A DNA stretch of 63,332 nt, filler included, from Olpidium bornovanus S191 (taxonomy: Eukaryota > Fungi > Olpidiomycota): the NCBI GenBank assembly GCA_017911155.1. It is 28 parts of 28 records of this genome, joined end to end, with 100 filler letters (N's around TTAATTAATTAA, not from the genome) between each part and the next. Parts side by side here need not be neighbours in the genome. Positions count along the whole stretch, not along the records: positions 16,588 to 19,436 come from JAEFCI010005352.1; 27 more parts are not named here. The stretch is one strand, 5' to 3'. The notes beneath the pieces are model-generated. The model searched no databases and was not told where the DNA came from. It saw only the letters and a list, made by a program, of their open reading frames with translations. The position numbers and the translations under genes were made by a program. Below, one piece after another: positions 1 to 63,332 of this stretch. Each line of letters begins with the position of its first letter. Position 1 is the stretch's first letter.

Positions 1-12112: not shown

Positions 12113-12904
12113 NNNNNNNNNNNNNNNNNNNNNNNNNNNNNNNNNNNNNNNNNNNNTTAATTAATTAANNNNNNNNNNNNNNNNNNNNNNNNNNNNNNNN
12201 NNNNNNNNNNNNCATGCAACCAAGACGGTTCCCACGCCCGCAAACTCATAACTCTGGAAACTTTAGAACTTTTTCACTGGCACTAAATAGAAGCGGCGGG
12301 TTTTGTGATGACCTCGGCGCGCACGTGACTTCCAACGTTTCGCGCCGGCCTAGAAAATGCTTCGCGCGGGCGGTGCCCCCGCGGACGACAACAAGAATTC
12401 ATTATGATTTTTTTTGTATGTGGTCTGTCTGGGAGGGAAGGGAAGGGGGGGGGAGGAGGGGTGGGCTGTTTGCCGGCTTTCCGGGATACCGGGGTGGGGA
12501 GGTCGGTTCATTCCTTTTTTTTTTCGGTTTTGTTTCGTTTCCGGCCCCAGGCCGAGATCTGATAAAAGGAAGGGCCAGGCGGCCCGCCTGCGCTGCCGAA
12601 CGCCGGGAAAGGCCAAAAAAAAAAAAAAAAGAAAAACCACCGCCCGGGAGGCAGGAGTCGCGAAGGCGCCGGAGCAGCTTCTTCGGCCAGCCGGCGACGT
12701 CACGCGCGACTGCAACCGCCGCCGCCGCCCTTTTCCCCGAGCCCCCCTTTGCCCCCCCCCGCCCCCCCCCCTCCCCGGTCGTCTCCTGAGAAAAAAAAAA
12801 AAATAAATAAAACAAAACGAGAAAACCGGTGGGAGTGCGCGCGGGGTGGCAAAAGGGGGGGGGCGGTAGATCGACTCCTCCCCCCCGTTTTTTTTTTTCC
12901 CGCT

Positions 12905-13297
12905 ATGAGCATTCTCGGCGGCCGGCCGGCGCCGCCGTCGGACGTCCGCCTTCCCCGCCGGGCAGCCGACGACCCTCCGCCGCCTCACGACTCGGGCGGC
13001 CTTGGAGGTCGTCCACGCGGGGTCGACGCCGGAGGCGGCGGCGGCGGCGGCGGCGGAGGGGGGGCGGATGCGGAGGAGGAGGAGGAGGAGGACGAGGACG
13101 GCGGCTGCGGCGGGGTGCGCGCCGCCGCTCGCGTCGCGGGCCTGCTCTGCACGCTGTCGCTCTGCGGTGAGAAAACCTGGAATATACACAAAAAGAGAAG
13201 AAGAGATTGAACGCGCCGCCGTACGCCGGATTGCCCTCGTCCGCTTCTCACATACCCCCCCACCACCTTTTGCTTCCTCTTCCTCCCTCCCGGCCCT

Positions 13298-13341
<44 letters not shown>

Positions 13342-14922
13342 CCCACCCCGCCCTCTTTCCCTTTCGGGTGGCCGGGGGTTGGGGGGTGGGTGGGGGGGGG
13401 GGAAGGGGCGAGGGGCGGCGGGGGCGGGCACGACCTCGTCGGTCCTTTCGGACGAGCCGCGAAATCGCAGTTTCTCGTACTGATCCTCCCCCCCGCCACC
13501 CGCCCCCTCACGCGATTTCCCCCCTCCCCAGTCGGCAGCCACTATGCCGGGAACGCGCTCAACTCGCTCAAGGCGGCGATAAAGGCGGACCTCGGCATCA
13601 CCAACGCGCAGTACGGGACCCTGTCTTCCGCGGTCGCCACCGTGAATACCGTTCTGCCGATATGTGGAGGGTAGGGGGTTCTGCGGGGCTGCTCCTTGCG
13701 TTTTTTTTTCTTTTGGCTCCTCTGGTTCCTCGTTATTTTCACGTTACCAGAGAGAGAAAAAAAAAGGCGTTTTTTTTGGTTTCGGAGTGCCGACCCCTCC
13801 CTTTCCCTTCCGATCCCTCCCCCCCTCCCCCACCCAACCCCCCGCCTCCGCCCGTTCTCTCAGCGTGTTTCTTGACGCGTTCGGCACTGACGCCGGGTCG
13901 GTAATATCCACGGGTCTGATCTTGTTCGGGACGGGGATCACCGCCGTCTCGGCGTTCGCCCGCGTCTCGAGCGCGTACCAGCTGCTCGTCTTCGGCCGCG
14001 TCGTCTACGCCTTCGGGGCGGGCACCGTCGTCGTCACGCAGCATTCGATCCTCTCGTCCTGGTTCCGGGGTAAGGGCCTGGCCGTCGCGTTTGGGCTCCA
14101 GATTGCGGTCGGGAGGCTGTCGTCCTTCCTCGCCGCCGGCACCGTCGTGCCGATCCAGAACTGGGCCGGACACTGGGGTTGGGCATTGTGGGTATGTATG
14201 CCAATCGCGGGGGGGGGGGGGGGTCTCTTGCCCGTTTGTCTCCTCATTATTCAAATTTCTTGCTGCCGTATTTGTTGCCACGTCTTCTTCTCTCGTTCTC
14301 TGGACGACCCGCTTTCGCCGTTCCCCGGCTCTCGTCCATTCCTGTTACTATTCCCTGCTGACTTGTCCCTGTTTGACATCCGCTTCTTTTGCCAGGTTGC
14401 CTTTTCTCTCTGCTGTTTCTCTTTCGTGACGAACTTGGTCTACGTCGTGGTCTCGCGCGGGGCGGCGGCCGAAGCCGTCGGCGGCCGTTCTCGTCGCAAG
14501 GCGTTTCTAAAACCAAGTGGCATCACGCTTCTCACCGACGTGTTCTGGCTCGTGATCGTGATCGAGGGCCTCCTCTACGGCGCCTGGACGCCGTTTCTGC
14601 ACATGAACGCGTGAGTCGCCCGCTTCGATCAAACTTTGCCGAATTTCAGGGGCAGACTTGACGCAGTCTCACGACCGGTCGACTCGCCGATGGCGCGGGA
14701 ACCCGCAGCGAAATGGTCAAGCTCCGTTTCGGATCCACCGACTCTCTCGCCGGCTGGCAGTCGTCCTGGGCCCACATCGCCCCGATATTTGTGTCCCCGT
14801 TCATGGGTCGAGTAATCGACCGCCACGGCCAGCGAACGACGGCGATGATCGCCAGCGCGGGCTTGCTTCTGTTTTCTGTCGTCCTCTTGGGCTTTTCGAC
14901 GGCGACCCCGGCGCTGGGAATG
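12905..14922 (+). CDS. Major facilitator superfamily transporter (MFSD1-like, vacuolar/lysosomal), 3'-truncated
   Basis: Spliced hydrophobic helices: GSHYAGNALNSLKAAIKADLGITNAQYGTLSSAVATVNTVLPICGG|VFLDAFG; FGRVVYAFGAG; WFRGKGLAVAFGLQIAVGRLSSF; PFMGRVIDRHGQR (MFS motif A repeat). Confidence 0.85.
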
Positions 14923-15612
14923 NNNNNNNNNNNNNNNNNNNNNNNNNNNNNNNNNNNNNNNNNNNNTTAATTAATTAANNNNNNNNNNNNNNNNNNNNNN
15001 NNNNNNNNNNNNNNNNNNNNNNAAAAAAAAAACAAGCCGCATCCGCTCTTCCCCGCCCTTCCCCTCCCCTCCCCCCCAACCAAAAAAAAACAAAAGATCT
15101 TCCCTCTCGACCGGCCGCCCTCCGCCCCCCCACTCCACCTTCGGCAGCCTTTCGCGTCCCGTCGTCGCCGGTTGTTCGCCGTAGCACTTGAACAGCCGTC
15201 GAAAACGCCAGCAGGGGTGCGAGAGAGAGTGCGGGATAGGTTGCCGAGAAGAAGAAAATAAAAAACAAAAGAGTATCAAACGAGGTAAACGGGCGGGGAA
15301 GAAAAAGAACTTAGGTCCCCCACCCCGCAGGGCGGCCGGTTGCGAGGGCAGAGAGAAAGGGAGGGGGGGAGAAAGAGAGACAGAGAGAGTGAGAGAGAGA
15401 GAGAGAGAGGAGGAGAGAGAGAGGGAAAGAGAGTGAGAGCAGGCGGGGAGAAGGAAAGAGTGCGCCGGAGAGCGCCGCCGACCCTCTCTTGTCTCACTCC
15501 ACTCCTCCCCCAATTCCCTCCCTTCCTTTTGCCCCCGCCGAACGTAAGACACCCCGCCGACACCCCCCGTTCGCTACCTAACTCCCACCTTCCCACCTTC
15601 CCTCCCGTCTAG

Positions 15613-16487
<875 letters not shown>

Positions 16488-16629
16488 NNNNNNNNNNNNN
16501 NNNNNNNNNNNNNNNNNNNNNNNNNNNNNNNTTAATTAATTAANNNNNNNNNNNNNNNNNNNNNNNNNNNNNNNNNNNNNNNNNNNNAAAAAAAAAAAAA
16601 AAAAGAAACACCGCGGCACGGGAGACGGA

Positions 16630-17335
16630 CCTGCATAGATCGGCCGCACGAAAGTGTCGGCACTTTCGACCGCGGTGACGTCGGAGATTCCCTGAACGTC
16701 AAGGAGCGCGGCAGCGCGCGGCAAAACGTTCTTGCCGAAGGCGGTGTGGGCGGCAACGACGTGAGAGGAGCCGAGGGATTTGACGGCGGCCACCACGAGC
16801 GGCGCGAAGTCCTCAGGGAGGCCATGATCGTATTCCGCCTTCTTGGCGACGATAACCTTCTCGACGCCGTCGGTCCGGGCAATCTGCTTCACGACGTTGT
16901 CCACGTTGCTGCCGGCGACGAGCGCGGTGACGCCGGAGCCGAGGGCCTTTGCCGCCGTGACCGCGCTGAGCGTGGCCGGATTGAGGGAGTTGTCCTTGTG
17001 CTCGACGACGAGCAGTGTGCTCGAAGCGGACGCGTAGCCGCGGCGGAAGGCGCCGACGCGCTGCGACGGGGTTTTGCGATTTTGTTTTTTGTTTTTTTTT
17101 TTTTTTTTTTTTTTTTTCGCGAAGAAGCGACGAGAAGACAAGCGAGACGGGGAAAGTGAGCCCATGGGGGGGTTAGGGGGCCGGGCGTCGGTGCATGGCC
17201 AGCGTTGAAAAGCGGGGGACCGGCCGACCAAATTCGAGACCAGGTGACTAAATTCGAGACCGGACTCACCAGCGGGAACCGGGCGGCGGGTCTGCCGCTC
17301 GCGACGGCGAGGCGTCGGACGGACGTAGCTAGCAT
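16630..17335 (-). CDS. ETFA: Electron transfer flavoprotein alpha subunit, N-terminal part with mitochondrial presequence
   Basis: MLATSVRRLAV presequence; STLLVVEHKDNSLNPATLSAVTAA; HTAFGKNVLPRAAALLDVQGISDVTAVESADTFVRPIYAG. Confidence 0.95.
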
Positions 17336-17865
17336 GTTTCTTTTTTCTTGCCCCGCCCCGCCTTTCTAGCGACGGGGGGGGGTGATTATCCTTCCGCCGG
17401 GAGTTGAAAGGCCACCTTCGCGTCCGCCGGGAGCGAGCTTCGGCGGATGATGGATGATAATGATGATGACGACGAGCGGCGGTGTGTGCGCGTGTCGCTC
17501 TCTCTTTTCTCTTTTCTCTCTCTCTTTTCTGCTTCTGCGCGGGGCGAGAAGAAAAAAAACCCCCGCCCCCGCCATTTTTCCCCGCAGCGCCTTTTTTTCC
17601 CCGGGCGGCAATTCGCGCAACCCGATTCTCGCCCTTCATCCGAAGTCCGCCGCCCGACCCAAGCCCCCGGTCGCAACCCGCGCGGACACCGGCAGCGGCT
17701 CTCTTTTCGTCGGCTTCCTGCGTCGCGCTGGCCTCAACGAGGGGGGGGAGGGGGATCCCCTCCAACCCGTCCTGAAAAGATCGGGAAGTCGACGAATGCA
17801 GAGTCGCCACACACACGCCCCCGACCTGCAGCGCGCCCAACCCCCCGCCCGTCTTGGCACTCGCG

Positions 17866-19436
17866 ATGACCGAGGCGGCGGGGCAAACGCCGACGCTGCC
17901 GACCGTCCTGACGGTCAGCGGCAGCAGGGTGGACCCCTATGCCTTCTCTCAACCGTACGGGGCGATGCAACTGGTTCTTGTCGTAAGCAGCGCCCTTTTC
18001 CAGGGGTCCCGACTTGTTTTCCCGTTTCATCCTCCACGCGCATAGTTTCTCAACCCCTCCCCCCCGTTCGCGCCCGCCCGTTCTTCGGTTTATCAGTATT
18101 TCAACGGCGTTATGCTCCTATTCGGAGCTGTCTGTAACGCCTTGGTGCTAATGGTGTTGCTCAAAAACAAGAACCTGTGCAAGGGTGAGTTGCGTGAAGA
18201 CAACTTAACTGGATGCGATACCGGAAGCGCGTGGAAATTTTCCTCGCGGGCTCGGGGCTGATTGCGGCAAACGCTCTTTTCCAGTCCGGTACTTCCTCTC
18301 AGCAAACCTGACGTTAGCAGACCTCGGACTTTGTTTGGTGAACTTTCCAATGTTCCTCTACAACGGTTCGCAAAAACGTTACGCTGCAGGCCAGGTTCGC
18401 CCTTTTCGACAAAAAATAGTGAATGTGAAACCGTTGACTGCCACACACACGGTCGATGCTGACACAGCCCGCGGCGTTTGCAGGTCGGCTGCACACTCCA
18501 TGCTTTTTTCATTGTCCTGTTTTGCTCGCAGAGCGTGCTCACGCTGACAGCGACGACATACGAACGATACCTCATGGTGGTGAAGGGCAGGGAGTTTACC
18601 ATGGGGATCTTCAGGAAATTCCTTCCGATCAACTGGTGCTTTTCCATCCTGCTGGCGGGGATGCCGTTTCTGTGGGCGGACAACCCGTATCCGTTAAGAT
18701 CGTCGAGGATATACTGCACAGGTGGGTGGCGAACGTCAGTTTGGGAGGGACCGTCGTTTCAACAGATTTGGTCTAGTGGGTTTTGGCCCCCTCCGCCCCA
18801 TCCCCCTTCCGAGGAGAGCTAAGCCGACAAGGCCGGCCGATTTGTCTGGCAGGAGGCTGGTACTTCTCGGGTCCTTATGAAGTCCTCTTCACGGTGCTCT
18901 GCTGCTGCGTGATCACTACGGGGCTCTGCGGCATCACGATCATGTACCGAAGGATATTCGAGGCCATCCGGGACAACACGCGCCGGCTCACGTCGGCAGG
19001 CGGGAGCGTCCTGGAAGAGTCGCCCCGGTTTCTGGACGGGCCGCAGTTGGGCACCAGGGCGGTCTGCAACAGCCCCGACACGGTTTCTTCCTCGTTTCCG
19101 CTGGTCGACTCCTGCGCAAGCGGCGGCGGCGGGGGCGGCGACGCCGACGTCGCGAACGCGACGACGACGACGTTCGGCCGCGCGGTCCCGGTGTTGGCCG
19201 CCGTCGGGATGGCGAACACGAGCGCAGCGAGACGGGCGCTGCGGAGCGAACGAGCCATCGCCCGCATAACGCTCATCGTCACGGCCACGTTTTTCGCCTG
19301 TTGGGGCGCATACAACATGATGTTTTTGCTGGAGATGTTCACGCAGCGCGAATGTGAGAGAGTTCAAAGGCCTGCGACCCTGCCGTTTTCCCCGCCTGCT
19401 CTTGCGCTGCAGGAATACCTTGGCGGCCGTGTCGGT
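17866..19436 (+). CDS. Rhodopsin-family (class A) GPCR, opsin-like; exons 17866-17982, 18097-18184, 18285-18394, 18484-18721, 18853-about 19353; TM7 missing
   Basis: Phase-consistent GT-AG splicing gives TM1 GAVCNALV, TM2 NLTLADL, TM3 GCTLHAFF...YERYLMVVK, TM4 WCFSILLAGMPF, ECL2 PYPLRSSRIYC, TM5 ...MYRRIF, TM6 ERAIARITLIVTATFFACWGAY. Confidence 0.9.
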
Positions 19437-19719
19437 NNNNNNNNNNNNNNNNNNNNNNNNNNNNNNNNNNNNNNNNNNNNTTAATTAATTAANNNNNNNN
19501 NNNNNNNNNNNNNNNNNNNNNNNNNNNNNNNNNNNNCATGTCTTCCCGTGAAGCCTTGTTCACCACGAAAACTGGGCGGCGGCGGTCCGGAAAAGCGGAA
19601 GCCCCGATCGGGGAGGCTTGATCGTCAGCGCGTAGACCCGAGGTGTTGGGACGGGCGCCGGTTAAGGAATGCGGCCCAAAGTCACGTCGGAGTTTGGTAC
19701 CCTTGCGAGACCCGTACCG

Positions 19720-21417
19720 ACTTCAGGGTAATATTCTGATCTCTCCCAGCCCGTCACAGCGGTCGTACGCTCTTCGGCAATCAGCGCGGCGTCGGTGATC
19801 CTGTACTTGAGAAAGCCGGCCAAGCGGACCATGTTCCAGAGCTCCAGGTCTGGCCCGCAGTCGGATAGCACCAGGAGCACGTGACAGACGCTCATAAGAA
19901 AGATGATCTGGCGCAAATCCTACCAGAAAAAAAGGGACGCGGGGATTTTAAATGGAAGCGTTCGCGATCGGCACTCCCGGTTTGGTTTTCGCACGCAATG
20001 CCATCAGCACAAGCTCGGGCAGCTTACCTGCTGCTCGTGCAAAAGCTCCGGTGGGCCGCCGGCGGGAAGGGAGCGCTCCAGGACCGAAAGACTCATGACG
20101 GGCTGGCTGTCCAGGAGAATCACGCGCTCGGGCGTGACATGAAGATCGACGCCCGTCGTTTCGTGATTCAGCGTCGCTTGGTTTTCAAGGGTCTGCGCCG
20201 GAAACACCTGCGCTTTTGCGTTTCGCGCGCGCGCGACGACGGCGGGCGTGAGTGGGGAGATACGGAAGTCGGCCGGCCGCGTAAAGCCTGCCGGGGCCAG
20301 CGGCCCGCCGCCGCTCTCCTCACATTCTGCATGCCTCCAGCCAGCCGCGAGAGCAGTGTTGACTTGCCGGCGCCCTGCGTGCCGACGACTCCAACGACCA
20401 GCTGGCCGCTGTGATCCGTCAGTCGGAGCGCGGAAGAATCGGTCGTCAGGCGGCCCTGATCGTCCACGAGCTTTGCGTGAGAGACGACCGGCCCAGGCTG
20501 GGGCGCTGCGGCAGTTGCCGAAGCCGCGTCGCGGGAGTGGGGCCCTGGCACGGCGGCTGCCGCGCGCGGTTGCTGTTGCGTTTGCTCGTCAGGTGCTCTC
20601 TGGCGATCCGGCTGCCCGGAAGGAGACTCCGAGACCACGTGCGGTTGTGGTCTTCGTTGAAGGATAATGGGCGCCTGCTGAAACGGACGCGCCGCCCCGT
20701 CTGCTGCTGGCTCCGAGGCTGAAAGATCAGGTTGGCCGCCCTTCGAGGTAAATTATAATGAACCAGAGTTACGCGGATGCCTCGTGGCCCTTGGCGTCGG
20801 GGCACGTCCGGGCCGTCTGCATACGGTCAAACCACCACCTTCACACCCCTGAGGTTCCACCTGCAGCCGAGAGGCGTCGCCTCCCTCTTTCCGGGAACCG
20901 GCAGACTCACCCTCCACGTCTGCTCGGATTTCCTCCTTCCCGGCCTCCCCTCGACGGAACCGTGGTTTGCACCGCGGCGGTAGGCGCGCGTCCAGCCCGG
21001 GCCGCCTTCCGGGACGGCCTTTGCCGCCGCGCGGCGGTCGTCGTCGCGCCAGGAGGGGCTCTGAAACGCCTGCGCGCCGGCGCGACCGCGCCTGGCGCCG
21101 GAGCCGACGGGCGACCCGGGCCCGCTGCCGCCGCCTCGGGCTGCGGGAAGCTCGTCGCGGCGGAAGTCGCCGAGTTTGCCGGGATCGGCGCCGCCGCCGT
21201 TTTCCGGCCAGCCGCCCCGGCCCCTTTCGTCGTTCTCCTCGTTTCTCCGCTCCCGCCCTTCTCTCCCGGCCCCACCCCCTCCTCCTCGCCCTCCTCCGCG
21301 CCGTCCTCCGCCTCCTCCCCCCGGCCGCCCCGCTCCTCCCTCGGCGGCGCCGCCGGCGGAAAGGTTTCCCGAGGCATCTCCCGCCGGCGTCGTCCTGTGG
21401 TCCCGGCGGTCTGCCAT
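19720..21417 (-). CDS. SMG9: SMG9-like P-loop protein (SMG1 complex, nonsense-mediated decay); 5' end uncertain
   Basis: VVGVVGTQGAGKSTLLSRL (Walker A), HETTGVDLHVTPERVILLDSQPVMS, QIIFLMSVCHVLLVLSD, EYYPEV, matching SMG9 blocks (ERxILLDTQP, FxVCHV, EYYP). Confidence 0.82.
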
Positions 21418-21505
21418 TTCGCCCGGGCGGAGCGCGCGCGTCCGGGGAGAATTGCAGTGCGGCGGCCCTCCCCGTTCTGCGTGCGGGCAGGCCTTTTTTT
21501 AGCGA

Positions 21506-21515
21506 GTCACGTGAC
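21506..21515. promoter_or_regulatory. Palindromic E-box GTCACGTGAC (Cbf1/USF/TFEB-type bHLH-ZIP site)
   Basis: Perfect 10-bp palindrome just upstream of the SMG9-like gene. Related CACGTGAC sites lie upstream of NOP13 (2554), the MFS gene (12322) and at 46421/46443. Function is inferred only. Confidence 0.35.
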
Positions 21516-21829
21516 CACTGCGGTTTCCGCCTTCCCCTCCCCCCTCCCCACCCACGCCGCCACCGGCCGGAGAGATCCCCCGCCCCCCCTCCCCGGCCTC
21601 GGGGCCGCACGAGAAGGGCACGATGGCATCGTGCGCGCGCCGGTCTCGCCGCCCTGTGCCGCTATAAGCTCTCACAGGGGCGTCGTTGGATTACGACGGG
21701 CACAAGAGCCCGTGCCGCTTGCACGCGCCCGTCGCCGCAGCTCAGCTCCTCCGCACCAGCAGTCTTCTGGTCCTCGCCGAGGCGGCCCGTCACACACGCC
21801 AAGAGTCACACACGCCAACCAGTGGGCAT

Positions 21830-23215
21830 GGAAGATGATGACGAGAGCCTTCTCCCTGGACGAGGAACTCTCTGAGAAGTGCCCACTGAATAATCCTTTG
21901 GCACGAACGTTCTTGGGAGCAGTCCCAAAATATAACAGGACAGGCAGGGCGCCGGCACTGAACGACTTCGTTGACAAGCTCGAGATGGCAGCTCGCATCA
22001 GTGAAGAGACCCTGGACTTGGCCGCCAACCGCCTGACAGGGCAAGCTGCCGTCCTGTGGCAGAGCCATTCGAGAACCAACCTGAAAGGCAGCCAGGGGCG
22101 ATGGACAAGATGAGAGGACCTCCGTGAAGCCCTTACCACGGCATTTCGCCCAAGGGAGCACCTGCAAGCCGCAACGGCAAGGTTTATGGAGATAACACAG
22201 CAAAGCTGCTCAAACGATCTTCAAAGATACATCGAGGCGTTCAACACATTGTATAAGGAACTACCTGCCCCCTGTGATAAGCGACCCTGTGCAATCAGAT
22301 TCCTTATGGGACTCCCCGCAGATGTCCGGAGGAGCGTCATGCAAATGACACCTGCATTGAGCGACCTCGTGGAGTCCAGGAGGCAGCAAGGCGTGACTTC
22401 CGAGTTACTACCTGTGGGGTTACCAAGAAAGCGAGTAGCCTGCCCATCAATTGGGCCGGTGCCACTGGGGAAATAGCAAAGAACGACCTTAAGAAGGTTA
22501 GATGCTTCAACTGTGGCAGAAAAGGGCACATGGCTCAAAATTGCCGCTCCCCAAAGAAGGAAAAGACCAAAAGAGGTGAACCTGCCCTGAAATTTGAGGG
22601 ACCGAAGAAACCAAGGGAGTCAGGACTCCAGGTCACTTGTACCGCCGGCATCATTAAAGGCAAGGTAGATCCTCAAGATGGTGCAGTGCGTGCCAGCGAC
22701 AGAAGAACCCGCATGACTGTTGATAGGGGTGCGACGAGGCATATGATCCCAGATGCAAGCTGGTTCTCGACATCGCAACTGTCAAACAAGTGAGTATGGA
22801 CTGCATCAAAGGCAAACGAGCCAGTCTTGGTGGAGGGGACAGTTGAATATGATACGGATGGGGGCAACTGCTTGTCCATGAAGGGAGTATTACACACCCC
22901 ATCGTTCAGAATGCCCCTGTTCTCAGTCCCAGCAACCACTTACCACAGCTTGGACATACTGTTTAAGGCTGATAGGCACACCCTCATCCTGCAAGCAGGA
23001 AAAGTCGCAGCCACCTCAACAAGCGATGATCATGACAGACTGTTTTACCTGGATGGAACAGTAAACGTGGCGGATTCAGGTGGGGCTGCAACCGACAACG
23101 ACACTGACCCCGACTTTGCCATCAGGACCAATGGTGTTGATGGTAGTGCCCTCACGGTGACCATCAAGAGCGACATCGACGTATGGCATGCGCGATTGGG
23201 GCACTTTTGGTTAAA
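21830..23215 (+). mobile_element. Degenerate LTR-retrotransposon gag-pol: Ty3-like capsid, CCHC knuckle, copia-type protease and pre-integrase
   Basis: LAANRLTGQAAVLW...WTR*EDLREALTTAF...RFMEITQ...RYIEAFNTL...RFLMGL; CFNCGRKGHMAQNC (22503-22544); TVDRGATRHM..W F; VLHTPSFRMPLFSV; DVWHARLGH. Confidence 0.85.
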
Positions 23216-23713
23216 TAGGCGGGCAGTTGAAGACAGGCAGCGCCGGGCTTTGTGGAAAGTCCTTGTTCCAGCTTTTCCACTTGAAACTCCAATACTCAAT
23301 CTCTGAATTCCAGTTCTCTCAAGTTTCCTCTTCATCTCTCTTTCTCTCTTTCTCTCTTACGCTTTCTGTGGTTCGTTCCGCTCTATGGATCTTACATCCC
23401 TTGTGGACGCGTTCGTTCTGTTCTACGGATGTTTCGCCACGCGTGGGTGTTTTGGGGAATTGCTACGGGATTTCTGGAGGGCGGGGAGGGGGGGGGGAAA
23501 TCCTTTTTGGGGAGACCATACGCGTGCCGAACCACAACGCGTAACCCTTCTTCTCCCGTAGCCTCGCTGCCGGGCCAGTCCGTCGTCCCATTCTTCAGCG
23601 ACGTCTTGAAATTTTAATACTCCAACTTTGGTTCTTTCCGTAGCAGATTTGGAATTCCGCTACTCTTCCCCCGTACGCCCACTCCCCTCGAGCTTCTCAC
23701 TTCACAACAGCGC

Positions 23714-23990
23714 TCCGGTGCCCGCCCGTCGCGCCGCCTTCGGCCGCCCGTCGCGCCACCTTCGGCTGCCCCGCTCCCGTCAAGCGCCATCCGGTGCCCG
23801 CCCGTCGCGCCACCTTCGGCCGCCCTGCTCCCGCGAAGCGCCATCCGGTGCCCGCCCGTCGCGTCACCTTCGGCTGCCCCGCTCCCGCCAAGCGCCATCC
23901 GGTGCCCGCCCGTCACGCCGCCTTCGGCCACCTGTCGCGCCACCTTCGGCCGCCCCGCTCCCGCCAAGCGCCATCCGGTGCCCGCCGTCG
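23714..23990 (+). repeat. GC-rich minisatellite, 54-bp unit, about 4-5 copies, some with a 21-bp internal duplication
   Basis: Unit CCGGTGCCCGCCCGTCGCGCCACCTTCGGCCGCCCTGCTCCCGCGAAGCGCCAT repeated with few substitutions. Confidence 0.9.
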
Positions 23991-25003
23991 CGCCTACAGC
24001 TGCGCTTCGCCGCGTATGCCTTACGGTAGTGTTTATATGCTTGACGAGTACTTCCATGAGCATAATTGTGCGACGGCAGACGGGAGGGGGGTGCCAGACT
24101 GTGCTGTAGCACGGCCCTCAAACCGCCCGTCGACCGACGCCACGGAAGGCGGGCGGCGGGCGAAGGCGGGCGCAGGGCAAAGGGCGGCGGGCGAAGGGCG
24201 CAGAGCGAAGGGCGAGAGGCGGTCGAAGGGCGGAAGCGGCGGCGGCGGGATCGAGGGCAGGACGGCCCCCGNNNNNNNNNNNNNNNNNNNNNNNNNNNNN
24301 NNNNNNNNNNNNNNNTTAATTAATTAANNNNNNNNNNNNNNNNNNNNNNNNNNNNNNNNNNNNNNNNNNNNCGACATCCGTCGAACCAGCTTCTTGCCCG
24401 GAGCGCCAAATTGTTGCCTCTTCCGGTGCCCGTGTTCTGGCAGGATCGACGAGGAGGCAGGGGTAGCCGGCTTCGGGCCCACCGGGGGCATGGGACGGTC
24501 GAGTGGCCGCGGAGCACGTCACTTCACTCCTCTGGACGGCCCGGCAGTCGCCCTCCCCCCGAACCGGCGCGGCCGACGCGACGACCAATCGCGAAGCGAG
24601 TCGATGAAGAAACGAACGGACGGTCACGCTTCGACGCCCGCGCGGCTGCCGAGACGGGTGTTGATGGATCGACGCAGGAAAACGAAGCCCGGCGGCCTTC
24701 GTTGGCGCTGGAGCGCCGAGTTTATTTTCGTTTTGGTTGGGGTGGTGGATACGACGCGTGGTCTGTCTATGGTTTCGCACGCGCGGCCCCCTGGCAAAAT
24801 CAAAGACAAATCAAAGCAGATTGGGAGGGCATTCGATCTACAACGATTAGATCGTTCCCGCGCCGTCTTTCTGCCTCGGCCATCGATGTCCTCTTCGGCT
24901 TCGACGGTGCGCGCCGTAGCGGCCCTTCAGGGCGCGATGGCCGCTCCATCGCCGACAGCGCAACGTCGACCTCGATCGTGCGAATATTTCCGATAGCCAC
25001 ATT

Positions 25004-25452
25004 GGCACTTCCGCGCGCCCCGAGCTCAGCGCGGATTATCGCCGCGTTTCCGCCGGAGCCACGGGCTCAGATTGCATCGATCAAACCGCATCGATGGCGT
25101 CCCCGCGCGCGCCGAGCGCAACATTTTGCGCGCCGAGCCCTTCGAAACCGATCGTGCCCGGTGCTGGCGGTGGCGGTCGGCGAGAGGGCTTACAACGAGA
25201 GGGCTTACAACGGTGTAAGCCCTCTCGCCGACCGCCACCGCCTCTCGCCTAAATGCCCGATGAGAATCTCGATATACACCGCTTACAACACGCCTCTCAC
25301 GTCTTTTTAAGGATCTCGCCTAAACAACCCATCAGAATCCCGATCAGAGAGCCAAGTATTTTCGATTGCAGCATTCGCGTCCCCGCGCGCCCCGAGCGCA
25401 GCGCGGAGAATCGCATCATTTGCACTTCCGCGTGCCCGGAGCGCAGCGCGGA
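25004..25452. repeat. Degenerate direct repeats (CCGCGCGCCCGAGCGCAGCGCGGA core, 4 copies) flanking a perfect 29-bp inverted repeat
   Basis: Cores near 25011, 25102, 25383, 25428. Inverted arms 25166-25194 and 25214-25242; the 19-nt loop carries a second GAGAGGGCTTACAAC. Confidence 0.85.
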
Positions 25453-25567
25453 GGATTACAAGATTCTCCGCATTAACGCCTAAGCGCGCGTCGACAGCGA
25501 TGTCACAGACGACGCACAGTCGAATTTTAAATCGGCAGTAGCTGTCAGACTTCTGGTACTAACCGTT

Positions 25568-25812
25568 AAAGAGTACTTGCGTAGAGTACCGCGACTGCGA
25601 GGACCTGATTCCCGAATGGCTCAATTTCGTCCAAGGAGTCGGCGACTCCGAGGATCTCCCGCTGAACATTTCGCGCGAGATGCTCCAGCAGAACAAGATC
25701 CTCGAAATCATCCGCGAAAACCCTGTCAAGAAATGCATCGAAATGGTTTTTGAGATTGCGGAGGACGCGGAGAAGTTCAACAAATTCTACGAGGCGTTTT
25801 CGAAGAACATGA
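25568..25812 (+). pseudogene. HSP90: Hsp90 middle-domain pseudogene fragment
   Basis: YLRRV, then a frameshifting deletion (only CCGC where FITD/FIMD is expected), then [51 protein letters not shown], with changes at normally invariant positions (KGVVD to QGVGD, NIVKK to NPVKK). Confidence 0.85.
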
Positions 25813-26056
25813 NNNNNNNNNNNNNNNNNNNNNNNNNNNNNNNNNNNNNNNNNNNNTTAATTAATTAANNNNNNNNNNNNNNNNNNNNNNNNNNNNNNNN
25901 NNNNNNNNNNNNAAAAAAAAAAAAAAAAGGAAGGCGGCGTTTGAACGGCAAAAAAAACCACTACTTCCGTTCACCCGCCACCACCGTTGGAAAAGAAGAA
26001 CAAAGTACGTGAGAAAGTTGGGGGGGCGGGGGAGTCTGTGGTCAGTAACTGCTCAC

Positions 26057-26431
26057 GTTTTTCTCCACATATTCGCTCCCCATGGCCATCGCCGCGGTGC
26101 CGAGCTGCATTCCGAGTTGGGCCTGGTACTGATACTCTCCGAAACCGGGCCCGAGCGGCCCGGCCTGCGCCGCGAACTGGGCGGGGGCGAACGGGGCGCC
26201 GGCCGGCTGCGCGGTCGGCGCAGGGCCGTAGTGCGGGGGGGCGCCGCGCTGCTGCGGCGGCGGCGGCCCGCCAACCCCCCCGGGCGGCGGCGAGGGGGAG
26301 ATCGGCATCTGCACGGGAGGGTGCTGAGGCTTCGGATGCTGAAGCACGGGAGCCTGCTGCCCGTGCGCGTGCTGCTGCGGCCGCTGGTAGAAGGCGTGGT
26401 GCTGCTGCTGCTGCTGCTGGCGTGCGTGCAT
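26057..26431 (-). CDS. YIF1: Yif1/Hrf1 ER-Golgi transport protein, first exon
   Basis: Q/P-rich N-terminus ending AQLGMQLGTAAMAMGSEYVEKN|GT, matching the Yif1 block AQMGxQFG...GxEYVExN. Confidence 0.8.
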
Positions 26432-26587
26432 TGTTCTCCTCGTTTTCGGCGTTTTCTTCTTCCCAAAAGAAGAGAAAAAAAGAAAAAAGAAAAAGAAAGG
26501 TGGGGGGGCTGGGGCGGGACAACCCGACGGCCTTATTGCGGGGACCCGTTCTCATGCGCATGCGGGGGTCCCTCACACGGGAGTGGC

Positions 26588-26588
<1 letters not shown>

Positions 26589-26618
<30 letters not shown>
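26589..26618. repeat. (GT)n microsatellite
   Basis: About 15 GT units upstream of YIF1. Confidence 0.9.
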
Positions 26619-26620
<2 letters not shown>

Positions 26621-27318
26621 CAGTGCCGATGCATGCATTGCAATGCGCCCGGAGGCACGAGAGCGCAGTCTCTTCCCCCACCGGGCGCGCCGCGTGAGGG
26701 GCGCGAGACTCTCCTCTCCTCCTCTTCGTCCGAGTGCGTCACAGCCTCCGTCACGGTCATCCCCTGTCTCTTACTCCTCCGACACCTTCCCCCCCCCGCC
26801 CGCCGGAGGAGAGAGGAAGGGGCGGGTTTCGGACGGAGATGCAAAGGACTTTTCGAGCTTGGGCCGGCGAAAACGCAGATCTCCGGGTTCGAACCGCGCG
26901 CCGTGGCTTCCCCCGGAGAGCTCGGACCCGGGCCTCCGCAAACCCCCCTCCCCCCAGAAGTTGCCAGAGTTGCCAGCCGTCCGGAGGGCCCTGCGGCGGC
27001 GGGAGAGGCACAGCAGCACCAGAGCGGCACCAGGCACACCCAGGCACCAACAACAACAGGCGCGGCACCAGGCGCGAGAGTGCGCGGCGCGCGAAAAACG
27101 TAAAATGAAAAAAGGAGGTTAAAAGACAGGCGCGGTCTGCGCGGTCGCAGGGAGCCGAGGCCGCGGTCGCGGGGATGACGAGTTGGCGGAAGACGGCTCG
27201 CAGAGGCCCCTGACGCTCCTGAGAAGGACGGTCAGGACGGTCTGCGACGGCGGTGGCGATCTCCGTGCGCTCTTCTCCCCGCTGCGACGGATGGTTCGCG
27301 GCCAGAGTGAGTCGCGTT

Positions 27319-28000
27319 GGGCTCTCATAACCTGCTCAGTTGCGAGAAGTCGGAAAGTCTTTATTCGGGGTGAGAGTCGGAAAAGGGGGGAAAGGAAAGA
27401 AGGGAAGAGGAGCTCGTAATTGCTCCGATCACACCAGGCTTTTCATGGCCTGGCCCAACCGCCGCCACGCGCCTCACGTGGGTTGGAAGGCTCCGAGGAG
27501 CTTCTGCATTCCGCCTATCTGCCCGGTTTTATAGGGTGGGATTTCAGAAGTGGATTCGGTTCAGGATTTTGATGTGCGCAGCCCAAACCCTGCTGCGGCC
27601 CTGCCCCCCCGTTTTAACACCCCGCCTTCTAAACTCTTTAACTCTACCGGCTGCACACCGTCGTGCGCTTGACGTGTCATTCGTGCTATTGCGTCGCATA
27701 CCGATCATGTCGCGGAATTCTGGTGAACTTTACCTTGTCCCAATGGCTTGGTAAAGATGTCCGCGGGATTCTCGGCTGTCCCCTACGCGGCGTATGCTGA
27801 TACTGCCCTCTGCTGCACACCAGCGGAGGAGACGGTGGCGGACATCAATATGTTTTGACCTCTTGGACACCTTGTTGCCGGAGGACAGTTCTGCTGCGCT
27901 GTATTGTCTACGATCAGTGTTGTTGTTTCAGCGACTGCTTGGGGGTGCGCGTATCCCGCGTGTCCCGCGCGGAACCCCGCGTCCACCGTGCGCTTACAAA
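27319..28000 (-). mobile_element. Ty1/copia RNase H remnant, PPT (27620-27629), 287-bp LTR (27619-27333) and PBS-like sequence (27332-27319)
   Basis: SKRSKHIDVRHRLLRW...ENPADIFTKPL...FRDMIGM; GAAGGCGGGG then TGTTAAAA...AATAAA...GAGCA; then GGTTATGAGAGCCC. Confidence 0.85.
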
Positions 28001-28334
28001 CGAATCGCTGGATTTCCCCCGTGTCATGAAGTGTGCGCGCGTGCGCGTGTGTTGTGTGCGTGTGTGCGAGTGTGTTGGCGGCAAAAGGGGAGAAGTTGGG
28101 GGAGTCATGGCAAACATCATTTTACCGTTGGATCCTTCCGGGACTTGTTGTCCCCAGACGAGACTTAGAAAATTCCCGGCGAAAAAAAACAAGCCCATTC
28201 ACTCCCTGTCCCCTCCTCGCCTCACAACCAGAACCTTCCATGGAACTGCCCGCACGAGGCTGCGGGGTTTTAGCTGAGGTTTGGCATGCCTGAGTATCAC
28301 CCACGCTTCTGCAAGAAGGTAGCCCGTCCACGTT

Positions 28335-28366
<32 letters not shown>

Positions 28367-28585
28367 TTTTTTTTTCATCGCCCCGGACTTCTTCCGCGCT
28401 TTACAAGCTGACCGAACTGTTTTTGCGTTCTTTTGGCGTCGTGTGTTTGCAGAAACAGCAATTGCTGATGGGCCAGGGTGCATAGNNNNNNNNNNNNNNN
28501 NNNNNNNNNNNNNNNNNNNNNNNNNNNNNTTAATTAATTAANNNNNNNNNNNNNNNNNNNNNNNNNNNNNNNNNNNNNNNNNNNN

Positions 28586-29530
28586 AGTTGGAGCGGCGCG
28601 AGGAAGATGTGGCACTTGCCGCCCAGACATTGAGGAAGGTCAAGACGGCAGAAAAGGCGAGGGTGGATGGCCGGCGACGACTGCACCCACATCGGTTACA
28701 GAGGGGTGATTGGGTTCTGCGCAGAAACGAGCGCGTTGAGGCCGAGTTGGGGACGCATCGGAAATTCGCGCGGCGCTGGTTTGGGCCTTACTGCATCGAT
28801 GAGATCTTCGACAGAACAGGAACATACCCGCTGAAGGAGTTGGACGGAACCCGGTTGGCCGGCCGATCGGCCGGGAAGCATTGAATTTATTCCGGACCAG
28901 GGAGGGAGTGTTTTGTGAGGACGGCGGGGAGCAGGACGTTGGCGAGGACGACGGGGAGCAGGATGCTGACAGGGACAGCCGAGAGGAGGACGCGGGTACG
29001 AGCAGTGCTGGCGTGGCGGAGGAGCAGGGCCTGTGAGCGTCCTCAACAAGCACGGAACTACGACGACCCTGATCCTCTTACGGCAGAGGTACGTAGGCAA
29101 CCTACGATTCCCGACCGGCGGGCGAAGGTTCGGGGGCCTGAACAAGCGGAGAGCCGATCTCTACGGGAAGGATGAAAAGGCGGTGATCGTGGAGGACGCA
29201 CCTGGGACCGGTCCGTACCTGACTTTCTGCCGTGTCGCCGTCAGAGCATGGGCATATTCGGAGACGGCCTGGTAGGGAGGAGGGGGCCGCGCCCCGGGGC
29301 TCCGTCCGCGAGGTTCATGTTCAGTACGGAGAGAGGGGAGTTCGCGAGAGCTCTGACCGCCTTCGTTGGCGGGTCCGCTGTGTCGTTTTATGCGCCTAGT
29401 TTTTATTCGGCTGTTTTCTTTATTCGGTGGTGGGGAAAAGCGTTTTTTTCGTTCGGGGGTTTTCTTCCTTTTAAATGCGCTCGTAACTACCGTATTCCAC
29501 GACACCCCTCCTCGAGCGCACATGGTAACA
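28586..29530 (+). mobile_element. Ty3/gypsy integrase C-terminus, PPT, about 608-bp LTR (28914-29521, TGTG...CACA) and PBS-like TGGTAACAG
   Basis: LQRGDWVLRRN...KFARRWFGPYCIDE...YPLKELDGTRL (GPY/F module); AGGGAGGGAG at 28899-28908; LTR termini are inverted 4-mers; TGGTAACAG at 29522. Confidence 0.8.
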
Positions 29531-29853
29531 GGTGAAGGGAGAAAGAAAAGGAAAACTTTGGAGGGGTAAAATAAGAGGTGAGGTTACACATAAGAGAAGG
29601 AGAAGAAAAGAAAGGAAAAAAAAAGAAAATGCGATCTTTGCCTTCACAGATCCCGCGTGCCTTTCCATGACGTTAACCGGTGCCTGTCTTGATGTCTTGT
29701 GCCGAGGGCGAAGGTTGGACACCGATTGCGTCGCGGAACTTGGAAAACGCGGGNNNNNNNNNNNNNNNNNNNNNNNNNNNNNNNNNNNNNNNNNNNNTTA
29801 ATTAATTAANNNNNNNNNNNNNNNNNNNNNNNNNNNNNNNNNNNNNNNNNNNN

Positions 29854-30079
29854 CCCTCTTGCTTTTGATAGCGTCGAACGGATTCTTGGCCAGCCGACAT
29901 CTAGACGATCTCAGGACCCTGGCCGTGTACCCCATATTTCTGTTCTACTTTGCCATCGGTGAGTGTCGTGCATGCGCCTGTGTACCGTCTGTCACCTTGT
30001 GCCGGTGATTTCGGATGATGCTGGCTAGCCTCCTCTGTTTTGTACCTTCGCCGCAGGTTGGATTGTACTAGTTGCATAG
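29854..30079 (+). CDS. YIPF6: Yip1-family protein (YIPF6/Yip4-like), last two exons
   Basis: ASNGFLASRHLDDLRTLAVYPIFLFYFAI|GWIVLVA*, matching the YIPF6 end LAVYPVFLFYFVISW; GT-AG intron 29959-30056. Confidence 0.75.
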
Positions 30080-31798
30080 AAATGTCATGTCGTGCCCATC
30101 TTACTCGACGAAAAATTCCCTGGACACCTTGTGCACTTCCTCTCTTGTACTTGAACCATCCGAGTCCTGTTAATCTTTTCCGGCAGCGGGCTGCGTGAAC
30201 CGTGGAGTCTGCCATTGCAGAGTCGCGCAGCAGAGCACCTTCACGCTTCATTGGTCAGACATCAGATGACAGGACTATCCTTCAGGACCGCGGTCCCGAC
30301 AAACGGCAGTTATCGGGTTAAGATTCTGGGCAAACACGGGCCACATTTCAGGGCAGCTAGCTCACGTGGGCACACACTTTTTAATTCTGTTTCCACGACG
30401 AGCCGGGGAAGGGGCCGAATCTGTAATTGGATGTGAGGCGTTTGCCTGTACACACCGTGGTACTGTACACATTGTACCCCCTCGCACGGGACAGATCTCT
30501 AAACCACAGCACAGAAATTGTCCATTAGGCCGGAAAACGCATGCTTTATTTTATTGGCTTCGCAGGGCCTGTCTACGTTGCTTTGCATTCTTTTTATGGG
30601 AAGTGGAGGATAGCGCGGGGGGCAGCATGTCAGTAAACTGGGTCGACCAAATTTCGTGAGAAATGCAGCACCAGAGCCCGGCCACAAAGCACAGGTCATG
30701 CCACTCAAATTCCTCCTCCCTCCGCCACGACAGCCCGAGGAAGAGACAGAGAGAGAGAGAGAAAGAGAGAGATGGGGGGAGGGAGGAAGAGAGAAGAGAC
30801 GGAGAAAAAAACTTCGGAGGAGCGGGTCCCCTGACGCAGGTTCAGTCTGGGCAACCCGTGGCACAGGATCCTGGGCGGCGGACGGGTGCGGCCGATATTC
30901 ATCAGCGAGGACAGCAATCGAAGAGTAAAGGCGCCGCGATACGGAAAACAGGCGCAGCGTGTTTTTTTTTTATTGGCCCCGAGAGAGACCTGGGACTGAA
31001 AGCCGCGGGACCTGGTGTACAGTCCGGGCTCGTCATTTGCGGTAGAACACGTTGGGACGTGCGACCCGTGTCACTCTGACCGGCCTGGCGTCGCGGCCGT
31101 TTCTCTCCCAGTCACATGCAAAGCTCCTAAACGCAGGTCCAGTGCCGGGAAAAGCGATTCCTTTTTTTCCCGAGATCGACCGAGCGAGGGTGGTGTCGAG
31201 CTGTCACGGCGATTGGAGGGACGGGAGGTGCGGACATGCATCTGCGAGACGGAGCGTGGTTTTTCTTTCTTCTTCTTCTTCTTTTTTTGCGCACCCGAAC
31301 GCGATTTTGGCCGCGCGGAAACCGTGCGCCGCGTAAAGTGTTGGAATACAGTTGCGTTGGCCGGTCTTCAGTTCTTTTAGTTTCCCCCGGCACTTGCTTT
31401 CCCCGCCTGACGGCCCTCCCTGTGAACGGTATTGATCCTCCGCTCCAACCCTCAAAATACAACAACAACAACAACCTTAAGCCCCGTGACCTCTCGGGAC
31501 CGTGCACGCCCGACTGCGTAATCCACATTAGCCGCAAGTGAAACCACCCCGTGCCGTCATATCACGCAGCTCGCGGCACGCCCGCTGCCTATCAGAACCC
31601 CGTGTACGGAAAACTTCCAGTGGCAATCGAGGTGGCCGTGATAGATTTGCAGAACATTCGAATCGCACACAGATATTGTGACAGCAACGTGGGGCGCGGA
31701 CGGGGGACCCCCCCCTCGCATTTTAAAATCCGTCTTCGGGCCGGGTCCCGGCAAAATAATCATCGTGGGGCGGGCGGGTTTTGACAGCGCATTTGGAT

Positions 31799-32125
31799 TC
31801 ACCATTTCGTGATCGCGAAATCGAGAGCGTCGATTGCCTTGTCGAACTCAATATCGCGGACTGCGCCGCGGTCGCCCTCCGCGACCAGTTTCTTGGCGGC
31901 CCGGCAGCGCGTCTCGGTGTCGGCGGCCACCGAGATAACGGCGGAGGCGAGCTTCCCGATCACCGTATCCGCGAGAGCAACGACCAGGTTTGTTCGCTCT
32001 GCTTTCATGAGCTTCAATTCCGCGAGCTCCAGCGCGGCGACCGCCATCGCGCTTCCGCCGTCCCCGACCTCATCCTCCAGGTCCTCGTCCCCGTCTTCGC
32101 TGAAATCTTCTTCGCTTTCGGCGCC
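31799..32125 (-). CDS. Orphan intron-free ORF end (acidic tract followed by helical domain), 5'-truncated
   Basis: Open frame EEDFSEDGDEDLEDE...ELAELKLMKAERTNLVVALAD...DKAIDALDFAITKW* with strong coding-like codon usage; no family recognised. Confidence 0.45.
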   Translation of the reverse strand, partial: GAESEEDFSEDGDEDLEDEVGDGGSAMAVAALELAELKLMKAERTNLVVALADTVIGKLASAVISVAADTETRCRAAKKLVAEGDRGAVRDIEFDKAIDALDFAITKW

Positions 32126-33849
32126 NNNNNNNNNNNNNNNNNNNNNNNNNNNNNNNNNNNNNNNNNNNNTTAATTAATTAANNNNNNNNNNNNNNNNNNN
32201 NNNNNNNNNNNNNNNNNNNNNNNNNCATGTGCGAACCGCTGGTCATCGATCGGCAGCTCGCAACAGCCCAACATTAACAGAGTGACGGGCAAGCAGAACA
32301 AAGCGCCACGTATTCGTCCATCACCATCGTCTGCTGTCAAAGCGACGCTCAGAATGTACCGGAATGTACCGGAAAGTAATTTAATTTGGTTCGCCAAATT
32401 GAAGGCTGCCGTTCATCGTGAAAGTGGCGCAGCGTCCTTCCTTCCGTTCAAATGTTGGACGCCGCTGGTCGCAGTTGGAGACCATAAGGTATCATGAACT
32501 AGACCCATGAACTTACTGGAAATGCTCGGAAACTCGATTGGGTAAACATGTTGGAGAATTTCCTCCGGCACACACAGAATTAAATGCCGTTCGGCGCGAG
32601 TGCCGCCCGGGGGTGGTTTTCGTCGCTTTACGTGGTTCGGGGCGGGGGACCGGACAACTGGAGTTTCGGTTCGGCCGAAATCTTCCCATTCACGAAACAG
32701 AGCCGACGCGCCGGTTCGGCAGCTTTTCCCGCGCGGGTAATGACCGGCTTGGGGCGACCCGACCTTGCCGGACGGATGTTTTTGCGGAATTTTTTTGGGG
32801 ACAGCCTGTGCCGCAGTGGCCGAGGCACGTTACTCCGGGCGATCTTCGAAAAATTTCGGCCCCGTTGTTCTTTATGACAGGTTGTCGCGCAGTTCTACGT
32901 TCGCCCTGCTCGGCCCGACTCCTGATCTTTTGTTGCGTATCTCCGCGTCCGCGGATGGTTCTGCAGGCAAGACTTTCCCCGGGCCGCCGAAGAGGCTTGC
33001 CAAGTCTCAGGTTGCCCGGCCAGAGTTTTTTCAGCGATGTCATCGACACGGTGCAAATTGTGAATTCGATGACCTTACGACATAGAAGCCGCACCCTAGT
33101 CGCCTCTGCTAAACCACCTACGCCGGCCTTAATGGCCGTCCCCGGCAGCTTATACTGATCGAATTATAGCGCAATGTCGCGCACAGCGCTTGTCTTCTCG
33201 GCTGCTGGCGGACGCAAGCCGATCGACCGGCGCCCGGTCCGCCGGCGCGGCATACCCAGTGACTAAATTCGGGCCCGCCGACGCCCGTTACCAAACTTCC
33301 AGCGCCCTCTACTTCGGCACGCCTCCATTCTTCCCCCTCGCTCCCATGCCTGCCATAGCTCTAAATCTCTAAGTCGTTCGACAGTCCCCAATCAAGAAGC
33401 CCGCCTACCAGGAAGCAAATCGGCCGTCCCGTCGCTTCTGCTCTGGCAAGAGCAACGCTCCTCAGTTTCGCTACTCGCCGCGACAACAGCGCCCAGGCAC
33501 GGCGCTCTGCAAATGAGCCTCTGTTATTACAATAAGGAGCCTGTTGATGTTATGCCCTGGGTTGCATGTCAAGTGGACGAGGCGCCCCGTCAGCGTCTGA
33601 ATCCAACGCAAAATGATAATTAGAGTCATGAGTGCGGGATGTCCGACTTGCTGTCATATTCGCGCCTGGCCAGTGACTGGGCCAAATATTACAAATGATG
33701 CGCCTGCGACAACAGCCGATCGTCAGCCGCGAGTCCCCTTTGGGAACGTTCGACAACCGTTTGACAATCCAAAAAATCTCGCAAGGCTTCGCAGCAAAAT
33801 CTCGCGGCGGCGAACAGGCGTTCCTCCACCGTCACGTCGGCAGCGAAGG

Positions 33850-34090
33850 CTCACTGTCGACGGTCTGTTTCTTTGTCGGTCGAGACGAGAGAGAAACTGC
33901 GGAGGGGCTCGCAAAGCGGCAGGTGCCTTATTGGGCTGGCTCGCGCCCAGGACGTACTTCCAGGCGTGTGAGCAGCGAGAAAATATGAGGAAGAGACAAC
34001 ACCTGCTCTCAGCCGAAGCAGAGATCCTCGCGGAACACGTGAGGTATGTCCGCAAAGCAAAAGGAAGCAAAAAGGTCGGATATTGGTAAC
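33850..34090 (+). mobile_element. Possible Fot1/pogo transposase N-terminal HTH remnant
   Basis: RETAEGLAKRQVPY...GRTSRR then, after a frameshift, RQHLLSAEAEILAEHV, resembling the HTH_psq plus Tc5-HTH pattern (VPxSTL..R..G...RQxLSxxEExxL). Confidence 0.35.
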
Positions 34091-34858
34091 CGCCACGCGT
34101 GGCTCAACTCAGGTGCGCCGTGGGAAGGTAGGGCAAGACCCCCGGTGCAGCACTATCCGTCCAAGGCACGTGGGGGGGAGAGGATGGATTGTGGGCCAAA
34201 AAGGAGAAGGGTGGAGGTGGAGAGGGGTGGCAAGTAGGAGAGAACGTCGCCGCGACGTTAGCCGTCACCCATCCCAAAGGGCTTGAACGGCCCCGGAAGC
34301 ACATGTCCCCCGGTAGGGATCGACCCGGCCGTGATAAGCATGCTGTGGCGACGATCAATCCAGCGTGCAAGAGATCAGTGAAGATTTCGCGCCTGTAGAT
34401 TCTTCCGAGGTTACCCTCTTTGGTTACGCGACTCTCATTATCCCTAACCACGTCGTAAANNNNNNNNNNNNNNNNNNNNNNNNNNNNNNNNNNNNNNNNN
34501 NNNTTAATTAATTAANNNNNNNNNNNNNNNNNNNNNNNNNNNNNNNNNNNNNNNNNNNNACATGATCTCTACCGTCAGTGCCCACCGCGGCCCTCTCCGC
34601 GGAGGTACGCCCTTCGCCTCCTCCAACCGCCGGCTTCGCCTCCACCCTCCATCACGCAAAGCTGCCAAATCTCCAAGGGCAAATCGTGACCGCTCGTTCG
34701 GAGACGAGGTCCACTGCCTGACGCTGTCAATACTTTACCCCCCCACTCCCACCCCCTCGCTCGCAAGCGCAAGTATGCAAACAATTTTGCATTCTGTACA
34801 GCTGCAGTCGTCCACAAAAACTGAATCAACTATCTTTAATTAGGTCTTCATTGTGCCC

Positions 34859-34970
34859 GGTGATACCTGTTGTTTGTGCGAAAACTGTCTTTATTCTGCC
34901 TGGTGATAACTGTTTGTGCGAAAAACTATCCTCACTTTGCTTGGTGATACCTGTTGTTTGCGCGAAAAAA
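34859..34970 (+). repeat. Three degenerate copies of GGTGATACCTGTTGTTTGTGCGAAAA with 41-43 bp period
   Basis: Copies at 34859, 34902 and 34943, probably in an intron or 3' region of the membrane-protein gene. Confidence 0.8.
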
Positions 34971-35025
34971 TTGGTGTCAGCTGTCGAAATTTTACTTTAA
35001 TGGCAGTTTGGACGAATTAAAATGC

Positions 35026-35673
35026 TTACTTGTCAACTGCCGCCCGGAATGGGTCAGGACCGCCTGGCCCCGCGACCGGAACGACCGTATCCTCGTCGTC
35101 CCACCAATTGCGCTTCGACTGCCGGACTTTGTACCAGACAAACATTGCGGATAGAACGAAAATGGCGCTGCTGCCGCTGATAATGCCAATCATCGCCGAG
35201 GACATCCCACCATGCTCCGTGCCGCTGGTTGGCGTTGACGGGCTTCCGGTGGGTGTGTTACCGGCCGGCGTTGTTCTCTTCGGCGCATTTGATGGCTGCG
35301 TGGCCGTCGGCTTGGGCGCCTCTGGCGCCGGAGTGGGCTGACCCGGTTGCGTGGTCGGAGAGGGAGCCGGGGCCGGGGCCGGGGCCGGAGCCGGAGCCGG
35401 GGCCGGGGCCGGGCCCGGCTGCCCCCCCGGAGGGGATGGGGGAACAGCGGTTGGAGTATTGGCCGGCGGCGGAGTTTGGGTCGGCGCAGCGGGCGGCCCT
35501 TCGGGCGGCGTTGCCTGGGGCGTAGCCGTGCCTTCATTCCCGCCTCCGCTGCCCCTCCCGTTCCCTTGCGCAAACGCGGACCGATTTTCAGGCGACGAGA
35601 GAAGGCAAAGTTGTACAAACGCGAGGACGAGAAGTGTCGCCGCCATTCGACGGAGAAGCCCAGCTGCCGCCAT
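35026..35673 (-). CDS. Type I membrane protein with signal peptide, Pro/Thr-rich ectodomain with (PA)n, and a single TM (Mid2/Wsc-sensor-like architecture)
   Basis: Hydrophobic N-terminus ATLLVLAFVQLCLL; PT-rich stalk; TM AMIGIISGSSAIFVLSAMFVWY followed by basic KVRQSKR; tail PFRAAVD. Confidence 0.75.
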   Translation of the reverse strand: MAAAGLLRRMAATLLVLAFVQLCLLSSPENRSAFAQGNGRGSGGGNEGTATPQATPPEGPPAAPTQTPPPANTPTAVPPSPPGGQPGPAPAPAPAPAPAPAPAPSPTTQPGQPTPAPEAPKPTATQPSNAPKRTTPAGNTPTGSPSTPTSGTEHGGMSSAMIGIISGSSAIFVLSAMFVWYKVRQSKRNWWDDEDTVVPVAGPGGPDPFRAAVDK

Positions 35674-35775
35674 GANNNNNNNNNNNNNNNNNNNNNNNNN
35701 NNNNNNNNNNNNNNNNNNNTTAATTAATTAANNNNNNNNNNNNNNNNNNNNNNNNNNNNNNNNNNNNNNNNNNNN

Positions 35776-35807
<32 letters not shown>

Positions 35808-35849
35808 AAAAAAAGTAAAGGTTCAGCCAGGAGCCCGCCGGAAACGCCC

Positions 35850-37034
35850 TGTCGGCCTTTTTCATTTGCTCACGCTGTCCAAATTGCCCGCGTCATTGTC
35901 CTTGACTAGAACAGGAAAAAAGAAACCCTCGCCGCGCATCAGCTGTGATGCGAGGCGCACCAAGGTTTACAGCGATAAAGAAACACTCGCAGATATGGTA
36001 AACAAAAGCCGGCACTTTACCTGCCGCGTCAGTAGATCCTCGAGCTAAGCGTACCCAAGCTTTGAGCGGTAACAGGAACTCCCTTTCAATTTTCGCGAGG
36101 CACGACCTATCCCAGATCCCTGTCTGCAAGGACGAGCCGCCCTGGCTTAGCCAAGGCGAACCGCATAAAAGATGTTGGTAGTTCAGGCACTTACAAGGTT
36201 CAGAATCCTGTCCCTTCCGAGCAAGTAAACAAGGAAGTTGACCGCGTGCATGTATCTTGAGTGGTTCGCAAAAAACTCGTCCAGAACCTCTCCGTCTGCC
36301 ACCCGGTCAGGCGCCGGCGGCGCGGTGAAGATCAGAGGGAAGAACTTCTCCTTCAAGAACGCCGAGGCGAACAGCGATTCCTATTTTACCGCATCGATTC
36401 GCAACGGAGGCCACACTCAAAAAAAGGGGGGGGGAAGGCGAAACCCCCCGAGTCACGGAGAACCCAAAACGCCGGACACAAACCTTCCACCTCCCTGGTT
36501 TATTTGCTGCCGCGCAAAACCCCTCCTCGACCGCTTCCTTTACGAGGGCAACGCTCTCCGCGCGCATGCTGGGGAACGGGCACGACGAAAGTAAATCGGC
36601 GAGTACGATCGCGCGAGCTTCGCTGGCACAAAAGGAAAGGAGGTCGCCCACGGCGCGAAAGGCGGAGTATCTCGCCACCGAATCCGAGGAAGTGCTGCCG
36701 TAGGCAGAGAGAGCCTGAAACGAAGACCGCAGGTTTAGGTCGTGGAAGATCCGAGGAATTCCGTGTCATTAGCAGCCTGACTCACTTTGATAAGCTTTCC
36801 CAATACGCACCCGGCACGCTTCCTTAAAGGAAGCGGCCCACAATCCGCGTTTCTACCGCCTTCCTGAGTCTCAGCATCACCATCAATCACATCTTTCCCA
36901 TTAAACACCACGTTCAGGAGCGCCGATCTTCCGTCTGCCGCTTTCCGGCAGTATGCCCGCTTGGCAACAATACGCATAACGGCAAGCGCGACTTTGACTC
37001 GTCCCGCGGCCTCCTCCGTCTCGGGAGAGGCATG
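35850..37034 (-). CDS. GLMN: Glomulin/Ybp1/ALF4-family protein, C-terminal part
   Basis: LLSSCPFPSMRAESVALVKEAV and MHAVNFLVYLLGRDRILNL|TGIWDRSCLAKIEREFLLPLKAW, matching glomulin LNLLRYL..KD...TGLW...IENNFLKPL. Confidence 0.72.
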
Positions 37035-38145
37035 NNNNNNNNNNNNNNNNNNNNNNNNNNNNNNNNNNNNNNNNNNNNTTAATTAATTAANNNNNNNNNN
37101 NNNNNNNNNNNNNNNNNNNNNNNNNNNNNNNNNNCATGGTATTTTCGGTGAATTACCTCTGTCTTTTGCCGCGAGTGCCGAGATTGCGGATGGGACCACC
37201 GAGCCTCACGTTTCATTCTTGCAACTCTTCACTTGATACGGAATACACCGTATTATGACGGATAACCCACCCGTCGACGCGGTTGTTGTCGCGTCGTGCA
37301 CAAACTCACAATTCGCACCGAGCTTCCACCCCTCCGATAATAGTCGACGCACAGGCGCCGCTGGCTAGCAAGTGTCCGCCACCGCGACCGCAACTGCTGT
37401 CTCAGCCGACCTTGCGGTACGAAAGCCGACGAGCACGACTTGTTGGCCGCTTCCAGCGGAACCTCCTCTCTCTCTGCAAAAGTGTTGACCCGTAACCGAG
37501 GATACGTCGCGGGATTGCCCGTGCACAGGCCACAGCGTCCAGGATTACTCTTCTTCACGCCAGTACACGTTCTGATGATCCTCGGGATGGTTCCCATGTT
37601 GTCGTGACGTCTTTTCGTCATAGATGCGGCGGCGGCCGGACCTTTCACCGCACCTCGCGGTTTCCGCTAAGCGGCACACGCATCCCCCTTGCTCTCCCCG
37701 GGGGGTCTTCGCGTTTGAGCGTTTGCACGTGGGGCCTTCCGATTTCCGGCCCGCGCTTTTGCGCCAAGTCGGCTTATTCTCAAGACTCCATGGGAATCCG
37801 GGTTTTCAGATCAGAGCGCCGCGGTAAAGTCGCGTGGCCATCGAGATCAAATATGCCGGCTTTATTTTCCGGAAAGTATGCGTATACAGTTAACACGATG
37901 TGCAACAAGATTGTGAATAACGCGAGCAAATGTGTCGTGTTTGACGGGATCGGATCATAGCTTGCTCGGATAGGCAGCGTGTAAATGTGATTTGTATGTG
38001 TGACGGAAAATTGTAGAGGTGTAAGGTGAAAATATGGAGCGTTGATGATTCAGAGCGATGCGTTGCTACCTTTTAGCAGGGGCGTGGGAAAGGGAAAATG
38101 TTTCGCCGCGGGCAGTGTGCGGGTAAACCGGCTCGGAAAAAGTTT

Positions 38146-38682
38146 TTATACCCTGCCCCTATTGCCGAACGGGTTCCGGAGGCCGTTAAGGAATCCTCGC
38201 AGCGTCCTCGTGAACCCTTCTCGGCGGTTATTATTATTTTGTCTATTACGCCCGCGGTTGTTGTTCCTGCTTCCCCTGCCGAAGTTGTTGTTTCGTCCGC
38301 CGTTGCCGCCGCGGTTTCTGTTGCGCGCGTTCCCGCGGTTGTTTCCTCCGCCGCGGTTTCTGTTCTGCGCGTTCCCGCGGTTGTTTCCTACGTCGCGACC
38401 GGCATTGGCACCATCCTTGTTCTTTCCTCCATTGCCCCGCCCGTTGTTGTTTCGACCGTTGGCGCCCCCCTTGGCAGCAGCTTTGCCGTTTCCTCCTTTA
38501 CCCCCAGCGTTGTTGTTTCCTCCGTTGCCACCGGCATTATTGTTTCCTCCGTTGCCCCCGTCATAGTTGTTTCTTCCGTTGCCGCCAGCATTATCGTTTC
38601 CTCCGTCGCCGCCATCATTGTTGTCGCCGACGTTGATGCGGATGCAATCATCCTGCGCGCCGCGTTGTGCAATCGGCATGAC
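38146..38682 (-). CDS. Gly/Asn/Arg-rich low-complexity protein C-terminus (GGNGGNNN and GNNRGNA.NRNR repeats)
   Basis: Open 177-aa frame built from 27-bp and 36-bp in-frame repeat units, ending in an amphipathic tail TRTLRGFLNGLRNPF. Confidence 0.65.
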   Translation of the reverse strand, partial: VMPIAQRGAQDDCIRINVGDNNDGGDGGNDNAGGNGRNNYDGGNGGNNNAGGNGGNNNAGGKGGNGKAAAKGGANGRNNNGRGNGGKNKDGANAGRDVGNNRGNAQNRNRGGGNNRGNARNRNRGGNGGRNNNFGRGSRNNNRGRNRQNNNNRREGFTRTLRGFLNGLRNPFGNRGRV

Positions 38683-38782
38683 NNNNNNNNNNNNNNNNNN
38701 NNNNNNNNNNNNNNNNNNNNNNNNNNTTAATTAATTAANNNNNNNNNNNNNNNNNNNNNNNNNNNNNNNNNNNNNNNNNNNN

Positions 38783-38935
38783 CCCGCCAGCGGACACTTC
38801 GCGCAACGTACGGGGTGTCAGTTTCCAGATCGCTGATGTATTCGAATGTTTCCACTCTGTTAAGCTCCCACTGGTAGTGGAGGTCGTACTCTTTGGCGCC
38901 GGAAAGGACGCGCCGACAGATCGGGCATGCCAACC
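38783..38935 (-). CDS. Possible zinc-finger-like exon (CPIC...H) of an unidentified host gene
   Basis: MACPICRRVLSGAKEYDLHYQWELNRVE; no further homology recognised. Confidence 0.3.
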
Positions 38936-39699
38936 GGGGGCCACGGCTGGTCGGCCGGCGAGGCTTTTGATGAGCCGCCCCGGGTTTGAACAGTTGAGAT
39001 TGACGAACAAAACGGCACCCGTATCAGACGGCGATAACCACCCAATCCAACCTCGGCCCATTTTCTTTTCGCGGAAAGCGGGTTCTGCTCTGGCGTCTGC
39101 AGATACTGTAAACGACGTTTCGGAGTTCTGCGGGGCCCTCGGCCCACACACAACGTTCGACCCGCCCTCGCTCGCGCACACCACCTGCCCCACCTCTCCT
39201 CGCGGCCGCCCGGGCCTCCTCCTCCGCCTCTTCCCCCTGAAAGCTGAGCACGCTTTCCGGCGGCTTCCTCGGCATCCCGTGCGCTCTCCGGGGAGGCCCG
39301 CAGACCGTTGGCGTGTTTTCACGGCGTTAGGCGGCGACTCCGGGCGGGCCCCGGGGGTGGGGGTGTGTCAAGAGCCACACGGCAGGGCGCCCAGGTTCCT
39401 TCCCCCCCATCTTCATTATTAATTTTGTTATCATAAATAAAAAGAAGTAAAATCACTCCTCCTCCTCCTCCTCCTCGGCTCCGCCCGCCCCGGCCCTTCC
39501 CCCCCACCCCGCACGGGGCACCGTCTCTCTCTGTCTCTGTCTCTCTCTTTCTCTCTCTTCCCCTCTCGCGCTCCTGCGCTGATGCTGCCGCTGCAAACCC
39601 CGCGCCACGCTCTTCGCGCCGCGCCCTGAGGCGGCACGCAGCCTTTTGCCCTGCGAATCCGCCCCCCTGCGCCGCCCAGCTGCGTGCCCGCGCCGGGCC

Positions 39700-40020
39700 G
39701 GCACCCCGTCTCTCCGGACACGCTCGCCCTTTTCTTCGATTACGAGACCACCTACGATGCTGAGGGGATTATCTCTCCGTACGCGTGGGCAGCGGCTGTT
39801 TTCGACGAAACAGGCCGTCACATCAAGACCGTCTCGGCTATGGATGACTTCCAGGTCATCCATTATCTCAAGACGGTTCCGCACAAGCGCGGTGTCAAGA
39901 AATACCTCGTGGGTTTCAACAACGCTGCGTTCGACAACTTGATTCTCCTGAGGGAGAGTCTGAGCGAAGACCGGGCACCCCATTACTCGGTCTTCAGCGA
40001 TTCCAAGATCATCACCATGA
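39700..40020 (+). CDS. 3'-5' exonuclease domain of a family-B DNA polymerase, probably protein-primed (Polinton/PLV/linear-plasmid type), fragment
   Basis: ExoI LFFDYETT..., PYA, and ExoII YLVGFNNAAFDNLIL at the expected spacing; intron-free, no clear start, truncated by the linker. Confidence 0.65.
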
Positions 40021-40199
40021 NNNNNNNNNNNNNNNNNNNNNNNNNNNNNNNNNNNNNNNNNNNNTTAATTAATTAANNNNNNNNNNNNNNNNNNNNNNNN
40101 NNNNNNNNNNNNNNNNNNNNACATTATGTTGTTCAAACAGGTGCTGAGCACTGTCTTTCGTTGCATTTGGCTCTAAAAGACGACGGCAGGCGGAAGCAT

Positions 40200-42082
40200 C
40201 AGAGACCGGGCCGGGCTTTCATCAGTGGCGCGGAAGACATGCCGCACGCGGCAAATGGCAAATACTTTGTCTTTCGATTTGTTTTTGGTAACGTTTGCAA
40301 TCGCTACAACGATGTTTTCCCAGCGCTCCTCTGAATTAGAGGATGTTTCCCGCCACTGCCTGTTGAGCTTGTACCGCACTTCTGGAAAACGCAACACGTA
40401 GGTGAGCAGCGCCACGCTTTCGGCTATCGCCATCCACCAAAAACATCTTGAAGTGAGGCGTAGCGCACCTTCGTCTGGTATGAGACGAAGCACTTTTTCC
40501 CATTCCGCTGATGACCCAAGAATGTTTTGGCCGCGTAGAAGGCACTGCGCAAAGTGGGACTCCACGATTGTTTTGGAGCGGCTTCGTGACAGGAGCAGGT
40601 CAGGTCGGAGTGGAGGCCGGGGTTCAGCAGCGGCAATGTCGTAGCGAAACCGGCGACGCGCCGCTCGAATACGTTACGCACTTCAGGGACGGATGTAAGA
40701 TTTCCGAAAGGCTGGCCTTCTTGCTCTGATTCGCCCCGCCTTTGACGACCTCGATGAACGAGACGATAGCTCTCCGCCCTTCGTTCGACAATTTCCGCGC
40801 CCGGGCGTCGCCGACCCAGCAGTGGACGCCCCTTCGTCCCGAGTACACCCACAAAAGGGAGTCAAATCCGAAATCCTCTGGGGAGAGAAGGACAGCGTGC
40901 GCCAGTGAGCTTGCCAGCAGGGCAGCAATTCGGCCGGGGTAGCCTGCGGTTAAACCCTACCGCGAAGGTACGCGTCAACGACCTTAATCGCCACCGTCAT
41001 GAACAGCCAGCACTCGCAGCAGATGTCGCCGCCACTGCAGCACGTCCGCACGTCGTCGTAGTCCGTCATGTCGATATCGAACACCAATTCTTTCTCGATG
41101 GGCTGGAAAACTTCGGCCACTACCATTTTCTTCTCCCTAGGCTGTAGAAAAAATAAACGGGGGGACTTGAGCTTCGTTACTCGGCAAGAGCGGGAGGGGT
41201 AGGTGTGTACGCGTGTGGGGCCAAACTCCCAAGTCACCCGGAACTTCAAAGGCGGGGTCGTGCGTTCGTCAAGTCCAGGAAAACGCCGCACCCCACCCAC
41301 CCTTGCGGTGTACACGGCGCCGACGTCGATCTTCGCGGGACACAACCGCAGTATCTCCGACTTGAACTCGTCAAGGTCGTTGAAGGAGTTCCACCTGAGG
41401 TACACGTCATTCATAAGCGTGAAACTGAACTCGCGATGTGTGAACGACTTGCTTGGAACTTAAAAAAGAATACCGTGCGGAAAGGGGGATATGGGTTATT
41501 CCCGCCGCTCCTCGAACTCTCTGGCACACGTCCACACCAGATGATGCAAACACTTCCCCCACCCCCCAAATTCCCCTCTCGAACGCCCCACTAACCCGCC
41601 CCGACACCACCGCCGCGGCCTACCCGCATCATAGCTCAGCCACTTCACGTAACTCTTGTACGGGAAGAGCCGCCGGTAGAAGACGCGGAGGAGTGAAGGA
41701 AAGTGGCTGTGGTCGAATTCCTCTCTGCAGCCCGGCACACGAAGGCGGGCGGTGACGTTACGAGGCCGGGGAATCGCGTCGAGCGCGCAGCAGCAGAGAG
41801 AGAGAACGAGAATGGAAGCGGTTCGGCGAAAAGATCGCGACCCCGCGGTCTCGAGAATACGTACGACGACGCCGGGGCTGCCGGCAGAGGGGGCGGCGCG
41901 GTCCTCTTCTCGTGCTCGTCTTCTCCGTCGGCGCGGTCGTTCGCCTGCAATCCCTGTCGATCTGAGGAGTGGACAGGGGGGGAAGGCGAGCAAAAGCGGT
42001 TTTCACCCCGTGTTAGCGAGCACGAGAAACAACAGATCACGCGTTGCGGGAACGGGAACGCACCGTCCTCTGCCGACACCAT
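40200..42082 (-). CDS. PRI1: DNA primase small (catalytic) subunit, multi-exon, 3'-truncated
   Basis: LLRVFYRRLFPY, THREFSFTL, CPAKIDVGAVY, EKELVFDIDMTDYDDVRTCCSG..IC..CW, LWVYSGRRGVHCWVGD. Confidence 0.96.
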
Positions 42083-42648
42083 TTCTTTTCTATTTTTTTT
42101 TTTTTTTTTTTCGTTTTCAGTCTGCAAGCGGCGCGGCGTGTTGTGGCGGTGGCGGCAGGGCCGGAGAGGGGGCCGAGGAAAAGGGGGGGAATTGTCGAAC
42201 ACAGGGTATGCCTCCGCGCGCTCTCTGGTTTGTTTGGGTTTTGCATTTCGGCGGACGGTGAAAGTCACTTGGGAGGGAAAGAAAAATGAATTGCGTACGA
42301 AACAGACGCGGGGCCTTAAGCTGAAGAATATTCTTCAACCGCAAAATGGGGCCCCAAATAACGGCGGAGGTTCCCGGTCTAACCCCCGCCGGCAGGACCA
42401 ACCGGGGCCACTTTCCCCTGCTGTTCATGGGGGTAGGCCCGGGCAGAAGACCCAGCTCACCGCCACCTTCCGCTACCATCTCCCTAACACGCAAGCACGC
42501 ACACACACACAGGGCGCACACCCGCAGAAAGAAGTGCCTGTCCTCNNNNNNNNNNNNNNNNNNNNNNNNNNNNNNNNNNNNNNNNNNNNTTAATTAATTA
42601 ANNNNNNNNNNNNNNNNNNNNNNNNNNNNNNNNNNNNNNNNNNNNAAC

Positions 42649-42718
<70 letters not shown>

Positions 42719-43360
42719 GCCTTGCGCGATACGATTTCCGTTCCAGCCGTGCGCGCATAAAATAAAGGCAAAAAAACAATCATTTCAAATCGGTTGGAGT
42801 GAGGTCATTCTTAACCGCCCGGTTTTGTCCGATTTACCCGCGACGGCAAGTGTCGACACGCTGGCAAGGTTTGGAATAGGCGGTTCGGACGTCGGCAGGG
42901 GTGCCGAGCGGAAAACTTCAACCAACCGTTTACCGCAGCTGTTTAACAAGCACACCCCGCCTCTTCCCTCTCTTCATCCTCCTCCCGGGTCTCCACCCCA
43001 AACGCATCGAAAGCGTCAAACCAGCATCCTCGAATAAATCATTGAAAAGATGGGAACGCTATACGTTGCGCGGCACGAGAGACAGAAAGAGAGAGAGAGG
43101 GAGAGACCCCTTACGTGCAGGAGTGGCAGAAGGATGAAGAAGGAAAAAAAAATTTCCCGGAGGCCCAGAAGGATGAGTAAACAAAAAAAAGCAAACGGAA
43201 AAGGGTAATTTTGTGTTGTGGAAAAAAGGTACGTCCGAAAGAAACAACTCCCTGTCCGCCCACCAAAAAAATAAATCCCGATGCCTAGATTCGCCGTCTT
43301 CCCTTTCGAGTTCGCCCTCGTGTGGGGGGGAGGGGTTTGGCTCCCGGACCCTCGCTTTCT

Positions 43361-44080
43361 TCACTGCGACCCGAACTGCGAAAACCCCACATCGCCTCCA
43401 CCGCCGCCGACGCCCTGCTGCTGTTGTTGCTGTTGTTGCTGCTGCTGCTGATGTTGCTGTTGATGTTGCTGCCGCTGCTGCTGTTGCGCGACCTGGGCGG
43501 CGAGCTGTTGCCGCTGCTGGGGCGTCAGCCGCTGCGCCAGTGCCGCGAGCATTTGCTGCCTCTGCGCGTTCGGCGGCATCTGCAGGACATGAGATATCAT
43601 CTGCGCGGGGCTCATGCCGGCCGGGTTGACGGGCTGGAAAAGCCGACCATTTGGGGGAGGGGGGAAGAAAAAAGAGGGAAGATATAAGCACGTCGTACAG
43701 ATAAGGCAGAAGGAAAGGGCGGCAGGATCATCGTTCCAAAAGCTGACACCCGGGGAGGGCCGAGGCGAAGGGCGAAAACAACCTACGTGCAACTGCGGCC
43801 GAATGCTCATCCCGCTGACCTGCTGAGCAGGCTGGGCAGCTGAGACCGCGGAGTGCGGCGGCCGCGCCTGCATTGCGCCGGGATCCATCACCATCTGGTC
43901 GAACCCTTGCCCGACGATGCCGTTCGGTCCCCCGCCCGCGGGGTCCCACAACTGCCGCTGCTGTTGCTGGCTCGGGTTATGGTTCTGCGGCATTCCGGCA
44001 ATGCCCATCCCGCCGCTGGCCCTCTGCGCGGCGAGTACCTGCTGCCTGCGAGCGTTGATGAGTTGTTGCTGTTGTTGTTG

Positions 44081-44119
<39 letters not shown>

Positions 44120-44203
44120 TTGATGCTGCTGTTGTTGCTGCTGCTGCTCCTGCAAGGTACCGCTCTGCTGCGGCATCAAAACCCGCTGCTGGACCGCGTT
44201 CAT
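43361..44203 (-). CDS. Polyglutamine-rich protein fragment (transcriptional co-activator-like)
   Basis: Two long CAG/CAA tracts in frame with Q/P/M/G-rich linkers and a probable intron near 43630-43790; identity not determinable. Confidence 0.6.
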
Positions 44204-44539
44204 GANNNNNNNNNNNNNNNNNNNNNNNNNNNNNNNNNNNNNNNNNNNNTTAATTAATTAANNNNNNNNNNNNNNNNNNNNNNNNNNNNNNNNNNNNNNN
44301 NNNNNCCACGGGTGCTGCTTTGCTTTTGCTGCCCTGAATCAATGGCCGCCGGCTGGGCGTGTGTCTCTTGGACCAGCGGACAGCGCCGGCCTAATTTTTT
44401 TCCCGGTGGCGAACATACCCAGGGAAGGAGACGCGAGGCGCAGCGGCGGTCAGCGCGTGTGTGCGTGGAAGGGGGGCCCGGGAAGCGGCCCAAGACGTTT
44501 TCAAATTTGGAACCGTCCGAAAGAAAAGAGGACGGATTC

Positions 44540-44645
44540 CGAATTTCTAAAAATTTGGGTTTTTGTTTGAGACATTGAAAAATCTGGAAAATTGGTTTTT
44601 TGTTTGACGTTGACGAAAATCTGGAAATTTGGTTTTTTTTTCCGA
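44540..44645 (+). repeat. AT-rich degenerate tandem repeat, about 37-38 bp, 2.5 copies
   Basis: AATT(T)GG(G/T)TTTTTGTTTGA...GAAAATCTGGAAA repeated; a sharp AT island in GC-rich DNA upstream of the methyltransferase-like ORF. Confidence 0.7.
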
Positions 44646-45235
44646 AATTGACGTCCAGAAACGTCCGTTTTTTCCGTTTTTTCTGTCTCTTTGTGCCTCG
44701 CCCCCTGGCTTCTGGGCGCTCCCGGCTGCAGCAAGGAGACGACAATCTCAATTTTTTGCCGGTTTTTGAAAGCCGCGGAGGCCGCGAGTTGTGCGTGCGG
44801 GGAAGGGGTTGGCTCCGCGGCGGAAAAGGGCGGCGCCAGGCGGAAATGAGGGCGCGTTAAAACGGAATCGGGGTTTGGAGCGGGGCTTTAGACCAATAAT
44901 GCCGCAGTTCAATTTCTAATTTATCTCCCGCGCGCGCCGGCGGGGCTTGAAAGAAACCGGGTGACATCTGCCGCGGAAGTCCCGCGCCGGAAAATTGTTT
45001 TGGCGAACGTGACCCCCGTTTACCCCCTCCCCTCAATCGCGCGTCAGCAATTTTTCTTGTATTTTTATTTTTATTTTTTTTTTCGCAAACGCGGCGAACC
45101 GCGCGCCCCTTGCGCCCCCTCTTCCTCCCCGCCGCACGCCCTCCGGGATGAAGGAGGAAAAAACCGGTCTCCCGCCCCGCCAAACCTCCGACCGCCCGCC
45201 CCTGCTCTTCTTCCCCCTTTCCCCCCCCCCGCGGA

Positions 45236-45446
45236 ATGACCGGACCGCCCCAGCTGGCCGGACCGTCGCGGCAGCAGGCGGCGTCCGCCCTGCTCCTGGA
45301 GGTTTTTTCCGGCACCGGCACCGTCTCGTCGGTCGCCCGGAACGTGCTGAAAATCGACACCGTCGGCATTGACGTCGACCCCGAGCGCGACCCGGACGTC
45401 TGTCTTGACGTCATGGAAGTCACACCGCTGCGGCTCCGCGCCCTCC
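45236..45446 (+). CDS. C5 cytosine DNA methyltransferase-like protein N-terminus (viral-type), truncated
   Basis: LLLEVFSGTGTVSSVA (SAM-binding motif I, FxGxG), VGIDVDPERDPDVCLDVM (motifs II-III) within 60 aa of the start, with no eukaryotic regulatory N-terminus and no intron. Confidence 0.65.
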
Positions 45447-45546
45447 NNNNNNNNNNNNNNNNNNNNNNNNNNNNNNNNNNNNNNNNNNNNTTAATTAATT
45501 AANNNNNNNNNNNNNNNNNNNNNNNNNNNNNNNNNNNNNNNNNNNN

Positions 45547-45719
45547 CGGAGAGTTCGGCGCTTCAGAAGCGCTCCATCGGCATGGCCGTGGGCAACGCGT
45601 TACTTGTCGCCAAGACGATGTTAGCCGCCACCCCGGTCGGGGCTGGCGCCAAGATCCTCAAGAAGTCCGCCAAAAAGATGGCTAGCGCCGCAAAGCAGAA
45701 GTTCAGGCGCCCCACCTAA
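45547..45719 (+). CDS. Orphan basic C-terminal ORF fragment
   Basis: ESSALQKRSIGMAVGNALLVAKTMLAATPVGAGAKILKKSAKKMASAAKQKFRRPT*, followed by an A-rich tract. Confidence 0.4.
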
Positions 45720-47769
45720 GGCCCAAGATCCTCCCCCATTCCGGTCTACCCTGGCCCTAAGAACGATTCCTTTCTTTGCCAAACAAAAAAATAATAACTA
45801 TCACTAGAGGGCATATATAGAAAAAAACTAAAATAATAGAAAAAACGAAAAAAAACGCCTGGACAACACGTTTTTCGAATCCGCCTTTTTGTTTCCTTTT
45901 TTCGTTTGCATTTCATTATTTGAACCGTTCCACACGCCGAAAACGCACCCCGTGGAGACACCGCAACGCTAGATCCGGCTCTTGTCACACGTAAATTAAT
46001 TTTAGCATTGTGCTCGCCTGGTGTGATTGTTTGTGATCTTCGCTTCTTTCAGAGATGGGCGGGTCCGGCGGCTGGGTGGGGAGGGGAGCGAGATCTCCGC
46101 CTGATCAATTATCCGTTATATTCGTATTGCCAGAACCTTCTCGACGTCATTGGACTGAGGCCCCCATCGCCCCAGACCTTTGGCCTGAAATAATTTTCCC
46201 GGACGGCGGTCAAGAAATCAAAAACGAACTTCCCCCCCACCCCCCACAGAGCGACGAGCATTCCCCCGCGGGCGGCGGTGGTTGTGTAGTTTTCGGAGGA
46301 GTTTTCCGGAGTTTGAAGGAGCTCTCGGGGGGGCTGCTCCATTGCGCGCCTACGCGACTTTTATTCCCGAACCGTTAAGGTTAGGGTCTGCAGGAGTTTT
46401 TTTCGCTTTTGACGTCACGCCACGTGACCATAACCCTGACGCCACGTGACCGTAATGGTCCGCCGCGAAGTCGGTCTCGCGCATCCGTGGGCCCGCTGGA
46501 ATAACAATCCCAATCGACGACATGTGAGGCCAACTGATCAAGAACGATGGACAAATTTCAGGGAGGGGCTTGCCGCANNNNNNNNNNNNNNNNNNNNNNN
46601 NNNNNNNNNNNNNNNNNNNNNTTAATTAATTAANNNNNNNNNNNNNNNNNNNNNNNNNNNNNNNNNNNNNNNNNNNNATCATGATTTGAAAATGCGAACA
46701 AAAATCAACGACGCCCTCCGTTTTCTGGCCGCCCGTTCAAGACGCAACGAGCCCATCAGCCACCCGACACCCGTAAAGCGCCCAGGCCAACAGCCGCTTC
46801 AGGCTTCTTTTTCCCCTATATTTGATTGTTTATTTTGGTCCTTCCCCTGTTTCCCGGTCAGCACACGAACGGCTCGTCCGCCATAGCCGGTTGATTGAGA
46901 CCAGCGCGTCCTGCTTAGACAGGCCCTGGCTGCAGGATGCAGGCAAAAGAAGGCGTGTATGGAAGTATTGCACTAACATAATTGGTTTAATAATAATTAA
47001 TATCTTAAGTTTAGGCTGATACCCCTAGCGAAGGGGCTGCAACAGGAAAGTTTTGGCCCGGCGCCCGACGTGGGCACGCCACCACCAGCCGGGCCACATT
47101 TTTTTTTTTCGCAGTTTGGTGGAATGGAGCCAAACCCGCGGCAAAGGTGGCGCAAACCGCTCGCCGCAAAATAAATAAATAATAATAATATAAGAAAAGC
47201 ACGCGAGAGCACGTGAACAGCACGGAACGTCGTAACCCGCGCCCGGGGCCATTGCGGCAATTCACGTTTCCGCGCTCGATGATTCCGGCACGAACACTCG
47301 GGCGGGGGTGGGGAGGGGGTGGTGATCTGTGCGAAAAAGCGCGTGCTCCCCGCGCATGCCGCGTTTTCGCTCCTGAATAACGTTGCGTTTCGTGCGCGAA
47401 AACGCGTCGTTTCCGCGCGCTCTTTTTCTGCTCTGCCCTGCTCGGCCTTTTGCGCGCCCTCGTCCCACCCCTGACTTCCTTTTGCCCCGTCGCGATCTCG
47501 CCTTTCAGTCATAACACGAGGATTGCATTCCCATCATTGAAGCTTCCCAGGCGTAAAACAAAGAAACAACGCTGCCCACATGCTCCGCAGCGCGTCTTTC
47601 CTCCTCCCCGCCGAGACGGCACCTGTTGCCATCCCCCGACCGCCATGACACATAATTCCTCACGTTTCCTCCTGCGGCACCCATCAGCTCGTAAGCCATC
47701 ACTGGTTCGCAGATGCGGCAGTCCGGGTTGCTAAGCTGTAAAGCAGCCGTTTACCGTTTGGTTTTCCGT

Positions 47770-47801
<32 letters not shown>

Positions 47802-47933
47802 GGTGGGGGGGGGGGGGGGGGGGGGCCGTCCCGNNNNNNNNNNNNNNNNNNNNNNNNNNNNNNNNNNNNNNNNNNNNTTAATTAATTAANNNNNNNNNNN
47901 NNNNNNNNNNNNNNNNNNNNNNNNNNNNNNNNN

Positions 47934-48908
47934 CATGCCTGGCGACCCCATTGCTGGCAGGATGATCGAACCACTGCCGTGATCTTCGCAGAGTTCACCG
48001 ATCACTCTGCTCAGGCGTGTCAGCTGCTTCCCGACACCCGCTTGGAACGGTCGGCGTTCCCTCGACTCCACGAGGTTCTGGACGTGGAGGACAATGCTGA
48101 GTATCAGCGAGGAGAAGACTTCGCCGCGCGAGTTGTAGCGGACGAAGCCAGTAGCGGCGGTGGTAGCGGCGGCGGTGGTGGTAGCAGGAGCAGCGACGGC
48201 AGTGGTCGGAGCAGCAACAGGAGCGACGGGTGCAACAACGGGCACTGCTGCTTGGAACTGGTACTGGCACTGTTGCTGCTGCTCCCGCTGCTGCTGGTAG
48301 TACGCCGCCTCCATAGGTCGACGCGCCGTGTGCTGCAGGAAGCGGGCACCAGTGGGCCCGAGGCGACTCGACTCCTGGTCACGCGCTTCCTGGCGCCTCT
48401 GCGCCACTCGTCTCTCGCCGTGCACCAGTGGTTCCAGCAACGAGGGAAACTCTAGAGGCAGAGATAGCGACTCTACCTCGCTGTCCAACGTCTCGAGTCC
48501 CTCAGGCGTGCAGGGCGCGGACGGAACGGCGAACGTGGGTCTCGCCGTGAACTCCTCGTCGCTGAGCCGTGCCTCCATGCGAGCCATTGCGGCCTCGAGG
48601 TTGCTTACACGGCCCGACAGCTCCTGGATCAGGGCTGACTGGGCCTTTACAGCCGCAACCAGCTCCTTCAGCGTGTCGGTGGCGCCAGTGGTCAGACCCT
48701 CGTGGTGGGCACCAGTGAACGGTGCGGCCTTCGCCAGGCCCGCTGCGGCGGTCGAGCCGCTTGTGTCGATGTGCACTCTGCCTTCTCCCATTCCTCCCTC
48801 GGGCACGTCGCCGCGTGCCTGTCTCAGCTCGGCGCGTATTAATTCGCTGTACGGAACTTCAACGTTGGCGCAGCCCTCGTAGCCAGCTGTCTGAATGTTA
48901 CCTGCCAT
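47934..48908 (-). CDS. Orphan ORF D (at least 325 aa) with coiled coil and disordered Q/A/T linker; phosphoprotein-like architecture; third gene of a virus-like cassette
   Basis: Uninterrupted ORF starting TTCAACATGG; heptads LKELVAAVKAQSALIQELSGRVSNLEAAMARMEARL; helical C-terminal segment; runs into the linker. Confidence 0.7.
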
Positions 48909-48936
48909 GTTGAAGCTCCGCGGTGAAGCTTTTTAA

Positions 48937-50734
48937 CTACTTACGCCCTACGAGTGTCGAAGCAATGGTATCCGCGACTACCGACTGGACCGACCGAGAC
49001 GTGTAAGGCCCTGACGTCTGGATGACAAGGTCCGCGTTCCTGTCTCCCCGCGACGCTGCCTCAGTCCTCCTCTTGGCCTCGGCGCTGAGCGAAGACATGA
49101 TGCTTCCCGATGCAGCGGTGGAGATTGGAGTGAACGCCTCGACTGTGGCAGTTGGAAGTCCACGAAACCTGCGGTAACCCTGACCAGTCCGGCCTGCGAG
49201 GAGTTCAACCATGAAGCTGCAGTGTAGACCAGTCCTCGGTATGCGGTCGAGAAGTCTCCACAGTGACTCGTACGTGGAGTCGGTGGAGCGCGGTCAGTTG
49301 AACGTCAGCGGTGTCATTGTGTAGGACAGGCTGCACAAGAGCACGGCCGACAGCTCGCCACAATCCATGCCCTCAGGCGGCCGCGGGTAGTAGACCCAGG
49401 ATCTCGCGACCTCGCGTGACATGTAGGTGTAGCTCGGGTGTGCCAGCACCCACGCGAGTGAGTCCTCGCTGACCACCAGTTCTCCACTCGGCAGGGCGCG
49501 AAGTGGGTCAAGCTCGCCAGAAGACGTGTGACCAGTCAGGCGGAGCGTTGAGTGCTGGGCAACGCATTCAAGAACGAGTCGGTGCCTCATCTTGTTGGTC
49601 ACCGAGAAATAATTTTTTTCAAGCCAAGGGCTGTCACCGTCGGCTGGCAGACTCAATATGTTCGACGAGCCAGTCCGACACGATCGGTACCCGGCAGTAC
49701 TGCGTGACAAGCAGACAGTCCCGACATAGTCTGTTCAGTGCGCGAGACGTGCGAACTCTATTGTCGTACCAATTGACGCGAGCCTCGTCGAGTGGCCGCC
49801 AGGCGCCCCAGGGGTGGCCAGCCCTTATCGCTGACTCGGCTTGAGTCCGACTACCCGGCCACGAGACGCCGCTCGCGTCCTGAGGGTTGGGCGACTGTCT
49901 GGTTTGGACCATGTCACCCAGTTGCCAGCCGCTGCTCGTGTCCGGCGGACTGAATGCCGGCTCTTGGACCTGGAGGACTGCGAACAGGTCCGTGCGGTCC
50001 CCACAGGCCACTCCTAGCATCAGTCTCCCGCTCGCGTACCGTGACAACGTCCGCTGGAGTGACGGTAACTCGTCCCGCGAGACTGGGACACCCCAGGCGT
50101 CAGGTCCGGAGTCACCGAGCTCGAACAGCGTCCGGCACGAGTCCTCGAGAGACTGCGCAAACTGGCCGGTGGAGCACACCTGTCGGTGCACGACTGACAG
50201 AACGTATGAGTCGCCTGTGCAAATGTCCAGTGCGGTGGTAGTCGTCGCCCGTGGGATCGTGCCGTTGAGCGAGAAGACACGACCCGCCGGGCGGCGCCCA
50301 TCAGCCGCACCAGCAACGAGGATTGTGGACATCTTTGCAACACTTGGCGTGTGGTGCCACAGGATCGACGCTGAGCGTGCCAGGTCTGCGGCGTAAGGAT
50401 ACCACTCTGCGTTGTGCAGGCAGACCACGAAGTCGCGTGTCCTGTCGGCCGTCCGTATCGCCTCCACGAGGGCACGCGAGTAGAAGTAGTAGCTGCACAT
50501 CGAGTAGTCACATGCGTAAGTACAGCCAGTCGGGACTCGCCTGAAGCAGCACTCGATCTCGTCCAGGTAGCAAGGGAACGTGCCCATGGCACGCAGCGAC
50601 CCGGTGGCAATGGACTCCTCGGTTTTGCCATGTCGGCAGCGTGCGTACTGTACAAGGCGCAACGACACGGCACCTGGGTACGGGAGTGGCGCGGTGCATT
50701 GCAACAATTCGGAACTACAGTACGAGTGTTCCAT
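48937..50734 (-). pseudogene. Orphan gene B (about 600 aa reconstructed), one frameshift near 49640 and one in-frame stop at 49294
   Basis: ORFs 50734-49634, 49710-49294 and 49212-48937 join into one protein. The last two are in the same frame across a single TGA. Start context ACCAACATGG; stop TAG immediately followed by TTAAAAAGCT. Confidence 0.65.
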
Positions 50735-50813
50735 GTTGGTCTCACTGCATCTGGTAGGCTGCGCAACCAGAGATACTAGAATAAAGATTTAGTACACCAC
50801 CGGGCGAGAGACG

Positions 50814-51381
50814 TCAGCAATGGAAGCCTGGAGCATTGGAAGCATCGTTCAACAGATAGAGCCACGCGAGCCCGACAACCAGGGAGCGGGCAGAGAGCGT
50901 CGCATACGAGGCTCGAGCGCGAAGGTGACAAAGACTGTGACTGGAAGCCCAGCGGACGCCGTGAAACGAGGCAAGAGAGAAGACACAGCGGCTGCTGAGG
51001 GCGTGGAGAGCCGAGGTGTGGTCAGCAGGGCTCCCTGACAGAGACATCCGATCAGTGCTCGTCGACACAGCGCGGTGCCTGACATGGGGCGTTGCCAGGC
51101 CGATGTGCCAGTTCGAGGAGCGCATACACCGCGACGCGTTTGCCGGAATGGGTACGCCACACGCAGGTGAGCTTCCCGCGTACAGACCAATCCATGTCGT
51201 GGGCACGTGGAGACTGTCCAGTGACCTGCATGTGTCGGCCATGCTGCTCAGTCCAGCGCTCTGCACGTCAAGGTTCGCAGCCGGTAGGTACACAATGTCA
51301 GCCGTCGGGAACGCGCGCGACTGCGTCGTGGTAGTGCTTCTGGAGGCGCGTCAGGTAGTGCTTCTCCGCATTCCTTGCCAT
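50814..51381 (-). pseudogene. Orphan gene A (about 190 aa reconstructed, one frameshift near 51305)
   Basis: ATG at 51381 (MARNAEKHYLTRLQKHYHDAVARVP) shifts into ADIVYLPAANLDVQ...GFHC*; preceded by TTAAAAGCT at 51417-51409. Confidence 0.5.
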
Positions 51382-51815
51382 CTCGGGTACCAGCAGCCTG
51401 TGATAAGCAGCTTTTAATATTCCCAAGGATCACGATCCAATTGGTGAACGCGATGTTCAGAACAAAACTGAGCAAGACCGCCAAGACAAGTTCGAAAGAG
51501 CCGCCATTGTCAATCAACTGGTGACGCCCGAAGTTTGTTTTCTGCTTCTGTTTGTCGCGAAAGTGAGTTTTGCGCTTTGACTTTTTGTTTTTTCTCCAAA
51601 TTTGCCCCCCATCCCTTGATAATCGAACTGTTATCTAGGATCTCAAAACCATCGGTTTATGTATAACAGACTGTACGACGCAACACACTATCCGTATAAC
51701 CCATCGTTAGAAGCAAATGAGCCTTTTAAGAGATGTTCCAGATGTTGATCTGCGACCCGAAGGTGTAATAGTTGATTACACGTTCGCTAGTTTCAACATC
51801 CCCAGAAAAAGTTGG

Positions 51816-51920
51816 TTCCGTCTGCGTCGTTTCGTTGACGGTCCGAACTTGGGGCGCGACCTTCTCCGAAAAGGCCGGTTCCATCTGCGTCGCCTTGTTG
51901 GCGGTCTGAACTTGGGGCGC
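51816..51920. repeat. Imperfect 63-bp-period duplication
   Basis: TTCC(G/A)TCTGCGTCG..T.GTTG.CGGTC.GAACTTGGGGCGC at 51816 and 51879. Confidence 0.8.
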
Positions 51921-52149
51921 AACATATGGAACCGAAAGAGCACGACGTTTCATTACTTGATAGTCGGCTCGACAGTTCTTACACCTGTACAGCGGGGTAG
52001 CCATTACCAGAGACAGCTGGATGTGGTGTACTGCGGCTGGGTTTGAACGTTTGTATTTTCCACGCCAGGTCTGAGCGGGACACTACAGGTAAGGTGCGTC
52101 GCACACATTTCTTGTGTAGTTCAGCTTTCCCTACTCTCACCTCCATCTC

Positions 52150-52760
52150 ACCACGGGGAATAAACACAATAAACAACGAACAACAGGTTATGAGCCCAAA
52201 GCGGATTTGACGGCGAAACGCTCGCGCGCCGCTCCCCCGCCGCTCCCCCGCCGCTGCCGCCATCGCCGCGCTCCGCCGCGCCGCCACCGCCGGAGTCGCC
52301 GTGCCGCACCATCGCCGCGCGCCGCAGCGCTCCCCCGCCTTCCGCAAAAGCCTGGACCTGACGGCGTAGCCATCCCCGCCGCTGCCGCGCTCCCCCGCCG
52401 CTCCCCCGCCGCCGCGCGCCCATCGCCAGGCGCCCACCGCCGCGCTCCCAACCGCCGCGCGCCCACCGCCGCGCACCGCCGCGCAGCCGCCGCGCAGCTG
52501 CCGCCATTGCCGCCGCCGCCAACCGCTGCGCTCCCCCGCCGCGCTCCCCCGCCGCGCTCCTCTGCCGCGCGCCCGCCGTTGCCCCCGCGCGCTCGCTGCC
52601 GCCACCGCCGCGCGCTCGCCGTCGCCGCCGGGCGCCCGCCGCCACCGCAACCGCCCTTCGCCCCCGCCGCGCAACCGCCGCACAACCGCCGCGTATCGCC
52701 GTCGTCGCCACGCCCCGCGGTTCTCCGGCTGGTTCTCTCCATTTTTCACTCGTCAAAACA
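52150..52760 (+). mobile_element. 3' end of a copia 5' LTR, primer-binding site GGTTATGAGCCC (52186-52197) and GC-rich leader
   Basis: AATAAA twice (52159, 52168), LTR end ...AACA at 52185, then a 12-nt complement of the initiator tRNA-Met anticodon arm as in Ty5/copia, then a CGCCG-rich low-complexity leader. Confidence 0.75.
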
Positions 52761-53358
52761 CGCAGGCAAAATCTTGCTGCGTCCCTTCTACCGTCGCAAC
52801 AAGCACGCTGACGGTATGACCGCCCCCACACGGTCCAAGGCTTCTCTACGACGCCTTCACGAGCAAATGGAACATCCCCAGGTGGACGCGAGGGTTGCAT
52901 CGGACACCGAGAGGGGCAGCGAACTTGACGTTGCCAAGTGGCTCGAGAAGGTCGGTATAAACCCACACACCACACACGTAGCTCGCGTGTTTTCGGGAGA
53001 CTACCAACAATTCCAAAGGAAGAAACAGAAGAGGACTCCCAGGTCGGCCAACAACGAAACGCAGGTTCGGCATCGGCTGACGGTTACCCCTCCCGCAGCA
53101 AGGCCGTGCTGCAGCTCGGAAAGGGGCAGGGAGGCGTCCGAAAGGACAAAGGGACCGTTGGCCATGCCAACCGGCAAGACCCGGTGGGTTCCTCATACCA
53201 CAGTGAATACTCTGTTAACAAAGAAGCGAGAACCTCCGATAATGCTCTCTCTTCTTGCNNNNNNNNNNNNNNNNNNNNNNNNNNNNNNNNNNNNNNNNNN
53301 NNTTAATTAATTAANNNNNNNNNNNNNNNNNNNNNNNNNNNNNNNNNNNNNNNNNNNN

Positions 53359-55952
53359 ACATGTACAGCAAGGAAGCGAGAAACCTAGTGGAGCCGGAAA
53401 AAAAATGCCAACGAGGCAGAAAAGGTCCGACCTGCCGACTAAGCGCCTGCCTTGCATTTCGCAGCTCCTTGAGTGTCTGTTCGTACAGTTGCCGTATATT
53501 GTCTCGCTCAGCAGTGATGCCACGAATATCGTCTTCAAAGCCAACAAACTGTTTCTCAAAACTCTCTAGAACCCCGATCAGCTTGTCGCGTTCACTGTGC
53601 GGCAGACCAGATCACCTAAATGGCTCAGCTCTCCCCTGCCTTTGCAGCATCTTCGGCCAATTCAGACTTTTCATCGCGCCAGGACTCACTCCTCGAACGG
53701 ATACGACGCACACTGCTTACTTCGCCGCCGCCTGCGTTTCTAGCCTGGATTCCGCCAGCCAACCCGTTACGTCTTTCTTTTCGCGCTCGGTCAACTCGAG
53801 GCTGGCCGAAAGCGAACAAATCTGACTGCGCAGATCGGCTAATTGACGGTGGAAATCCGCCCTCTCTCCAGCGTGCTGCGCAGCGTACTTGCGCTGTTCG
53901 GTCAGCGACTTCTCCAGGACTCGCTTGTCTCTCTGCAATTGCTCTACAGTTTCCCTGAGCGGTGAAGCTCCATCTGCTGCAGAGTGATTTATCTTCCCGC
54001 CCGGCTGCGACGGTGGAAGGCGTCAATAAAACACGTTGACGATCAGGCTTCGACGATTAAGATTGCAAAATGTTTTACCGAAAAGGGTCGAGCGCCATTC
54101 GCCTTCCCGGCAACCTGGATGCCAGGCTTCTCAGGCAACTGGGATCCAATAAGCTTAAGAAACTGCGATAATTCTTTGCGTAAGCGTTCAATCTGGCTTG
54201 CCGCTCTCCCGATATCATTAACACCATTAGCTTCTGCAAAACAAGTATAAACGAAAATTACGCCCGTTGTAAGCGCGTAGCTCGAAGTAGGGTCAGTGGT
54301 AGCGTGCACAAAAAAATAATTTATAACAGCTACCTTTCTCGCCAGTCTTCTCAGGAGATCTTACCGACCGAGGTTTCGGGACATTCACGCGATGGGCAGT
54401 CGTCCCGGAAACAGGTTGTGCCTCCGTCTCGGCGTCTTCTCGCATTTTCTCAAACTCGTCCACCAACGACTCAAGGACGTCCAGGTCTCGCATCAGGGCT
54501 TCATTTTTCTCCTGCGCCTGCCGCAGGCGGTCCAGCAGGCCATCCTGGTCTGCCTTCCACTCCTGGCGAAGCACCTCCTTCTCCTCATCTGATCTCTTCG
54601 CCCGCTGCTCAAGGTCCGCCGCATAATCTTGCAGGAACGCCAGCTGGCTTTCTAGCTGCTCGACTCGTTGTAGTGGGCCGGTTGTGAGCGGCGAAGGAGA
54701 CCGCGACGGCGACGCGGACAGAACATATTTCGCGGGCGACCGGAATGCTGCGGAGGTCCTGACCACGGAGGAACGCGCCTGCTCCAGTTGCTCGCCCAGC
54801 CTCGCAATCTCCTCTTCCCGCACGGAGATATTGGAGTGCATTGCTTGTACCTGATTCCCGTCGGTCGCCCAGGCAAAACTTAGTGCCTGCACTGATATTC
54901 CAAATGCGCACCCCACGTTCATCGTATCCTTCCGACAAAGCAGGCTAGAGGATTCCAAATATGATGTGCAGAACCTTCGGACAATGATCCAGTTCACTCT
55001 TACCTGTGCTTCCAAGTCGGCGTTTGCAACTTCCAGGTCATGGCAGTGCTGCTCTACTGTCTGCACGCGAGCCTCGCACAGTTTGACAATATCGATCACG
55101 TGCGGATCTGGTTCTGGAAATGCCTGCCCCTCGGCAACTTCCATTGGTTCTGTACAGGGATAAGAATCGCGGAGAGGTTTCAGCGTTACAACTAAAGCCG
55201 CATACCAAAGTCGTGGCGAGGCTATCTACCGAGCATGGTCTCCATCTCAATCCTCTGCATCTTATGCATAAGCTGGTCGGTTTTGACAGCTTTCGTGTTC
55301 GCAATAGCTGCAATAAAAAGTCCGAGTGATATGAGCCTTCTCTCTATGCATAAGGCTGCCGCGAACAGGCGACCCACCCTTTCCCTTGGCCATGGCTGCA
55401 AAGACGCCTTGCTGCCGAAGCCAGTCCTCAACTTTGGCCCTCTCCTGTTCAGCTTTTCGCTGCTCCACCCTAATCTTGTGCAGGTACTGCGAATTGAGAA
55501 ACTTCAGCTCCGTAACGTCGTCCTGGTGCCGCTTGACCATGAGCTGCACCGCCCTTTCTTTCGCGTCACGCTCCTCGATTTGTTTAATCAGGTTCAGATG
55601 AAGGGCATTGTTGTCCGCCGTGAGGTGGGCGAGCTCTTGGCGCAACGGTGGGAGCTGAGGAGGTAGTTCCGGGCTGCCGCAATTCAGCCTTCAGGATGGC
55701 GCAGCCGCTAGAGCAAAGGGCACAGAACTCTGTCTCGCCCACCTTTTTCTCCGCGTCCGCCTTCTCGGCGGCCAACCGGTCCCTCTCTGCTTTGAGCTGC
55801 CGGCACGTCGTGGTGGTCTGAATCAGGTCGGAAAGCAGCCGTTGTACGAGCGCGGCGGAGTCGGGCCCGAAGTGATCCCCCGTGTAGCCGAGCTGCTCCA
55901 GACGCGCGCGCAGGGGGCGGAGGCGGTCCTTGCTCGCGGCAGGAGACGGCAT
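53359..55952 (-). CDS. CEP135: Centriolar cartwheel protein CEP135/Bld10, N-terminal half, multi-exon
   Basis: LRARLEQLGY...LVQRLLSDLIQTT, LRQELAHLTADNNALHLNL, ELKFLNSQYLHK, DPHVIDIVKLCEAR...REEEIARL, matching CEP135 blocks (RKRLDQLGY, LFSDLVHTT, ENNELYLEL, DLKFLNNQYAHK). Confidence 0.88.
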
Positions 55953-56067
55953 TTCCGGCTTCCCCGCTTTGCGGCCCCCGACAGGCGTCCGCGGCGCCTT
56001 CTTTTTCGTGAGGTTTTGCTTTCGCCGACGTTGTTAACACGGCAGGGACGGGGCCGGGATGACAAGC

Positions 56068-56140
56068 GTCGCGCGCGCGCTTGGGCGTTGCCAAAATGTC
56101 GCGCGCGCGCTTGGGCGTTGCCAAAAGGTCACGCGCGCGA
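56068..56140 (+). repeat. 30-bp tandem duplication GTCGCGCGCGCGCTTGGGCGTTGCCAAAA upstream of CEP135
   Basis: Two full copies plus a partial third. Confidence 0.8.
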
Positions 56141-56689
56141 GACTCCCCGCAAGCTCGCTCTCTCGCCGCCTTGAGGGTGAGGGGAGGGAAGGGTCACGCG
56201 CAAAGGCAGGCGGTGGCCTGTTCGAGCACACTCTCCATGCAACTTCCCTGACACCGGGTGCGTGGGGGGACTATACACACACTATACACACCCCTCAAGT
56301 ATGCGCTTCGTGAATCGTGAGGGCAGGATCATAGCCTACGCAAATACAATGTGCTATACCCGCAAACAAAAATCATCTTGCCAAGCAATGTCTGCGTAAC
56401 ACTAATCGCTAACCATGAACCCGCAGAACCAACGTCCGGTACCGCGACAACGGCCCGTCAAGGCAAGCATTGTTTTTTCTGAGCAGCCGAAAACTGCGCT
56501 CTCTGCTTAAACAGCGGCTTAGTCCACTCAACTTCATCTGACGACTCACGCTGATGCACGTTGACAGGTGTGCAAGCAAGCATATGTCACCTGACCATGA
56601 TCGATCTCGCCACCACTCAACCAGACTTTTATGGCCTGCTACCTCTAGCCTATTGTTGGTTTTGGTTTGCATTGCGCATATCAGTGTGT

Positions 56690-57052
56690 GAGAGGACGGT
56701 GCTCGTGTCTACGTACAGGGAATAGGAAGGAGTAAGCCAACTTCGCGGCGGAGCCGAACCACTACAGGTGGTTACGGTCACGTGGAGACGACAGGTTGGA
56801 CACTGGCCGAGTTTTTCCTGCATATCCGGGTTTCCTACGATCCACATGCGGCATCACTCTCGACCAGACACACTGCGCCCAGCAACTTCTGCAAAAGTAC
56901 GGCCTCCACACAGCTAGGCCGACCAATACCCCCATGGATGCCATCTCGCTGTCACCCCGCCTACCTGACGACCCGCCGTATGACCGGACCAAGTACCAAG
57001 AACTGATTGGCTCCCTCATCTACTTGTCGGTCTGGACACACCCGGACATCAG
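56690..57052 (+). mobile_element. Ty1/copia RT C-terminal remnant
   Basis: ITLDQTHCAQQLLQKYGL...TPM...YQELIGSLIYLSVWTHPDI. Confidence 0.85.
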
Positions 57053-57295
57053 NNNNNNNNNNNNNNNNNNNNNNNNNNNNNNNNNNNNNNNNNNNNTTAA
57101 TTAATTAANNNNNNNNNNNNNNNNNNNNNNNNNNNNNNNNNNNNNNNNNNNNCATGGGATACTTCTCTTTCGGCGCAGGACGTCGCCCGGGCGGGAACAG
57201 GACTTTTTGGAAAACTTCATATATACATATGTATATGTGGTCGCATTAAACTGGAGCTCCTATGTTTGTGCCCAAGGGAGCCGCGCAAAATTGTG

Positions 57296-58246
57296 TTACC
57301 TCCGCTTGCCGGCCGTGGCGCCCCGCCGCCGGTGGTCCTTCTCGTCTTCGGCGGCGGCTGCGAGAGTCGCCGCCGTCGCCGCCGCCGCCGCCGCAGCTCT
57401 CTCGGCTCTCGCCGCCTTCTTTTCCTTTGCGCTCATCTTCTTGGCCGCCGGCGCCGTACCAGAAGTTCTACCGCCGGGCGCAGGAGCAAGGGCGTGGCCT
57501 TCTTCCTTGATGTGCCCGAAAAGCCGGTTCCTCGTCGGAAAGACCGCGGAGCACACGTTGCATTTCAGACCATCTCCTTCGGCGCTCGCCGCGACCGGCA
57601 GGCCCGGGGCCCTCTCGGACGGTGACAGATCCGGTTTTGCCCGCCGGCGGGATTTGGATTTCGCGGCTCTAAACGATGCTTCCGGAGGCCGTCGCGCGGA
57701 CGTCCGGCGGCAAGCGTCCGGCTCGTCGCTTTCGGCCTCGTCGGGAAGAACGTCGGCGGCAGTCTGAAAACCGTCATTTCCCAATTCGACGGAGACGGGC
57801 GGCTTTCCGCCGTCTTGCGAGCAGTTGGTATTCGTCAACGCCGAGTCCAGTGACACCGCTGGTTCACCATCAGCCGTATATGTTGAGTCCAGTGACACCG
57901 CTGGTTCATCGTCAACCGTAAATGTTTCCAATACGTCCAAAAAGGTTTCTTCGTCATCCGCGCTATCCCCGACCGCCGGTACCGTAGCTTGGACTTCCTC
58001 GTACTCGAGCTCTGCATCGCTGCCATCTTCGGGGGTATCAAGGCCAAGAGCACTCTCCTCGCGCAGCATTTGCTTGCGGAGAATCCAGAGGTTCTTGAGA
58101 TGCTTCTTAGATCGGGCGTGGTTCTGAAACTGCGAGTCGGAGCGGAAAGTCTTCTTGCAGGCGACGCAGAAAAACTCTTCCTCGACGTCCTCCCCCTCGC
58201 TTCCTGCTTCACCCTGCCGCGCCCCACGCTCTGCGCTAGCACCATG
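57296..58246 (-). CDS. DNAJC21: DNAJC21/Jjj1 co-chaperone, C-terminal part with two C2H2 zinc fingers
   Basis: EEFFCVACKKTFRSDSQFQNHARSKKH, acidic linker, LKCNVCSAVFPTRNRLFGHIKEEGH. Confidence 0.9.
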   Translation of the reverse strand, partial: HGASAERGARQGEAGSEGEDVEEEFFCVACKKTFRSDSQFQNHARSKKHLKNLWILRKQMLREESALGLDTPEDGSDAELEYEEVQATVPAVGDSADDEETFLDVLETFTVDDEPAVSLDSTYTADGEPAVSLDSALTNTNCSQDGGKPPVSVELGNDGFQTAADVLPDEAESDEPDACRRTSARRPPEASFRAAKSKSRRRAKPDLSPSERAPGLPVAASAEGDGLKCNVCSAVFPTRNRLFGHIKEEGHALAPAPGGRTSGTAPAAKKMSAKEKKAARAERAAAAAAATAATLAAAAEDEKDHRRRGATAGKRR

Positions 58247-58355
58247 NNNNNNNNNNNNNNNNNNNNNNNNNNNNNNNNNNNNNNNNNNNNTTAATTAATT
58301 AANNNNNNNNNNNNNNNNNNNNNNNNNNNNNNNNNNNNNNNNNNNNAAAAAAAAA

Positions 58356-58421
<66 letters not shown>

Positions 58422-58674
58422 CGGGTGGGGGTGTTTTTGCCTCCCGGCCGGGGGGAAACGCGCCCGCCCCCTCCTCCCTTTCCCCCCCCCCCCACTTCTT
58501 CCCCCCCCTCCCGCCGTTCGACCGGGGGAACCAAAAACCGCAAAACGCGGTCGCGCGGCCTTCCATCCTCTCCCCGCCCGCACCCCGCCGCCTCCCAGCA
58601 CGGACGCACCGGCGCTCCCTCTTCCCTCCCTCCCTCCCCGCCGGTCGTCCCCTCCCCCGCCCGCGCCCCCTTCC

Positions 58675-58782
58675 ATGGGAAACGGCCAGAGCGCGCGGCC
58701 GCGCCGCCTCACGCCGCAGGAGGTCGAGAGCACGAAGATCGGGAGCTACACCGGTGAGGAAACGGAAAGAGGAAAAGAAAAG

Positions 58783-58821
<39 letters not shown>

Positions 58822-59890
58822 GCGCCCCGCCGCCCCCCCTTCCCCCCCACACTCGCACACACACCGAACGCCAACCTTTCGAAAACCCCTCCTTCCCTTC
58901 GCGCCCCGGTGCAGATCTCGCCAGCTCCGCCCTCGGCAGCCGCGTCGTGCAGTGCTCGGACGAGTTCTTCGGCAAAGCGGAGAACCTCACAAAACCCGCG
59001 AACCCGAACCCGTCGCCGAGCTCGCAGACCTGTGAGCGATCCCCGTTCTCCCCCGGGCGGACCCTTTTCGCCGGGAGGAGGAGGAAACGCCCCGGCGGTT
59101 TCTTGGTAAAGGACCGTGTTCTATCCTTCACCGTCGAGCTGACCACACCCCTCGCCGCGCGCTGCGCGCGCGCCCCCGACCGACAGCGACGGAGCACGAC
59201 GCCGACGCCGACGGATGGGAGACCCGGCGGCACTCGCGCGGACATGACTTCGTACGCTCCATTGTGCCAGGCCGTAGTTGGCCTTGTGTGGGCGAACGGG
59301 CGCCAGGAGAGGGAGGAGGGAGGGGTGGCTCCGGCTGTCGGCGGGCGCGGCCAGAGCAGCCCGCTCCAAACTCCTGACGCCGGGCTAATTTCCGATCCGT
59401 GTTCCCGCCGCCGGAACGCGCCGTCACGCGTTGCGCTCCCCCCTCCCCCGCCAAGGTCATCATCGCGTTCGCCTACGCCGGGACCCTGGCGGGGTTCGAC
59501 ATCGACACGACCAACTTTTCGGGCGACCACGCCCACCTCGCGGCCGTGGACGCGTGCTTCGTCGGCCCCGAGACCGGGGGACAGGGAGGCGCCGGCTACA
59601 AGTGGGAGGAAATCCTGCCCAAGACGACCGTAGATCCCAACAGTCATAATGTGCGGATGTGTCTGGGCCACCCGAGAACGGGACCACCCCAACCCCCCCC
59701 CCCTCCTCGGCTCTTTTTTCGGGTTCGCGGCAAACGTTCTGACGGGAGCACCTTCTGATCCGCGCTCCCGTCACCACCGCCCCATGCAGGTCTTCAGCTT
59801 GCCGCTGGAGAGCACGGATCCCGTCTACGATCACGTCCGGCTGAGGATCTACCCTGACGGTGGCGTCGCTCGGTTCAGGGTTTTGTGAGC
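58675..59890 (+). CDS. DAL2: Allantoicase, first repeat, multi-exon, 3'-truncated
   Basis: DLASSALGSRVVQCSDEFFGKAENL, DGWETRRH, GFDIDTTNFSGD, WEEILP, HVRLRIYPDGGVARFRV. Confidence 0.9.
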
Positions 59891-60054
59891 TTCCCCCGTC
59901 TCGGCGCGGGGCCGAAGCTCCGAGAGAGCGTGCGAGACTCCGCCCAAAAACGCTGCTGACACGGAAATCTTGGCCAAAACAGCGGCAACGTCGTTCCGGT
60001 TTGCGGGCCGGACGAGTACGCTTTCCGGACCCCCTTTTCGCGCAAAAAAACGCG

Positions 60055-60085
<31 letters not shown>

Positions 60086-60552
60086 CCCCCCCCCCCCCTT
60101 TTTTTTTTTTGCCTGCACGGCGAAGGCGCCGCAGCGGCGAATCATTCAACTCGGCTTGCGAAATGTGGGGAGGTNNNNNNNNNNNNNNNNNNNNNNNNNN
60201 NNNNNNNNNNNNNNNNNNTTAATTAATTAANNNNNNNNNNNNNNNNNNNNNNNNNNNNNNNNNNNNNNNNNNNNGCGGGGGGGGCCGGCGGGGGGGGGGG
60301 GGGGGGGGGGAATGATCTTCCTTTCCTTTCGCGGAGTGCGCGCTTGGTGCTTGCGTCCCTCGACAGCCCTTTTTTCCTGTTTTTCCGTGTACGGTCCTCA
60401 GCCCAAGGCGCGGGCCGCGGGGTTTTTGCTCTGGGGAGTGGAGGTGAGGGGCCAAAAACACAGGCAGCGGGCCGGGAGATATCAGGACGGTTTGCGGGCC
60501 GGAGCGCGAGGGTGGTGTCCCGCGAAAGGGCCGGGGGGGGGCGGGGGGGAGC

Positions 60553-60648
60553 GTATCGATGCCGCAGCCGACATTTGGGACGCAGCGCCGATACCGCTGC
60601 CACGGGGCATCGATACACGGTAAGCGGGCTGCCACGGGGCATCGATAC
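60553..60648. repeat. 21-bp direct repeat GCTGCCACGGGGCATCGATAC (two copies) with an upstream inverted GTATCGATGCC
   Basis: Copies at 60596 and 60628; the 11-mer at 60553 is the reverse complement of their 3' ends. Confidence 0.75.
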
Positions 60649-61238
60649 CAGGGCAGCCCGGGGGGGAGAGAGGGGTCGTCGTCGCCTCGAAATCCCGCAC
60701 CCCCGCGGGCAAGGTGAATGAGGCGGCACGGCCACCCCGCGCCCGTGAGATGCCGAACCGACGCGGGCCGCGGGCCCCGACCGGGCGCGTCCCCGGGTTG
60801 CCCTCGCAGAGCTCCCGACCGGCCGGACGCACGGCGGGGCCGTCTTCGCCTCGGCTTAGACCCCGGTTTCTTTCGCCCGTTTTGCAGGAGGCGTCCGCCG
60901 CGTCTGCCACCCCCCCCCCCCCCCCCCTCCCCCCCCCCCCCCCCCCCCTTTCTTCCGCCCGGCACGCCGCAACGGCGTTTGTCATCCCCCGTCCTCGTCG
61001 TTCCCACCTCCCGCCCCACGAGCCGGGTCCTGTGCTGTCACTCCGCCAGCCGAAGGCCCGTCCGGAGCAGTCCCGGCGCGGGCGAGCCCATCGCAATCGA
61101 AGGCCTTTTTTATCTTTGTACCCTGCTTTTCCCCCTCCGCCACCGACCCGACCAGGACGCCCCGCCCCTCCCAGGCCCCACCACCGGCCCGACCAGGACG
61201 CCCCGCCCCTCCCAGGCCGCCCCCCCCCCCCCCCCCCC

Positions 61239-61284
<46 letters not shown>

Positions 61285-61384
61285 NNNNNNNNNNNNNNNN
61301 NNNNNNNNNNNNNNNNNNNNNNNNNNNNTTAATTAATTAANNNNNNNNNNNNNNNNNNNNNNNNNNNNNNNNNNNNNNNNNNNN

Positions 61385-62489
61385 CATGCACTGCTCACAA
61401 AGTTTTGAGAAAAATAAGCGATTGGCGAGGCGCACATCGCAAGAAGAGACAATTCTCTTCGTTCTCATTGTGAAAACCACACCTGATTTAAAATATCCAC
61501 GCCGTCGTATTTGTCGACGACGTTGTGAACGGTTTCGCTGTTCGTCGCCGTGCAAATGAAGAGCAACCGCGCATAGAGGAAGAGGTCGTCCGTGGAGTAC
61601 ATGGCGCTGTGCGCCTGAGGTGGCGTGGGGCGCCAAAAACCATTGGCATCTGGTCTCAGTCACGAACTTTGATCGGCATCTCCGCTTCGAGGTCGATCTC
61701 ACTACCACACCAGCCGAATACCTTCTTCAGCATCTGCAGAAGCAACACGACGCCTTCGTTCTTTTCGAACTCTGCCAAGCATTCCTCGTGTTGCAACAAG
61801 CAGTTGGACAGACACTTCAGGGCATCCTGCGATGTCTGCGAATCCTCTTCCACTTGCTTCTCACTGGGACCAGAAGCGAGTATGCCGCCATGCATCATCA
61901 ACAAGGTTATCACACGCGGGATACGAATCAGCGTGCTATCGCCAGGTACGCGGCTCAATATTTTAAGGGTCAGCAAAGCCTCATGTCGCGCTTGTCTCCG
62001 GTGGAAAAAAAAAAAAACGCGATCGGATCAACGGCGGGTACGGAAACGCGTTGTTCGGTAGGCCTGCATAACAGCAACAGATCACCGGCTATTGCTGCCC
62101 CTCCGTGGCCTAAGCAACATAGCGATAATAGGCAACTGACTTTCGCTGCTCCAGGACGTCCACGTGGTCGATTTTGGCTCAAGGTCGCTCAACAGTTCTT
62201 CTACGAACCTTTCTTTCGCTACCGAGGCCCGAATGGAAGTGTCAACGCCGAACAAGTGTTGGCAGAAAGCGCAGAAACGAAATGGCCAATGGTTGTGGGT
62301 CGAGTTGGCGATTAGCTCCGCTAGTCGCAGATAGGACGCGATACTGACTTGTTTAAGCAAGAGGAGCGACCCCTCCTCTCACTCTCCCATCTCACCTTGC
62401 GTGGAACAGCTTGGAGCGGTTTGCACCGCAGTGAGAACCGCCTTCAGCTTGGCCTCGTCCGTTTTCGCTACGGAGCTGTACGCCTCCAT
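61385..62489 (-). CDS. RIC8: Probable Ric8 (synembryn) G-alpha GEF/chaperone, N-terminal part
   Basis: Spliced helical-repeat protein with SQDALKCLSNCLLQH (Ric8 EALKCLxN) and a later DVRLANRLFF (RLLF-like) block. Confidence 0.55.
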
Positions 62490-63332
62490 CGTCCTGCTGC
62501 GAGTCCCCTCTGCTTCGTCCGTCTCGGCGACGGAGGAGGGCGCCTCTGTCGTCTTATCCCTGGTCAGCGTTCACAAAGGGCATGCCTCCACGGCCGGCCA
62601 TCCGTGGCCACGCCCCCACCCCACCTTCCGGTGACGGTTTAAGATGTGCAAGAATTTCGTCCGCGACTGGTACCTTACACGCGACTGCGAGCGGTATTGG
62701 CCGCGCGTCAGAGGGAGAGACGGAAGTCGGCCTTGACCGGAGCGCCGTCTCTTGTCCGGGTTGTCGACCGCCCAAATCAGGTTACACGTGTCCGCTACGC
62801 TCGCCGTTGCGCAGGAGCACGAAATCTGAGCTTTCGCCGGCTTAATTGCAGCGAAAACCGGGGACGGGGAATTTCGGACATCTGGCGCCCGGAATAAGTC
62901 GCCTAGGTCGCTGGCCCAGTTGCTCGGGTCAGAATTTGACTAGAAGCGACGACCACACGCCGGGCATTCCGAATAGCAATTCCCAGCTGAAAAACCAGAT
63001 CCAGATTAGACCTCGGGCAGGCCAGCCGGTCGTAAACTCTCCGGACCGGATTTCCGGCGGATTTACATTTCAGACATCATTAACACTTTCCAATGGCTCA
63101 AACTGGTGAGACAGCAACTCCAAGTTAACGAGCCGCCCATTCCTACCACGGACAAGGAATGCAACCAGTCTTCTCGTCTAGACAACGTCAGAGATATTTT
63201 GTACTGACGACATTCCGTTCTCTGTCAAGGGTAATTTGCATTTGGCGTCCGGCTTCGCGCGACGTGGAGGGAAGGTCGGAAAACAGACCCTCGCGCGTGA
63301 GGCGCGGGAGATATAGAAAGTACGCCGGCATG

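What the first reader, a model, noticed from the sequence alone, without database searches (positions are those of the whole stretch)
17866..19436. Animal-type opsin-like GPCR in a fungus, lacking both known counterion glutamates
Seen: a clean five-exon model giving TM1-TM6 with class A hallmarks (GN in TM1, NLxxADL, C3.25, ERY, W4.50, ECL2 Cys, CWxxY) and a long third intracellular loop. Aligned by eye to bovine rhodopsin, E113 corresponds to His (GCTLHAFF vs GCNLEGFF) and E181 to Arg (PYPLRSSRIYC vs RYIPEGMQCSC). Known: rhodopsin-family GPCRs are absent from Dikarya but opsin-like ones occur in some chytrids and blastoclads, where zoospores are phototactic or chemotactic. Inference: either a photoreceptor with non-canonical Schiff-base chemistry or a ligand receptor (for example host-root chemosensing). 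TM7 and the retinal lysine are not in the contig.
Basis: partly seen in the sequence, partly recalled or inferred. Interest (0 to 1): 0.8.

Follow-up and report, generated by a model that had tools for sequence, protein, structure and literature searches.

The report
Orphan class A GPCR, not an opsin
This is a real, expressed and spliced gene for a rhodopsin-family (class A) G-protein-coupled receptor, probably from an early-diverging fungus. Its closest relatives lack the retinal-binding lysine, so it is most likely a chemical-ligand receptor of an already known kind and not a light sensor.

Summary
The five-exon model (17866-19353, +) is confirmed exactly by RNA contigs from two runs. Its exons match Pfam 7tm_1 colinearly. 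Position 3.28 (bovine E113) is His and the E181-equivalent is Arg.

The opsin reading is not supported. Profile and fold searches place opsins level with aminergic, peptide and lipid receptors. Three relatives were found: an Olpidium bornovanus gene (63% identity, identical exon lengths and intron phases) and two transcriptome proteins (56-57%). All three have Leu at 7.43 (bovine K296) and no Lys anywhere in TM7.

The window's own TM7 lies beyond the contig edge. The RNA contigs read on as E-S-G-P-L-L-D-G-L-S-A, which matches the relatives up to 7.39. That stops four residues short of 7.43.

All G-protein microswitches seen are canonical: N1.50, D2.50, S3.39, ERY, W4.50, Y5.58, E6.30 and CW6.48. 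The relatives also have NSxxNPxxY.

Best reading: a ligand-activated orphan class A GPCR from a small, rare clade. It resembles the Rhodopsin-family GPCRs already described in chytrids and blastoclads. It is a new member of a known kind, and interest is modest. The organism could not be named.

The parts
17576..17865 (+). 5' UTR (minimum extent), containing an out-of-frame upstream ATG at 17796
   Evidence: RNA contig X1 record 4 begins at 17576 and runs uninterrupted to 17982. The uATG was read from the sequence.
17866..17982 (+). Exon 1: start codon, extracellular N-terminus and start of TM1 (39 codons)
   Evidence: ATG at 17866 and GT donor at 17983. Joint 17982/18097 is seen in the RNA contigs of X1 and X3.
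18097..18184 (+). Exon 2: TM1 with N1.50 (18136-18138) and ICL1
   Evidence: Joints seen. It aligns to TM1 of P0001 and of the Olpidium gene, where the exon is also 88 nt.
18285..18394 (+). Exon 3: TM2 (NLTLADL, D2.50 at 18320-18322) and ECL1 with an NGS sequon
   Evidence: 7tm_1 at 13.6 bits, profile 20-51. Joints. The Olpidium exon is also 110 nt.
18484..18721 (+). Exon 4: TM3 (C3.25, H3.28, S3.39, ERY), ICL2, TM4 (W4.50) and ECL2 (Arg 18697-18699, Cys 18715-18717)
   Evidence: 7tm_1 at 32.1 bits, profile 56-125. Joints. Residue table.
18853..19353 (+). Exon 5: TM5 (Y5.58), long ICL3 of about 90 residues, TM6 (E6.30, CWGAY) and start of ECL3
   Evidence: 7tm_1 at 34.9 bits, profile 151-228. 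Joint 18721/18853 and the donor at 19353 are seen.
19354..19436 (+). First 83 nt of intron 5, cut by the contig edge. The TM7 exon lies beyond the piece.
   Evidence: RNA contigs leave the piece at 19353 and continue with 30 nt not present in it. These encode S-G-P-L-L-D-G-L-S-A. The homologous Olpidium intron is 127 nt.

Best explanation
The locus is the 5' five-sixths of an expressed gene for a Rhodopsin-family (class A) GPCR. It belongs to a small, conserved clade that is rare in public data.

The protein keeps the parts that let class A receptors pass an agonist-induced rearrangement on to a heterotrimeric G protein. These are the sodium/water-pocket residues N1.50, D2.50 and S3.39 (plus N7.45 and S7.46 in relatives), the ERY-E6.30 ionic lock, Y5.58, the CW6.48 toggle, and NPxxY with helix 8 in relatives.

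It lacks every residue specific to retinal photochemistry. Position 3.28 is His, the E181-equivalent is Arg, and position 7.43 is Leu in all relatives.

The most likely function is a receptor for a diffusible, still unknown ligand, acting through G proteins and not through light. The invariant His3.28 and ECL2 Arg at the pocket entrance hint at a polar or anionic ligand.

Shown here: the gene structure, its expression, class A membership, the residues at 3.28 and in ECL2, and the absence of a TM7 lysine in relatives. Inferred: G-protein coupling, activation by a ligand, and Leu at 7.43 in this particular gene.
For: Splicing and expression: four introns and the fifth donor are confirmed in RNA contigs of two independent studies.

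Class A membership: 7tm_1 matches exon by exon, and the ortholog P0001 scores 140 bits over the whole profile. An AlphaFold2 model of the ortholog shows seven TM helices plus helix 8.

Orthologs: Olpidium bornovanus BJ554DRAFT_4394 is 63.4% identical, with exon lengths 88/110/238 and intron phases identical to the window's. P0001 and P0004 are 56-57% identical.

Microswitch residues are invariant in all four members. Position 7.43 is Leu and TM7 holds no Lys in the three relatives. The window's transcript reads on as ESGPLLDGLSA, colinear with PLLDGI[SA]A of the relatives.

Purifying selection: dN/dS between P0001 and P0004 is 0.17 overall and 0.08 in TM1-5.

No special opsin affinity appears in sequence searches or in the language-model look-alikes.
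Against: The window's own 7.43 was not read. It lies four codons beyond the last base recovered.

Foldseek ranks squid rhodopsin and a Limulus opsin first, though by a hair. This may only reflect the long TM5 and TM6 helices of the model.

P5.50 and P6.50 are missing (Gly and Ala/Val), which is unusual for class A.

No ligand, G protein or expression stage is known. The model has only moderate confidence (pLDDT 65.5).
Confidence: 0.8

Rival explanations
1. It is a photoreceptor with non-canonical chemistry. Retinal or another chromophore would be bound either through a Lys present only in this gene's unseen TM7 or non-covalently, with His3.28 or another residue standing in for the glutamate counterions.
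For: Opsins (squid rhodopsin, Limulus lateral-eye opsin) are nominally the top structural matches. A chytrid Rhodopsin-family GPCR with Lys and counterion has been proposed as an opsin (PMC5410147). The window's 7.43 is unread.
Against: Leu at 7.43 and no TM7 Lys in all three relatives, which span 56-63% identity. The window's TM7 start is colinear with theirs. The E181-equivalent is a positively charged Arg and is invariant. Sequence profiles give no preference for opsins. The canonical D2.50/S3.39/N7.45/S7.46 pocket is, from general knowledge of the family, typical of ligand-activated receptors.
Confidence: 0.05
2. It is a ligand-independent (constitutively active or scaffold-like) class A receptor, in the manner of some orphan receptors such as GPR61. 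It would signal through its long ICL3 and C-terminal tail and not through an agonist pocket.
For: The best single-sequence PDB match of exon 4 is GPR61, although weak at E 0.03. P5.50 and P6.50, which help the agonist-driven movements of TM5 and TM6, are replaced. ICL3 is long and variable, and relatives have a long tail with a conserved DISV[IV]VTV motif.
Against: The extracellular-facing residues H3.28, the ECL2 motif YPLRSS.IYC and Y6.51 are as conserved as the cytoplasmic switches. That pattern argues for a selected binding site. The ionic lock E6.30-R3.50 is intact, which favours a controlled inactive state.
Confidence: 0.1
3. The gene is not fungal. It would belong to another soil protist (for example an amoebozoan), and the Olpidium relative would be a mis-binned contig of that non-axenic metagenome assembly.
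For: The O. bornovanus assembly was made from non-axenic zoospores by a metagenome approach (PMC7865070) and has a BUSCO score of 27 (PMC13358043). Rhodopsin-like GPCRs are also reported in amoebozoans (PMC12716839). The organism labels were coded, and soil metagenome runs hold parts of the locus.
Against: By eye, the family shares the ECL2 pattern Y.L.SS..YC..W, the TM6 pattern FF..W..Y and the helix 8 pattern LDKRF-like with the published chytrid and blastoclad Rhodopsin-family proteins. The neighbouring ETF-alpha fragment's nearest Atlas cluster is eukaryotic with Ascomycota commonest.
Confidence: 0.2

Closest known systems
Olpidium bornovanus hypothetical protein BJ554DRAFT_4394 (contig JAEFCI010012455.1), plus two unnamed transcriptome proteins (P0001, P0004)
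   Same: These are orthologs. The Olpidium gene is 63% identical and the two transcriptome proteins 56-57%. Exon lengths (88/110/238 nt) and intron phases match those of the Olpidium gene. H3.28, ERY, the ECL2 motif YPLRSS.IYC, CW.xY and YN.MFLLEM are invariant.
   Different: ICL3 and the C-terminal tails diverge. The deposited Olpidium protein model is mis-spliced and reads through introns. None of these proteins has been studied.
Fungal Rhodopsin-family GPCRs of Allomyces macrogynus, Spizellomyces punctatus and Batrachochytrium dendrobatidis (Krishnan et al. 2012, PMC3251606)
   Same: All are class A GPCRs of zoosporic fungi with ERY and NPxxx. By eye they share the ECL2 pattern Y.L.SS..YC..W, an aromatic TM6 FF..W..Y and helix 8 LDKRF. 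The members I checked have no Lys at 7.43.
   Different: None of the 12 published sequences contains this clade's signature peptides. A scan of 1.84 billion representatives with exon 5 did not reach them at E<1e-3. The relationship was not tested by computation here.
[quoted passage not shown] 2017, PMC5410147)
   Same: It is a non-metazoan class A GPCR whose best structural template is squid rhodopsin, with ERY and NPxxF/Y.
   Different: That protein is reported to keep the Schiff-base Lys and a counterion. This clade has Leu at 7.43, His at 3.28 and Arg at the E181 position.
Choanoflagellate Rhodopsins of Salpingoeca macrocollata and S. punica (PMC12716839)
   Same: These are non-metazoan class A receptors whose closest structural matches are opsins but which carry Ser or Val at K296.
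   Different: They come from a different lineage. No sequence comparison was made here.
Metazoan opsins (bovine rhodopsin, squid rhodopsin)
   Same: They share the seven-TM class A fold, the C3.25-ECL2 disulfide cysteines, ERY, E6.30, W6.48 and Y6.51. They are marginal top Foldseek hits.
   Different: This clade has no Lys at 7.43 in relatives and no Glu at 3.28 or at the E181 position. It is no closer to opsins in sequence than to aminergic, peptide or lipid receptors.

Membership tests
Rhodopsin-family / class A GPCR (Pfam PF00001 7tm_1) | Significant match to the 7tm_1 profile | tested here: met
   Exon 4 scores 32.1 bits and exon 5 scores 34.9 bits, both above the 30.5-bit gathering score and colinear with exon 3. 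Ortholog P0001 scores 140 bits over profile positions 2-260.
Rhodopsin-family / class A GPCR (Pfam PF00001 7tm_1) | Seven transmembrane helices | tested here: inconclusive
   Six hydrophobic segments lie in the piece, and the start of TM7 comes from the RNA loose end. Relatives have all seven plus helix 8 in the AlphaFold2 model. The window's own TM7 is not in the contig.
Rhodopsin-family / class A GPCR (Pfam PF00001 7tm_1) | Conserved microswitches: N1.50, D2.50, E/DRY, W4.50, C3.25-ECL2 Cys, CWxP, NPxxY | tested here: met
   All are present, with two qualifications. CWxP is CWGAY, with no Pro at 6.50. NPxxY is seen only in relatives (NPFIY, NPFLF).
Opsins (type 2, retinal-binding) | Schiff-base lysine at 7.43 (bovine K296) | tested here: inconclusive
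   This cannot be read in the window's gene, because the RNA read-out stops at 7.39. All three relatives have Leu at 7.43 and no Lys anywhere in TM7.
Opsins (type 2, retinal-binding) | Glutamate counterion at 3.28 (E113) or in ECL2 (E181) | tested here: not met
   His at 3.28 and Arg at ECL2 Cys-6, invariant in all four family members.
Opsins (type 2, retinal-binding) | Closer to opsins than to other class A subfamilies | tested here: not met
   In the profile search of PDB, 5-HT1A scores 55.2 bits, CCK-A 52.6, alpha-1A 52.1, LW opsin 50.9 and rhodopsin 47. Single-exon searches list no opsin among the best hits. Foldseek puts squid rhodopsin first only marginally, at E 8.5e-8 against 2.6e-7. 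No phylogeny was possible.
Fungal Rhodopsin-family cluster (Krishnan et al. 2012) | Clusters with the 12 chytrid and blastoclad sequences; ERY and NPxxx motifs | tested here: inconclusive
   The motifs are shared, and the ECL2, TM6 and helix 8 patterns look similar by eye. The published sequences hold none of this clade's signature peptides.

The most novel reading that the evidence does not exclude
The clade would be a lineage-restricted zoospore chemoreceptor of Olpidium-like fungi. It would read a host- or substrate-derived polar or anionic small molecule through the invariant His3.28 / ECL2-Arg pair. That would make it the first class A GPCR with a defined sensory role in a fungus.
Probability: 0.12. 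Interest if true: 0.6.

Novelty: new member of a known kind. Interest (0 to 1): 0.3.

Why it matters
Rhodopsin-family GPCRs outside animals bear on when the largest animal receptor family arose, and on how zoosporic fungi sense their surroundings. This gene adds a well-supported, expressed member and a small conserved clade that includes Olpidium, which is regarded as the closest zoosporic relative of the terrestrial fungi. It does not change the picture, because such receptors are already documented in chytrids, blastoclads, amoebozoans and choanoflagellates. The attractive claim of a non-canonical animal-type opsin is not borne out. The invariant His3.28 and ECL2 Arg give a concrete handle for anyone who wants to find the ligand.

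Tried and rejected
Recovering the window's TM7
- The search for homologous proteins with the exon-5 ORF found nothing.
- With P0001 it found only P0001 and P0004. With the family profile it added only the Olpidium protein and distant animal GPCRs.
- A degenerate DNA pattern for YN.MFLLEM.TQ matched the window, L001 and L002 but nothing in the metagenome contigs.
- The search for related loci with the exon-4 alignment returned one locus, a bacterial chance match to LAGMPFLW.
- Read laying shows only 30 loose letters and is capped at one call, so position 7.43 stays unread.

Naming the organism
- Raw-read runs X21 and X24 laid no reads at the 6% of each run that was sampled.

Comparison with published fungal GPCRs
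- Signature peptides are absent from the supplements of PMC3251606 and PMC5410147.
- I did not type those sequences into tools, so the comparison is by eye only.

Readings considered and rejected
- An aminergic receptor: position 3.32 is Ile or Gln, not Asp.
- A pseudogene: the frame is open, the gene is spliced and expressed, and relatives are under purifying selection.
- The in-piece CAG acceptor near 19412 as the start of exon 6: it would give an in-frame TGA, and the RNA does not use it.

No Rfam family matches the piece.

Full report
**What is in the sequence**

The usable piece is 16588-19436 and has 60.7% G+C. On the + strand, five exons join into an open frame of 351 codons that starts at the ATG at 17866. 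They are 17866-17982, 18097-18184, 18285-18394, 18484-18721 and 18853-19353, each bounded by GT..AG.

Logan RNA contigs from two independent studies (runs X1 and X3) carry exactly these four joints. They also show a fifth donor at 19353. Beyond that donor they continue with 30 nt that are absent from the piece.

**What family it belongs to**

They hit Pfam 7tm_1 in colinear order:
- exon 3: 13.6 bits, profile positions 20-51
- exon 4: 32.1 bits, profile positions 56-125
- exon 5: 34.9 bits, profile positions 151-228

The last two are above the 30.5-bit gathering score. Six hydrophobic segments sit where TM1-TM6 should be.

By motif register the protein has N1.50 (as 'CN', not 'GN'), D2.50 in NLTLADL, C3.25, S3.39, ERY, W4.50, the ECL2 Cys, Y5.58, E6.30 and CWGAY. 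It has Gly at 5.50 and Ala at 6.50 where most class A receptors have Pro. About 100 residues separate Y5.58 from E6.30, so the third intracellular loop is long.

Position 3.28 (bovine E113, taken as C3.25+3) is His. The residue six before the ECL2 Cys (bovine E181) is Arg.

**Relatives**

A phmmer scan of 1.84 billion cluster representatives with exon 5 found only three proteins at E<1e-3. P0001 came from a Logan transcriptome. P0002 is NCBI's 'MAG: hypothetical protein BJ554DRAFT_4394, partial [Olpidium bornovanus]'. P0003 is an unrelated animal-type GPCR. P0004, which is 90% identical to P0001 over the 7TM region searched (82% over the full length), came from a second transcriptome.

I rebuilt the Olpidium gene from its contig by homology. 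The deposited model reads through introns. The rebuilt gene has exons of 88, 110 and 238 nt and the same intron phases as the window's gene, and it is 63.4% identical to it. P0001 and P0004 are 56-57% identical to the window's protein. P0001 matches 7tm_1 over the whole profile at 140 bits.

dN/dS between P0001 and P0004 is 0.17 overall and 0.08 in TM1-5, so the family is under purifying selection. Two scans of the JGI metagenome contigs found no further member. The clade is rare in public data.

**The opsin question**

In all three relatives TM7 reads PLLDGI[SA]AT.AL.NSTCNPF[IL][YF]. Position 7.43, six residues before N7.49 and equal to bovine K296, is Leu. TM7 contains no Lys at all.

The window's transcript continues as ESGPLLDGLSA. 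This is colinear with the relatives up to 7.39 and stops four residues short of 7.43. The lysine is therefore not directly excluded for this gene, but it is very unlikely. His3.28 and the ECL2 Arg are invariant in all four members, so no member of the family has either opsin counterion.

Sequence searches show no preference for opsins:
- Exon 4 alone hits GPR61, 5-HT5A and NK1.
- Exon 5 alone hits S1P5, BRS3 and opioid receptors.
- The family profile scores 5-HT1A at 55, CCK-A at 52.6, alpha-1A at 52.1, GPR84 and LW opsin at 50.9, and bovine rhodopsin at 47 bits.
- The ESM Atlas look-alikes are a mix of moody-like, GPR27, GPR85, GPR26, TAAR, CCK and 'rhodopsin' clusters, all at 0.95-0.96.

An AlphaFold2 model of P0001:25-385 has pLDDT 65.5 and pTM 0.62, with seven helices plus helix 8. 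Its best Foldseek hit in PDB is squid rhodopsin, and its best hit in the AFDB clusters is a Limulus opsin. The margin is slight: E 8.5e-8 and TM 0.62 against 2.6e-7 and 0.60 for 5-HT1A. The long TM5 and TM6 helices of the model resemble those of squid rhodopsin and may account for this. That is an inference.

The same pattern has been published for choanoflagellate Rhodopsins, which have opsins as top structural matches and no K296 (PMC12716839).

**How it most likely works**

The cytoplasmic switch set is intact: the ERY-E6.30 lock, Y5.58, and NPxxY with helix 8 in relatives. So is the D2.50/S3.39/N7.45/S7.46 pocket. From established knowledge of class A receptors, this is the apparatus of an agonist-controlled, G-protein-coupled receptor.

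The extracellular-facing residues are as conserved as the switches. These are H3.28, the ECL2 motif YPLRSS.IYC and Y6.51. That argues for a selected binding site. Position 3.32 is Ile or Gln, so the receptor is not amine-type.

I therefore read it as an orphan, ligand-activated class A GPCR. A basic His/Arg pair at the pocket mouth may favour a polar or anionic ligand, but this is speculation.

**Comparison with what is known**

Rhodopsin-family GPCRs were reported in 2012 in Allomyces (3), Spizellomyces (8) and Batrachochytrium (1), with ERY and NPxxx motifs (PMC3251606). An 'opsin-like' Spizellomyces member that retains Lys and a counterion was modelled in 2017, and the authors noted that the other chytrid homologs lack the lysine (PMC5410147). 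Its homologs were later mapped across zoosporic fungi (PMC9616733).

The published sequences contain none of this clade's signature peptides. By eye they share an ECL2 pattern Y.L.SS..YC..W, an aromatic TM6 and an LDKRF-type helix 8. I could not test this by alignment, because those sequences had no tool reference.

The present gene is thus a new member, and with its three relatives a new small clade, of a known kind.

**Organism**

Run labels were coded. The closest named relative is from Olpidium, and the neighbouring ETF-alpha fragment's nearest Atlas cluster is eukaryotic with Ascomycota commonest. An early-diverging fungus is likely, at roughly 0.8, but is not shown. The Olpidium assembly itself is a low-completeness metagenome bin (PMC7865070, PMC13358043).

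**Verdict**

Novelty is 'new member of a known kind', and interest is about 0.3.

Noticed in passing
window 16588-17335 (- strand): This is the 5' part of a mitochondrial electron-transfer-flavoprotein alpha-subunit gene. Exon 1 runs 17335-17270 (MLATSVRRLAVASGRPAARFPL, presequence-like). The intron 17269-17061 reads CT..AC on the + strand. Exon 2 runs from 17060 to at least 16630, where the transcript splices on to sequence that is not in the piece. The Pfam ETF domain scores 115 bits.
   Followed up: partly
window 17270-17865: The ETF-alpha gene and the GPCR gene lie head to head. One RNA contig of run X3 (3989 nt) runs through both genes without a break. Either the two 5' UTRs overlap or the assembler merged them. 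The spacer holds long poly-T and CT-rich tracts (17074-17127, 17488-17540).
   Followed up: no
window 17796-17798: An out-of-frame upstream ATG lies 70 nt before the GPCR start codon, inside the transcribed 5' UTR. It is a possible uORF that overlaps the main start.
   Followed up: no
L002 (Olpidium bornovanus JAEFCI010012455.1) 231-3061: The deposited protein model BJ554DRAFT_4394 (P0002, 512 aa) is mis-spliced. It lacks TM1-TM2, reads through introns, and skips most of TM6 and all of TM7. A homology-guided model with exons 997-1084, 1232-1341, 1438-1675, 1766-2218 and 2346-3061 gives a complete 7TM protein from TM1 onward.
   Followed up: yes
P0001 about residues 404-415, P0004, and L002 exon 6: A short motif, DISV[IV]VTV, is conserved in the otherwise divergent C-terminal tails of all three relatives. 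Its function is unknown; it could be a trafficking or partner-binding signal.
   Followed up: no
window 18362-18370; P0001 ECL1: An N-glycosylation sequon in ECL1 (NGS in the window, NAT in P0001 and P0004) is conserved in three of the four members. The Olpidium gene has NAF there.
   Followed up: no
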